Below are positions 1 through 64,000 of a DNA stretch of 64,000 nucleotides, piece by piece; position 1 is the stretch's first letter; every line of letters starts with the position of its first letter. The translations under genes were made by a program, and so were the position numbers. The notes under the pieces are model-generated. The model searched no databases. It saw only the letters and a list, made by a program, of their open reading frames with translations, and was not told where the DNA came from. Source of the DNA: an uncultured Rivularia sp. GTDB lineage: Bacteria > Cyanobacteriota > Cyanobacteriia > Cyanobacteriales > Nostocaceae. The stretch covers positions 1,984,001-2,048,000 of the forward strand of contig OY762007.1 of assembly GCA_963665115.1 (NCBI GenBank), written 5' to 3'.

Positions 1-162
1 TTCACCCGTACCGCAACCTAATTCCAAAATACGACGAGAGGTAGAAGGAATGCAGCGAGCAACAGCTTCTAGCATTTCGTCATATCCCGGCGTTAGTTGC
101 CGCATACCAGCATCAAAATCTATAGTTTGAGCGAAAACTTCACCCGGAAATACTTGTAGCAT
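1..162 (-). CDS. Class I SAM-dependent methyltransferase, N-terminal part (runs off window start)
   Basis: Manual translation MLQVFPGEVFAQTIDFDAGMRQLTPGYDEMLEAVARCIPSTSRRILELGCGTGE; ILELGCGTG is SAM-binding motif I. Confidence 0.85.
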   Translation of the reverse strand, partial: MLQVFPGEVFAQTIDFDAGMRQLTPGYDEMLEAVARCIPSTSRRILELGCGTGE

Positions 163-782
163 GGGAATTTGTATCCTGAGAAAGCAGCATCAATATAATC
201 ATGCATCAATTTTTGTCTTCAATGTAATATTTTTACTATCAATAGCAATTAAAGATAATTTTGCAGTCAATAGCGATAGTAACGGCTTTAGCAAACGGTT
301 ATTGTTGTAATTACTCAAATAGAAGTATCGAACAAACCAAGATTCAACGAACAAAAGCATCAAACAGTACACCAAAGCTGCGGAATTTCTTTAACATGGT
401 TATAGACCTCACTAGTTTTGTGTGGTTGTGTGTTGTAAAACTTAGTTGTAATTTGTCGGGGGTTTAAACCCTTGGCATTTTTTTTGCAGAATAAAGCTGA
501 CTCAAAATCCAATTAACCGTATAAAAACTACAAATCAGTCTTTAGTTAGCTTTAAAATTAATCCTTTAGATAGATACTATATTAGCTATTATCTATTCAG
601 CGGATAGATTGCCAAACTATAAAGGCTTAAACTAAAATCTTGATATTCTATGGTGATTATAAGTTTTATAAATACTGATTTTTTAAATTCAAAATTATTA
701 GACTATATTTCTATGATCCGAATTACTTTTGGATAACAAAAAAACCTTCTATTCTTTCGTATAAGTTTTTCTTGGATTATTT

Positions 783-1699
783 ATGGCTTTGATAGAGACA
801 ATAAAAGACAGCATCAAGGAACTAATTGGCAGTGCAGTTAAAATTTTTCCTGCATTATTAACGGCACTAATTATTATATTTTTAACTAGATTTGCCGCCC
901 AATTTGCTCAGAGAATAACTGAAACAATAGCCTATAAAACGGTTAGCAGTAAATCGCTACAGTTTTTGATGGTGAAAGCCGCTTCTACTACTACCTGGAT
1001 TTGTGGAATTCTGCTTGCTTGTGTAATTGCCTTTCCCGGTTTAAGTTTGGGAGATATTATTGCTACTCTCGGACTCAGTTCTGTAGCAATAGGTTTTGCT
1101 TTTCAAGATATTTTCAAAAACTTTTTTGCTGGTATTTTGATACTATTACAGCAACCTTTTCGGATTGGCGATCAAATAGTTGTCAGCGATTACGAAGGTA
1201 CCGTCGATCAAATTGATATTCGCACAACAGAAATTATCACTTATGGTGGGGAACGAGTTGTAATTCCCAATTCAACAGTATTTACAAGCGTAGTTCGAGT
1301 CAGAACAGCATTTGCTCACAGACGTACTGATTTAGCTGTAGGTGTAGATTACAATACTTCTTTATCACAAGCATCTGACATTTTAGAGCAAACAATTTCA
1401 CAAGTCGAAGGAGTTTTAGATAAACCAGAACCAGAAATCGATTTAGTAGGTTTTGGTGATAGTTTTCTATTGATTTTATGATTCGCTATTGGACTTCATC
1501 TCAACAAAAACAAGTCCGTCACGTTCAAACCAGAGCAATATTAAGTATAAAACAAGCTTTTGACAAAGCTGATATCAATATTCCTTACCCAATTCGTACT
1601 TTGTACTACTACAATCAAGACAAATATAACGATTATATGCCCGCTTCAGATGATGGGAAAGCTTCTTCGCAAGCTGACTTCGGCGATAATTTTCAATAA
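783..1699 (+). CDS. Small-conductance mechanosensitive channel (MscS family), split by a frameshift at ~1463-1466
   Basis: ORFs 783..1481 and 1478..1699 join (GDS-SIDFMIRYW) if the T run is corrected; AIGFAFQDIFKNFFAGI, PFRIGD and IPYP motifs. Confidence 0.9.
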
Positions 1700-1738
1700 T
1701 AAAGCGTAATCTAATCTTTTAGAACCTATAACAAACCT

Positions 1739-1769
1739 AAAGCCTGGTAAAGGGGTTTACCAGGCTTTT
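1739..1769 (+). terminator. Intrinsic terminator after the mscS-family gene
   Basis: AAAGCCTGGTAAA-GGGG-TTTACCAGGCTTTT perfect stem plus T tract. Confidence 0.8.
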
Positions 1770-2195
1770 CGATGAAGATTTATTAAGGTCAAATCTTTGC
1801 TTTTAGTCAATGATTTAAAGAATTGAATATTTCAAAAACTAAGGTTTACTCAACTCATAGCAAACAACGCATTTATATATTTTCCTATTTAGGAGCTTGG
1901 CTTACCGAAATTCGGTATATGCCCTTTTTTAATGCCGAAATTTACCTGGGCGTTGACCGGAGACACGTTGTCATTTACCCGACTGAGTTCTTAATGCCTT
2001 GGTAGGTGTCTTACTTATTAAGTTATCACCTCTCAAGAAAATTGAAACCCCTTGTTTACTCAAATTTACGAGTCTTCAAATTTCGCAATATTGTTAGTTG
2101 GGGATGGGGGATGGGGCATTGGGCATTGGAGATTGAGTTATTTCGATCTTAATCTGGGAAAACTATCTGGAGAGGCATTGTTATAAGGCTATTTT

Positions 2196-2735
2196 ATGAA
2201 ACCTTTTTTGAATAAAGGACGATTGATAAGCTGGAAAGATGATAGAGGCTTTGGCTTTATCAAACCGGATAATGGGGGTAAAGAAATTTTTTTGCATATC
2301 AGTGCGCTGAAAAAAGCAAGTCGTCGTCCAAAAGTCGGAGATACAATTTTGTACGAGCGAGTTACTCAATCAAAGGGGAAGGTAAGCATTGCTAGAGCTT
2401 CAATTCAAGGTGTTGCACCTCGACGCAAACCAACAAAACGGGGGGATCTATCTAAAATTATTATTCCTATTTTTCGTATTGCCATCGCGACTGCGATAGT
2501 GATTCCTACAATAATGGAATTTAATCGTAACCAAGCTCCCTCACCAATTACATCGATCGCAAAACCAGGATGTACTATCAAAGGCAACATCTCGATTAAT
2601 ACGGGAAACAAAATTTATCACCTTGCGGGTATGGAAGATTACGAATCAACAGTTATCTCGCCAGCAAAGGGAGAAAGGTGGTTTTGTACAGAATCAGAAG
2701 CGATCGCCAATGGTTGGCGTAAAGCACCAAAGTAG
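2196..2735 (+). CDS. Cold-shock-domain protein with TM helix and C-terminal CxIKGNI...ERWFC domain
   Basis: GRLISWKDDRGFGFI...IFLHISA (CSD RNP1/RNP2); hydrophobic segment; CTIKGNIS-GNKIYH-YEST-GERWFCTESEA-GWR. Confidence 0.8.
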   Translation: MKPFLNKGRLISWKDDRGFGFIKPDNGGKEIFLHISALKKASRRPKVGDTILYERVTQSKGKVSIARASIQGVAPRRKPTKRGDLSKIIIPIFRIAIATAIVIPTIMEFNRNQAPSPITSIAKPGCTIKGNISINTGNKIYHLAGMEDYESTVISPAKGERWFCTESEAIANGWRKAPK

Positions 2736-3232
2736 CCACAGCCAACCAAAACTTATAATTAACTGCTCACTGTTCACTGATTACCAATTCCACATTACAG
2801 GGCTGTCGTCATGATGGCTGGTGACGGTTTTTCCGATCTCGTCTATTTGTTTTAGTTCGTCTTGAGAAAGCTTTACTTCGGCAGCTTTGGCATTTGATAT
2901 AACGTGTTCGGCAATTCGGGCACCTGCGATCGCGTTACTTTGAGGTTGGGCAATTAACCACGCTAATGATAGCTGTGCGAGGCTGCATTGATGCTTTTCA
3001 GCGATTGGGCGGAGTTTATCTAAAGCTTGTTGGGCGCGTTTCATATTTTCTCCTTTAAATAGCTGGTTATCGGCGCGATTATCACCTTCTTGAAATTTAT
3101 GGGAAGCGTCAAATTTTCCAGTTAGTAATCCTTGGGCTAGAGGTGAATAAGCCAGGATAGAAATATTATTTTCAACACAGTAAGGCGCTGCATCATTCTC
3201 GACTTTCCGCCAAAATAAAGAATAAGGTGGTT

Positions 3233-4521
3233 TTGACATACTCCTCAGCCTAAAGGCGTGAGGATTGTGGATTCAATCAGCAATCGCAAAGTCGAAACCT
3301 TGACTAACATCGCCTAGTAGACCAAGAGAAGATGCCCCTTCTCTATAAATATTTACCGCTGCTCCAATATCTCTATGCTGTTCTTTATGACATTGAGAAC
3401 AGCGCCACCATCTATCTTCTAATTTTAAATCTTTATTAACATAACCACAATTATTACAAGTTTTAGAACTAGGATACCATCTTTTTACAAAACCTACATA
3501 CTTTCCTTTTTTAGAAGCCACAAAGTTTAATACTTCTAGAAACGTTGCAAAAGCTAGGTCTGAAACCTTATGACCCCACAACCTTTTCATTCCTTCTATA
3601 TTTAGGTCTTCAAAAAACAAATGGTCACAAGTATTGCATAACTGATGTGCTAATTTCCAAAAGAAATCACGTCTTTTATGAACTATTTTCTCATGCAATT
3701 TAGCTAAATTAACTCTAGCTTTATTCCAGTTTTTAGAACCTTTTTTCTTAGAGGATAGTTTCTTGCTTAAAGCTTTTATTAGCTTGGAAGCTTTACGCAT
3801 TAATAATGGCGCATGATATTCTTGACCCATCGAGTCAGTTAAGAACACCTTCAAACCGAAGTCAAAACCCGCGTTTTTACACGTCGCGATTCCAACTGTT
3901 TCTGGTTTAAAATCAGTTACTACATAAATGTACATATCTCCTGTTGGAGATCGTTTAACTGTTAAAGTCTTAATATGACCTTCAATATCTCTTGATTTAT
4001 GAAACTTATATATGTATTTGCCTATTTTTATTTGATTGGAACCTAAAAACTTGTAGCCTGCTTGCTTAAGAGTGAAAGACTTATACTTTTTAGATTTACA
4101 GAAAGAAGGAGGACGTACACCACGTTTATGATATTTAAAAAATAGCTGATAAGCTTTATCCACTCTGTCACAAATGTTCTGTACCGATTGAGAACCTACT
4201 AATTGCCAATATTCAATTCTGTTTCTTAGTTTGGCAATATGTTTCATAAGTCTAAACTTATTCAAATGTTTTTTGTACATTGAATAATATCTTTTATGAA
4301 TTGCAATACAGTGATTGTAGATAGAAGCTGAGGCATTGATGCTACGCTTTAAATATCTGTTTCTTCTATTCTCGTATAACTTAAATTTATAAGTCTTCAC
4401 AACTTCGACCTAGTTATTACTTTTAATAATGTACCCCAACATTCTTTCGCAGAAATATAAAGTTTCATATATTAAAAATATGCCGTCCTATAAGGACGGG
4501 GCTTTAAACCCAAAATTTTCG
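3233..4521 (-). mobile_element. IS200/IS605-family element, tnpB-only (IS1341-type), 1289 bp
   Basis: Inserted 3' of TTAC (4525..4522); AAAG guide followed by left-end hairpin CCGTCCT-TAT-AGGACGG (4483-4499); right-end hairpin (3243-3263); ends in TCAA; no target duplication. Confidence 0.95.
3273..4400 (-). CDS. tnpB: RNA-guided endonuclease TnpB
   Basis: MKTYKFKLY N-terminus; RuvC-I GFDFGLK, RuvC-II FFEDLNIEGM, PSSKTCNNCG...CSQC zinc ribbon, RuvC-III HRDIGAAVNI. Confidence 0.95.
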   Translation of the reverse strand: MKTYKFKLYENRRNRYLKRSINASASIYNHCIAIHKRYYSMYKKHLNKFRLMKHIAKLRNRIEYWQLVGSQSVQNICDRVDKAYQLFFKYHKRGVRPPSFCKSKKYKSFTLKQAGYKFLGSNQIKIGKYIYKFHKSRDIEGHIKTLTVKRSPTGDMYIYVVTDFKPETVGIATCKNAGFDFGLKVFLTDSMGQEYHAPLLMRKASKLIKALSKKLSSKKKGSKNWNKARVNLAKLHEKIVHKRRDFFWKLAHQLCNTCDHLFFEDLNIEGMKRLWGHKVSDLAFATFLEVLNFVASKKGKYVGFVKRWYPSSKTCNNCGYVNKDLKLEDRWWRCSQCHKEQHRDIGAAVNIYREGASSLGLLGDVSQGFDFAIAD

Positions 4522-5087
4522 GTAAACTATCTATTCTGCCGTATTTTGCAGCTTCTTCTAATTGATTCCGCGAAAAATTTGATACACCGATGGCTCGGAT
4601 TTTACCTTGTTCCTTCAAATAGTTGAGGGCGTTCATTGTCTCTTCTATAGGAACAATTTCACTATTCAAAGAACCACTAGGCCAATGAATTTGGTATAAA
4701 TCGATATAGTCAGTTTTGAGATGTTTTAAAGAACGCTCGCAAGCTTCGATTACCTGTTGATATTTAAGATGATTGAGGAAAACCTTCGTAGCATATTCAA
4801 CTTTATCTCTAACATCTGATAGTGCTTCAGCAACAATTTTTTCTGAATGCCCGTTACCGTAGACTTCGGCAGTATCGATAGTAGTGATACCATTATCAAA
4901 AGCGGCTCGTATGGCTTTAACAGAATCAGCATCTTCGATTCCTACCCACCACTTTTTACCCGCTTGCCAAGTTCCCATCAGAATGGGAGTAATTTTAATA
5001 TCGGATTGACCTAAATTGCGTTTTTCCATGATTCTTCCCTGTTTTATCTATAAATAGTTTGACACGGCTTTATAGTTATTTATTTCT

Positions 5088-5696
5088 ATGAAAAAATTGC
5101 AAATGGAAATAACCACAAACCATGCACTCAAAGAATGGGCGATCGCCATTAATGCTTTAGAAACCGGAAAAACGATAATGCTGTTGCGTAAGGGTGGTAT
5201 TCACGAAAAAGGAGGAAGCTTTCGAGTTGCTCATAATCAGGTTTTACTTTACCCAACCTACGAGCATCAAAAAACTTTCATGCTCAAAGCCGATTACTCA
5301 AATCAAGTTGTTCCAATAACACCCGGTTGGCGACCTCAAAGCGTTAATATCAATAGTTACGCTCAAATTACTCATATCTTACCCGTCACCGATGAATCAA
5401 TTGTCAACGCTCTATTTCCATTCCATATCTGGAGTAAAAAATTTGTTTGCGATCGTTTTGTGTGGAAACCTCAAGAGCCCTTGTTTGTACTGCTATTACG
5501 GACATACAAACTTCCAGTACAACAAGTTGTAACCTATCATCAACGATATGGTGGATGCAAATCCTGGATTGACTTAAATGAATTAATTTTCCTGGAATCA
5601 GCAAAACCAGCTTTGTCAGAAAGTGTTTATTTGGAACTAACAACTCAAATCTGCGAGATTATTGGCGATTCTTCCTATATTTCCTCGATAAATTAG
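5088..5696 (+). CDS. DUF1802 family protein
   Basis: HALKEWA...LLRKGGIHE...LYPTYEHQ...YGGCKSWI signature. Confidence 0.85.
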   Translation: MKKLQMEITTNHALKEWAIAINALETGKTIMLLRKGGIHEKGGSFRVAHNQVLLYPTYEHQKTFMLKADYSNQVVPITPGWRPQSVNINSYAQITHILPVTDESIVNALFPFHIWSKKFVCDRFVWKPQEPLFVLLLRTYKLPVQQVVTYHQRYGGCKSWIDLNELIFLESAKPALSESVYLELTTQICEIIGDSSYISSIN

Positions 5697-6157
5697 AAGA
5701 ATAAAAAACCAATCTTTATTTCTATATACAAACTCAAATTTTTAATCTTAGCTGTGAAAGCCTTTATTTGTAAGAGTTCTAGAAACTCATACAATGCACT
5801 GAGTTATGAATGTCAAATTATACAATACAAAGGTAGCTAAAGTTACACACGCTTAGCAAAAATACATATAAAATTGAACAAACGCAGACCTTTAAGATTA
5901 GTGTTTGACTTTTGTATTCCACAGACCATTTTGTCTGTGGTTAATTTTTATATAGAGAAGACATATAAAATTTCATCTCTAAAAAAGTATCAACAAACAC
6001 GGTAGATTGTTGCCTACAAATGAAGAATGAAAATTAATTATTCTATATCTATTTGATATTTTATAACTCATTTTTCAAAAACATCCTGAAAGGGTGAGGC
6101 AATGATTGACAATTGTCTGTAATTATGCTTCATATGCAAAAATGCGAAGGAGTTTTT

Positions 6158-6412
6158 ATGAAAAGAATGTGTTGGCTATCTAAGTCTGGTCAAAACGGAG
6201 AGAAGATTTTGCACTTGCAGACAGCACCGAACGAACCCTGGCGACCATACACCGCTTTTCGACAAATCGCAGTACCAGACTACAAAATACCCGGCGGTTC
6301 CAAAGGATGGGCAACCTATCAAAAGCTATTAAAAGCAGGTTGGACATTAGTAGCCAGCGCCCGCGCCAACGAATTTTCACCATCGAACACTTCAGACGCT
6401 TCACGTAAATAA
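6158..6412 (+). CDS. Small conserved cyanobacterial hypothetical protein
   Basis: AGGAG RBS before ATG 6158; PWRPYT...PDY...GSKGWATYQKLLKAGW. Confidence 0.7.
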   Translation: MKRMCWLSKSGQNGEKILHLQTAPNEPWRPYTAFRQIAVPDYKIPGGSKGWATYQKLLKAGWTLVASARANEFSPSNTSDASRK

Positions 6413-6417
6413 AAATA

Positions 6418-6616
6418 GGGGATAGGGCATGGGGAATTGGTAATTGGGCATTAGGAGTAGAGAGTAGTAAGTAGTAAGTAGAGAGTTAATTTAAGATTAA
6501 TTATTCTCCCCCCTCTACCCCCTCTCCCCCCTCTACCCCCTCTCCCCCCTCTCCCCCCTCTGCCCTTGTCCCCTTGTCTCTCCATGCCCAATGTCCAATG
6601 CCCAATTCCCTTCTCC
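6418..6616. repeat. Mixed STRR tandem repeats between convergent genes
   Basis: GGGCAT/GGAATT heptamers, AGTA(A/G) heptamers, CTCTMCCCC 9-mers and inverted ATGCCCA heptamers. Confidence 0.85.
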
Positions 6617-8392
6617 CTAAAATCCCCTGGCTTCACCTTCCCCCCTGGGATCGGCAGCACCTTCAAGAGTGCCATCTGGTTTGACAATAATTAAGTTGGA
6701 GTTGCCCCAAGGGTTGGTTTGCTTGATTTTGTGTCCCCGTCGTTTTAATTCTTGCAAAGTCATTGCATCTAATCCCCAAGGCTCAACGCGCAACGTATCG
6801 GGAAACCATTGATGATGTATGCGGGATGCAGATACTGCTGCTGATGCATCCATGTCATATTCGAGGACGTTAAGAATAATTTGTAGTACTTGGGTGATAA
6901 TGGTGCTACCACCGGGGGTACCGACAGCCATCCGCAACCTGCCGTTTTGGGTGACAATTGTGGGAGTCATGCTCGATAGGGGAGTTTTGAGAGGTGCGAT
7001 AGAATTTGCTTCGTTGCCGAGCAAGCCGAAAGCGTTGGGAACTCCTGGTGCTGCGGAAAAATCATCCATTTCATTATTAAGAACTATTCCCGTTCCCGGC
7101 GTGACTACCCCAGCACCAAAACCTAAGTTAATAGTGAATGTCAAACTCACTGCATTGTGTTGTTCGTCGATAACTGTCAGATGACTGGTTTCTGTAGACT
7201 CATAATATTTTGGATTTTGGATTTGAGATTTTGGATTGCTAGTTGCAGGTATTAAACGAGATGGTGCGTTTACACTAAATTTCTGTAACGTCTCTTTACT
7301 AACTGGCTTTACTTGAGTTGAAGGCTTCGCACGCTGCATATCAATTTGCTGACGGCGAAGTTTTGCATATTCGGGATTTATCAGTTGTTGTTGGGGAACT
7401 TTGACGAAATCAGGATCGCCCAAATATTCTGAGCGATCGGCATAAGCAATTCGCATCGCTTCCGCCATCAAGTGTATTGCGTCTGGGTGATGCCATCCTA
7501 AAGATTTTAAGTGGGTATTGCCGATAATATTTAACATCTGCAATAAATGAATGCCTCCCGATGATGGTGGTGGCATCGAACAAACTTTAGCTTTGCCAAA
7601 ATCACCGCATACTGGCTCGCGCCAAATCGGTTTGTAAGATTTCAAGTCTTCTAAAGTAATTAAGCCGTTATTTTTTGCCATATCATTGGCGATCGCACTA
7701 GCTATTTTGCCCGTATATAAACTTTGAGGATTGGCAGCTATATCTTGTAAAGTCTTTCCCAAATCTCTTTGTACAAGCTTGTCTCCCGGTTGAAAATAGT
7801 TACCGTTGCGAGTAAAGATAGCCCGTGCCTCTTGGTTGCTAGCAATCATTTTCTTGCGTCTTTTGACAGCTTGCACAAACTTGTCACTGACTAGAAAACC
7901 ATTCTTTGCCAATTTAATTGAAGGTTGAACAACTGTTTTCCAAGGTAACTTACCGCTTCGGCGGTGAACCTCATACATACCCGCCACAGTTCCCGGCGTA
8001 CCCACAGCCAAATAGCCATTTATACTTGCATTACGACGAACTTTACCGTCATCATCCAAATACATATTTTTCGTTGCTTTTAACGGAGCGCGTTCGCGAA
8101 AATCCAAAGCCTTAATTTTACGGTTTCTTGAGTCATGCATCAACAAAAAACCGCCACCACCAATTCCTGCCGAAAAAGGTTCCACCACCGAAATTGCAAA
8201 AGTCGTCGCTACGGCAGCATCAATAGCATTACCTCCTTTTTTTAACATTTCTAACCCTGCATCGCTAGCTAAAGGATGGGCTGAAACTACTATTGCTCTT
8301 TTTCCACGCAAAGGTTGCCTAAAAGCGGCACTAGCAATTTGAGTGTAAAAAACAACGCTTAATAAAATGATTGAGCGAGATAAAATACGCAT
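6617..8392 (-). CDS. ggt: Gamma-glutamyltransferase
   Basis: GGNAIDAAVA, GIGGGGF, DFRERAP, ETSH (catalytic Thr), NNEMDDF, PLSSMTP, GTPGGSTI, GAADPR; N-terminal signal peptide. Confidence 0.97.
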   Translation of the reverse strand: MRILSRSIILLSVVFYTQIASAAFRQPLRGKRAIVVSAHPLASDAGLEMLKKGGNAIDAAVATTFAISVVEPFSAGIGGGGFLLMHDSRNRKIKALDFRERAPLKATKNMYLDDDGKVRRNASINGYLAVGTPGTVAGMYEVHRRSGKLPWKTVVQPSIKLAKNGFLVSDKFVQAVKRRKKMIASNQEARAIFTRNGNYFQPGDKLVQRDLGKTLQDIAANPQSLYTGKIASAIANDMAKNNGLITLEDLKSYKPIWREPVCGDFGKAKVCSMPPPSSGGIHLLQMLNIIGNTHLKSLGWHHPDAIHLMAEAMRIAYADRSEYLGDPDFVKVPQQQLINPEYAKLRRQQIDMQRAKPSTQVKPVSKETLQKFSVNAPSRLIPATSNPKSQIQNPKYYESTETSHLTVIDEQHNAVSLTFTINLGFGAGVVTPGTGIVLNNEMDDFSAAPGVPNAFGLLGNEANSIAPLKTPLSSMTPTIVTQNGRLRMAVGTPGGSTIITQVLQIILNVLEYDMDASAAVSASRIHHQWFPDTLRVEPWGLDAMTLQELKRRGHKIKQTNPWGNSNLIIVKPDGTLEGAADPRGEGEARGF

Positions 8393-8670
8393 ATGTTTTT
8401 GTTATAAAATAGGTAAGAAAACTTATATCATGAAGCAAGCACGTTTGTATTTTAAGATTTGTAGTTATAGATGAAAAGTTAAAACAATTCAAAATTATCA
8501 ATTAAAAATTCAAAAATTACCATTACTTGAAGTCTAAGGCTTGAAGCGGCATAATAATTCTTTTATCTTTTTCTCCTTAAAAGGAGAGGTTTGTATCCCT
8601 AATTCAAAATTAAAATAGAGTTTATTTTTTATTTTGCACTTTGCATTTTGAATTCAAAAAAAAAGGTTAA

Positions 8671-8970
8671 TCGGCAGAATCGCAGTTTGTCAGACAACTC
8701 GATCGATTAGAAATGGCTTTACAAGCTAGCGTTTACGAGCACCAAGGCAATCAAGATTTATCGATATTTTTTGCTTCTGCGAATCGTAGTTTATCTTCGG
8801 TAGAATTGAAACTTATACAGCATATTTCATCTCTGTAAGGTACATTCGGACGGGCAGGGATGCCCATCCCACAAGAGTTTTGTAATATGAGGCTGTACCT
8901 CACTTATTTGCAAAGTGCTGTATTAAGTAAATTGGAAGAATTGAGGGATAATCCAAAGTCTAAAATCTAA
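8671..8970 (+). pseudogene. C-terminal remnant of an HD-domain hydrolase, interrupted by a MITE
   Basis: Manual translation SAESQFVRQLDRLEMALQASVYEHQ...ELKLI|LSKLEELR; frame restored when MITE 8818-8922 is removed. Confidence 0.55.
8816..8922. mobile_element. TA-flanked MITE (IS630/Tc1-like ends)
   Basis: TA-CAGCATATTTCATCTCTGTAAGGTACA ... TGTACCTCACTTATTTGCAAAGTGCTG-TA imperfect TIRs; internal palindrome GGGCAGGGATGCCC. Confidence 0.8.
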
Positions 8971-8979
8971 GATTGAGTT

Positions 8980-9100
8980 GACGTTGCAGATTTACGTATC
9001 GCAGAGCAGTTATTAGAAAAAGGAATTTCTAAATCTAATATTGTATTAGGATTTCATTCACCCATCAAAAGACCCGATACGGGTTTTGCTCTATTTTAAT
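8980..9100 (+). pseudogene. XisI-family C-terminal fragment
   Basis: Manual translation ..RIAEQLLEKGISKSNIVLGFHSPIKRPDTGFALF* resembles the XisI C-terminus; no N-terminal half. Confidence 0.65.
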
Positions 9101-9123
9101 TAATACGATTTACGGTTAATTAC

Positions 9124-9150
9124 CAACCCCCAATCATTTAGGGGGTTTTT
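9124..9150. terminator. Hairpin, probable terminator between convergent units
   Basis: AACCCCC-AATCATTTA-GGGGGTTTTT. Confidence 0.6.
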
Positions 9151-9158
9151 GACAATAG

Positions 9159-9350
9159 CTAATAATGAACACCCTTATAAGAACTACGACGACCGCTACC
9201 ACGATGGTCTTTTTGCCTCCTTGGATAGTTTTTTTGTGTTTGCTTGTAAGTATCCAACTTATTCTTTGATTGAAATATAGAATTTTGGTTAAACGAAGGT
9301 GACGCTACTGAAATCAATAGCGGCAAAACCAAGTATAAAATTTTCATCAC
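9159..9350 (-). CDS. patX: PatX-like heterocyst-inhibiting signal peptide precursor
   Basis: 63 aa; hydrophobic N-terminal signal (KILYLVLPLLISVAS) and C-terminal DHRGSGRR containing the PatS/HetN/PatX pentapeptide RGSGR. Confidence 0.7.
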   Translation of the reverse strand: MMKILYLVLPLLISVASPSFNQNSIFQSKNKLDTYKQTQKNYPRRQKDHRGSGRRSSYKGVHY

Positions 9351-9574
9351 CTTTGAGTTTAGTTAGGGGGAATTTGCTATTAACTCAAAAACCTACATCC
9401 CTTTCCATCTCAATTACAAGTCAAATAGAATACATAGTATTTTTAGTTACTGAGAACAAATAACTTTTTCATAGATTTTATGTTTTCGATAAGAGTTAAA
9501 TGTGAATAAAAATATATAGTGAATTTTGGTTGAGCCGAGCAAGGAGTAGGAAGTAGAGAGAAAAGGATATAGGA

Positions 9575-9702
9575 TAAGCTGTTACGCACTTAATTTGTAT
9601 AATACCCTTCGTGCAAGATGCTCGCACTACAATACTTTCACTTTTATGTCCTTCGGACACGCTGCGCTAATGCATTATATAATTTAGCTGCACATCAGCT
9701 TA
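9575..9702. mobile_element. TA-flanked MITE
   Basis: TA-AGCTGTTACGCACTTAATTTGTATAA ... TTATATAATTTAGCTGCACATCAGCT-TA imperfect TIRs. Confidence 0.75.
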
Positions 9703-9760
9703 GAAGTCTTTGCACAAATACTCCAATAATAAGTAACTATCCAACCATAACTTCTAACTC

Positions 9761-10666
9761 CTAACTACTTAACTTTTTAATCTGCTTGAGTGCCTCTTGA
9801 TAGTCTTTCTGATTTCCCTGCTGCTGATAAAGATTTGCTGCTTGTTTAAAATCTGTAATTGCTTGGAGTTTATTCCCCAGTTTTTCATGGACGAAACCTC
9901 GATTGTAGTAGGCTAAGGTGTTTTGGGAATCTATTTCGAGTATTCGGGTAAAATCGACAATTGCTTTTTGATAGTCTTTTAATTCGGTATAAACAAAACC
10001 TCGATTATTAAAAGCATTAGTATTTTGAGGATTAAGTATAATGGCTTGGTTAAAATCGGCTATAGCTTTTTGATTATCCTTTAATTCGTTGTGAGCATTG
10101 CCACGGTTGTTATAAGCTGTATCATATTTAGGATCTAGCTTAATAGCTTGGTCGTAATCGTTCATAGCCTTTTGATAATCATCTAAACTAAGATATACAA
10201 GACCCCGGTTGCTATAAGCTGTAGCCAATTTGGAATTGATTTTGATTGCTTCGTTGAAATCGGCGATCGCACTATTATAATCTTTGAGATAATAATACAC
10301 TAAACCTCTGTTGTTAAAGGCTCCTGCATATTTAGGATTGATTTTAATTGCTTTGCTGTAATCGGAAATTGCTTGTTTATAATTCTTTGATTTTCGATTT
10401 GCTAAGCCACGAGAATTGTAAGCTTCTGTAAAATTGGGATTAAGCTCTATCGCCTTGTTATAACTGTTAATTGCTCCTTTTAAGTCACCTTGTTGAACTT
10501 TATCTTCAGCTTGATTGAAGTAGTCTTTTGCTTTAGAAAGAGTTTGGCTATGGCTGGTTTTAGCTAATAAAGAGTTTTTTATGGCGAAATTTTGAGTTGT
10601 GCTACAGCTAATTGTAGAAATGGATAGCAGTAGTACCGCTATAAATAAGGACTTTTGGGATTTCAT
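9761..10666 (-). CDS. Tetratricopeptide-repeat protein, probably exported or a lipoprotein
   Basis: About 7 34-aa repeats (AYNNRG...AI.D...AI..NP); signal-like N-terminus with ISC. Confidence 0.9.
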   Translation of the reverse strand: MKSQKSLFIAVLLLSISTISCSTTQNFAIKNSLLAKTSHSQTLSKAKDYFNQAEDKVQQGDLKGAINSYNKAIELNPNFTEAYNSRGLANRKSKNYKQAISDYSKAIKINPKYAGAFNNRGLVYYYLKDYNSAIADFNEAIKINSKLATAYSNRGLVYLSLDDYQKAMNDYDQAIKLDPKYDTAYNNRGNAHNELKDNQKAIADFNQAIILNPQNTNAFNNRGFVYTELKDYQKAIVDFTRILEIDSQNTLAYYNRGFVHEKLGNKLQAITDFKQAANLYQQQGNQKDYQEALKQIKKLSS

Positions 10667-11300
10667 CTTATATTAATTTGTTGTCTTATTTCTGTTACTT
10701 TTTTAAATCTTTTGCATTACCTGAAAATATAAGTAAAATCGAGAATGCTGCGGGTGATGCAATGTTTTCATATTCGTACACCGCAAATAATTTTAGTCAA
10801 AAGCAAAGATAAAATTAGATTCTTTTTTATATCAGTGCCCTTATTCTATTTTACTGTTTATTTATACAATAATGAGGATATAATTACGTATTAATTTTAA
10901 ATTTTAAATATATTTTATCTGTTTAAAATGTTTTAATTGCGTTGTTTGCTGATAAAAACAGTCAAATCAAAGTATAAAAAACAACCTTTATGCTTTTAAG
11001 GTAGAAAAATACAGATTTTCGGCTTTACTTCCTTTTATCCTCCTATCTCGACTTTGTTGTTTCTGCAAACAAGCGAATTCGGAATATATCAGCAGATAGT
11101 AGTGGTATTTTCAAACAATTTGCAGTATCGTTCATTTCCAAACCTGCTTTTTTCAGGTTAATTTTTAATTTACTGGTTATTCTTTGACAAAGTTTTTGAA
11201 ATAGTAATTTGATCGGCGATTAAAAGTAGACAGCGAACAATAGATTGAAGTTAAAAAAGTTAAAATCACTTTTATTCTTAACTACAAACTCTTTAAAAAT

Positions 11301-12155
11301 ATGCAAAGCGTTGTCGTCACGGGCGTTTCCACAGGTATCGGTTGGGGTACGCTGAAAGTACTAACCAGTAAAGGAATTCACGTATTTGGTAGCGTTCGTA
11401 AATCCGAAGATGCACAACGTTTAACTGACGAATTTGGCGATCGCTTTACACCTTTAATATTCGACGTTACGAATGAACAATCTGTACGTGAAGCTGCGGC
11501 TAAAGTTAGCAATCAAATCAATGGAAATAACTTACTTGGTTTGATAAATAACGCCGGTATTGCAAAAGGTGGCCCTTTAATGCATCAACCGATTGCGGAA
11601 TTTAGCAAACAAATCGAAGTCAATTTAATTGGGCAGCTAATTGTTACTCAAGCTTTCTTGCCTTTATTGGGAACCAATTCCACTTTTAAAGGTAAACCGG
11701 GAAGAATTATTAATGTAAGTTCCGTTGGTGGCAAAATTGCATCGCCATTTTTAGGTGCTTATAGTGCATCAAAGTTTGCATTAGAAGGATTTTCTGAAGC
11801 GTTACGGCGCGAGCTTATACTCTACGGAATAGATGTAATTATAATCGGACCAGGTTCGGTAGTCACACCAATTTGGGACAAAGCCGAACAAATGGATGTT
11901 TCTGCATACGAAAATACCGAATTTGCAGCTTCAAGTAAGAAGTTTTTAGACTATGCCTTAGAAAAAGGACGTTCGGGTTATTCAGCAGAAGCAGTAGGAA
12001 ATTTGATTTTGAAAGCTTTGACAGTTGCAAAACCTAAAGTACGCTATCCCATTGTGCCAAACCATTTATTTGATTGGGCGATCGCCAGATTACTTCCCAA
12101 AAGAGTCCTTGATAATATCCTTGCAAAGGAATTTGGGTTGAACAGTAAACAGTGA
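11301..12155 (+). CDS. SDR family oxidoreductase
   Basis: TGVSTGIG, NNAG, YSASK. Confidence 0.95.
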   Translation: MQSVVVTGVSTGIGWGTLKVLTSKGIHVFGSVRKSEDAQRLTDEFGDRFTPLIFDVTNEQSVREAAAKVSNQINGNNLLGLINNAGIAKGGPLMHQPIAEFSKQIEVNLIGQLIVTQAFLPLLGTNSTFKGKPGRIINVSSVGGKIASPFLGAYSASKFALEGFSEALRRELILYGIDVIIIGPGSVVTPIWDKAEQMDVSAYENTEFAASSKKFLDYALEKGRSGYSAEAVGNLILKALTVAKPKVRYPIVPNHLFDWAIARLLPKRVLDNILAKEFGLNSKQ

Positions 12156-12244
12156 ACAGTCTGTTTTTCATCAACTTTTTATAAAAAGAAAAGCAATTTA
12201 CCGAGATATCGGGCAATATACTTAAGGCATATTTTTTAAATACA

Positions 12245-12430
12245 ATGATATTCTTTCAAGTAATAATGCCCGTGATTATTGGAACATCAATAGTTTCGCT
12301 GCAACCTTTCTCAGCAAAAGCTTTATGCTCCGTAGAAGTAGGAAAAATTGCTGAAGGTATTACTCTTTCAAACCCTATTAATTGATTACAAAGATAATTC
12401 TGGAAACGGTTGGGGGTAGTTATAAAAATT
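12245..12430 (+). pseudogene. Degenerate N-terminal fragment of a secreted trypsin-like protease family gene
   Basis: MIFFQVIMPVIIGTSIVSLQPFSAKALCSVEVGKIAEGIT, then out of frame IDYKDNSGNG; resembles N-termini of cyanobacterial serine protease/TPR proteins. Confidence 0.4.
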
Positions 12431-12447
12431 AGGTCAATTTAGTATGG

Positions 12448-12796
12448 TTAGCGACGGTAAGTACGGTAACGGCATACAGTTTTGTAACGACTACGGTAGC
12501 AGGTACGACGACGATAAACGCGAACCGGACGACGGTAAACCCGACGACGGTGGACCCCGACGAACGCGACGACGACTATGAGGGCGACGACGATAGCGAA
12601 CGCGACGACGAACGCGACGACGACGAACGCGGCGATAACGATCTGCTATTAACTCTTCTTTGAGTATTTCCGCTTGGATTTCTGCTACAGATTCTTGAGC
12701 AGTTTTTAACAATGCTGCACTAGCAGGAGGTGCCACTGGTAATATAGCTGAAGCTGCAACCAATGCTAAAGCTGCAAGTTTAATCTGTTTAAACAT
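12448..12796 (-). CDS. Secreted extremely Arg-rich (protamine-like) small protein; one extra base at 12555-12558
   Basis: Signal peptide ending ASA, acidic spacer, then RYRRVRRRR...; removing one G continues VHRRRVYRRPVRVYRRRTCYRSRYKTVCRYRTYRR* to TAA at 12448. Confidence 0.75.
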
Positions 12797-13003
12797 CAGA
12801 TATTAAACCTTTATTTATCGATATAGTTATCTAGAATGATACACAAGTATTTTTACGGGTTTTCGGTAAGTTTTTGATTTGTGAGCTTTATTTGCAAAAC
12901 TTATTTAAAAGGATGCGCCAGAAAAGTCTAATTTCAAACTCTACCTGCCATTGCCGTACTGTCGGCAGTAGCACTCTTTATTGGCTACGAGAGTGATTAT
13001 TAT

Positions 13004-13301
13004 AGAAACGAGTCGAGGCTCAAAACTCCCATCTTTGAAGTGGGAGATGTAGAGCGAGGCAGGGCATTCATGCCCCAACATGGTACTATTTAATTGTCAG
13101 TATAAGACGTTAAAACCTACCGGGGGACTCTCGGAAAGTATACGCCCAAATCTCGAACCGACGAGTTGTAAGGAAACATCACTCCGCCCATTGTTGGCAA
13201 ACGGTGTGAGCCTGGGAACCCGACAGCCATGTGAGGATATTTCAAGCGAAAGCTGTCTAGGCTTGAAAGAATCTCCCATCTTCCAGGTGGGAGAGTGTCA
13301 A
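13004..13301 (+). mobile_element. Non-autonomous IS200/IS605 derivative (PATE-like) with no protein gene
   Basis: Follows TTAT (13000-13003); AAAA guide plus hairpin CTCCCATC-TTTGAA-GTGGGAG at left; GAAT plus CTCCCATC-TTCCAG-GTGGGAG and terminal TCAA at right. Confidence 0.85.
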
Positions 13302-13320
13302 CGACTTAGGATAATTTATT
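13095..13320 (+). ncRNA. Putative TnpB omegaRNA (reRNA) scaffold plus flanking guide
   Basis: Extended -10 TGGTACTAT at 13081-13089; GC-rich tnpB-3'-end-like sequence (ACCGGGGGACTCTCGGAAAG...) running into the right-end hairpin and TCAA. Confidence 0.5.
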
Positions 13321-13464
13321 TTCTGGAAGTCCCTAAATTTGACGGGTTTTATATTTCGTAGTGCGTTAGCGTTCAGGTGGAGCGTGCGGCGAGCGCATAT
13401 CCGTTCACCGTAAGGTATTCCCGTAGGGTAGGACATACATCTTGCTCGCTCGTAGATAAATCAT

Positions 13465-13729
13465 CCCATCAAAACGGCTGGAAATGGAGTACTAGTAGTC
13501 CTTTTCCAGCCGTTTTGATGGGTTGTAGAGACGTAGCAGTGCTACGTCTCCCGACGTTAGGTCGAAAACGAACCCTTCATAATTTATGCAATCGACCACT
13601 AGTAGTCCTTTTCATTTGTTCTGACGGGTAAAGATGGGGAGGGGGAAGAGGGGGAAGAGAGGGTAGAGGGGGTAGAATAATCTTTTATTTTTTCTATACA
13701 CCCATCAGAATTTATGCAAAGGACTACTA
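13465..13729. mobile_element. Tandem MITEs sharing TIRs with the adjacent IS630
   Basis: CTAG junctions at 13492, 13599 and 13727; each unit begins TAGTAGTCCTTTTC...GA(T/C)GGGT and ends CCC(A/T)TCA...ACTA. Confidence 0.85.
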
Positions 13730-14986
13730 GTAGTCCTTTTCATTTGTTCCGATGGGTTTTTATTCTATACTACTTATAGCAGCGATGTGAACTTTTAACT
13801 TCACGAGCAGATTGCGATCGCCAGTCAGATGGGTGTACTTACTATGAAGCATAAAATTGATCTTACAGCAGAACAAAAGCAACAACTACTTGATATTGTA
13901 AAAAAAGGTTCAAGTAATGCTAGAGAAATTCGTAGAGCGCATACGCTATTAATGGCTTATGAGGGTAGGACAGATAAAAGAATATCTAAAACTCTACATA
14001 TATCAATCCCAACTATTGAAAGAACTCGTAAACAATTCTGCACCGAAGGTTTAGAAATCACGCTTAAAGAACGTCCACGTAGTGGCAAACCACCTAAGTT
14101 AACTTCTACAGCAGAGGCATATTTAATTGCGACCACTTGCAGTAATCCACCAAGCGGTTATGCCCGTTGGACTTTAAAAATGTTAGCAGACAAACTTGTA
14201 AACTTAGAAGTAGTTGATAGAGTGAGTGAAACTACAGTTTTTCGTACTTTAAAAAAAACGAATTAAAACCTTGGCTAAAACAACAATGGTGTATCCCTAA
14301 AGTTAGTTCAGAATTTGTCTCAAAAATGGAAGATGTACTTGATCTATACGCTCAACCATTAGACCCCAATCCGTCCATTAGTATGTTTCGATGAAAAACT
14401 ATGCCCATTAATAGAGGATGTTTATGACTCTATCCCACCTGCGCCTAAAATCGATAAGAAACCAGGTAAAAAAGAAAAAATTGATTATGAATACGAGCGT
14501 AATGGAACTTGTAATTTGTTCGCATTTTTTGCTCCATATTTAGGATGGAGACACATCAAAGTTACTAGTAGAAGAACCAAAATCGACTTTGCGTACTGCA
14601 TGAAAGAACTAGTTGATATTCATTTCACTGATGCCGAAGTGATTCGATTAGTCATGGATAATTTGAACACTCATACAATCGCTTCTTTATATGAAGTATT
14701 TACCCCCGAAGAAGCCAGAAGAATCACAAAAAAATTAGAGATTCACCATACACCCAAACATGGCAGTTGGTTAAATATGGTTGAATCTGAGCTATCTGTA
14801 CTTGCGCGGCAATGCTTAAATCGACGAATTCCGAATGTCGAAACTTTAGAAAAAGAAGTTTCCATTTGGGAGGGCGATCGCAATGCAAACTCGGTTTGTG
14901 TAGATTGGCGTTTTCGTACAGAAGACGCTAGAAATAAGCTTTATAAAATTTATCCAACCCATCAAAACTAATGAAATGAACTACTA
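13728..14986 (+). mobile_element. IS630-family insertion sequence
   Basis: TIRs TAGTAGTCCTTTTCATTTGTTCCGATGGGTT / AACCCATCAAAACTAATGAAATGAACTACTA; TA ends within CTAG. Confidence 0.92.
13844..14971 (+). CDS. IS630 transposase (HTH ORF plus DDE ORF; A8 slippage site 14251-14258; extra C at 14364-14367)
   Basis: RPRSGKPP, RWTLKMLA, LKK/NELKPW, VCFDE, YEYERNG, LVMDNLNTH, TPKHGSWLNMVESE. Confidence 0.92.
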
Positions 14987-15089
14987 GTAGTCCTTTTCCA
15001 GCCGTTTTGATGGGTTCGTTTTTCCCATAACCTTCGGGAGACGTTATGTATAACGTCTCTACAACCTGTCAAAACGGCTGGAAAAGGAT
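14985..15089. mobile_element. MITE of the same TIR family; inverted relative of unit 13493-13601
   Basis: TAGTAGTCCTTTTCCAGCCGTTTTGATGGGTT ... AACCTGTCAAAACGGCTGGAAAAGGA; internal GAGACGTTAT-GT-ATAACGTCTCTAC palindrome. Confidence 0.85.
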
Positions 15090-15266
15090 TTTGGCTATTA
15101 GATTGGGGTTTTCAACCCCAGGCGGGTGTGCGATAAAACCTATTATATTTAGTAGGACAGACTATTAGATACAGAGAACGTAGAGTAAAATTTCACATTG
15201 TTATTAGCAGCGATCGCCATTTCCATTCAAAGCGACTTACTTAACTCACTGATAACTGATAACTGC

Positions 15267-17601
15267 TCAACAAGCTGTTTCCAAAATAGGTGAAGAAGAA
15301 GAATAATTAATTAAGCTAGGTTTGCCGAAGTGATAACCTTGTGCGTAGTCAATATTCAATTCTTTTAAAATATCAACGATATCTTGATTTTCAGCAAATT
15401 CTGCTATTGTCTTAACTCCAAGAGCTTTTGCTAAATAATGTATGGCCTGTACCATTGCTTTCGTAACAGTTTCGGTATGAATTTCTTTGATAAAAGAACC
15501 GTCTATTTTTAAATAGTCTACGGGAAGATTTTTTAAATAAGTTAGCGATGACATTCCTTTACCGAAATCATCTAAAGCGAAAGAACATCCCAAAGCTTTG
15601 AGAGTCTTTATAAATTTTGATGCTTGAGATAAATTATTAATCGCGATAGTTTCTGTAATTTCAAAACAGAACAGTTGTGGAGGGAGCTTAGAGTGTTGAA
15701 ACTTTTGATACAAATATCTAAAAAACTCATTGTCATTAAGAGATGCACCGGAAATGTTTACAGAAAAGCATACATTATCCCAACTTGTAAAGTTAGCATT
15801 AGTTAAATAATAAAATAAGTTATCAATTACCCATAAATCAATTCTAGGCATCATAGAATACAGATTAGCTATCTCTAAAAATTGTTCCGGCATAAGGATT
15901 TTACCGTTCTCATCTAATAGTCGAAGCAGAACTTCATAATGTATTTTGTTATTATCCTTGCCTAAAGGAACGATTGGCTGAGCGTACAAACGGAATTGAT
16001 TTTTTTCTAAAGCCTGACGTAATTTCTTTACCCATAATAGCTGAGAATCCTTTCTCGATTTTTCTCTAGCTATATCGTGCATATATACCTGTTCTCTGTT
16101 ACGTCCTTGTGCTTTTGCTAAGTATAAGGCATGGTCGGCTGCTTCTAATAATAAAATAGGATTGTCTTCGTTATTTGGAATAGAACCAGCAATTCCCATA
16201 CTGACGGTAACAGATGAAGATACAGAGGAACTACTATGAGGAATATTTAGTTCTTTTATTTTATTTCTAATTGCTTCTGCTACTTTCAAAGCACCTCTTG
16301 CTGGAGTATAAGGTAAAATAATCGCAAATTCTTCACCTCCATATCTAGCAACGCAGTCAGCCGGACGCTTTGCCATATCAGAAATAGCATCGGCGATTGT
16401 TCGCAAACATTTGTCTCCTGCTTGATGTCCGTATGTATCGTTGTAAGATTTGAAGCAGTCAACATCACACATAATTATAGATAACGGTGAAGGAATGCGC
16501 CGTAAACGATTCCATTCTTGAGTCAGTTTTTCATCGAAGAAACGACGATTAAAGACTTTAGTTAAAGGGGTCGCATAAAGCAAGTTGTTTTAGTTCTGTG
16601 TTGGCCGTACTCAGCTGATGATATAACCTTCCTTGTTGAATTCCAATTGCTAATTGATTTACTAACCTTTTTATAAATTGGATTTCTTCAGATTTCCATT
16701 TTCTGGTTGTATTGCATTGATGTACCGTAAGAAATCCCCACAAAAAGCTTGTTCTATCTGTTTGAGCCTCGTAATTTTTATTACTTTTGAAAAGAATTGG
16801 TATTATTAAGGCTGCTTTCACTTCAAAGTGCTGCAAATTATTTAGAAAAATAGTTTCCAAATTTGACTCTTCAATATCATCTATTGCTTTAATTTCACCT
16901 TTAATAAATTGGGCTTCATCTTTATCTTCAAGAAAACACTTATGAACAATGCTCTCTTGAGGTATTTCTGATATTCCAGGCTTTGTAACTTGCTCTTCAA
17001 TAGAACTAACTAAATTGTCTAAGCGACTGATAATAACACGGTCGCACTCCAAAAACTGTAAAATTTCTTTAGCAGCAGTTTTTATAATGAAATCAACGTC
17101 TAAAGAATCACGAATCCGTTCGGAAAGTTGAACTAATAGTTTTTCTTGCCGTGCTTGTTTTTGTAAAGTAGTGTTTTGTATGACTAAATTATGACGGCAT
17201 TTTTCTAGACTAATGTGAGTCTGAATGCGAGCAATTAATTCTTGTTTTTGAATCGGCTTAGTTACATAGTCTACAGCACCTAATTCAAATCCACGTATTT
17301 TATTGATACTATCCGACAAACCAGTCATAAATATTACAGGAATGTCTTTAGTTTTGTGATTATTTTTCAAACGACGACAAGTTTCAAACCCGTCTATCCC
17401 AGACATCAAAATATCTAGCAAAATCAAATCTGGCTTACTATATTCTGCACTTTTAAGAGCATTATTACCTGTTTGAGCCACTAGTACTTTAAATCCAGCC
17501 GAGCGTAAATGGCTAAATAAAACGTTTAAATTATTGGGAGTATCGTCAACAACTAATACTATTCCCTTATATTTATCAACAATCTCTTTTTTAGCAAACA
17601 T
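15267..17601 (-). CDS. Response regulator with REC-GAF-GGDEF-EAL domains (frameshift at 16567-16570)
   Basis: VVDD/DLILLDILM/DYVTKP; GAF LWGFLTVHQC...RKW; junction LALCD-PLTKVFNRR; RYGGEEF; EVLLRL, LDDFGKG, KIDGSF, AQGYHF. Confidence 0.92.
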
Positions 17602-18127
17602 AATACTTTTGGTAGATATACATTATCTAGTTGGCAAAATATTATAAAGATAATATTAAACATTTTTAAAAATAGTATAAAATTAAAATATGTAGTAAAA
17701 ATATACAGCTAATAAAATATTTATTCAATTTAATTAAGCCAACCTTTTAGCTATATTGATTTGAATTATTTATTAAATGAAAGATATTTAAAATAAGCAA
17801 GCGAAAATTAGCTATAGAGCTTCTTCTTTTATTACACTTGCATTGATGTTACTCACGCGCATTATATATGCAGTAGAAAAAAGACTGTAATGAGGTTATC
17901 GTTTCAATAAAAATAATTTTTATGGATAAAAGATAAATCAATTACAATCTATTTATATGCGTTGTACTTGAGCAAGAAGTGTTATACACAATCTTATTCA
18001 AAATACCTAATATATACGTAACTACAATCTCGGCATACTTTTAATCTAAGCTATATTACATTTAAATATTCACAGTAATTTTACAGTTATTCAATAGTGA
18101 AAATACTGAATTACACCCAAAAAGCAT

Positions 18128-21100
18128 CTATTCAAGAAAATTTTCCAGAAATTTTAACAATTTATGTTGTTGAAAACTTTGAGCAAGTTCGCAAACTTTT
18201 TTAATGAATAGAAGGTACTTGGTATCTAATTCTTCAAGATGCTCTGCTTGCTCAATAATCGCTTCTATATCCCCCATTTGAGTTAGATGTATAAATTGTG
18301 TTAATTGCTCGTCCGATGGAGCTACTATAGATTCCGACGTATTAGTATCTTGGTAAGTAGCGATTTCTTTAGATTTGTTATCTTCAGATAATGCTAATTT
18401 AGAAGGCTGCGGATAAATCCATTCTATTTCTACAAATTGGGCTATGGATTTTATTAGTAGCTTTAAGTCTATAGGTTTTGATAAGAAAGCATTACATCCG
18501 ATGCGATAGCTGGAAAGTTGTGCATCAAACATTGCATTAGCAGAAACGGCGATAATTGGCAAATCTTTAAATTGAGGATTATCCCTTAAGGCTTTGGTTG
18601 CTTCAAAACCATCCATAACTGGCATGACTAAATCCATTAATACCAGATCGGGCTTAAAACTTTCAACTTTTTCCAATCCTTGCCTACCATTGATAGCTTC
18701 ATCAATTTCAAAACCCAATTGTTCTAAATAACTAACAACTACAGCGCGGTTAACTTTATTATCATCTATAACTAATACTTTCGGATGTTTACCTTTGATA
18801 CCTATAGGCTGTATTTCTAAATTAGTATCTGTATGGATTTGAGCATTTTCTATTTCTAAAACACAAATGTCAAAATAAAAGGCACTTCCTTTTCCTGGGG
18901 TACTGTCTACAATAATTTCTCCCCCCATGAGATTGACGATTTTTTGGCTAATAGTCAAACCCAATCCACTTCCTTCATTAATAGAATCATCTTGTATTAA
19001 TTGATGAAACGGTAAAAATATTGCCTGCGTTTTTTCTGGAGATATACCAATTCCTGTATCTTCTATTTTAAAACGAATCAAACAGCCTTTATTCTTTTCA
19101 GTAGCTTCTTCGCAATCTCCTAGCTTACTGACATAAAAATTAACGCTACCTTTGTCAGTAAACTTAACAGCATTACCTAATAAATTGAGCAAAACTTGTC
19201 TCAAACGGGTTTCATCACCTCTAATTACGGCAGGCAAAGGTGATAAAGCTTCATATTTGAAACTAATATTTTTTTGTTGAGCGCGGACATTAATTATAGA
19301 ATTTATCTTTTCTATAAACAGTGGAAACGGTATATCTTTGAGTTCTAGTTCTAACTGATTAGCTTCAATCTTTGACAAATTCAATATATCGTTGAGCAAT
19401 GTGAGTAAATGCTCGCCGGATTGATGAATAGTATCTATTTTTTTACGCTGCTCTTTGGTAAGAGTATCATCTCCTTGAAGAATTTGAGCAAAGCCTAAAA
19501 TCCCATTTAAAGGTGTTCTTAATTCGTGGCTCATATGAGCAATAAAAGAACTTTTTGCTTGATTGGTGCTTTCTGCTGCTTCTTTAGCGCGAGATAATTG
19601 TATGGTACTTTTTTCTAATTGATAATTGGTTCGATAAAGCTGTTCTTTAGCATTTTTAATTTCGGTAATATCAATGCACGAGCCAATATAGCCAATGACT
19701 TCACCTTGAGAATTAAAGCGAGGAACTTGTCTTCCCAGCATCCAAGAATATTGAGCATCAACTCCCCGGATGCGGAATTGGATTTCAGTTGGTTGAGTTT
19801 TATCGCTCACATTGCATAGAGTTTCGTAACATAAATCTCGATCTTCGGGGTGAATACTTTCGAGCCAACCATCACCAAGTTGCTGCTCTAAACTATTTCC
19901 AGTACACTCCAACCATGCTTTGTTGAAAAATACCGCTTTACCATACGCTTCACTCATCCAAATAAGTACGGGAGCGCTGTCAGCCATAGTTTTAAACCGA
20001 GCTTCACTTTCACGTAACGCAGCTTCGGCTTTTTTGCGCTCGGTAATGTCAATAATCACCTCTAAAGTACGTATTACAATCTCGTTTTCATCTTTATCAG
20101 CGATCGCACTCAGCAAAGTGTCAATTACTTCGCCATTTTTGCATACAAATTGATAAGGAATATCCCAACAGCTACCATTACGGAAAAATTCGGGTAAAAT
20201 ATCTTGCGCGTAACTATGAGATTCTGAAGTGAGAAATTGAATGAATTTTTTACCAATAACTTCTTGACGAGAGTAACCAAGTTTTTGCAGCCAATAGTTA
20301 CTTACATCGAGAATGTTACCATCCTTATCCATAGAATGAAGCATCACCGGCGTTCTTAAATACAAACTGCGAAATCTTTCTTCACTCGATCGTAAATCGG
20401 CTTCAGCCTGTTTGCGATAACTAATATCTCTTATTAATTTCAAAAAGCCAAAAACGTTACCCTGACTATCTTTAACAGTGGTTTTTAAAGTTTCGCTGAC
20501 AAAAATTTCTCCATTACGACGACGGAAGTTAATTTCATAAGGCTTGATTTCACAGGATTCAATATGGATATCGCAATGTGCATCGCTTAATTCCAAGTTG
20601 TATTTGTGAAAATCTTCTAAATCTGCATATAATCTTTCTGCACTTTTTCCAATTAAAGCTTGAGGTTGATAACCAAATAAATTAGAAAATCCGGGATTAA
20701 GCATTCTTATCCCACGAGTCGTATCGGTAAAGATAACAGCATCGGGTAAAGAATAAAAAATTGCTTCAAATTCTGCTTGTTTTTGATTTAATTTTGTATT
20801 TGAATCTTGTAGTGCATCAAAAGTTTCTTGCAATTGATTTTGAGCCGTTTTAATTTCATTAATATCAATAAAGCTAAGTACTACACCATCGATACTGCCG
20901 TTATCCTTAATATAAGGATTAATCCGCATCAATAAATATTTATCAGAACGAGCAACTTTGACTTCTAAATCTAATGACTTTTCACTTTGAGCAGCTGACT
21001 GAATAATTTCAATAAAATTGTCGCAATCGAGATTATGACTGAGATGTTTTAAAGGGCGGTTGATATCTGTTTCTATCAGATTTATTGCAACAATTGTGGC

Positions 21101-23425
21101 CGGAGTAAACTTACGAATTCTTAACTTCTTATCTAAAAACACAACTCCGATATTCGTACTTTGAAGTAAATTATTAATATCTTCGTTTAGTTCAATTAAT
21201 TCATGAATTTTTAACTGATATTGAGAATTTACTGTATAAAGTTCTTCGTTTACTGAATGTAATTCTTCATTTGTACTTTGCAATTCTTCATTAGAAGCAG
21301 TTAATTCTTCATTAGCAGCTTGATGTTCCTCATCAATAGACTCTAATTCTTGAATCAGGGTTTGAAAACTTTCTTCAGCCTGCTGTAATTGATATTCGAG
21401 TTGCGAAATTCTCTCCGAGGCTTGAGAGTCGGGTTGAAAATTTTCTCCTTTAATAAGCGGTATTGATATATTTTGTTCTTCAAAACTTATTACGAATAAA
21501 TTACCCGCTACTTTGTTATCCTCAGATAAATGCACTTTTAATTGCATTGTGCGGACATTATTTTCTTCAATTAATTTTATCCCTTTATAAGTAACGCTCT
21601 GTTTTTCCTTGCGTACTCTATATAAAGCCGTATTTAAAGGTAACTGTAAAGATGGTAATACAAGTTGCGTTACATCATTGGTCAATTTTCCTACGGGTAT
21701 TTTTAGGACATTCGCTAAATCTTCAAAAAATTCTACTACTTGATTCTCATTATTCACGATTAAGCAGGTAGTTTTACTAGCATTTAAAAAGGTTTTTAAT
21801 GCATTTTCTAGCATCAATTCCCTTTTACCTTGCTTATTTTTATTCCTAGATATATTTCCAATTGAAAACTTACTAATTTTATGTTGATTATCTATCGAAA
21901 TTGCTGGTATATGTAAACTGACATCTCGTCGTTTGTAGTAAAGCTTATATTTCTTATTGATCGGAATAAATTCATCTTGTAAATTACCCAGATGTTCGGA
22001 ATCTCCCAAAAATAAAATCCCTTGACTTTTGAGAGAAAAATGCAAATTTTGCAGCACTCTACGCTGTAAATCTGGCTGCATATAAATTAATATATTACGA
22101 CAGCTAATCAAATTTATTCGAGTAAAACCCACATCTGTTGTTAAATCGTGACTCGCAAAAATTAGCATATCTCGTAATTTTCGCGTTACCTGGAATGAAT
22201 TTTTCTGCTTGATAAAATATTTTTCTAATCTTTCAGGATCGACATTCTTAGCAATAGTTGCAGGATAAATACCAATAGCAGCTGTTTCTAAAGCATTTTG
22301 ATTAATGTCTGTAGTAAAAATTTTGACTCGTAATTTTTTTGGCGAATTTTCTAAAGCTTCATCAACTAAAATAGCTAAAGAATAAGCTTCTTCTCCCGTA
22401 GCGCATCCACTTACCCAAAATCTCAATTCTTCATCTGGCTGAATCTTCTCAATTAAATCGGGAATGACTTCTTCTGATAAATATTCCCAAGAAGCTATAT
22501 CTCTAAAAAAGTTCGTAACAACAATTGATAAGTCTTGAGATAAAGCCTGCTTCTCTTCATCGGACTCCTGCAAAATTTTGATATATTCCTGCACGTTATC
22601 GCAGGAAGTCGCAGAACAACGACGATGGATTCGTCTTGATAAAGTACTGGATTTGTAGAACGAGTAATTGACTTTTTGATATTGAGATAAAATATCAGTA
22701 ATTTGTTTGAGCTTAACATCATCTAAAGGCAAACAAGAATTGATATACTCTTGTCGCATAGATGCAGGTGAAGTTAGATAACTATAAATTAGCTGCGCTA
22801 ATTCACTAGGAGAATCAATTTGAGTGATTATCGGCTTGAGATTTTTTTGAGGCAACTTCTGTAAATTCAATGTTGCGATCGCGCTTGATGGCATACCATC
22901 AAATTCAGCAGTTGATGGATCTTGAACTAAAGCAAAACCGCCAGCTTGAGTAATCGCCTGTAAACCCAGAGATCCATCACTTCCCGTACCAGATAAAATT
23001 ACTCCAGTTGCATTTTCTTGATAATTTTTTGCTAAAGAATTAAAAAGTAAGTCAATCGGAAAATTTGGTCCTGAATGTTTTTTATCTTCCCGTTCAAGTA
23101 AACGTAATTTATTATCTTCTACAATCAGATTTTTATCTGGTGGAATTAAATAAATAGAATTAGCAGTCAACTCAATACCATCTGTGACTCGGTGAATTTC
23201 CATCTGAGTATGTCGCTGCAATAATTGCTTCATCAAGCTCTTGAAATCAGGAGAAAGATGCTGCACAACCACAAAAACCCCACCGCTATCAGCAGGCATA
23301 TTTTTGAAAAACTCTTCAATTGCATGCAAACCACCAGCAGATGCACCAATACCTATAACGAATAATTTGCGATTATTCTCATAAAATGAGCATCCCGTAT
23401 CTATTTGTCCGCCAGACATAAACAC
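18128..23425 (-). CDS. CheB/CheR fusion with PAS domains, histidine kinase and receiver (hybrid sensor)
   Basis: GIGASAGG, VQHLSPD, LSGTGSDG (CheB); GCATGEEAYS, CRNILIY (CheR); NEELQSTNEEL; several PAS domains; SHELRTPL, NLLGNAVKFT, DTGIGI, GSGLGL; REC DLVLMD. Confidence 0.95.
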   Translation of the reverse strand: MFMSGGQIDTGCSFYENNRKLFVIGIGASAGGLHAIEEFFKNMPADSGGVFVVVQHLSPDFKSLMKQLLQRHTQMEIHRVTDGIELTANSIYLIPPDKNLIVEDNKLRLLEREDKKHSGPNFPIDLLFNSLAKNYQENATGVILSGTGSDGSLGLQAITQAGGFALVQDPSTAEFDGMPSSAIATLNLQKLPQKNLKPIITQIDSPSELAQLIYSYLTSPASMRQEYINSCLPLDDVKLKQITDILSQYQKVNYSFYKSSTLSRRIHRRCSATSCDNVQEYIKILQESDEEKQALSQDLSIVVTNFFRDIASWEYLSEEVIPDLIEKIQPDEELRFWVSGCATGEEAYSLAILVDEALENSPKKLRVKIFTTDINQNALETAAIGIYPATIAKNVDPERLEKYFIKQKNSFQVTRKLRDMLIFASHDLTTDVGFTRINLISCRNILIYMQPDLQRRVLQNLHFSLKSQGILFLGDSEHLGNLQDEFIPINKKYKLYYKRRDVSLHIPAISIDNQHKISKFSIGNISRNKNKQGKRELMLENALKTFLNASKTTCLIVNNENQVVEFFEDLANVLKIPVGKLTNDVTQLVLPSLQLPLNTALYRVRKEKQSVTYKGIKLIEENNVRTMQLKVHLSEDNKVAGNLFVISFEEQNISIPLIKGENFQPDSQASERISQLEYQLQQAEESFQTLIQELESIDEEHQAANEELTASNEELQSTNEELHSVNEELYTVNSQYQLKIHELIELNEDINNLLQSTNIGVVFLDKKLRIRKFTPATIVAINLIETDINRPLKHLSHNLDCDNFIEIIQSAAQSEKSLDLEVKVARSDKYLLMRINPYIKDNGSIDGVVLSFIDINEIKTAQNQLQETFDALQDSNTKLNQKQAEFEAIFYSLPDAVIFTDTTRGIRMLNPGFSNLFGYQPQALIGKSAERLYADLEDFHKYNLELSDAHCDIHIESCEIKPYEINFRRRNGEIFVSETLKTTVKDSQGNVFGFLKLIRDISYRKQAEADLRSSEERFRSLYLRTPVMLHSMDKDGNILDVSNYWLQKLGYSRQEVIGKKFIQFLTSESHSYAQDILPEFFRNGSCWDIPYQFVCKNGEVIDTLLSAIADKDENEIVIRTLEVIIDITERKKAEAALRESEARFKTMADSAPVLIWMSEAYGKAVFFNKAWLECTGNSLEQQLGDGWLESIHPEDRDLCYETLCNVSDKTQPTEIQFRIRGVDAQYSWMLGRQVPRFNSQGEVIGYIGSCIDITEIKNAKEQLYRTNYQLEKSTIQLSRAKEAAESTNQAKSSFIAHMSHELRTPLNGILGFAQILQGDDTLTKEQRKKIDTIHQSGEHLLTLLNDILNLSKIEANQLELELKDIPFPLFIEKINSIINVRAQQKNISFKYEALSPLPAVIRGDETRLRQVLLNLLGNAVKFTDKGSVNFYVSKLGDCEEATEKNKGCLIRFKIEDTGIGISPEKTQAIFLPFHQLIQDDSINEGSGLGLTISQKIVNLMGGEIIVDSTPGKGSAFYFDICVLEIENAQIHTDTNLEIQPIGIKGKHPKVLVIDDNKVNRAVVVSYLEQLGFEIDEAINGRQGLEKVESFKPDLVLMDLVMPVMDGFEATKALRDNPQFKDLPIIAVSANAMFDAQLSSYRIGCNAFLSKPIDLKLLIKSIAQFVEIEWIYPQPSKLALSEDNKSKEIATYQDTNTSESIVAPSDEQLTQFIHLTQMGDIEAIIEQAEHLEELDTKYLLFIKKVCELAQSFQQHKLLKFLENFLE

Positions 23426-23511
23426 CCCCGATTATTCGTCATTCCTATAAGATAAAAAGAACGTTATAGGTTGTAAGTAATTATACATATATTTTTCAAT
23501 GGATTGAGAAT

Positions 23512-23702
23512 AGTTAGGAGTAGTGAGTAGGGAGTAGGGAGTAGGGAGTAGTGAGTAGTGAGTAGTGAGTAGTAAGTAGTGAGTAGTAAGTAGTAAGTAG
23601 TGAGTAGTGAGTAGTGAGTAGCAACCAATTCGTTTTTATTACCGGCTCCTCAACTATCTATTCTAATTTCTTTACTCTTTACTCTTTACTCGCTACTCGC
23701 TA
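23512..23702. repeat. STRR heptamer array (TAGT(G/A)AG)n with a downstream complementary (TACTC..)n array
   Basis: About 15 heptamers at 23512-23621; TTACTCT/CTACTCG repeats at 23672-23702. Confidence 0.9.
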
Positions 23703-23785
23703 TTTAAAGAATCTCCCCATCTCTCCCTCTCCCCCTCACCTCCACTTTGCAGTAAGCTGATAAATTATGCGTTTATCAAACTAAT

Positions 23786-25021
23786 ATGGCAACTATTAAC
23801 GACAATTATTTGAAGCTAAAAGCAGGTTATTTATTTCCCGAAATTGCGCGGAGAGTAAATGCTTTCGCTGAAGCTAACCCTAATGCGAAAATCATCAAAT
23901 TAGGAATTGGAGATGTTACCGAACCATTACCGGAAGCTTGTCGCACGGCGATGATAGAAGCTACCAAGGAAATGGGAAACCGAGAAACATTTCATGGTTA
24001 TGGCCCCGAACAAGGTTATGGTTGGTTGCGCGAAAAGATTGCCCATCAAGATTTCCAGGCACGAGGATGCGAAATTGACGCTTCCGAAATCTTTATTTCT
24101 GATGGTTCCAAATGCGATACGGGTAATATTCTCGATATTTTTGGTAAAAATAATACTATTGCGGTCACAGACCCCGTTTATCCCGTTTATGTTGATACTA
24201 ACGTCATGGCAGGTAATACAGGAGATGCCAAGAAAAGCGGAGAATATGAAGGCTTAGTATATTTACCAGTAACTGCTGATAATAATTTTACCGCTCAAAT
24301 TCCTTCACAAAAAGTTGATTTAATCTACCTTTGCTTTCCCAACAATCCCACGGGAGCCACCGCGAGTAAAGAAGATTTAAAGGCTTGGGTAGATTATGCA
24401 AAAGCGAATAATTCAATTATTTTCTTCGATGCAGCTTACGAAGCCTATATCACCGACTCCTCACTTCCCCATTCGATTTACGAAATTGAAGGTGCGAGAG
24501 ATTGTGCGATTGAATTCCGTTCCTTTTCCAAAAATGCAGGATTTACTGGAACCCGTTGCGCGTTGACAGTAGTACCCAAAACACTTACCGCAAAAGCTGC
24601 CGACGGTTCCGATGTCGAACTGTGGAAACTGTGGAATCGCCGTCAATCAACCAAATTTAATGGCGTATCTTATATAGTACAGCGCGGTGCAGAAGCAGTT
24701 TATTCTAAAGAAGGACAAGAGCAAATTAAAAAACTCGTCAGCTTCTACTTAGAAAACGCCAAAATCATCCGCGAGAAACTCACCGCTGCCGGATTGCAAG
24801 TTTACGGAGGAGTTAACGCACCTTACGTTTGGGTGAAAACACCTTTAGGATTAACCAGTTGGGACTTCTTCGATAAATTAGTCAACACTTGTAACGTAAT
24901 AGGAACACCAGGTTCCGGTTTTGGTGCTGCGGGTGAAGGTTATTTCCGTATTTCAGCTTTTAATAGTAGAGAAAATGTAGAAGAAGCAATGAAGCGGATT
25001 ACCGATAAATTTAAAGTTTAA
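23786..25021 (+). CDS. dapL: LL-diaminopimelate aminotransferase
   Basis: [45 protein letters not shown]. Confidence 0.97.
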
Positions 25022-25030
25022 AACTTTACT

Positions 25031-25053
25031 TAGTCAGGCATTTTGCCTGACTA
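25031..25053. terminator. Hairpin after dapL
   Basis: TAGTCAGGCA-TTT-TGCCTGACTA perfect inverted repeat. Confidence 0.65.
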
Positions 25054-25231
25054 TGATTATCAAAAGAATTTTTGCTAGTTTCGATATAAATAATACTTAT
25101 TAAGTGTTATTTATCACAAAATTTTGGGAAAGATAAACATAAGAATCTAAGCTTACTTTAATGTTTTACAAGTAGTCTTTAGATTTTCTCCAAAAAGCTT
25201 TTTTTTCACTCAGATGATAAAAATTAAGACT

Positions 25232-25516
25232 TTAATATACTTCGTCATGAGTTCCAATATCAATTAGTAAAATTTCTTCTTCCCTAGAATCCTCATTTTC
25301 TACAAAGTTAAACACTATCCGGCAGTCATACTCTACTGAACAAGCCCAAGCTCCAGATAACTTACCTTTAAGTTTATGGGTTTGCAATAAAGGCTCGAAT
25401 GGGTCATTTGCCAACAAGGCAAGCCGTTCTTCAATCTGCTCTTTGAGTTCAGGTTGTCGCTTAATTAATCGCTTATATGCCCTTTTAAAGGAAGATGCAA
25501 AAACTAAAGTTTTCAC
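25232..25516 (-). CDS. Type II toxin, RelE/YafQ family mRNA interferase
   Basis: SSFKRAYKR, LQTHKLKGKLSGAWACSVEYDCRIVF, IDIGTHDEVY. Confidence 0.9.
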   Translation of the reverse strand: MKTLVFASSFKRAYKRLIKRQPELKEQIEERLALLANDPFEPLLQTHKLKGKLSGAWACSVEYDCRIVFNFVENEDSREEEILLIDIGTHDEVY

Positions 25517-25728
25517 TTATTCAACTCGTCCATAATTTCGGTGACGGAGCCACGAAAAACTTTACCTGTACGGTATTCGACATTTGCTTGAGCAACATTT
25601 TCAGCGATTTCATTCCGGCGCTTTTCAATAATCCGTTGCCGTACAACTTTTACTATTGCTTCCTGTTCCTCTAAAGATAACGTTTCTATACTTTCCAAAA
25701 CCCGATCAAACTTAGAAAATTCTGCCAT
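25513..25728 (-). CDS. Probable cognate antitoxin
   Basis: Small helical protein overlapping the toxin start (GTGA/ATGA-type coupling); ends GSVTEIMDELNK. Confidence 0.75.
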   Translation of the reverse strand: MAEFSKFDRVLESIETLSLEEQEAIVKVVRQRIIEKRRNEIAENVAQANVEYRTGKVFRGSVTEIMDELNK

Positions 25729-25915
25729 TATCTCTGCTTGTTTTCCCACATTTACATGGTAATTTTAACAGTAATTTTAAACCCCGAATTCAAAATACCC
25801 AATGCCCAATGCCCCATCCCCCATTCCCATTACATATATGTAAGCACCGCTGCTTGAAACTCCATCACCACAATCTGTAGGATAAATTCAGCAACAAGAG
25901 GATTGAACTGGAAAA

Positions 25916-26092
25916 ATGCCTACAGAAGAACAGTTAAAATGTCTGTACACAATAACTTGCCAGTTAACCTTCGTAATGCTCCAGCCAATTCACCTTGTTT
26001 ACTTAGATCGACGCACGTTAAATTTATATATATTAGCGGGTGAAAACGAAGATATCGAATTTGAAATAACTATTGATGGAGAAGTATTTTAA
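25916..26092 (+). CDS. Small protein, DUF6888-like (58 aa, absent from the ORF track)
   Basis: Manual translation MPTEEQLKCLYTITCQLTFVMLQPIHLVYLDRRTLNLYILAGENEDIEFEITIDGEVF*; TAATG overlap with next gene. Confidence 0.75.
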   Translation: MPTEEQLKCLYTITCQLTFVMLQPIHLVYLDRRTLNLYILAGENEDIEFEITIDGEVF

Positions 26093-26295
26093 TGAATCCT
26101 GAAAACTATACTCAAATGTCCGACAAGCAGTTAAAAAAATATTTGATTAAAAATCGCAACGACAAAGCAGCACTTCAAGTTTATTTAAACCGCCGCCATC
26201 AACATTCAAATCCAGTAATTGCAACTCTCAATGAATCCGATTTTGAAGATAAAATTTTAACTGCAATTCGCGAAAAAATAAGTAATAAAACTTAG
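26092..26295 (+). CDS. Small protein, DUF6887-like
   Basis: NYTQMSDKQLKKYLIKNRND..A...YL pattern; translationally coupled to previous ORF. Confidence 0.75.
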   Translation: MNPENYTQMSDKQLKKYLIKNRNDKAALQVYLNRRHQHSNPVIATLNESDFEDKILTAIREKISNKT

Positions 26296-26302
26296 GTTAT
26301 TA

Positions 26303-26764
26303 TTGGATATTATAATCAACGAAATTTTAGAAACAGTCGCAAATTGGGCTAAAATACGCTCGGAAATATTCGCATTAGCTTTAGTCGGTTCTCATGCGCG
26401 AGGTGAAGCAACAGCAGATTCCGATATTGATATAATGGCGATCGCCTTTAACCCACAATTTTTCCGTCAAAATCATGATTGGATGCATGAAATAAACTGG
26501 GAATCCATCAACTACAAAATTCTAACCTTTAATGACGCTCAATATGGTGCAGTTTGGTCAAGACATATATATTTAGATGATTTGAGCAACAATCTAACCA
26601 GCAAGTTAAAAGTCGAAATTAGTTTTGGTTTACCTTCATGGGCATCGGTTAACCCGATCGATTCGGGTACTTTTAACGTAGTTAGTCGCGGCTGTAAAAT
26701 TCTTTACGATTCACAAGGAATTTTGACTAACTTGATGTCCAAAATAGATTTATACAAGAGATAA
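26303..26764 (+). CDS. Nucleotidyltransferase-domain protein
   Basis: LVGSHARGEATADSDIDI (GS...DxD). Confidence 0.85.
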   Translation: MDIIINEILETVANWAKIRSEIFALALVGSHARGEATADSDIDIMAIAFNPQFFRQNHDWMHEINWESINYKILTFNDAQYGAVWSRHIYLDDLSNNLTSKLKVEISFGLPSWASVNPIDSGTFNVVSRGCKILYDSQGILTNLMSKIDLYKR

Positions 26765-26815
26765 TACAAATTGCAAAATCCAAAGCATCTGTTGTTGAAA
26801 TTCTGTTAGCGAATC

Positions 26816-26935
26816 ATGCATCCATTGCCAGATATTGCCTATATTCCCTGCAACCAAGAGATTGTAGAAGCCATACTAAAATTAGCTAAAATCAACTCCA
26901 AAGATATTCTCTATGATTTGGGTAAAGGTTTTTAA
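26816..26935 (+). pseudogene. Truncated SAM methyltransferase N-terminus
   Basis: MHPLPDIAYIPCNQEIVEAILKLAKINSKDILYDLGKGF* stops within motif I. Confidence 0.65.
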
Positions 26936-27189
26936 AATCGGTAATCGTAGAGCCGGGAAGGGAGTAATAGTTATAAGTGAACAGTTATTTTCTGATTATC
27001 CCCCATCTCCCCCTGAGCCGCACGCTCCGCGTGTTCAGCTTGCTGACTCGTTAGAGTAACGGGTTGCGCCACTTCTCTCAACGGAGGGAAGCTCCCCACG
27101 AGAGTGGCTTACCATCTCCAAATTCCCATTGAAGTTCCGCACTCTTCGGGTGATAATTGTTGATTGTTCATTGATAATTGATTCAAAAA

Positions 27190-27440
27190 ATGTCTATTTC
27201 AAAAACTGAAGCACAACAACTTTTAGAACGGATGATTTTTGAAGAGACTCACCCTAAAGATTGGGTAGAGGATGTTTGGGGGTTAAGCCCATTATTGGGA
27301 GATAGCGCTGCTAAATTATTTGAGGTTTTTGAAGCATTAATTGAATGTTGTCCCGAAGGGGACAGTTGGAAAATTTATTACAAAGCTATTATCAAGAAAA
27401 GTTGCTGAATGAAGATTTTTATCCAAATAACGAAAATTGA
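27190..27440 (+). CDS. Small hypothetical protein (frameshift at 27358-27361)
   Basis: MSISKTEAQQLLERMIF...DWVEDVWGLSPLLGDSAA; corrected tail QLENLLQSYYQE. Confidence 0.65.
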
Positions 27441-27450
27441 TAACTAAAAT

Positions 27451-27840
27451 ATGCCTCAAACTAAAATATATGGTGTTCGCGAGTTTTTAAATCCGATTAA
27501 AAGCCAACTAAGTATAATAATTCATAGTTGTTTTGTGGATGCACTGCAATATCCTTCCGAGAAACGTTTCCATCGCTTTTTCCCGATGGATAAATCGGAT
27601 TTTATCTTTCCACCGGATAAAAGCCAAAGCTATTTGATTATTGAAATTAGTATGTTTGAAGGACGTTCCATTGAAGCAAAGAAAAACTTAATTCGCTTAC
27701 TTCTCAAACGTATTAGCGAAAGATTTCGTATTTCTCACAACGATATCGAAATTACCATATTTGAAACACCAAAACATAACTGGGGAGTGCGAGGTGTTCC
27801 CGGCGATGAATTGGATTTGGGTTACAAAGTGGATATTTGA
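27451..27840 (+). CDS. Tautomerase family protein
   Basis: N-terminal Pro after Met; IIEISMFEGRSIEAKK; NWGVRG. Confidence 0.88.
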   Translation: MPQTKIYGVREFLNPIKSQLSIIIHSCFVDALQYPSEKRFHRFFPMDKSDFIFPPDKSQSYLIIEISMFEGRSIEAKKNLIRLLLKRISERFRISHNDIEITIFETPKHNWGVRGVPGDELDLGYKVDI

Positions 27841-28024
27841 ACAAGAGTTAGGAGTTGTGATACTTCACCAAACTAATTATCACGGGTTCGTAGTAGGGAA
27901 TGCCTGTCCCAAATCCCAGCGCTTACTACGAACTTTTGTCTCCATTTATCAAAATTTAATCTATTTTTATGAAATTTTTATCTGTTAAATCCTGGGTATA
28001 TAGCTATCTAAAGTAAAAATTATT

Positions 28025-28267
28025 GTGCCGTCTTCAAGTGATTTTATGACTCAGCATCAGTTTTTAGATCGGCGTTTTCAAGAATATAATGCAGCTTTGA
28101 TAAAAGCATTGCAAGATTTGGCTACTCAGTTAGAAGCAGAAAAATGCTGTCAACAAGGTAAAGTTGTTCGGGTGATGCTTGATATTTTATTAGAAGTCGA
28201 AACTAAAAATGCACAGTCTGTAACTGCAATCGAAGAAGATATTAAAAAGTCACTTCTGTTAGACTAA
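28025..28267 (+). CDS. Hypothetical protein
   Basis: 80-aa helical ORF; no recognised motif. Confidence 0.5.
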   Translation: MPSSSDFMTQHQFLDRRFQEYNAALIKALQDLATQLEAEKCCQQGKVVRVMLDILLEVETKNAQSVTAIEEDIKKSLLLD

Positions 28268-29116
28268 GACGTTAACAAAATAGTCAATTAAATAGTCTAA
28301 GTAACCCTTTAATTCGTCAATTGCTTTATCGGAAACGACACCTGAAGTTTGCCAATCGCGGATATACTTACTTCTAATTAACTCAAATGCTTTCAAATAT
28401 ATCTCAATTGGTGGTTCGTAATGTGTAACTACCCCTTTGTAAACTAAACGGGGTTCGATTTCATTTTCCATGCAGCTACCAATTAGTTTGAGATATTTAC
28501 TGATGTTACGACAAAATTCTTCTATGTGAGGATGCTCTTGAGTTAATAATTCACGAGCCACTGTTTGCGCTAATTCGATTCGATTCGCTAATAGCCATCT
28601 TCCTCCTTCTATACATCCAGCCCTCTGCGATTCTAATTCTGGAAGCGATGCTGTTAATTCTTTTTCCAGATATTCTAATGAGTAACGAAGTTTGTCTTGT
28701 CTTTCTTGAACTTCTTTAAGATTTATAATTCCTACATGAGAGAACTTTTTATCTTCTAATTCCCTGATTAATACTTCTACAGTTGGTTTGATAATTTTAA
28801 CAATAAAATCTATCTGCTCTTGAATTCCCTCCGAAACCCGATCGCGTAGTTCGTAGTTTACGATTTTTTCTAGACGATTGTTTGTACTTTCTTCTAAAAC
28901 ATCAAGCTGCTGTTGCAAAGAGCTAATCATCTTCTCTTGAGATAATTCACTCTGCGACGAAGTTTTATACAGTTTTCTTTCTAAATCTTCTACTCTTCTT
29001 TGCATTCTTTTAAATAAAGATGCATTCACCCAAGGGCTAAAAATAAACCCTGCAAACCCATGTAAAGTTTTTCCCATTTTTCCTATTACCCCTGCATTAT
29101 TCAACTTTTGAGCCAT
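28259..29116 (-). CDS. Hypothetical coiled-coil protein
   Basis: 285-aa ORF with AAGGA RBS; heptad-rich. Confidence 0.7.
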   Translation of the reverse strand: MAQKLNNAGVIGKMGKTLHGFAGFIFSPWVNASLFKRMQRRVEDLERKLYKTSSQSELSQEKMISSLQQQLDVLEESTNNRLEKIVNYELRDRVSEGIQEQIDFIVKIIKPTVEVLIRELEDKKFSHVGIINLKEVQERQDKLRYSLEYLEKELTASLPELESQRAGCIEGGRWLLANRIELAQTVARELLTQEHPHIEEFCRNISKYLKLIGSCMENEIEPRLVYKGVVTHYEPPIEIYLKAFELIRSKYIRDWQTSGVVSDKAIDELKGYLDYLIDYFVNVLV

Positions 29117-29793
29117 TCGGCTTATCCTTAAAATTTGACGTTAATTACAAGCTTCCGAATTTTGTTTGTAGAGTTTACTATTGTCTTAGAAGTTTACGAC
29201 ACCTATTAAAAAATATACTTACCTGCTTTACTTTGAGAGTGAATAGTTACCGCAAGCAATAACCAACTTTACTCTACTCATTAAATCTCCAGATTGCTTG
29301 AGAGTATTTATAATCGCGCAGATTATGCTGTATTTACGGGAAATTATGCCGAGAATATATATAAAGCGTAATCATACGGTGACTCAACTAAAATTGCTTA
29401 CCTTCCTAATGTCTATTCTAGCAATTTAAACGTTACAAAATATTCAACTACAGGCAATTTTTGTTATATACTTCACTATAAAATTACAATTTCTCCGTTT
29501 ACAAAAAATTTACTTATCCAAAAATTATTTTCGGGCAAATAAAAAATAACCCTATAGATAGATACTCGAAAGCGCTATTAATGATATCAAATTAAATTAA
29601 TCTCAAATTCATAAAGATTATTCAGAATCTACAAAAAATTTGTAAAACTATTAGTACGCAAAACCGTACTTAAGTATTAGCGTTCTCTACCCAAAAATAT
29701 TAGTAATGGTAGATACAATTAAGGTATAGATTGAGTAATGCTGTTCCACCAGAATAACAATTATGAAGACGCAGCATACTTCAGGAGAAAAAT

Positions 29794-30660
29794 ATGGAGA
29801 ATCAATTAAAGACAGCTGCTTTACTAGCTGCACTGAGCGGTCTTCTGATAGCTATTAGTTATTGGATAATTGGCGGTAGTGCAGGTTTAATTATAGGTAT
29901 CAGTATTGCAGCAATTACTAATCTTGTCTCTTGGTACCAATCGGATAAAATCGCTTTGGCAGCTTATCGAGCGCAGCCCGTTTCGCAAAGCGATGCGCCG
30001 GGACTCTATCGTATGGTAGAAAGACTATCTACTTCATCTAATATTCCTACGCCAAGGATATATATAGTTCCCGGTTCCAATGCTAACGCTTTCGCCACTG
30101 GGAGAGATCCAGAAAACGCCGCTGTCGCTGTCACCGAAGGGATTTTAAATATTCTCTCAGAGCAAGAACTTGAAGCCGTACTTGCCCACGAACTGACTCA
30201 CATCATAAATCGCGACACTCTTACTCAAGCGGTTAGCGCTACCATCGCCGGTGCAATTTCCTTTTTGGCACAGATGGTAAGTTACAGTTTATGGTTTGGC
30301 GGAAATTCGCGGGATGGAAATAGAGGTGCGAATCCTTTGGGAATGTTATTAACAGTAACTTTAGCCCCTTTAGCTGCAAGCGTGATTCAACTGGCAATTT
30401 CCCGCACGCGAGAATTTTCCGCCGATGCTGGTGCAGCCAAATTAACGGGTAATCCCCGTGCTTTAGCTCAAGCTTTACAGCGGTTAGATGCCACAGCGCG
30501 ACAAATGCCAATGGAGGCAAATCCAGCTTTCGAGCCTTTATTAATTATCAATCCCTTGAGCGGCAAATTCTTGGGCAACTTATTTAGAACCCATCCCAGC
30601 ACCGAAGCCAGGATTGAAGCATTATTAAAGATAGAGCAACAATTACCCACAAAAGTTTAA
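29794..30660 (+). CDS. htpX: Zinc metalloprotease HtpX (M48)
   Basis: ANAFATGRDP, AHELTH, SRTREFSAD, THPSTEARI. Confidence 0.95.
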   Translation: MENQLKTAALLAALSGLLIAISYWIIGGSAGLIIGISIAAITNLVSWYQSDKIALAAYRAQPVSQSDAPGLYRMVERLSTSSNIPTPRIYIVPGSNANAFATGRDPENAAVAVTEGILNILSEQELEAVLAHELTHIINRDTLTQAVSATIAGAISFLAQMVSYSLWFGGNSRDGNRGANPLGMLLTVTLAPLAASVIQLAISRTREFSADAGAAKLTGNPRALAQALQRLDATARQMPMEANPAFEPLLIINPLSGKFLGNLFRTHPSTEARIEALLKIEQQLPTKV

Positions 30661-30822
30661 ATATGAAGAGTGAAGATTGATTTGTAATCGTGAATTATTA
30701 GAACTTTAAAAATTGTATTTCGGTTCTAATTCATGTATTCTTAGCCCATGAAACAGCTAAACTTCAGTCTTCATCATAATTCATAATTCGTAATTCATAA
30801 ATCCTTAACTTTATCTAAAATC

Positions 30823-31221
30823 ATGACAGATAACAATCCACAACCAAAAGTAACGGTAGAAGTCAGTCCTCAAACTACCGAAATGGTAGAAAGCCAAATG
30901 CCTGGGGAAAGCCAAGATGTCAAAGATGAAACTGCTGCTTTAATTGAAGCCTTGAAAAGACGCGCTCAATCCGAAGCACAATCTGCCGGTACTCTTACCC
31001 GCGAAACCTACTTAAGTGCAGTACGTCAAGCACGAGAAACAATCGAACAAAACCAGCTTATCGAACGCGCTCGTATAGAAAATGCTTTCGAGATGGTGCA
31101 AAATGAAGCAACCAAAAACTTTGAATCGATTGTCGCAGAAGTGCAAGAACTTGGGGATCGATTACAAGCCGCAGCTCAAGCAGCTTGGGACGTACTAACA
31201 ACACCTCGTCCAAAGCCCTAG
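30823..31221 (+). CDS. Conserved cyanobacterial hypothetical protein
   Basis: ETAALIEALKRRAQ...TRETYLSAVRQARE...AAWDVLT. Confidence 0.75.
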   Translation: MTDNNPQPKVTVEVSPQTTEMVESQMPGESQDVKDETAALIEALKRRAQSEAQSAGTLTRETYLSAVRQARETIEQNQLIERARIENAFEMVQNEATKNFESIVAEVQELGDRLQAAAQAAWDVLTTPRPKP

Positions 31222-31279
31222 TAGCAATAAAAAATTTATTTTGTAGAGACGTTGCGATCGCGCAGCGTCTTTATTATTT

Positions 31280-31360
31280 TGGGGGATGGGGGAGAGGGAG
31301 AGGGGGGAGAGGGAGAGGGGGGAGAGGGGGTAGAGGGGGTAGAGGGGGGAGAGGGGGTAG
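31280..31360. repeat. G/A-rich tandem repeat upstream of aspS
   Basis: GGGGG(T/A)GAG-type 9-mers. Confidence 0.8.
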
Positions 31361-31472
31361 ATAAATATTTTTAACCTTTAACCTTTGACCTTTATTACTC
31401 ATTGACTCATATAATATTAAGGTTTTCACAAAAGCTTGAAAATCCCTGCTCGACTACTAAGAAGTAATACTT

Positions 31473-33260
31473 ATGCGAACTTACTATTGCGGCGAAATCC
31501 GTTCATCTAATATCGGAGAAACTGTCACTTTATATGGATGGGTAGACCGTCGCCGCGATCATGGGGGTGTGATATTCTTAGACTTGCGCGATCGCACTGG
31601 CATTGTGCAAATTGTTAGCGATCCACAACGTACTCCTGATTCTTACGAACAGGCGAATGCGCTGCGTTCGGAGTACGTTGTTAAAGTCACTGGTAGAGTA
31701 TCCCAACGTCCTGATGATTCTCTTAATCCCCGCTTACCTACTGGTGAAATTGAAATCTACATTGATAATATTGAACTGCTTAACGCAGTGCGATCGCAAT
31801 TACCTTTCCAAGTTTCTACCGCCGATACAGAACCCGTGAGGGAAGATTTACGGTTAAAATATCGTTATTTGGATTTGCGTCGGGAACGTATGGCGCGTAA
31901 TCTACAGTTACGCCATCAAGTTGTTAAAGCTATTCGTCGCTACCTTGAAGACGAAGAAAAGTTTATCGAAATCGAAACTCCCATACTAACTCGTTCGACT
32001 CCGGAAGGGGCACGGGATTTTCTTTTACCAAGTCGCGTGAATGCTGGCGATTGGTTCGCGCTACCCCAGTCACCGCAACTATTCAAGCAAATTCTTATGG
32101 TATCGGGTACCGATCGATATTATCAAATTGCCCGCTGCTTCCGCGATGAAGATTTACGCGCTGACAGACAACCGGAATTTACTCAGTTGGATATAGAAAT
32201 GAGTTTCATGTCTGTTGAAGAAATTATCGCACTTAATGAAAAGTTGGTCGCTCATATCTTCAAAACTGTTAAAAATATCGATTTACCACCTGCTTTTCCC
32301 CGTCTCACCTATGCCGAAGCAATGGAACGCTATGGTAGCGATAAACCCGATACACGCTACGATTTAGAACTAGTTAATGTCTCGGATTTACTCAAAGAGA
32401 GCGGTTTCAAGGTATTCCGCGATGCTGTTGCTAAAGGCGGAATTATCAAAATTCTTCCCATCCCCGGCGGCGATGTAATTTCTAATGTCCGTATCAAACC
32501 GGGTGGCGATATGTTTAAAGAAGCTAGCGAAGCCGGTGCTAAAGGTTTAGCTTACATTCGCGTCAAAGAAAACGGTGAAATTGATACTATAGGTGCAATC
32601 AAAGATAATTTGAGCGACGAACAAAAGCAAGAAATTTTGCAGCGCACTAATGCCAAAGCCGGACATTTATTACTTTTCGCTGCTGCTGATTCTAATACCG
32701 TTAATAAAACCTTAGATAGACTGCGCCAGTATGTAGCCAAGGAATTTAAATTAATCCAACCTGATAAAATTAACTTACTCTGGATTACAGATTTCCCGAT
32801 GTTTGAATGGAATGCAGATCAAAAACGCCTTGAAGCATTACACCACCCATTCACTGCGCCCCATCCTGATGATTTAGAAGACTTAAAAACCGCACGCGCT
32901 CAAGCATACGATTTAGTCTTTAACGGCTTTGAAATTGGTGGTGGCAGCTTGCGGATTTACCAACGAGAAGTTCAAGAACAAGTATTTGAAACAATCGGCT
33001 TATCCACTGATGAAGCGTACAACAAATTCGGCTTTCTTTTAGAAGCTTTTGAATATGGTACTCCTCCTCACGGTGGTATTGCTTATGGTTTGGATAGATT
33101 AGTTATGTTATTAGCAGGAGAAGAATCAATTCGAGATGTAATTGCTTTTCCCAAAACCCAACAAGCAAGTTGCTTATTAACAGATGCACCTTCAGCTGTA
33201 GATACTTCTCAATTGAAAGAGTTGCACGTTGCTTCTACATTCAAGCCCAAATCCAAATAA
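31473..33260 (+). CDS. aspS: Aspartate--tRNA ligase
   Basis: [61 protein letters not shown]. Confidence 0.99.
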
Positions 33261-33311
33261 CTTTTGAGGATATGACGATTATTTAGGATGTATCTGCCAT
33301 TTTGAGCTACT

Positions 33312-33336
33312 CCGCCCTTTATAAAAGGGCGGGTTC
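33312..33336 (+). terminator. Hairpin after aspS
   Basis: CCGCCCTTTT-AT-AAAAGGGCGG. Confidence 0.65.
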
Positions 33337-34301
33337 AGGCATTTGTTATGCATCCAGATTAACCAAATATATATAAATGATATCTAAGCAACTTGATATT
33401 AGCTTGATAACTGTATTCATTTATAAACAAGATTAATTATTATACACCATATAAAAAATAATTAATGTATTCTAAACATCCTATTTAAATATTGTAATTT
33501 GCAGCCTTTGTCTAATCAGAACTGCTTTTATAATCGTTTATATTCACGAGGATGTTTGTTTTTTGATCAACTGTATACATTTATTCAAAAGTAATTTCTA
33601 TAATATATGTAGCATAAATAAAAGTAATGCATGAGAATATTGTCAGAAAAGCATCCAATACTTAAATCAAAAAACTGACAATTATTGCTTTTATTACTTT
33701 ATCAAGACATAAATCTATCAAAAGTTAGATTTCAAATATTTCTATAGTGCATTGCTTCCTTGAAAGCAAGATTATAAAAATCTATTTGAAACAAATTATC
33801 AAGATACTGTATAATTACTGACAAGAATGTAAATAGTTTTCTCAACAGTTAAAAAAAATATGTGTCGCAAGCTTCTTCCAAGACTTGCTATCTGTTGAGA
33901 AGAGTATTTATACGTTTAATGTCAAGATATTATAAAGTTAATATCAAGATATTGTGAAGTACTAAGTAAAGGTATTGTTACCTGGTCGCAAGCATTGTTA
34001 ACATTTCGATATGTAAAAAAAAATACAAAGGGAGGAGCAATTATTTAAGGTCTGCTAAAGTACAGTTGAACATAGTTAATGTTTTGTTAACTCTGATGAG
34101 AGAAATATCGGTTCTCCTCATTATGCTTAAACAGCTTTAATGGTATTCAGACCTAACTATAGTTTTCACTTTGCTTTAAATTAAAATTATGCATTTGAGA
34201 TGATTTACAAAGTTCCAAACTTTGTATGTTTGCATCTTTATTGAAAATTTGATGCGTAATCATTTAGTCAATGTATTTTTGTATTCTTAATTGCATTTTA
34301 A

Positions 34302-34419
34302 GACAATCAATTTACGTTTTCATTCTTGAGTTGGGCTTTGACGGTCTAGTGGATCTCAGTCCCTCTGAAACTGTCTTGTATTAATGCTGTAAGTTGATTA
34401 TTACAGCAGTAATGAGGGT
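34302..34419 (+). promoter_or_regulatory. Structured leader motif, copy 1
   Basis: GACAATC-N17-TTGAG then hairpin GGGCTTTGACGGTCTAGTGGATCTCAGTCC (34333-34362) and second stem TGCTGTAA/TTACAGCA. Confidence 0.6.
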
Positions 34420-34929
34420 ATGATTTTAAATAGATATCCGTAGTGATGAAATCCAAGCGTAGTATATTTACGATCTCAAATGAAAACGGCAATAAAGAAT
34501 ATTATTAATTGGCATTGCTAAAAGAGATTGAGGCTTATTTGATTTGAAAATATTGCAAAATTGATAATTTATATTTCATGCATTTATCACGAATAAATTG
34601 CTTGCAAAGAAATATACAGATACTGTATGATTACTGTAAATAATTTTTTTTGGGATTATAAAGAAGCACCAAAAAACTAAATTGGTACATACAAAAATTA
34701 GGAAGGGAAGCTTATGTCTTATGACTGAGATTAGGTATAGATTACCATTTTTTGAATACTAATTCAATTGCATTTATCTGTACTATTAATGAAATTGAGA
34801 TGCTTGATTAATTTTAAGATAGGAGCAGTAAAATCTTGAACGGAAGAACAGTTTTAGTTTGGTAAATCCCTCGAGAAGAAGGCACTTAGCAAATAAATAT
34901 CTTAAGCTGCGTTCGGGATAGTCAAATAT

Positions 34930-35036
34930 GACAATCGAAACATTGCATTAATTTTGAGCGGGAATGGGGCTTCGATGGTCTAATGGATCTCAGCCCTTTC
35001 GCGAGCCTTTGCTGTATTTTTGCGAGCAGAAAAGGT
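34930..35036 (+). promoter_or_regulatory. Structured leader motif, copy 2
   Basis: GACAATC-N17-TTGAG then hairpin GGGCTTCGATGGTCTAATGGATCTCAGCCC (34967-34996) and second stem CCTTTGCT...AGCAGAAAAGG. Confidence 0.6.
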
Positions 35037-35207
35037 TGAATAATATCTTCTGTATGGAGTATAAATTATAAAATTGCGTGCATCTGCTTTCCGTCTGAGT
35101 AAAAAGTTAAGTTAGGCGTATTCCTTAACTTAAGTGTAAGAAGCCTGCCTAGTTGGAATTTATTCAAATGCAGCTTCTTTAAAGACGTATAGTTATCGGA
35201 TGAAAGT

Positions 35208-35660
35208 ATGTGTATGAAAGATTTTAAATTGCTTAAAAGATGCGATCGCAATCGAAAGCGTTCTAAGAGAAGGGCTATATACTGCCCCGTTCATGGGTGC
35301 TATTTACACAGCGTCAGCCAAAAATATAGATTATTTTCTTCCTGCCCCAGACAACTTCAACAAAAAGGAATAGGACGACAGAATGCCAAAATATTGATAG
35401 CAAGTCAAACCGCAGTAGTTTTAGAAGATGAATGGTTAGAAGCATTTTGGTGCGATGAATGTCAGCAAACAAAATGGTATAGAGTTGAAAAGCTTGGTAA
35501 AAATTCGGACAAAAATGCTGGTCAAACTTCATATTCGATCTCTTTAGCACCAACTCAATTATGGGAACAAGCTATAGGAGTAGATGAAGCCAGAGGTAAT
35601 CCCAGTGTTAGCGAATTTACTCGCAGACATGCACGAATGGCGAGCTATGAAAATCTCTGA
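35208..35660 (+). CDS. Uncharacterised basic Cys/His (putative Zn-binding) protein heading the EPS cluster
   Basis: RNRKRSKRR, CPVH, EWLEAFWCDEC, LWEQ, GNPSVSEFTRR. Confidence 0.8.
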   Translation: MCMKDFKLLKRCDRNRKRSKRRAIYCPVHGCYLHSVSQKYRLFSSCPRQLQQKGIGRQNAKILIASQTAVVLEDEWLEAFWCDECQQTKWYRVEKLGKNSDKNAGQTSYSISLAPTQLWEQAIGVDEARGNPSVSEFTRRHARMASYENL

Positions 35661-35860
35661 AAATCGTGCATTAGAATTCACCTAAGAAGTTTGAAGGAAC
35701 AGTTCAAGATTCAAATAAGACAAATATTTTTCATCAGGGTTTAACTTAGTAACTAATTTGATATATGCTAGCTTCATTCAACTTCTTGAATTCTAGGAAC
35801 AGCAGATTAATATAATCTGAAATATTGTTAAATAGGGCATAAGGCATAAGAGGTGTTACT

Positions 35861-37374
35861 TTGAACAGGAATCCGTTTGTAAAGTTAAAAAACGGGAAAA
35901 TAGTTAGCGTTGAACATCCAACAACAGCTTCTTTTAACGAAACCCCAGCTAACACGAAAAAAAGGCAAGTAGTGCCCAAAGTGTCAGGAATATTTTATAT
36001 ACTTACCTTGATATTAGTGAATGCGGGTATTTGGAGTGGAGCTTTAATGTATTTAGCTACAGCCAAACCAAAATATATCAGTGAATGGGCAGTTAACATT
36101 CCTGGTAGTGGTTCAACCTCTAATATCAACCTTCCCGATATTGGACAAGCAACATCCCAAAACTATTCAGCTTATGCCGGAGCAAATTACGATCCTAGAG
36201 AAAACTATAAGGCGATCGCCACCAGCGATCAAGTATTAAAAGCTGCCGCTAGAATCGTGAATATGCCACCAAAAAAGTTTGGCAAGCCGCGAGTTAAAAC
36301 AGTTGACAATACATCCTTAATGAGGTTTGAGCTTAAAGGTTCCAATCCTCAAATAGCAAGAAGAAAATCTATAGCTTTACAGAATACATTTGAAGCTAAA
36401 TTAGAGCAGTTAAGAAACGAAGAAATAGCTCAGCAAAGAGTACGCTTAGAAAATGGGATGGAAGCGTCGCGGCGAAATTTAAAAACTGCTCAAAGACGGC
36501 TTAGTAATTTTAAAGCTGCTTCGGGTTTAAATTCCGAAGAACAACTGAAAAGTATGGCAATTAATATCGAAGAGTTACGCAGACAGCGTAGCGAACTAGC
36601 AGCCCAACAGCAACAGTCCCCCAGGCTCAGGTTTCGGAATTATCCGATAATCTAAGTTTGTCTTCCAACCAAGCTTCCAATGCTTTTGTTTTGCAAGCCG
36701 ATCAACTTTTTCAGAATTATTTGAAAAGTTATAGCGAAGCCAATAGCGATTTAATCAAAGCCAGCGCCAAATTAACTAAGATCCATCCAACGGTTATTAA
36801 CCTCCAAACAGAGCAGCAAGCAGCCCAAATTGCTCTTTTGGACAGAGCGCAAGCCCTTTTGAACCGTCCGATAAGTATGTCGTTAGTTAATAGACTTAAC
36901 TTCAGTAATAATGAATCGTCTGGTTCTAAACGCGCTATTCTGTCAGAGCAATTGGTGACAACAAACGTCGCAAAGCAAGGAATAAAGGCTCAAGTGAATT
37001 CTTTAGACTCACTAATTCCTCAGCTAGAAGATAGGTTAAAAAAATTATCGCAGCAGCAGTCCATCATGGAGGACATAAGACGAGACGTACAGGTTGCCGA
37101 AGCAGTATTTTCATCAACTATTGCAAAATTAGACTTGGCAAAAACCAGCGTTTCTTCTTCTTATCCAGAAATTCAGATTCTTGCCACACCCAGTTTACCA
37201 GAAGAGGCATCCGGACCGAGAACAACCTTGGTTTTGCTAGGTGCAACATTAGGCTCTTTATTCTTTAGTAGTGGAATTATTGGATTATGGAGAGCTAAAC
37301 TGCAACAGCAAAAACAAGAAAAACACCTTCAAGAATATATAGAATACCCGGAATTTGTAGAAGATCATTACTAA
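35861..37374 (+). CDS. GumC/Wzc-like polysaccharide co-polymerase without kinase domain (frameshift at 36618-36622)
   Basis: N-terminal TM, PKYISEW, long coiled coil, HPTVINLQ, YPEIQILATPSLP, C-terminal TM. Confidence 0.85.
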
Positions 37375-37377
37375 AGC

Positions 37378-38638
37378 ATGAAACCCCAAAACTTTGAAGA
37401 AAGTTTAATTTGGTACGTACTTATCGGCACCTATGGTATCTACGCATTAGGATTAGTGTTTCCCGTTTATTCGGCATTGGCATGGGTATTAAGTGGATAT
37501 TTAGTTTTTAAAATTTTGCTGCAAACTAAAAAAACTCCACCCGAAGAAAGAATTCGTATTCCGTGGATAACATGGCTGTGGGGAATTTGTTCGCTAATTA
37601 CTTTAGTGGCAACTTATGCCGGTATTACAGATTTTAATTTGGGAAGAACTGCTCTTTTAAGAGCCATTTTAGGTTGGTTGATGAGTACGGCAGTCATACC
37701 CTTGTTTCTCCTCTGCGGCTGCTTAAATATCAGACCAAAACTTATTTATCGAGCGGTATGTATATTATGCTTGCAAAGTTTAATCGCAATTCCGATTGCT
37801 TATGCAGCCTATGCCGCAAATCTACCAGGTATTCTTTATACATCTCCCATTGAAAGATTGATTCAAAATGGACCGATTTTTTATAACGTCGGATTTTACA
37901 CGTCAGATTATGGCATTGATAACGTTCGTTTGTTTTTGTTTACTCCCTGGTGTCCGGCTTTAGGGTCTTGTTAGCAATGTGTTCTTTTTTATGGTGCTGC
38001 AAGAGTCAAATAAAAAATGGAGATACATTGGCATAGTTGGCGCGATCGCGATGAATATTGTATCCCTTTCACGAGCCGCTGTTGTTTGTCTACCACTAGT
38101 ACTAATTATTATTTGGGGTTTGAAAAACTTTACTAATCCGAAGATGCAAATTGCTGCTGGAATTGCTAGTTTCATTGCCGGGATTTTTAGTACCTCACTG
38201 ACAAATGCTGCTACAGATTTTGTCGATACATTCTACAGTTCGAGAGCCGATTCTTCAAGAGTTCGGGCTGCTTTACAAAGAGTAGGAATAGAGGGTTGGA
38301 AAGAATCTCCTATCTGGGGTCATGGAACTCAAAAACCTGGGCCACCAGTGCTGGCAAATTTACCAATTGGTTCTCATCATACCTGGGTAGGACTCTTGTA
38401 TACGAAAGGATTAGTTGGCTTCATGGCTTTACTAATACCTGTGTTATGGAGTTTTATTGAATTAGTTCTCAAGGCTCGTCATAGTAAACTTGCCGAAACA
38501 TCTTTGAGCATTTTACTTGTACTTCTGATATTCTCTTTTGGAGAACAAATAGATGTTTTAGGGTATATTTGTTGGCCTGGTTTAATAACTATGGGAATTG
38601 CCTTCAAACAAAAATTTTCTCATCCTATTTCCGCTTAG
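37378..38638 (+). CDS. O-antigen ligase/Wzy-like polymerase (frameshift at 37963-37965)
   Basis: MKPQNFEE, multiple TMs, RLFLFTPW-PALG-LV, SLSRAA, PIWGHG, GSHHTW. Confidence 0.85.
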
Positions 38639-38894
38639 TATTGTTTCCTAAGAAGGTTTACAGCTTGCATCTATCTACTTTTAACGCTCTAAAATAACTC
38701 ACAGATAACCGTATTCTAAATACCGTAGACTCAACAAAAAATAGTATCCCTGTTTGACCGTTAAAAAATATATTTCCATCGGTCATTTTTGACTATTATG
38801 GTTCTTAAGTATTCTCTAATTAAAGTAATAAAATTAAATGCTATCCCGCTCGTTCTACTCAATATTAAATAAATACAGAAATATCTAAAAATAG

Positions 38895-40193
38895 ATGATA
38901 ATTGAAAAGATTAGGCAACAGTTGTCAAACCAATTCATTCGTAATATTGGTTGGCTTGGAGGTGCCGAATTAATAAATCGTGTATTCCGTTTAGGAGCAA
39001 CAGTAGTGCTAGCCCGCGCTCTGAGTCCCCAAGACTACGGATTAGCGGCAGTTGTTTTAACTATAAATGAATTTACAACAGTTTTTACCCTCAGAGCCGG
39101 AATTGGGGGCAAAATTGTTCAAGCTGATGAAGAAGATGTAGAAGTCTTTTGCAATACAGCCTACTGGTTAAATTGGATTTTATGCATTTCATTATTTTTA
39201 ATTCAATGCATTGCGGCTTTTCCTATTGCATGGTTTTATAACGAAGAAAAACTAATATTACCACTTTGCGTATACAGTTTAGTCTACTTAATGTTACCGT
39301 TTTTCGCCGTTCATAATGCATTGATAGATAGAGCCAATAGACTAAAAATCACGGCAATAAGTACGGCAATTCAGTCAATGTTGAATAACATTCTTATTCC
39401 AGCATTGGCGCTTTCGGGTATGGGTATGTGGGCTTTAGTATTACCTGGGCTTTTTACAACTCCAGTATGGATAGTAGTTACCCATCTTAATGAACCTTGG
39501 CGACCTAAAATGTCTTTTACTCTTAAAAGATGGAAAGAAATAGTTTATTTTGGGAAAGACATACTCGGTTATGAATTATTAGAAAAATTCCGGTCAAATA
39601 TTGACTATTTATTAGTGGGAAGAATTCTGGGAGTTGAAGCTTTAGGAATTTACTTTTTTGCATTTAATGCTGGTTTAGGTATCAGTCTAAATGTTATAAA
39701 TATCATGGTTTGGCCGCTTTACCCTCATCTTTGTGCTGCCAGAAATAACTTTGATGAATTTAAACACAAATATTTTCACAGTCTCAAAACCATCGGCTTG
39801 GTGATAATTCCTTTAGTTATTCTTCAGTCGAGTTTAGCTCCATTTTACGTACCGATTGTTTTTGGTGAAAAGTGGACAATGGCTGTGCCCATATTGGTAA
39901 TAATTTGCCTTTCTGCTTTACCCCGCCCTTTCGGTACAGCAGCGGCTTTATTACTACAATCTCTAGATAAAGCTTGGATTAATTTGCGCTGGAGCGTACT
40001 ATTTACTGCAATATTTCTTACTTCATTATTAATTGGTATGAATTGGGGAATTTATGGAGTAGCAGTATCCGTATTAGTTTCTCACGCAATCGCAATGCCA
40101 ATGTTTACCGTTTGGGCAACAAAATTTGTATTCGCCAAGGATTCGGTAGTGTTTAAGCGATCAAAGCGAAAGATCGAGTCTTCTAATCGTTAA
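38895..40193 (+). CDS. Wzx-type polysaccharide flippase
   Basis: LARALSPQDYG, NIDYLLVGRILG-EALGIY, FGEKW; about 12 TMs. Confidence 0.9.
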   Translation: MIIEKIRQQLSNQFIRNIGWLGGAELINRVFRLGATVVLARALSPQDYGLAAVVLTINEFTTVFTLRAGIGGKIVQADEEDVEVFCNTAYWLNWILCISLFLIQCIAAFPIAWFYNEEKLILPLCVYSLVYLMLPFFAVHNALIDRANRLKITAISTAIQSMLNNILIPALALSGMGMWALVLPGLFTTPVWIVVTHLNEPWRPKMSFTLKRWKEIVYFGKDILGYELLEKFRSNIDYLLVGRILGVEALGIYFFAFNAGLGISLNVINIMVWPLYPHLCAARNNFDEFKHKYFHSLKTIGLVIIPLVILQSSLAPFYVPIVFGEKWTMAVPILVIICLSALPRPFGTAAALLLQSLDKAWINLRWSVLFTAIFLTSLLIGMNWGIYGVAVSVLVSHAIAMPMFTVWATKFVFAKDSVVFKRSKRKIESSNR

Positions 40194-40309
40194 AATTGTC
40201 CCTATTCCTAACTCTTATCAAAAAAGGAGATAATAACTTGCACTTGCATTTATAATACGAGCGCACATTTTCTGTTGCCTATTCCCAATTTTCTTTCCCA
40301 ATAAAAATC

Positions 40310-41252
40310 ATGAGTTCAGCATTTACAGTAGTTATGCCAGCTTACAACGCTGCTGCATATCTATCACAAACAATCGAATCAGTCTTAAGTCAAACCTTTA
40401 CTAATTTTGAACTAATAATTATCGATGATGGTTCTACAGATGATACTACTGCGATCGCCGATAAGTACCAAAAAATAGATAATAGAGTAAAAGTTTTATG
40501 TCAATCCAACCAAGGAGTATCGGCAACTCGTAATAAAGGAATTAATCTTTCTAAATCCAAATACATTGCTTTTATTGATGCAGATGATAAATGGTTCCCC
40601 GAAAACTTAAAGTTCCATTTTGAGCATTTGGAAAAAAATCCTCATTTAGGTGTTAGCTATGCAAAAGTAGAATTTTTACATCCAGACGGAAACCATACTG
40701 GAAAAATTGCTAGGGGGACGTTTAACCAAACTACAACCTCAGCATTTGTTGTATGAAAATCCCACGATGACAGTATCAAATATCGTGGTTCGTCGGCAAG
40801 TATTTGAGGAAATCGGCTGCTTTGATTGCACCATGAGCTATTCAGAAGATATGGATTTTCTGTTTCGGGTTGCCTGTAGCCCTTGGGAAATTGAAGGAAT
40901 CGACAAAGTATTATTGGGGTATAGAACAACACACGGAGGACTATCGTCGCAGCTTTACAAAATGGAAGAGGGTTGGGAAACTTTGATGAATAAAGCTAGA
41001 GCAAAGGCACCCGAGCTAATCGATCAACATTATAGTAAAGCTAGAAGCAATCATCTGCGATACCTTGCCCGTAGAGCTTTCCGCTTGCGTCTTTCCCCTA
41101 AGATTGGAGTTAATTTTTTAAATCGGGCATTAAGCTCAGATTGGCGATTAGTAATAAGAGAACCAGGGACAACTCTGGTTACAATCGTAGCAGTTTATGG
41201 GGCTCAGATTCTAGAATATGTAAACTTACGTAAATTTTCTCCATCAGTGTAA
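40310..41252 (+). CDS. Glycosyltransferase family 2 (frameshift at 40713-40717)
   Basis: VVMPAYN, IDDGSTD, FIDADD, SEDMDF. Confidence 0.9.
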
Positions 41253-41354
41253 AGATTAGATGAAAGTTTTATTTAATTTACATATGTTTGCTAAATAGCA
41301 GATTTCATAAAGTATCATTTATTACTGGAGGCATCTTGTAGAAAATGAACTAAC

Positions 41355-42359
41355 ATGAAAATATGCTATTTGATTCAGACTTATAAGAATCCAGAACAAA
41401 TATACAGACTTGTCAAATTAATTAAGAATACAACTTCCAATTCATTTATAGTTGTTAGTCATAATTTTAATAGCTGTAATTTAAATATCAGCTTATTCAA
41501 AAAACTAAAGAATGTTGAAGTAATTCCTAATAATGGAGTGATGATGGGTAGCTTCGGCATTATCCAAGGTTTTTTTGATGCTATTGGTTGGCTATTAAAT
41601 CAAAAGATTCAATTTGACTGGCTAATTAATTTAACAGGTCAAGATTACCCCACCCAACCTCTTTGCAAAGTTGAAAATCTTTTAGCGAATACAAACTATG
41701 ATGGTTTTGTAGAGTATTATGACGTTTATTCCAAGCAAAGTCCCTGGAGTAAAAAAGTAGTAAATACCAGATATTTATACAGTTATAAACATTTTAAAGA
41801 ATACTTATCGCCTCGGCAAAAGTATATGTTAAGACCGATTAAATATATAGTTAACAATTGCCAGCCTTTTGTTCGACTAGATTATTCTTATGGATTGATA
41901 GTTGGATTTAAAAACTTCTATAAATTCTTCGACAAAGATTTTATTTGCTATGGGGGTTCTTATTTTAGTACAATTTCTCAAAAATGCGCGATTTATCTGT
42001 ATGAGTTTGTTCGAGAAAATACCCAAATTATGGACTATTACAAAAAAACTTTTATTCCGGAAGAGTCTTTATTACAAACCATTTTAGTGAATAGTAAACA
42101 ATTCAAATTGTACAACAATAATTTTCGCTATACTGATTTTGCTAGTAGCCGTCACGGACATCCACGCATACTAACTAGCAAAGATTTCCCGGCGTTAACA
42201 CAAGATAATATTTATTTTGCTCGTAAGTTTGATATGAATGTAGACAGCACAATCTTAGATAAACTCGATCGCAGAACACTTACAGATAAAGTGATTGATA
42301 TACCTCCGACTAAATTTAGAATTGAGGAGAATAATTTCATACAATCAATCAAACAATAA
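41355..42359 (+). CDS. Core-2/I-branching (GT14-like) glycosyltransferase
   Basis: ICYLIQTYKNPEQ, LTGQDYP, GGSYF, PEESLLQT, FARKFD. Confidence 0.88.
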   Translation: MKICYLIQTYKNPEQIYRLVKLIKNTTSNSFIVVSHNFNSCNLNISLFKKLKNVEVIPNNGVMMGSFGIIQGFFDAIGWLLNQKIQFDWLINLTGQDYPTQPLCKVENLLANTNYDGFVEYYDVYSKQSPWSKKVVNTRYLYSYKHFKEYLSPRQKYMLRPIKYIVNNCQPFVRLDYSYGLIVGFKNFYKFFDKDFICYGGSYFSTISQKCAIYLYEFVRENTQIMDYYKKTFIPEESLLQTILVNSKQFKLYNNNFRYTDFASSRHGHPRILTSKDFPALTQDNIYFARKFDMNVDSTILDKLDRRTLTDKVIDIPPTKFRIEENNFIQSIKQ

Positions 42360-42393
42360 TATTTGATTTGTCACCGTTAATTATAATTAAAAT

Positions 42394-42425
42394 AGCCCCC
42401 TTTATTACGAAGTAATGGGGGTTTT
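42394..42425 (+). terminator. Intrinsic-terminator-like hairpin inside the EPS cluster
   Basis: AGCCCCC-TTTATTAC-GAA-GTAAT-GGGGGTTTT. Confidence 0.6.
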
Positions 42426-42623
42426 GAAGTCTCTATTCAAAAATCCAGGAATACTTAATTCTTGGGAACATTCCAATTTTGCAAAAAGTCCTCAGATTAT
42501 AAGCGTGGGGTAAAATATTTGTTCAGAATTGGGATACTCGCTAATTATTTTTTAATTATTATCGATGATATTTCCGTTACAATTAGCTATAAAACATTTA
42601 CAACTAATAATGGAAGTAAAAAA

Positions 42624-43556
42624 ATGAAACCTTGTTATTTGATTATGAGCCATAAAGATCCAGAACAAATCTATCGGCTTGTCTACACTATCAAAAAGCT
42701 TAGCCCCAATTCTCATATTCTATTAAGTCATGATTCGACAAATTGTAGCTTAGATGTATCAACTTTTAAAAAATTATCTGGAGTTGATGTCCAATTTGCG
42801 ACAGCAGAAAGAGCAGATTTTTCTCTAATTAACAAGTATTTTTGGGCTATTAATTACTTATTCAGTAATAATATAGATTTTGATTGGTTGATAACTCTTT
42901 CTGCCCAAGATTATCCAACTCAGCCCCTTTCAGAACTTGAGTTTTTGCTATCTACCACGGAATACGATGGCTTTTTAGAATTTTTCAAAGTTTTTAGTCC
43001 AGAAAGTGCGTGGAGTATTAAGGATGGCTCTCAGAGATATTTGTATAAATATAAAAAGCTGCTTTCATCTATACCTAAACCAATCAGAACAATACTGAAG
43101 GTACTCAAAGTTTTTAATTATTCACAACCTTTTTTCAGACTTGATTTTTCATATGGTTTGAGGCTTGGTATTAAACAGAAGTCTATATTTAATGATAATT
43201 TCAATTGTTATGGAGGTTCATTCTTTTCTATTTTATCTATGAAATGCGTGAAATACTTGAATGATTTTTATCAAAATAATCGTCAGATAGTTGAATATTA
43301 TAAATATGTTTTAGTCTCTGATGAAAGTTTTCTCCAAACTGTTTTAGTTAATAGCAATCAATTTAATCTACACAATGAATGCAAACACTATTATGATTTT
43401 TCTGATACTAGCTACGGGCATCCAGCAATATTAACAGAAAAAGATCATCATGCCATGATCCAAAAAAAATATTATTTTGCTCGCAAATTTGATATTAAGC
43501 TAGATAGCAATATTTTAGATATTTTAGACCAAGAATTTTTACTAAAAGTTAACTAA
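42624..43556 (+). CDS. Second core-2/I-branching (GT14-like) glycosyltransferase, paralog of the previous gene
   Basis: MKPCYLIMSHKDPEQ, LSAQDYP, GGSFF, DESFLQT, FARKFD. Confidence 0.88.
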   Translation: MKPCYLIMSHKDPEQIYRLVYTIKKLSPNSHILLSHDSTNCSLDVSTFKKLSGVDVQFATAERADFSLINKYFWAINYLFSNNIDFDWLITLSAQDYPTQPLSELEFLLSTTEYDGFLEFFKVFSPESAWSIKDGSQRYLYKYKKLLSSIPKPIRTILKVLKVFNYSQPFFRLDFSYGLRLGIKQKSIFNDNFNCYGGSFFSILSMKCVKYLNDFYQNNRQIVEYYKYVLVSDESFLQTVLVNSNQFNLHNECKHYYDFSDTSYGHPAILTEKDHHAMIQKKYYFARKFDIKLDSNILDILDQEFLLKVN

Positions 43557-43715
43557 TATTTTTTAGTTCGCTTTGTAAATTTGTTAGATTTATTTTTTCT
43601 CTGTTCCCTATTTCCATATCCAGTCTTTGCTCTTTTTCAACTATTTAATTAGCATATTAGTAAGAAAATAAACTTTATTCCATAGTTAATAATTAATCAT
43701 TAGGTCAAGATTATA

Positions 43716-44690
43716 ATGCCAAAAGTATCAGTTATCGTACCAGCTTACAACGGTCAAAGTACAATTTTAGAAACAATTAATTCTGTTTTACAGCAAAGTT
43801 TTACAGACTTTGAATTAATTGTAATCAATGATGGTTCTACCGATGGCACTTTGGAACTGTTATCAAATATAAAAGATGCCAGATTAAAAGTTTATTCTTA
43901 TAAGAATGGAGGTTTACCAGCAGCCCGAAATCGCGGTATAGTTCGTGCCACGGGAGAATTTTTATCTTTTATAGACGCTGATGATTTATGGACACCTGAT
44001 AAATTAGAGTTGCAACTTCAGGCTTTACAACAAAATCCTCAAGCAGGAGTTGCTTACAGTTGGACGATTTGTATGGGAAATAATGGAAATTTATTTCACC
44101 CCGGTGTATCTGAAAGTTTTCAAGGTAATGTTTACCCCGATTTACTAGTAGGTAACTTTATTGGCAGTGGATCGAATGTTTTAGTTCGTAGAGAAGCAAT
44201 TGAATCGGTAGGCTATTTTGATGAGAGCTTGAAGTCATGCGAAGACTGGGATTACTGGTTGCGATTAGCACCGAAATGGGAGTTCGCAGTTGTTCCTAAA
44301 CCTCAAATTATTTATCGATTATCTTCGGGGGCTATGTCAAGCAAGCTCGATGTGATGGAAAAATATCAAACTTTGGTTTTAGAAAGAGCTTTTGCATCGG
44401 CACCTTTAGAACTTCAGCCTTTAAAGAATCGAGGTTTTGCTTATATTTATTTATTTATGACACGACTTTACTTGAGTCGGGCTAATGATGCAAAAGTTGT
44501 TAAACAAGCCACTCAAAAATTATGGAAAGCTATTCGTTTTTCCCCGAAAATATTATTAAGTAAAGAGGCTCAGCTTTTATCAATTAAACTAATCATATTA
44601 CGAATACTTTCTCCAAAAATTGCTTCTAGGTTTTTAAACAGAAGTGTTACTGTTCGTAACGTTGCCGATCCCAGGTTACAAACTAGCTAA
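43716..44690 (+). CDS. Glycosyltransferase family 2
   Basis: VSVIVPAYN, INDGSTD, FIDADD, CEDWDYW. Confidence 0.93.
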   Translation: MPKVSVIVPAYNGQSTILETINSVLQQSFTDFELIVINDGSTDGTLELLSNIKDARLKVYSYKNGGLPAARNRGIVRATGEFLSFIDADDLWTPDKLELQLQALQQNPQAGVAYSWTICMGNNGNLFHPGVSESFQGNVYPDLLVGNFIGSGSNVLVRREAIESVGYFDESLKSCEDWDYWLRLAPKWEFAVVPKPQIIYRLSSGAMSSKLDVMEKYQTLVLERAFASAPLELQPLKNRGFAYIYLFMTRLYLSRANDAKVVKQATQKLWKAIRFSPKILLSKEAQLLSIKLIILRILSPKIASRFLNRSVTVRNVADPRLQTS

Positions 44691-45007
44691 TTTATAAATT
44701 TAAAGTTATGAGTTAAGAGTTAAGAGCAAAATGTATTTAGAAGTAAATTGCTTTTTTCTCTGACTAGAGTCAAATACAGTCCTTTATAAACTTAAATGGC
44801 AAAATGCATGAAACATTTTAATAAGCGAACTGTACTCTATTGAATTTACCTCAATTCCTAACATGATTTATTGATATTGCTTCTTCTAGCAATCCCATTT
44901 TTTTTCTACTGTCTCTCTAAAAACTAAAGATATTTAATCGAACTAAATTCTGTTAGTATTTGAATTACTACCAGTTTTTTTTGTGCCATTACATCTATCA
45001 AACCACT

Positions 45008-46058
45008 ATGAATCATCAACAAATGAACAAAAAAGTATCGGTGATTATTCCGCTGTATAATGCAGAGAAATATATCGGCAGAACCCTACAATCTGTTTTA
45101 AATCAAACATATGAGAATCTAGAAATTATCATTGTCGATGATGAATCACCCGATCGCAGCGTTAAAATTTGCGAGCAGTTTAGTGACTCCAGAATTAAAA
45201 TTTTACATCAAAAAAATCGAGGCTTACCTGGTTCTAGAAATACGGGTATCCGTCATGCTAGCGGCGATTATATCGCATTTATAGATGCCGATGATATTTG
45301 GTTGCCAGAAAAGTTAGCAAAGCATATCGCTCATTTGGAAAGTCATCCAGATGTGGGAGTAAGTTTTAGTCGTTCTGCTTTTATCGATGAAACAGATAGA
45401 CCCTTTAGGTATTTATCAAATTACTAAGCTTCAAGATATTACTCCTCTCGATATTCTTTGTCGCAGTCCAATTGGAAATGGTTCTGCTGCGGTTTTCAGA
45501 AAAGCTGTTTTTGAAGATATCAAGTTTCAAAAGAATCTTTATGGTTATGTAGAAGATTATTATTTTGACGATACTTTTACGCTCTCTGAAGATATTGAAT
45601 GTTGGATCAGAATCGCGATTCAAACTAACTGGAAATTTGCAGGTATTGCTCAACCATTAACTCTTTACAGAATTAATTCTAATGGTCTCTCAGCTAATCT
45701 TCAGCAGATGATTAACTATAGAGAACAGGTTTTTGAAAAAGCTTCCTCTTATGCTCCAGAACAAATGGCGCGTTGGTTAAAACCTGCAAGAGCTTATCAT
45801 TTAAGGTACGTTGCAAGAAGGGCTATAACTATTAATAAAGGAATTTTTGCGTTGAAACTTATGTGCCGTTCGATTGTGAATTACTGGCCAATTATTATAG
45901 AAGATTTTCAGCGTACCTTTGAAACTATTGCTGCTGCTATTTTACTTTGCGTTGTACCGAAGCCTGTATACGAGAAAGTTAAATTGTTCGCTTTGAAGAT
46001 AATCGGAAATTTGCAACAGAAAAGTATTAATAAAGATAAATTGAGTGAAGCATCATAA
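45008..46058 (+). CDS. Glycosyltransferase family 2 (frameshift at ~45401-45403)
   Basis: VSVIIPLYN, VDDESPD, FIDADD, PIGNGS, SEDIECW. Confidence 0.9.
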
Positions 46059-46092
46059 AAAAAAGTGATCTTATAAAGTCTATAGATGTGAG

Positions 46093-46488
46093 ATGGCTGC
46101 TAGTTTTTACCTGCAAAAATCGCCCGTTGCTTATCGAAATTACCAATCAACCAATATGCAAACTAAACTTCTAAGCCCTAGATGTACGGTGGTAGAACCT
46201 CAAAATTCAATTACAGCCGCAAACGCTTATTTGTTTGAAAGAAAACTAGCTACAGCATTAAGAAAAAACTCTCATTCCAAATTATTAGTCGATCTAAAAC
46301 AAGTGGAACATATAGATAGTGCTGGGTTGATGGCATTAATATCTAGCTGCAAATTAGCTCAAAGTTTACAAACACGCTTTAGCCTTTGCTCAGTTTCCCC
46401 TTCCTTAAAAATTGTCATTGAACTAACTCAGCTCGATCGCGTATTAGAGATATTTGAGTCTAAAGCCAAATATACAGAATCGCTGTAG
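46093..46488 (+). CDS. STAS-domain anti-sigma-factor antagonist
   Basis: LLVDLKQVEHIDSAGLMAL, ELTQLDRVLEI. Confidence 0.9.
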   Translation: MAASFYLQKSPVAYRNYQSTNMQTKLLSPRCTVVEPQNSITAANAYLFERKLATALRKNSHSKLLVDLKQVEHIDSAGLMALISSCKLAQSLQTRFSLCSVSPSLKIVIELTQLDRVLEIFESKAKYTESL

Positions 46489-46512
46489 TACAGATATCTA
46501 GCTATTTAAAAA

Positions 46513-48673
46513 ATGCGTTTTTTCAATCTACTTAATCGTCGTCAGCAGCGAATATTTGGCATCGCCTTTATCGTACTAGCTACATTTTTTGTTTCGTTTT
46601 CCTTTAATTCCAATCAAGCTGTTCGCAATATATCCCAACAAATTACTGTAGCCAAAGCTCGTTCTCAACAGTATCCTTCTTTAGGTACTGCGAATGTTGC
46701 CATCGGTGGGGGAGGTTATGTAACTGGAATTTACCTTCATCCAAAAGAGCGTAATTTAGTTTATATAAAAACCGATATTGGTGGTTTTTATCGGTGGAAT
46801 CCCGCGAATTCAACTTGGATACCGCTTAACGAACAGTTTTCCTTGGCTAATAGCAACTACTACGGAGGAGAAGCTTTAGCGCTTGACCCTAAAGACCCTA
46901 ATATTGTATACATTGCTGTAGGGAAATATACTGCCGATTGGTGGCAGTCTCAAGGAACAATTCTCAAATCTTTAGATAGAGGCAGAACTTGGACTAAGCT
47001 AAATCTGGATTTGAAGATGGGTGGCAACGAATCACAAAGATGGACTGGTGAAAGATTAGCGGTTAATCCTTTCAACTCTAAAAATCTATTTTTTGGTTCT
47101 CGTCAAGATGGGTTGTGGAAGTCAGACAATGGTGGCCAAAGTTGGGCTAAAGTCAAATCATTTCCCATACTCAATGACGATATTGGCATCAACGCTATTA
47201 CTTTTGATAGATACAAAAAAGGCACTATCTATGGATTAGCTCATAAAAATGGAATATATAAATCGATTGATACGGGTAAAACGTGGAATAAAATTTCACA
47301 AAGTCTTGCCGAAGTCAACCGTATCGCCATAGGAAATGAGGATACTTTATATGTAACTCATGCCGGGGGTGTTAGTAAATTTGTTAACGGTAGTTGGAAA
47401 GATATTACCCCTCAACAAAACAAATTAGCTTTTAATGCTGTTAGCGTTAATCCTAAAAATAGGGAAGATGTTATGGTTGCTACCTATAGTGACTCATATA
47501 CACAGATATTCCATTCTTTTGATGGTGGAAGTAAATGGACTCAGCAGAAACGGCAAGCCAATAATACAGTTTCGTGGTGGTCTGACTATATGAAGTCAAA
47601 ACCTTCCGTAGCCAGTATCGAATTTGACCCTTGGAATGCAAGTAGGGTTTGGTTAACAGACTGGTATGGGATATGGCGAACTGATAATATCAATCGCAAT
47701 CCAGTTGTGTGGACAAATTATCAACGGGGACATGAAGAGATTGTCACCTTTACGTTGGTTGCAACACCCTCGGGAGCATTAATCAGCGGTTTAGCAGATG
47801 TTGAAGGATTTTACCATGACCGGGGACTAAATGCTTATCCGTCGAAAATGTTGAGTAGCAAACCTCATGATTTTCAAGACACTTACAGCATTGCTTACAG
47901 CCAAAAAAGTCCTTTAAAAATGGTGCGAGTGGGGGGGAATCGTCATAACAATACTTATAGCGGCGCAACTTCTAGCGATGGTGGAAAAACTTGGGAGAAG
48001 TTTTCCAGTTTTCCCAAGAATCAATTGGCGACGCGAGTAGCCATGTCTGCAACCGATCCCAATTTATTTGTTGTTACCCTCAGCGGTACTCAACCTCTGC
48101 GAACAACGGATGGCGGTGCTTCTTGGCTTCCGGTTTCTGGTTTACCCAATGGATTTGAGGGAAATTGGAATTGGACGCAACCTTTAGTAGCAGACAAAGT
48201 TGACGGCAATACGTTTTACTATTACGCCGATGGAAAAGTTTATCGCAGCAGTAACGGTGGTAAATCTTTTGAAGTCGTTTCTGAATCGTTACCCCATGCA
48301 GATTGGCACTCTTTAAAAACTGTTTCAGGAGTTAAAGGTGAATTATGGCTGAGTCTGGACGATCGAGGGACTTTACCGCTCAACCGATGGAGGAAATAAT
48401 TTTACCCGAATTAAAGGAGTAAATAGAGCATATTTGATTGCATTAGGCAAGCCTAAAACTGGAAATAAAGGTAATGCATTATATCTATATGGAGAAATTG
48501 CTAACCAAGGAAAAGGTATATTTCGTTCTTTAAATAATGGACAAATTTGGCAGCGAATAGGCGATAAAAACAAACCTATCGGTAACGATCCAAACGTAAT
48601 GGAAGCTAGTTCCACAGAGTTTGGTTTAGTTTTTATTGGCACCAACGGTAGAGGCATTTACTACGGTAAATAG
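46513..48673 (+). CDS. Exported BNR/Asp-box beta-propeller protein, GH74 xyloglucanase-like (frameshift at 48367-48369)
   Basis: IGGGGYVTGI, TDIGGFYRW, GERLAVNP, repeated S.D.G.TW boxes, ends FIGTNGRGIYYG. Confidence 0.85.
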
Positions 48674-48713
48674 TTGAATAATTTAGAACTCTAGATAATT
48701 TTAATAAAAAACA

Positions 48714-49523
48714 ATGACTACAAATAACGTCTGCATCCACCAATTTGATGAAGTCGAATTACTTGGCACTAAGTTTCATAAAGTCAGAGTCCAAGAATTA
48801 ATTAATTTTATTGTTAGCTCAGCAGGTATTGATAAAAAAACCCTAGTCGGGAATGTCAACGTTCGAGCAATGAATTTTGCTTGCGAAATGCCTTGGTACA
48901 AAGATTTTATTAACAGATCGGATTTAGTCTTTTGCGATGGATTTGGCGTATTATTAGGTGCCAAAATGTGCGGTTGTGGGATAAATTCGGAACATCGTAT
49001 GACTTGCCCCGACTACATAGAAAACTTGGCTTCCGCTTGCGAACGAGAGAATGTTTCGCTGTATTTGCTTGCAGGTAAGCCTGGTGTTGTCGATAAAGCA
49101 ATTGAGAAGTTGCAAGTTATTGCACCCAAATTAAATGTAAAAGGACATCATGGTTACTTTCATAAATCTGGCATAGAAAATGAATACGTTGTTAATGAAA
49201 TTAATCAGTTTAAGCCAGATGTATTATATGTTGGCTTCGGAATGCCATTGCAAGAACGTTGGATAATTGATAATTTTGACCGAATTGATGCAAAAGTGTT
49301 TCTACCTTTGGGTGCTTGCTTAGACTTTTATACGGGTGCAGTATATCGTGGTCCCCGCTGGATGACTAATCGCGGACTTGAATGGTTATCCCGAATATTT
49401 ACCGAACCAAAAAGATTGTGGCAACGTTACGTTATAGGTAATCCGCTGTTTTTCTACCGTCTTCTCAAAGAACGCTTCGTAAAACTTTTTAAGAAGGGCA
49501 GTAAAGCGTCTTCAACATATTAA
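48714..49523 (+). CDS. WecB/TagA/CpsF family glycosyltransferase
   Basis: FCDGFG, HHGYF, VGFGMPLQERWI, GLEWLSR.FTEPKRLWQRY. Confidence 0.93.
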   Translation: MTTNNVCIHQFDEVELLGTKFHKVRVQELINFIVSSAGIDKKTLVGNVNVRAMNFACEMPWYKDFINRSDLVFCDGFGVLLGAKMCGCGINSEHRMTCPDYIENLASACERENVSLYLLAGKPGVVDKAIEKLQVIAPKLNVKGHHGYFHKSGIENEYVVNEINQFKPDVLYVGFGMPLQERWIIDNFDRIDAKVFLPLGACLDFYTGAVYRGPRWMTNRGLEWLSRIFTEPKRLWQRYVIGNPLFFYRLLKERFVKLFKKGSKASSTY

Positions 49524-49824
49524 GATAGATTGCATTTTTTTATCAAATTAACTCGATCGCTTTTAGTTAATTTGATATTAAATCTATTAACCGAAGAAAA
49601 TGTTTTATTTTACTTTTGAAGCAAAATAAAAAATAGCAAAACATCGATACAATACGGGTATTTATCAAAGCTTAAAAAATATTAAAATTTGGAAATAACT
49701 TTTTGATATTTTTCAAATAGCTATATGCAAATCTTGTCAGTGAATGAAGCAAGATTTAATATCCCTGAATTTAGCAATTTATAACAATCATGCGAACAGT
49801 GTTTATAGAGGTGTAATACTAATT

Positions 49825-51252
49825 ATGGCTTATCGTTCTCTACCAGGAGTAAATTTTCGACCTGACTTAAGATCGGCTAAAGGTGCAAACTTAAGAAAAG
49901 GAATTACAATCAGATTCCTTCGAGTTGTAACTCTTGTTTCATCAGATGTAATTGCTCTAAGTTTAGCGTGGACTTTAGCAATAAATTTCGGCACGTTTTT
50001 AGAATCAGCTTGGACGAAAAAGCCTTCATTTATCCTACTAATCCTGATAGTTGGCATTGGTATGATTGCAACTAAGGGTTTATATTTGCCCGGTATTTAT
50101 CGTCGTAATTATGCTGCGTTAATAAAAGCCGTTACCCTTTCAGAAATTTTATTACTATTAATTGCTTTCCTGTACGAACCAGATGGTTACGTTTCCCGGT
50201 CTAGCTTTTTAATATTTTGGCTACTATCGGTAACTTTTACCTGCACGGGACGCTTGATATTTGATTTTTCAACTAAACTATTGCGTAAAAAAGGGGCAAT
50301 TCGCTATCCCATTTTTGTGATTACCGATCCAGACGACAGAGACGATTATATCAAGTTTATTCAGAAGGAAAATTGTTATACTCTCGAAGGTATTGCTGAC
50401 TCAGAAAGTCTGGATAGAGAGAATAGAGAAGCAACCTTTGATTTTCTAAAACAACAAGGTATAGTTGAGACTTTTGTTTCTTGGAATGCAATTAAGAATC
50501 GCCTATATATTTGCTGGCATTTCCAAACTGCTGGTATTACTTTACGAATTTTGCCAACAACCGATCGCATTTATCATCCCAAATCAACACTTTGGAAAAT
50601 TGGTAATATTCCTTGTTTAACAATTCCCGCACCAATTATTGCAGGTAGCGACTTTTGGATTAAACGGTGTTTCGACCTTTGTTGTTCGATTATTTTATTA
50701 ATGCTGTTTTCACCTTTATATCTGTTAATTTCTTTACTTATTAAATTAGATTCTCCCGGTCCAATATTTTTTAGACAAGAGCGAATTGGTTTACACTGTA
50801 AGAAATTTAAAATTTGGAAATTCCGCACGATGGTAACGAATGCGGAAAAATTACAGGCAAACTTGGAAGCTAAAAATGAAATAAAAGATGGGGTTCTGTT
50901 TAAAATGAAAGATGACCCCCGGATTACAAAAATTGGTAAGTTTCTACGTCTTTACAGCTTGGATGAATTACCTCAATTATTCAATGTGTTATTAGGTGAT
51001 ATGAGTTTAGTTGGTCCTCGCCCTCTTCCTGTAAGAGATGTTGAAAAATTTCTAACACCGCACTTTATTCGACAAGAAGTTTTACCAGGCATTACAGGTT
51101 TGTGGCAAGTTTCAGGTCGTTCTAACATCGAAAAATTTGAAGATGCAGTCAAATTAGATATTAGTTACATTGAGAACTGGTCTATCCTTTTGGATATGAG
51201 AATTTTACTGCAAACAGTACGAGTTGTTTTGCAAAAAACGGGTGCTTATTAA
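49825..51252 (+). CDS. Priming (polyprenyl-phosphate) sugar transferase
   Basis: KRCFD, KFRTM, DDPRIT, SLDELPQLFNVL.GDMSLVGPRP, PGITGLWQVSGR; AGAGG RBS before ATG 49825. Confidence 0.95.
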   Translation: MAYRSLPGVNFRPDLRSAKGANLRKGITIRFLRVVTLVSSDVIALSLAWTLAINFGTFLESAWTKKPSFILLILIVGIGMIATKGLYLPGIYRRNYAALIKAVTLSEILLLLIAFLYEPDGYVSRSSFLIFWLLSVTFTCTGRLIFDFSTKLLRKKGAIRYPIFVITDPDDRDDYIKFIQKENCYTLEGIADSESLDRENREATFDFLKQQGIVETFVSWNAIKNRLYICWHFQTAGITLRILPTTDRIYHPKSTLWKIGNIPCLTIPAPIIAGSDFWIKRCFDLCCSIILLMLFSPLYLLISLLIKLDSPGPIFFRQERIGLHCKKFKIWKFRTMVTNAEKLQANLEAKNEIKDGVLFKMKDDPRITKIGKFLRLYSLDELPQLFNVLLGDMSLVGPRPLPVRDVEKFLTPHFIRQEVLPGITGLWQVSGRSNIEKFEDAVKLDISYIENWSILLDMRILLQTVRVVLQKTGAY

Positions 51253-51690
51253 TAAGTCATATTTCCATCGGGGAGAGAGTTTTGATCTTAATTACTACTC
51301 CCCGTAACAAATGAAGGCGAAAAAACTTTTTAGTATAGCTTGCGACATTTAATTTTGTGCTATATGATTTAGATATAAAATATTAACTAATTCACAAATT
51401 TATCATTATATTTTTGTTGATATCAAACAAGGGCTTTTGTATTAATTATTATTTGACGGAATAAAAATAATGGTTTTAATGTTTATCTATGAATATTTAT
51501 AAATTATTTATATTTTTTCTTCATAATGGAAAATAATTGGATAGTATATAAAAAAATCAATAATAATGAATAATTTCTATATATATCTATTTACTTATCG
51601 ATAAAAATTAAATATTTAAATTTTGTTATATAAGTCTATTTTTTCAATAGACCTACATGATAATTGACTTGAGTTATAAGGGTCATCAGG

Positions 51691-52407
51691 ATGATAAAAA
51701 GTAATAGCTTCAGTAGAATATCTTTAAAAGAAAGATTGCTCACTACCATTTTCGGTGGTATTCCGAATCTTTTTTTAGGTAAAAAATTAAGGAATTTGGT
51801 ATATCGAAGCCTTTTGAATCGGATAGGTAAATCTGTTAATATTCAACATTTTGTAGAGCTTATTGGAACTCCTTGGATTGAAATTGGTAATCAGGTAAGT
51901 CTTTTGAAAGGAGTGCAAATTAATGCTTTAGGGCATCCAAATAATAAGGTACATATAAAAGATCGAGCTAGATTAGAACGCGGTGTAGATATTCGCTCGC
52001 TGCACGATACACATATAATAATTGACGAAAATGCATATATCGGTCCCTATGTCACTATTAGCGGTACGGGAGATATAAAAATTGGTAAAAACTGCTTAAT
52101 TGCACCACATTGTGGAATATTCGCGAACAATCATATTTTTACAGATCCGACTCGAACTATTGAAGAACAAGGTACAACTCGTCAGGGAATTGTAATTGAA
52201 GATGACTGTTGGTTAGGGCATAACGTTACGGTATTAGATGGAGTGATTATTGGAAAAGGAAGTATTATTGGTGCGGGTTCCGTTGTTAATAAGAGCATTC
52301 CTCCCTTTTCTATCGCAGTAGGTACACCAGCAAGAATTATTAGAAATCGTCTTGATAGAGAAACACCAAACTTCTCATCACAACTATCATCAAAAATTCC
52401 AACCTAG
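51691..52407 (+). CDS. Hexapeptide-repeat acyltransferase
   Basis: IVIEDDCWLG, IGKGSIIGAGSVV, VGTPARII. Confidence 0.92.
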   Translation: MIKSNSFSRISLKERLLTTIFGGIPNLFLGKKLRNLVYRSLLNRIGKSVNIQHFVELIGTPWIEIGNQVSLLKGVQINALGHPNNKVHIKDRARLERGVDIRSLHDTHIIIDENAYIGPYVTISGTGDIKIGKNCLIAPHCGIFANNHIFTDPTRTIEEQGTTRQGIVIEDDCWLGHNVTVLDGVIIGKGSIIGAGSVVNKSIPPFSIAVGTPARIIRNRLDRETPNFSSQLSSKIPT

Positions 52408-52723
52408 TTTTTGTTCGACATCGAATTTTATATTGATAATTTCGACTTAATACTCTATCGAACTAAAGCTGCCGAGTGAAAGCCAGCGCGGGACAATCTA
52501 AAAATTTCCAAAACTGAGAATCCCAATTTATGATTTTAAATTGCCCCGATCTGTTTTTCCCAAAAGGGACAAGCAAATCAATCGTAAATCTAAAATTGAA
52601 ATGACCAGCAACTATCTGAATTTCAGCAAAAGTAAAGCCATTTTTGGTAGATGCAATTCTGTGCGAAAAAAGTGGATGAATTTCTTGTTTAATTAATAAG
52701 TATTTAATTCATCCACTGCCGAC

Positions 52724-53803
52724 TTATCTCATGAGTAGGTTTGACAAAAAACGGGAATAACCGTTCTTTTCAAATTTATTGCCCATTACTTTGCGATAAA
52801 CATCCAAGTAACCATCTACCATGCTTTTTATACTGTAATGCTGCTCGACATGAGCGCGACACACAAGTCGATCTATTTCTCCCAAACGTTGAACCGCCTT
52901 AACAAAATCATCAACGCTGTCGCATAAAAAGCCTGTTTTTCCATCTGCAATTACTTCTGGTACCGAACCCATTGGTTTCGCAAGTACCGGAGTTCCCGCA
53001 GCCATCGATTCTGTCATTACTAATCCAAAAGGCTCTCTCCAAGTTATGGGAAATAACATGGCGATCGCACCACCCAAAAGTTCATTTTTCTCGAAGTGAT
53101 TAGCTTCGCCCAAATATTCTATATGCTTGCCATCAATATGAGGCTTAATTTTGCTCTCGAAATAATCCACATCAACTCTATCGACTTTACCAGCGATCTT
53201 TAAAGGTACGCCGGATTTCTGAGCAATTTCGATAGCGATGTGAGTGCCTTTTTCCGGAGAAATTCTTCCCAGAAAGGCTAAATAGGGGGAAGACTGCGAT
53301 TGAGCGTAAAAACGATGGCTTTCAGTATCGATACCGTTATACACTGTTGCAGCGTAATTCAACTCCTTTATCGGTTCGCGTTGGGAATCTGAAATGCTTA
53401 CATAGTGCTGTTCGCGTGCTTCGGTATATATCTGCTTGGTGTCTGAATTGAAAGCACCGTGTAGGGTATGAACCGTTGGAGTTTCAACAAAACCAGCGTG
53501 AAAGAGAGAAGTATAACCAACGTGAGAATGAATTACATCAAAGTTTCCAGCTTGCTTATAAACTCGGCTTAACTGTAAAGCTTCATAAGCAGAATACTCT
53601 GTTATAGAAGGTTCCAGACGAAAAGCACGGGGATAAACAGACTCTAGCTTTGCTAAAGTTAATGAATCTCCTGAAGCAAACAAAGTCACTTCATGTCCTC
53701 GTCGGACTAATTCATCGGTCAACAATCCTACGACCAACTCAACACCACCATAACCGGGGGGAGGAACTCTCTCCCACAGCGGAGCAACTTGAGCTATTCG
53801 CAT
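52724..53803 (-). CDS. Glycosyltransferase family 4
   Basis: MRIAQVAPLWERVPPPGYGG, GRISPEKG, WREPFGLVMTES. Confidence 0.95.
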   Translation of the reverse strand: MRIAQVAPLWERVPPPGYGGVELVVGLLTDELVRRGHEVTLFASGDSLTLAKLESVYPRAFRLEPSITEYSAYEALQLSRVYKQAGNFDVIHSHVGYTSLFHAGFVETPTVHTLHGAFNSDTKQIYTEAREQHYVSISDSQREPIKELNYAATVYNGIDTESHRFYAQSQSSPYLAFLGRISPEKGTHIAIEIAQKSGVPLKIAGKVDRVDVDYFESKIKPHIDGKHIEYLGEANHFEKNELLGGAIAMLFPITWREPFGLVMTESMAAGTPVLAKPMGSVPEVIADGKTGFLCDSVDDFVKAVQRLGEIDRLVCRAHVEQHYSIKSMVDGYLDVYRKVMGNKFEKNGYSRFLSNLLMR

Positions 53804-54700
53804 ATAAATCTCCTAAAGTTTTTGTAATCAACTGTAACGAAGCGAGCCAGATATACTCAACCATCTTTAGATAGGAATATATATTTACCCTCAGAGGTAC
53901 ACAACTTTCGTAAACCGTTTCAAGAGTGCATATCTAGCAATTTGATATCAGTTGTTGAACATAACATTGTTGGACGATAAATTTGATTAATCAAACATAG
54001 CATTGACGGACATACCCTGAAATACCTGAAATAGAGTTGGCTTTTCGTCTAGCTTTGATGATCCCTCTAACGTGTTTCCGCATACAATTCACCTTGATTA
54101 TACGCGAAATTCTCGAAAAAGTTTTGCTAATTTAATCACATTATTATCCATAACGCTCTCCCTTAGACTGATACAAGGTTTTCCAATTTTCATTTTAAAT
54201 CTAATTTTTGGAAACTTTTATGTAAATAGTTATAAACACTACAATTAGAGTAGTAGTAACCGAACTTTATGTAACTTAAGGAAAATTTAAGATTGTTTTA
54301 CCTATAAATGTATGGAACTTATCAAATTTGAGGCATTATTTGTCAAAAATTTAACTAAACTTATCGCCTGAAACTATTAATTTACCTTGATAATTGCATG
54401 ATTTTATACAGGTTAAGCTATATCTAAGTTAGTCTGTCCTAAATTTTATAAAATGAGGGTTATTTGCAGTTCGATTAAGATAAATAAGGTCGCAATTTTG
54501 TAATTTTGCGATTTGATAGAAAGTAGACAATAATCAGCTATAATTATCTAAACAGTATAAGCCAATAACAAATTTATATGATTTAATTTTATAAATTTTC
54601 CGATCGTGTTTAAAACACTGGATGCATGACTATCTTATGTCAGATATGCTTATGAATCAAAGCCATCAAATAATGATTTTAATTTAGATAATTAATAGAC

Positions 54701-54724
54701 GAAAACCCGCACAAAGCGGGTATT
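54701..54724 (-). terminator. Orphan terminator-like hairpin
   Basis: Minus strand AATACCCGC-TTTGT-GCGGGTTTTC. Confidence 0.5.
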
Positions 54725-54935
54725 AACACAACAAAACTATGAACTATGTGAACTATTTGTTCATATACAAAACTAAATTTCTGCTCTTATTTTTACAAAG
54801 ACAGTAATTCCAAGCCAAAAATTATTTTTTATTAGCTCGTGCAATATTATTTCTCATATTGCATAGTTAACATAACATAATTTTAGTGATGGATGTTACA
54901 GAAGTATTTTATTAAATAAACTATGAGTAGCTTTC

Positions 54936-55727
54936 ATGTACGATAAATTAACCAAATCGTTGATAACATTACTTAGCGACTTTGGAATTCGCGACGAGTA
55001 TGTCGCCGTGATGAAAGGTGCGATCGCGCAAATTAATCCGATATTGAGAACGATTGATATAACGCATCAGATTCCACCGCAAAATATAGCAGCAGCCAGA
55101 TTTTGTTTAATGAATGCTTATCCATATTTTCCTGCGGGTACCGTACACGTAGCGGTGGTAGATCCAGGAGTGGGAGGAAAGCGTAGAGCAGTTGCTGTGG
55201 AATTAGCGCAGGGCTTTTTAGTTGCTCCAGATAATGGTTTGCTTAGTGGAGTTTTAAGCAAAAATTCTGTGATTTGTGCAGTGGAATTAACCAATCCCGA
55301 ATATTGGCTGACATTTGAGGCTAGTACTACCTTCCACGGTAGAGATATATTTGCACCCGTCGGAGCGCATCTAGCTAATGGGGTATCTTTACAAAAATTA
55401 GGGCGAGAGATAAATCCTGAAAGTCTAATAAAGTTAGATTTACCAGAATGCTGTCAGAAAGATGATAGTGTTATAGGCTGCATTCAATATATAGACCATT
55501 TCGGAAATTTGGTTACTAACATTCCTCAAAGTTATGTAGAAGGTACTAATTGGACTGTAGAGATAAGAGGAAGGAAAATAAAAGCGCGGAAAACTTATTC
55601 AGAAGTAAAAGTTGGAGAATTAATTGCGCTTGTTGGTAGTCACGGGTGGGTAGAAATTGCCGTGAATAGCGGTAATGCAAGCTTGAAATTGGATGTAGAT
55701 AATGGCTCACAAGTGCGAATTAGTTGA
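54936..55727 (+). CDS. SAM hydroxide adenosyltransferase (DUF62 family)
   Basis: LLSDFG, VVDPGVG..RR, PDNG, TFHGRDIFAP, IDHFGN. Confidence 0.92.
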   Translation: MYDKLTKSLITLLSDFGIRDEYVAVMKGAIAQINPILRTIDITHQIPPQNIAAARFCLMNAYPYFPAGTVHVAVVDPGVGGKRRAVAVELAQGFLVAPDNGLLSGVLSKNSVICAVELTNPEYWLTFEASTTFHGRDIFAPVGAHLANGVSLQKLGREINPESLIKLDLPECCQKDDSVIGCIQYIDHFGNLVTNIPQSYVEGTNWTVEIRGRKIKARKTYSEVKVGELIALVGSHGWVEIAVNSGNASLKLDVDNGSQVRIS

Positions 55728-56105
55728 TAACTAAATGTAATTTTTTTTAAAATTCTCGTTTGAATATAGTTTTTTTCTATTCACATCTTGCACCAGTCTT
55801 AACAAGCCGAAAGAAACCGAATTTTTGAGACTGTTACAAAAGCTCAATTTATATCTACATACATATTTTAATATATATCTTAAGGTAGATAGAAAATACT
55901 CTCGATCTAATTTTTACCTAAATTTATATCTTAAAAACCAATTTTAACGCTAATTTTTGGAGGTGAGATACTAAGTTAAATACTTTGGTTAAGATTTTCT
56001 ATCCTAATGGAAGATTTAAACATCTACTTTTTTTGATATTAATAATAGATAGCTAAACAGTTAATTACAATCAATTTTTAACTAGATCTATCTTTAATAA
56101 AATCT

Positions 56106-56999
56106 ATGAAAATTACTAATATTTTAAAATACTCAGCTTTGGGAATATTCGGAATATTAAGTGTATTGATTATTTGGGGATTAATTGAACCAAAATTTTT
56201 TGACGTAGAAGAACAAACTGCCATTATTCCCGATCTTCCACCCGCTTGGGAAGGAAAACGCATCGGTCAAATAACTGATTTCCAGGTAGGTATGTGGTGG
56301 GATAATACTGGCACTATGAGTGACGCAGTTAAAAAACTTGTAGAAGAACGACCAGCAGCAGTATTAATTACCGGCGATTTTGTTTATCATTCCTTGCCGA
56401 ATGCATCAGAAGAGCTTAGTAAAGTTACCAGCGCAATTCAACCATTAATAACAGCGAATATTCCGACTTATGCGGTATTAGGAAATCATGACTACAGTCA
56501 TAAACCACCAAAACCAGAACTTGGAAAACAGGTTCAAACTGCTTTAGAAAAAGTAGGTGTAAAAGTATTAAAAAATCAAGCAGTTGAAATTAATTCTCCC
56601 ATTGTTCAAGGAGGTAATCAACCGCTTTATTTAGTAGGAGTTGGTGCTTATATTGCCAACAATTCCGACGTTGACAAAGCTTTATCAGAAGTTCCTGATA
56701 ATAGCCCTCGCGTAGTTATGATGCATAATCCAGCATCCTTTGCAGCATTTCCACCTCAAACTGCACCTTTGGCTGTAGCAGGACATACTCATGGAGGTCA
56801 AATTCGGCTACCATTTACACCACAATGGTCTTGGATATCCTTAGTTAAAGGTGAAGAAGTGTATGGTGATGGCTGGATCAAAAATTATGGTAAAGAAGGT
56901 AATCGTCTTTACGTAAATCGCGGCATCGGATTCAGCGATATTCCGATTAGAATTAACTGTCCTCCGGAAGTAACTTTATTTACTTTACGTTCTAAATAA
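56106..56999 (+). CDS. Membrane-anchored metallophosphoesterase
   Basis: TDFQ, TGDFV, LGNHD, MHNP, AGHTHGGQ, VNRGIG. Confidence 0.92.
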   Translation: MKITNILKYSALGIFGILSVLIIWGLIEPKFFDVEEQTAIIPDLPPAWEGKRIGQITDFQVGMWWDNTGTMSDAVKKLVEERPAAVLITGDFVYHSLPNASEELSKVTSAIQPLITANIPTYAVLGNHDYSHKPPKPELGKQVQTALEKVGVKVLKNQAVEINSPIVQGGNQPLYLVGVGAYIANNSDVDKALSEVPDNSPRVVMMHNPASFAAFPPQTAPLAVAGHTHGGQIRLPFTPQWSWISLVKGEEVYGDGWIKNYGKEGNRLYVNRGIGFSDIPIRINCPPEVTLFTLRSK

Positions 57000-57155
57000 T
57001 TTGCACAGAGTACCGCGTGTTGTAGCGGGATAGTTAATTTATTTTGTGACAAAATATATCTGTTTCGCTTCTAACGCACTATTTATTCTACTATTAATAA
57101 TTAAAATCTGCCGGTGCGTTGCGCTATGCGACAACACACCATACAATTATTATTT

Positions 57156-57824
57156 ATGAATTTTAAAAAACAAGGTTTTGAAATCAAACCTAATTTTATT
57201 TCTATCAATAAATGTAAGTATCTAATTTCAGAAATAGAAGAAAACATAAATTCAGTCAGCAACTATGGTATTCGCAATATCGATAAAAAGGTAAATGCTA
57301 TTGCTTCGGTGGCAAATTCAAAATCCTTCTTGAATTCTGCAAGTTCTTATTTGAATGGAGACGCTTTTCTGGTACGTGCAGTTTATTTTAATAAGACATT
57401 AAATACCAATTGGAGCATTACATGGCATCAGGATAAAACTATTGCGGTAAATAAACAAATAGATTTATCAGGATACAAAGCTTGGACTCTCAAAGACAAA
57501 ATTAATTGCGTTCAGCCACCGCTTACAGTTTTAGAAGATATGGTAACATTTCGCATTCACTTAGACGCAGCAGATCGAGCAAATGGATGTTTGAAAGTAA
57601 TACCCGGTACCCATCGCTTCGGAATTTTGAGCCAACCTGAAATAAATCGAATTAAAAATATTTATCCAATGGTATCTTGTGAAGTTGATGCAGGAGATGC
57701 AATTGTGATGCGCCCTCATATACTGCATTCTTCAGAAAAATCATTAATTTCTAGTAATCGTAGAGTCATACATTTGGAATACTCTTCGTTCAATTTGCCA
57801 CATGGGCTTACTTGGGCAGATTGA
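57156..57824 (+). CDS. PhyH-family 2OG-Fe(II) dioxygenase
   Basis: WHQD, RIHLD, NGCLKVIPGTH, LHSS, RRVIHLEY. Confidence 0.88.
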   Translation: MNFKKQGFEIKPNFISINKCKYLISEIEENINSVSNYGIRNIDKKVNAIASVANSKSFLNSASSYLNGDAFLVRAVYFNKTLNTNWSITWHQDKTIAVNKQIDLSGYKAWTLKDKINCVQPPLTVLEDMVTFRIHLDAADRANGCLKVIPGTHRFGILSQPEINRIKNIYPMVSCEVDAGDAIVMRPHILHSSEKSLISSNRRVIHLEYSSFNLPHGLTWAD

Positions 57825-57886
57825 CGTAGGGCTTCCCCGGATTCGAGCTAACATAACTAAAGATGATAGGAGATAAATTTATAGAT

Positions 57887-58531
57887 ATGACAGTAGCTCA
57901 AACTTCTGCCCGCCAACTTTTACGAGAAGCTTACGACAATCGTTACACTTGGGACAAGAATTTCCCCGGTTACACCGCAGATGTAACTTATAAATATGAT
58001 GGTAAAGAATTTAAGGGAAAAGTCCGCGTTACCTCCGATTTGAAAGCCGAAGTTTCTGATATAGAAGACGCACAAGCTAAAGAAGCAATTAACAATCAGT
58101 TGTGGGAAATAGCCATTCATCGCATTAGACGCGAATTTGAAGATTCTCATAAAGATAATACTTTTAGCTGCGGAGATACCGACGAATCCGGTGCCGTAGA
58201 AGTTTTAGTCGGTGGTAAGGCTTCCGGAGACAAATACAAAATTCGCGATCGCGAAGTAGTACTAGTTCACCGTCACATTCACGCTATAGTAGTGACCATC
58301 AATACTTTCAGCACTCACGATACTGGCGCAGGCTACCTTGCTCACCGCTATGATTCGGTATATCACGATCCGAAAACAGGCGAACAAAAAGGTGGAAAAA
58401 GCGAATTTGAAGATAAATACGAAAAAGTTGGCGATTATTCCATTCTTAACGAACGGATAATTACCACCGAAGTCGAAGGAAAGCCCATGACTATGCAGTT
58501 TATCTTCTCCAATATTCAGATGTTGGGATAA
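57887..58531 (+). CDS. DUF3386 family protein
   Basis: AYDNRYTWDKNFPGYTAD...IHRIRR. Confidence 0.85.
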   Translation: MTVAQTSARQLLREAYDNRYTWDKNFPGYTADVTYKYDGKEFKGKVRVTSDLKAEVSDIEDAQAKEAINNQLWEIAIHRIRREFEDSHKDNTFSCGDTDESGAVEVLVGGKASGDKYKIRDREVVLVHRHIHAIVVTINTFSTHDTGAGYLAHRYDSVYHDPKTGEQKGGKSEFEDKYEKVGDYSILNERIITTEVEGKPMTMQFIFSNIQMLG

Positions 58532-58622
58532 TTTGGCAAGGGAGATGGGGAGATAGCGAGACAAGGAGAAGTTTAAATAATTAATTCCTAATTCCTAACT
58601 CCTAATCCCCAACTCCTAACTC

Positions 58623-59000
58623 CTAACTATTCTCTCGTAGTTTCTGAACATTATCTTCCCAGTTTTTACCATCAAAAGGTACAATTTCAAATTGCGATAT
58701 CACATCGCCATCAAGGCAGCGTAGATTTACGTCAACACAGTCGGGATGACTGCGAGGAATATAAAAAGAATGAATTCCGCAGTTTTTACAAAATTTATGC
58801 TTGGCTACACCAGTATTGAAAGTGTAAGTTGTTAAACTATCTTTACCCTTCATCAAAGTAAAGTTGTCTTGCGGCACTATCAAATGCAAAAAACCTTTTT
58901 TAGCGCAAATTGAACAGTTGCAGTCATCACCTTTGAGATTATCAACTACAACCCGAAAACGTACCGCACCACAATGACATCCACCTTCGTAAGTATTCAT
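58623..59000 (-). CDS. GFA family (CENP-V-like) protein
   Basis: GGCHCGAVRF, CNCSIC, FCKNCG, PRSHP. Confidence 0.92.
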   Translation of the reverse strand: MNTYEGGCHCGAVRFRVVVDNLKGDDCNCSICAKKGFLHLIVPQDNFTLMKGKDSLTTYTFNTGVAKHKFCKNCGIHSFYIPRSHPDCVDVNLRCLDGDVISQFEIVPFDGKNWEDNVQKLRENS

Positions 59001-59011
59001 AACAGTTATCA

Positions 59012-59231
59012 GTTAGGAGTAGGGAGTAGCAAGTAGAGAGTAGAGAGTAGAGAGTAAATCACTTTTTATTATTATTGTCATAAATGTAGCTGCTAATTAC
59101 GTATATTTTTACTTACTACTTACTACTTACTACTTACTATTCACTACTCACTACTCACTACTCATTACTCACTACTCACTACTCACTACTCACTACTCAC
59201 TACTCACTACTCACTACTCACTACTTACTAC
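59012..59231. repeat. Inverted STRR arrays: (GAGTAG.)n then (CTACT(T/C)A)n
   Basis: Heptamers at 59012-59056 and about 17 heptamers at 59110-59231. Confidence 0.9.
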
Positions 59232-59290
59232 TTTAATAATCTCCCCTTGCCCCCGCATTTTCCCATGCCCAATCCCCAGTTACCTATTAT

Positions 59291-59527
59291 TTACAAAAAT
59301 TCCTGTAAAAAGTCTAATGCTTCTTCTTCCCAAATAGGTTCGGGTGCTAACCAACTCAATTTTGTCTTAATATCCTCTTCTATTTCGTCGCTATCTTTTC
59401 TATCAAATAATTCCACCAAGATTTTCCAGTCACGCTCGTTAAATTCCTCTACGGGTGAAGCGTGTACTTCAGTTGTTTTTGGTACCTTACCGATTTTGAT
59501 TGACTTAGGCGAAATATCGCTTTTCAC
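59291..59527 (-). CDS. Small acidic hypothetical protein
   Basis: 78-aa ORF ending WLAPEPIWEEEALDFLQEFL; start uncertain. Confidence 0.55.
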   Translation of the reverse strand: MKSDISPKSIKIGKVPKTTEVHASPVEEFNERDWKILVELFDRKDSDEIEEDIKTKLSWLAPEPIWEEEALDFLQEFL

Positions 59528-59769
59528 AGATTAAATATAAATACGTTTTAATTTGAATTGCATTAATTAAAAAATAATTTTGAGAATGAAGGCTATATTT
59601 CCAGTAAGTATGGAGAAAAACCCGCATTCCTCGCTACGAACAAGAAACTTTACTTTTATTTATCGTATGTTAATGAATATTAATAATTATTTACTTTCTT
59701 ATTTCATAAAAAACTACCTGTAAAGTATTTTAAGTGAATGTTCATCCTATCCTACTCAAGCCCTTACCC

Positions 59770-60447
59770 TCAACGTTGATGAACATTGTCTAAGGATTGC
59801 TCAATTAATTCCAAATGAAAGACTTCGGCAAAGCAGCGTGCAGTATGAAGCCGTACCTCCGCACAAGTAATACCGGGAATCCATTCGGTTAAACTTGCTA
59901 CTGCTTTATCTGATATACCGCAAGGCACAATACGCTCAAATCCTTTCATGTCGGGACAAACGTTTAAAGAAAATCCGTGCATGGTAATCCAGCGAGTCAC
60001 TTTTATACCAATCGCCGCAACTTTTCGCCCTTCCAACCAAACACCAGTGAGTGATGGTATTCGTTCTCCTTGCAATTTGTAAACTGCTAATACGCGAATT
60101 AATACTTCTTCTAATTGACGTAGGTACCAGTGCAAGTCTTGACGATGGCGCTGTAAATTCAAAATTGGATACCCCACTAATTGTCCGGGGCAATGGTAAG
60201 TCACCTCTCCACCTCGTTCAATTCGATGCACTTCATAAGTATTTTCATCAATATCAAATTTGAGAAATTCGCTGTTTGCTGCTTTTCCTAAAGTGTATAC
60301 AGGAGGATGCTCAAGCAGTATCAGCACGTCATCTAAACTGGGGTCTTTTACGCGCTGACTTTGAAGTTCTTTTTGCCACTTCCACGCATCTAAGTACTTT
60401 ATTACTGCTTGGTTATATAGCAAACATCGGTTTAAAGTGTCAGACAT
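59770..60447 (-). CDS. lipB: Lipoyl(octanoyl) transferase
   Basis: [47 protein letters not shown]. Confidence 0.97.
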
Positions 60448-60942
60448 ACTATGAAAACTGATAAAAGGCAAGATATACGAGGTACCTAATGTGTTTCAAG
60501 TTACCCAGATTAAGTCAATAAATGTCAAGCAATGCAAAGGATTTTAAAGGAAAGTCACATAAACCTGTTTTGTAAAAAATGAAGTGTTAATTTGAATATA
60601 TAGCTCAATGTTGGAGGAGTTCTCTACAAGCCATTACGCTCAAGAAAAGTCTATATGTAGGCAGCGTATGGTTTCTACTAGGTTTTGAGGGAAAGCATTT
60701 CTAAGAAGATTTGTTTTTGTTTGTTAGCAATCCCCGGTTATAACGGATATAACCGACTTAAGTAGAAAAAACGGAATCATTAAACCGGAGTTTAACTTAA
60801 ATACGAGAAAATCTTGCATTAAGCAAGAATCGTTTATTGACTAAAGCGTTTCGGAGCTTAACAAAAACGGTAGTTACCTGTAACTAACCGTAATTCGTTC
60901 ATTTGTTTATACCAAATAAAATATTTCAGCGGGAGAGTTTTC

Positions 60943-61602
60943 ATGAAGCTTGTTATCCACGGCAAAAATATTGAAATCACGGATGCGATTCGGGAATACG
61001 TGCATCAAAAAATCGAAAAAGCTGCGAGTCATTTTCAGCATATTACTAACGAGGTTGATGTACATTTAAGCGTAGCTAAAAATCCCCGAATTAATCCCAA
61101 CCAGACAGCGGAGGTGACTATTTACGCTAATGGTAACGTTATCCGTGCCGAGGAAAGCAGTGAAAATTTATATGCCAGTATTGATTTAGTTGCGAATAAA
61201 ATTTCCCGTCAACTGCGAAAATATAAGGAGCGACGACGAGATCAGAAAATTCATGCCCATACCAATAATAATATCGAAGAACTAATTCCAGAAGAAGTAA
61301 TCACAGATTTAATTGGCGATCGCACTCCAGAATTACCTGAAGAAGTAGTCCGTACCAAATATTTTGCCATGCCGCCGATGACTGTTTCACAAGCTTTGGA
61401 GCAGTTGCAATTGGTGGGACACGATTTTTATATGTTCCATAATAGCGAAACAGACGAGATAAATGTGATTTACGAACGCAACCACGGTGGTTATGGTGTA
61501 ATTCAAGCTCGTAATAACGGTCATTCTAACGGTAATGGAAATGGCAATGGTAAAGCTCACGGCAGTTTTACTATGCCTTCCAAAGTCAACTCCACTTATT
61601 AA
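60943..61602 (+). CDS. hpf: Ribosome hibernation promoting factor (long HPF / LrtA)
   Basis: [56 protein letters not shown]. Confidence 0.97.
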
Positions 61603-61718
61603 GTCGCCAGAAGTAAGTTAAATAATTAATTGGAGGGAAAAATCAAAACACTAATCCCAAAATAAACGCTTAACAATCAAATATCACAGCACTTGCATTT
61701 TCTCCCGCGAGTGCTTTG

Positions 61719-61760
61719 GCGGTACAGGTAATATATTTTAAAATACCTGTACCGCTATTT
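61719..61760 (+). terminator. Terminator-like hairpin after hpf
   Basis: GCGGTACAGGTA...TACCTGTACCGC followed by TATTTGTTT. Confidence 0.7.
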
Positions 61761-61986
61761 GTTTGTTTAGTTAGGAGTTATTTAATTTTGGATTTTAGAT
61801 TTTAGATTTTAGATTTTAGATTTTAGATTAAAGAGTTAGCAATTATGAGTTATGAAATATGGTTTGCGATTGTTTAAGAATAATTCTGAATAATTAAATT
61901 ATTAAATCGTATTTCTAACTCAATTTCACCTATAAACAGGTTTATAGTTGAGGAGAAACACAAGATATTCTTAAAGTTATTAAAAA

Positions 61987-62217
61987 ATGTCCCTAGAACC
62001 TTGTAAAGTTTGTGGTGTACTCAACAGTAGTGAAGAAGAAATTTGTCTTAGCTGCGGTTTTCCCACAAAAGGAAGAAAACGACCTGTAATATTTCAAGTA
62101 GCAGCAGTTGTTCTGGTTTTAGTTTTTCTCATACCTTTAATTGCCACTTTAATTAACTTAATTAAACCGCAGCAAAAGCAACTACCAACTAATACAAAAA
62201 CATCTTTCAAATTGTAG
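61987..62217 (+). CDS. Small zinc-ribbon plus TM protein
   Basis: CKVCG...CLSCG followed by one hydrophobic helix. Confidence 0.75.
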   Translation: MSLEPCKVCGVLNSSEEEICLSCGFPTKGRKRPVIFQVAAVVLVLVFLIPLIATLINLIKPQQKQLPTNTKTSFKL

Positions 62218-62469
62218 GGTGTGTTAGAGGCACGATAATATTTCGCTTTAACTAATAACCTTGATACGTCTAACGCACCATCCGAGTATCGCTACAAACC
62301 AAAATACAGGGAGACGTAGCACTGCTACGTCTCTACATTCATGATTTGTTCGATCGTTAATCTAAAAATATCTTTGAATTTACATCACAAAATTCAAATG
62401 GTGCGTTAAGCGCGAATATATATTTTTTGTCATTATCGCAATTAGCGATCGCCCCATAACACACCCTAC
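62215..62469. repeat. Cluster of GTAG-type REP palindromes (REPIN-like)
   Basis: GTAGGGTGTGTTAG...CTAACGCACC; GAGACGTAGCA-C-TGCTACGTCTCTAC; GGTGCGTTA...TAACACACCCTAC; relatives at 13525, 15039, 31242 and 57112. Confidence 0.75.
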
Positions 62470-62474
62470 ATTTA

Positions 62475-63518
62475 TCAGACGTTAGAAACTTCTATTTTTA
62501 TTTCTTCCTGTTCACGAGCATTCAAAGCATCAAGAGTATCCCAAATTTGCTGCAACATTGGCTGTAAACCTTCACCAGTCACGGCAGAAATTATGAAAAT
62601 TGGCGCATAGGAAAGATGATTTAACTGTGTTGCTAATGCTTCTAAATCCACGCTTTCTTTGTCAACAGCATCGATTTTATTTAAGGCGATAATTTGGGTT
62701 TTGTCTCGCAATTCTCGCCCATATGTTTGTAATTCTTGGACAATGGTGTTGTATTCGCCAACTACATCTTCGCTAGTTGCATCAATTACGTGCAGCAATA
62801 CACGGGTACGTTCGATGTGACGCAAAAAATCATGTCCCAATCCCGCACCTTGAGAAGCACCTTCAATTAATCCGGGAATGTCCGCAAAAACCGTACCGTC
62901 ACCAGTTGGTTTTCTAACTACCCCTAGATTCGGTATTAAAGTTGTAAAAGGATAATCGGCAATTTTGGGACGTGCTGCCGATAAAGCCGAAATTAAAGTA
63001 GATTTACCAGCATTTGGTAATCCAATAATTCCTACTTCTGCTAACAGTTTTAACTCCAAACGTAATTCTTTAATTTCTCCATCTAATCCCGGTAAAGCGT
63101 GTTCCGGGGCGCGGTTGCGGTTGCTCAAAAAATACTTGTTTCCCAGTCCACCTTTACCGCCTTCGGCAACTAATAAAGTTTGTTCGGGTTTCGTTAAATC
63201 GCCAATTAAATCACCAGTTTCCCCATTGTAAACAGCAGTACCGCAAGGAACTTCAATTAATAAATCCTCTCCAGATCCACCTGTCATATTTTTCGGACCA
63301 CCGCGAGAGCCGTTTTTTGCCACAAAGCGACGCTTGTATCTGAAGTCCAGTAGGGTTTGCAGGTTGTCAGAAGCAACCAGAAGCACCGAGCCACCGCGTC
63401 CTCCATTCCCTCCCGAAGGACCGCCAGCGGGTACATACTTTTCTCTACGAAAAGCGACAATACCATCACCACCTTTACCTGCTTCTACTTCAATTTTTGC
63501 TTGATCGATAAATTGCAT
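62475..63518 (-). CDS. obgE: GTPase ObgE/CgtA
   Basis: [37 protein letters not shown]. Confidence 0.99.
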
Positions 63519-63564
63519 TTAGTTTTTAGTTATTAGTTTTTAGTTATTAGTTGTTAGTCGTTAG
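63519..63564. repeat. Heptamer array (TTAGTTN)6 between the four-helix-bundle gene and obgE
   Basis: TTAGTTT TTAGTTA TTAGTTT TTAGTTA TTAGTTG TTAGTCG TTAG. Confidence 0.9.
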
Positions 63565-63922
63565 AGTCAGGGATTGAGTTAAGGTATGAGTTTAATTGAG
63601 GTGCTAGATTATCAATGATTGATTTTAGCGATTCTGTCTGTTCCGCTGTTAAGAGTTTACGATAATAGGCACGTCTTAGCCAATGTTGGGTTTCGTACAA
63701 GGAACCTCTAGCAATCCGAATAAATCGTTTATTCTCTTTATTAGTTCCTCTACCTATACCTTCGGCAATATTTGCACCTACACTGTCTGCGGAACGAATC
63801 ATCTGCTTACCAACAGTATCTATCGGCAATGATTCCCATCCATTAACAATTTCCCAGATATTATCGGCTAATCGCTCAGATAATTGATACACCCGTAAAT
63901 CTTGAAACCTCTTACCTGCCAT
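63554..63922 (-). CDS. Four helix bundle protein (23S rRNA IVP-like family)
   Basis: FQDLRVYQ, QMIRSADSVGANIAEG.GR, RFIRIARGSLYET; GGAG RBS. Confidence 0.93.
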   Translation of the reverse strand: MAGKRFQDLRVYQLSERLADNIWEIVNGWESLPIDTVGKQMIRSADSVGANIAEGIGRGTNKENKRFIRIARGSLYETQHWLRRAYYRKLLTAEQTESLKSIIDNLAPQLNSYLNSIPDSND

Positions 63923-63931
63923 TTGTCTCCA

Positions 63932-63974
63932 TAACTAACCACCAACAACTAACAACTAACAACTAATTAACTAA
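63932..63974. repeat. Heptamer array (NAACTAA)6, reverse complement of the 63519 array
   Basis: TAACTAA CCACCAA CAACTAA CAACTAA CAACTAA T TAACTAA. Confidence 0.9.
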
Positions 63975-64000
63975 ATATATTCCGAAATATCCTCTTTACA
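63971..64000 (-). CDS. C-terminal end of an upstream gene (possibly a Mo-dependent nitrogenase C-terminal-domain protein)
   Basis: Reads CKEDISEYI* with TAG at 63973..63971; only 9 codons visible. Confidence 0.45.
   Translation of the reverse strand, partial: CKEDISEYI

Follow-up and report, generated by a model that had tools for sequence, protein, structure and literature searches.

Comparative evidence for a cognate RNA hairpin and alr5224-family protein heading polysaccharide clusters in cyanobacteria

A bulged RNA hairpin and a small protein of the family of Nostoc PCC 7120 alr5224 probably form a cognate pair at cyanobacterial polysaccharide clusters, a conclusion that is well supported by comparative data. 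The pair was studied in a window of 64,000 nt from an uncultured Rivularia sp. (contig OY762007.1), where two copies of the hairpin and the protein gene precede a Wzy-type polysaccharide cluster (Table 1). The initial annotation had proposed a cis-RNA and protein module at this position, and covariation, co-occurrence, gene context and a second cognate pair all argue for such a module. With somewhat better than even confidence, we propose that the protein is a non-NusG RNA-binding factor that would promote elongation of polysaccharide operons, with translational autoregulation on top. Dedicated control of elongation is a requirement of polysaccharide operons in proteobacteria, Bacteroides and Bacillus; the literature that we searched yielded no description of such control in cyanobacteria.

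The leader ahead of the protein gene is 1947 nt long with a GC content of 29.8%, compared with 56.7% for each of the 30-nt hairpin copies, in agreement with the AT-rich leader of ∼1.9 kb and GC-rich copies described initially. Both copies were recovered where they had been placed (cores in Table 1) and have an identical predicted fold; they differ at position 7 (in a 2-nt bulge), position 10 (a 1-nt bulge), position 17 (the loop) and position 28, where a G-U pair becomes G-C. Folding of each copy alone is modestly better than that of shuffled sequences (z −0.9 and −2.0), and the case for the hairpin therefore rests on covariation. A search of the 8.69-Mb genome that allowed up to 8 mismatches gave no copies beyond these two, nhmmer gave the same result, and we therefore rejected the possibility that the hairpin is a dispersed repeat. 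Two flanking elements of the initial annotation had to be revised. The sequence GACAATC-N17-TTGAG does precede both copies, but the distance to the hairpin, said to be the same, is 2 nt in one case and 8 nt in the other; it was found in just these two copies among 85 aligned and was rejected as part of the element. A second stem, P2, had been built on TGCTGTA...AGCAG, whereas the conserved part is the base of the stem, RCCTT...RGGT. The hairpin itself (P1) is prolonged outward beyond the 30-mer by 3–4 further covarying pairs.

A 43-nt repeat (77%) at 33786–33828 and 34602–34644 carries promoter-like hexamers, one set before each hairpin, which suggests a duplicated promoter-plus-leader module. 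Candidate promoter A matches the hexamers at 11/12 positions, in a scan that yields no more sites than shuffled sequence, and RNA-library contigs of relatives start near 33922. Candidate promoter B is also visible in the loci of relatives L001, L008, L012, L016 and L019. Metatranscriptome contigs of a relative, from one mat sample, cover both hairpins in one piece at depths of 64, 26 and 10, compared with 2–10 at the end of aspS; because DNA carry-over is uncontrolled, these contigs were not counted as evidence of transcription, and gaps in their coverage carry no weight either. A 22-nt tandem repeat with TCAAGATA at 33908–33951, of which a third copy lies near 33800, is a possible regulator site, and a block GCGTGCATCTRCTTTCCG...GTAAAAAGTTA at 35080–35110, between hairpin 2 and the gene, is kept in close relatives.

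Table 1. Coordinates of leader elements, protein gene and polysaccharide cluster in the window
Feature	Position	Strand	Basis or remark
Putative sigma70-like promoter A, TTGAAA-18-TATAAT	33786..33815	+	∼520 nt upstream of hairpin 1
Type I bulged hairpin P1, copy 1	34328..34365 (core 34333–34362)	+	model match, 62.7 bits
Second stem P2, copy 1	34372..34419	+	fold; base motif
Putative sigma70-like promoter B, TTGCAA-18-TATGAT	34602..34631	+	ahead of hairpin 2
Type I bulged hairpin P1, copy 2	34958..35002 (core 34967–34996)	+	model match, 52.9 bits
Second stem P2, copy 2	35004..35037	+	fold
alr5224-family protein, 150 aa	35208..35660	+	ORF; start may be ATG 35214
Arg-rich motif R14–R22	35247..35273	+	predicted helix 10–19
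Predicted zinc site C26, H29, C82, C85	35283..35462	+	conservation; putative zinc ligands
Co-directional Wzy-type polysaccharide cluster	35861..52407	+	ORFs, Pfam/NCBIfam

Among 78 homolog loci, the type I hairpin was found within 9 mismatches in 50, always on the coding strand, and its pairing was analysed in a MAFFT alignment of 54 copies and in a model-fitted set of 85 copies. In the MAFFT alignment 95.8% of cells are paired, 6 of the 15 pairs are compensatory, and there are 15 compensatory cells vs 5.0 in shuffles, a count that 0/500 shuffles reach. The relatedness of the copies inflates this shuffle control, but slid registers drop to 36–55% paired. The model-fitted set has 49 cells vs 8.0. 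Upstream of homologs, then, the hairpin is neither absent nor devoid of covariation. Its core is nearly invariant: the bulged U, the G, the A and the partner U are each present in 85/85 copies, the G-C pair above the bulged U in 84/85 and the A-U pair in 85/85, with a variable base right after the U. All bulges lie on the 5′ strand, and the loop is variable and up to ∼18 nt long. The P2 base motif RCCWY..RWGGY occurs in 58/85 copies, and two patterns together detect a second stem in 66/85. P2 as a terminator was rejected, since in type I it has no U tract and its folding is ordinary compared with shuffles (median z −0.4).

As to Rfam, no covariance model matched the leader, apart from a chance mcrA match elsewhere in it (E 0.85), and none matched in the loci of five relatives. 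We conclude that both 30-nt sequences represent a conserved hairpin with covariation and no Rfam match. No description of the motif was found in the literature searched, which lay largely outside subscription journals, and neither the gene nor the motif letters gave a match in the supplements of PMC4734099. A 2026 screen of cyanobacterial RNA structures was confined to KEGG-orthology genes, but the hairpin might figure in it next to a gene of sugar metabolism (PMC12873609).

The first gene downstream of the leader encodes, as described initially, a protein with RNRKRSKRR and CPxH...CxxC. It is 60% identical to alr5224, with homology over the full length including CPxH...CxxC. A near-length search returned 1014 homologs, the named ones being cyanobacterial hypothetical proteins, and a profile search gave 129 representatives of 40–217 aa. 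C26, H29, C82 and C85 are invariant in 70/70 alignment rows; within the Arg-rich motif, N15, R16 and R18 are conserved in 63/63 ungapped rows and R22 in 64/64. We infer that alr5224-family proteins would bind both RNA and zinc. The window protein had been called uncharacterised, and searches of Pfam, NCBIfam, PHROG and PDB placed it in no family; a tblastn search of phages was likewise negative. In two predicted structures (pLDDT 72 and 81) the fold is small and rich in beta strands, with a helix at the N-terminus (residues 10–19, pLDDT ∼63 in the first). Foldseek returned no match to them at E ≤ 0.001, and the best structural match of both models (Z 4.8) is to unrelated folds, which does not by itself establish a new fold. 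In the comparison with zinc-ribbon folds (NrdR, TFIIS, Spt4), NrdR scored Z 3.5. The domains that are hallmarks of NusG paralogs, NGN (PF02357) and KOW, are absent from the window protein (Pfam, NCBIfam). The genome has one NusG, its sole PF02357 match, located elsewhere, in line with the initial remark that no NusG paralog is visible. A predicted complex of the window protein with this NusG scored 0.00, which speaks neither for nor against an interaction. In Nostoc PCC 7120, alr5224 was induced 3.3-fold together with alr5223 upon sigJ overexpression, in a table that gives it as hypothetical (PMC2779892). We found no function for alr5224 in the literature searched, subscription journals being largely outside its scope.

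A hairpin model, R1, and a protein query were run on the same genomes, 151 per sample. In the phylum sample, 25 genomes have the hairpin and 32 the protein, and all 25 hairpin genomes carry the protein (25/25). In the sample from the window's own family, made up of Nostoc- and Rivularia-type relatives, the hairpin was found in 137/151 genomes, and 137/137 of these encode a full-length protein. Among the 14 hairpin-less genomes, 11 lack the protein and 3 have weak fragments only. The class sample has 41 genomes with the hairpin, 49 with the protein and 40 with both (40/41 hairpin genomes), the lone match without protein being in G576 (E 3.7e-4). Type I protein is present in G105 and G129, in which no convincing hairpin was found. 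These counts overstate independence, because the genomes are related to one another, the samples share members and the two protein clades represent a single split.

The second clade consists of divergent homologs (HHalign probability 98%) in which CPxC replaces CPxH, the order is swapped to CPxC...Cxx(H/D) and the basic N-terminus is different. The type I hairpin is absent from clade II loci, which have another hairpin in common, RAGAAGACAC-loop-GTGCAC; the outer stem of this type II hairpin covaries in 9/15 pairs, the core being fixed by the search pattern. Among 251 genomes, clade II protein was found in 29 and the exact type II pattern in 19, all within those 29; the pattern occurs in 0 of the remaining 222 genomes, and the reversed control gave 0. 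When 156 protein copies were sorted by neighboring hairpin, 98 are near type I and 15 near type II with no cross-pairing, and 43/156 have no hairpin of either type nearby, in part because some loci are short and the patterns strict (the tree covers 71/156 rows). G074 carries both pairs (L119, L120). At the level of sequence, the two clades show matched specificity and, because they represent one split, not repeated co-evolution. Genomes G502, G516, G533, G572 and G613 have 4–8 family matches each, from both clades, and since several of these members are without either hairpin, further hairpin types may exist. A divergent homolog also occurs in small GC-rich genomes (L124 of G103, and G577), among nucleotide-sugar genes, where no hairpin was found.

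Polysaccharide genes lie downstream of the protein gene in 74/76 informative loci, a figure composed of 73/78 loci assigned by clusters with Pfam-scanned representatives, with L062 added and 2 loci too short; ∼24 of the 78 are close relatives of the window. L053 and L069 have neither hairpin nor polysaccharide context. The window cluster encodes Wzc-like, Wzy_C, flippase, GT2, Branch, STAS, BNR hydrolase and WecG proteins, a priming sugar transferase and a hexapeptide acyltransferase. Several of its genes are split by frameshifts (35861–37374, 37378–38638, 40310–41252, 44960–46058 and 46513–48657); these are likely assembly indels, because a contig from a sequencing run that may be the source has 2 nt fewer near 36618, a difference by which the Wzc-like gene would become continuous.

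The hairpin is not confined to leaders of the protein gene. G071 has 11 hairpins in five places and a single protein gene, itself without a hairpin, and G227 has 12 hairpins and one gene; since a lone gene coexists with so many distant hairpins, the protein would be expected to work in trans. Hairpins without the gene stand in front of flippase, glycosyltransferase, Wzm, nucleotide-sugar dehydratase and heptose-pathway-like genes (L109–L111, L115, L118, L121, L239, L240, L242–L245). Others precede no sugar genes, at L119 (DUF815) and L230 (aldo-keto reductase, E1 dehydrogenase), or are ambiguous (L117, L246). Two loci, L077 and L122, have the hairpin 3′ of the gene, and L076 has a tandem gene copy with its own hairpin.

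The position of P2 relative to the ribosome-binding site bears on the level at which the pair acts. In 59/67 gene-linked copies, P2 pairs a GGAGG-like arm 3–6 nt before a start codon that is TTG in 32, GTG in 25 and ATG in 2, and in 52 of these 59 an alternative P2 partner is available in codons 3–4. This pairing of P2 with the Shine–Dalgarno (SD) sequence, mostly before TTG or GTG, suggests autoregulation. The same pairings would be expected of a purely translational switch, in which the protein binds P1 and remodels P2, so that ribosome access to the following gene is opened or closed and polymerase is not affected. Phage Mu Com is a model for autoregulation or activation by such a switch. 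We consider this explanation unlikely: 32/85 type I copies are at least 85 nt from any start (85–1042 nt from the next start codon), including both window copies at 207 and 841 nt, P2 is retained where the SD is not involved, with compensatory changes (ACCATC/GATGGT, GACTC/GAGTC), and 0/27 type II copies adjoin their gene. Given these start-distant and non-abutting copies, control is not simply translational.

Training on 22 type II copies alone gave a motif, 14–24 nt downstream of the hairpin, with G at positions 1–2, T at 11 and G at 12, a spacing that we take to be that of the consensus pause, with the letters RGR-N7-YG. In 29 gene-distant type I copies it scores 3.61 vs 1.3 in shuffles (0/100), and it is also enriched after gene-linked type I copies (0/100 shuffles), where it overlaps codons. 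In the window's clade it is not enriched, being found in 1/12 copies vs 2.5 in shuffles, with 33/100 shuffles as high. RGR-N7-YG, a pattern chosen together with its search windows partly after seeing the data, occurs in 17/22 type II, 16/29 gene-distant and 39/48 gene-linked type I copies. Terminator-like sites within 300 nt after type I hairpins are not enriched (15/70 vs 13/70 antisense and 20/69 upstream; 17/67 vs 15/67); they are enriched after type II only (13/27 vs 5/27), partly from related loci. For the window cluster, a strict scan gave 8 sites vs 11.7 in shuffles and a loose scan gave 13 sense vs 6 antisense, mostly within genes.

Less likely again than translation only is a role in RNA stability or processing, with the bound protein either protecting the long polysaccharide mRNA at its 5′ end against RNase E/J or marking a processing site. 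Such a role needs no terminators and fits hairpins that lie near predicted 5′ ends (∼55–60 nt below TTGACT-16-TATTAT in G071) and are repeated inside clusters (L109, L110, L114), but it leaves unexplained a pause-like sequence conserved at a fixed downstream distance. A metabolite riboswitch (e.g. for a nucleotide sugar or a cyclic dinucleotide) that controls the gene incidentally would account for the invariant bulged core, the alternative P2 pairings over the SD and the position before biosynthetic operons, and is nevertheless very improbable, as the hairpin is almost always accompanied by the protein, even over long distances, its type switches with the protein clade, its loop is variable and Rfam holds no match. 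Equally improbable is a DNA operator bound by a zinc-ribbon transcription factor, to which a quasi-palindrome near promoters and a likeness to the NrdR zinc ribbon that is within noise (Z 3.5, rmsd 2.8, 44 residues aligned) might point, whereas conserved G-U pairs, one-sided bulges, compensatory changes, loops of up to ∼18 nt and fixed operon orientation fit RNA. Elongation control thus ranks first among these readings, followed by translation, stability and, level with each other, the last two.

For elongation control, the protein would bind the hairpin in nascent RNA, load onto RNA polymerase and promote read-through of the cluster. It is highly probable that the Arg-rich helix would read the invariant bulged core (bulged U and variable Y, followed by G-C and A-U), as in the arginine sandwich of TAR. 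If it does, there is a good chance that polymerase would pause at RGR-N7-YG directly downstream, where the RNA-bound protein would engage the elongation complex and raise processivity. At gene-adjacent copies, P2 would bury the SD before a weak TTG or GTG start and so provide autoregulation, and the two hairpins of the window would serve two tandem promoters.

The layout resembles that of LoaP or UpxY, yet the protein is not a NusG paralog. LoaP requires a leader hairpin, in a leader that has a pause (PMC12691694); at the dfn and mln operons of Bacillus velezensis a small leader hairpin is combined with a downstream pause and one protein serves several long biosynthetic operons, and here a small leader hairpin likewise comes with a downstream pause-like motif and one protein would serve several operons. 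LoaP differs in being a NusG paralog that uses a UNCG loop, compared with no NusG domain and a variable loop here, and type I copies show no evident leader terminator. In Bacteroides, each capsule operon begins with UpxY (PMC11685472), and both UpxY/opsX and RfaH/ops (PMC7819879) share with the present pair a regulator gene that opens polysaccharide operons, cognate cis sites for its paralogs, a leader pause site (here a pause-like motif; ops itself fits the consensus pause) and weak start codons. Unlike these NusG paralogs, which read non-template or upstream DNA, the unrelated protein described here seems to take its specificity from a covarying RNA stem. EAR/epsC RNA (RF01735) and JUMPstart (RF01707) are also cis RNAs or leader motifs at exopolysaccharide operons tied to elongation control (PMC2864571), but the window leader matches no Rfam family and has a dedicated co-occurring protein.

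In HIV TAR and 7SK, a bulged U forms a triple with an A-U pair (PMC6189040), and the type I hairpin has the same arginine-sandwich layout of a bulged pyrimidine followed by G-C and A-U on one strand. Tat likewise combines an Arg-rich stretch with Cys/His residues and acts on elongation, as we propose here. The likeness to Tat/TAR, which works through the eukaryotic P-TEFb pathway, is one of secondary structure only, in type I only, with a hypothetical base triple. Lambda N/boxB also brings together an N-terminal Arg-rich helix and a nascent RNA hairpin. Lambda N, a disordered protein, recognises a GNRA-like loop and depends on boxA together with Nus factors; here the protein is predicted to be folded with a zinc site, the stem is conserved and no phage homolog was found.

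A wider picture, which we regard as possible though somewhat short of even odds, is that cyanobacteria have their own Tat/TAR-like elongation system. In it, a non-NusG family with an Arg-rich helix, a zinc site and no recognised fold would read bulged nascent-RNA hairpins at paused polymerase, would have diversified into orthogonal pairs (up to 8 family matches per genome) that separately turn on polysaccharide and occasionally defence operons, and would rely on a hairpin that can move with its operon between lineages. For work in Nostoc PCC 7120 the pair provides a single gene and an RNA of 40 nt. The pair is a possible lever on exopolysaccharide or slime, biofilm and envelope output, and two orthogonal hairpin–protein pairs would serve as synthetic parts.

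Three further observations concern hairpin-led operons. In G071, a hairpin (L112:2303–10180) heads an operon of SNF2 helicase and Eco57I-type methylase genes in place of sugar genes, likely a defence locus. Near-identical hairpin leaders occur at L240:9980–10100 (G495) and in L110 (G071), genomes of two different families, and both precede nucleotide-sugar dehydratase/aminotransferase clusters, suggesting that the leader moved with the operon by horizontal transfer. Finally, eight hairpin-led clusters (L109, L110, L114, L122, L125, L128, L245 and L246) are dotted with Uma2, DUF29 and PIN genes (Pfam) and with genes that by look are nucleotidyltransferase- and HicB-like, often in tandem arrays and often after AACCAATAA, and look like a cassette-insertion hotspot.
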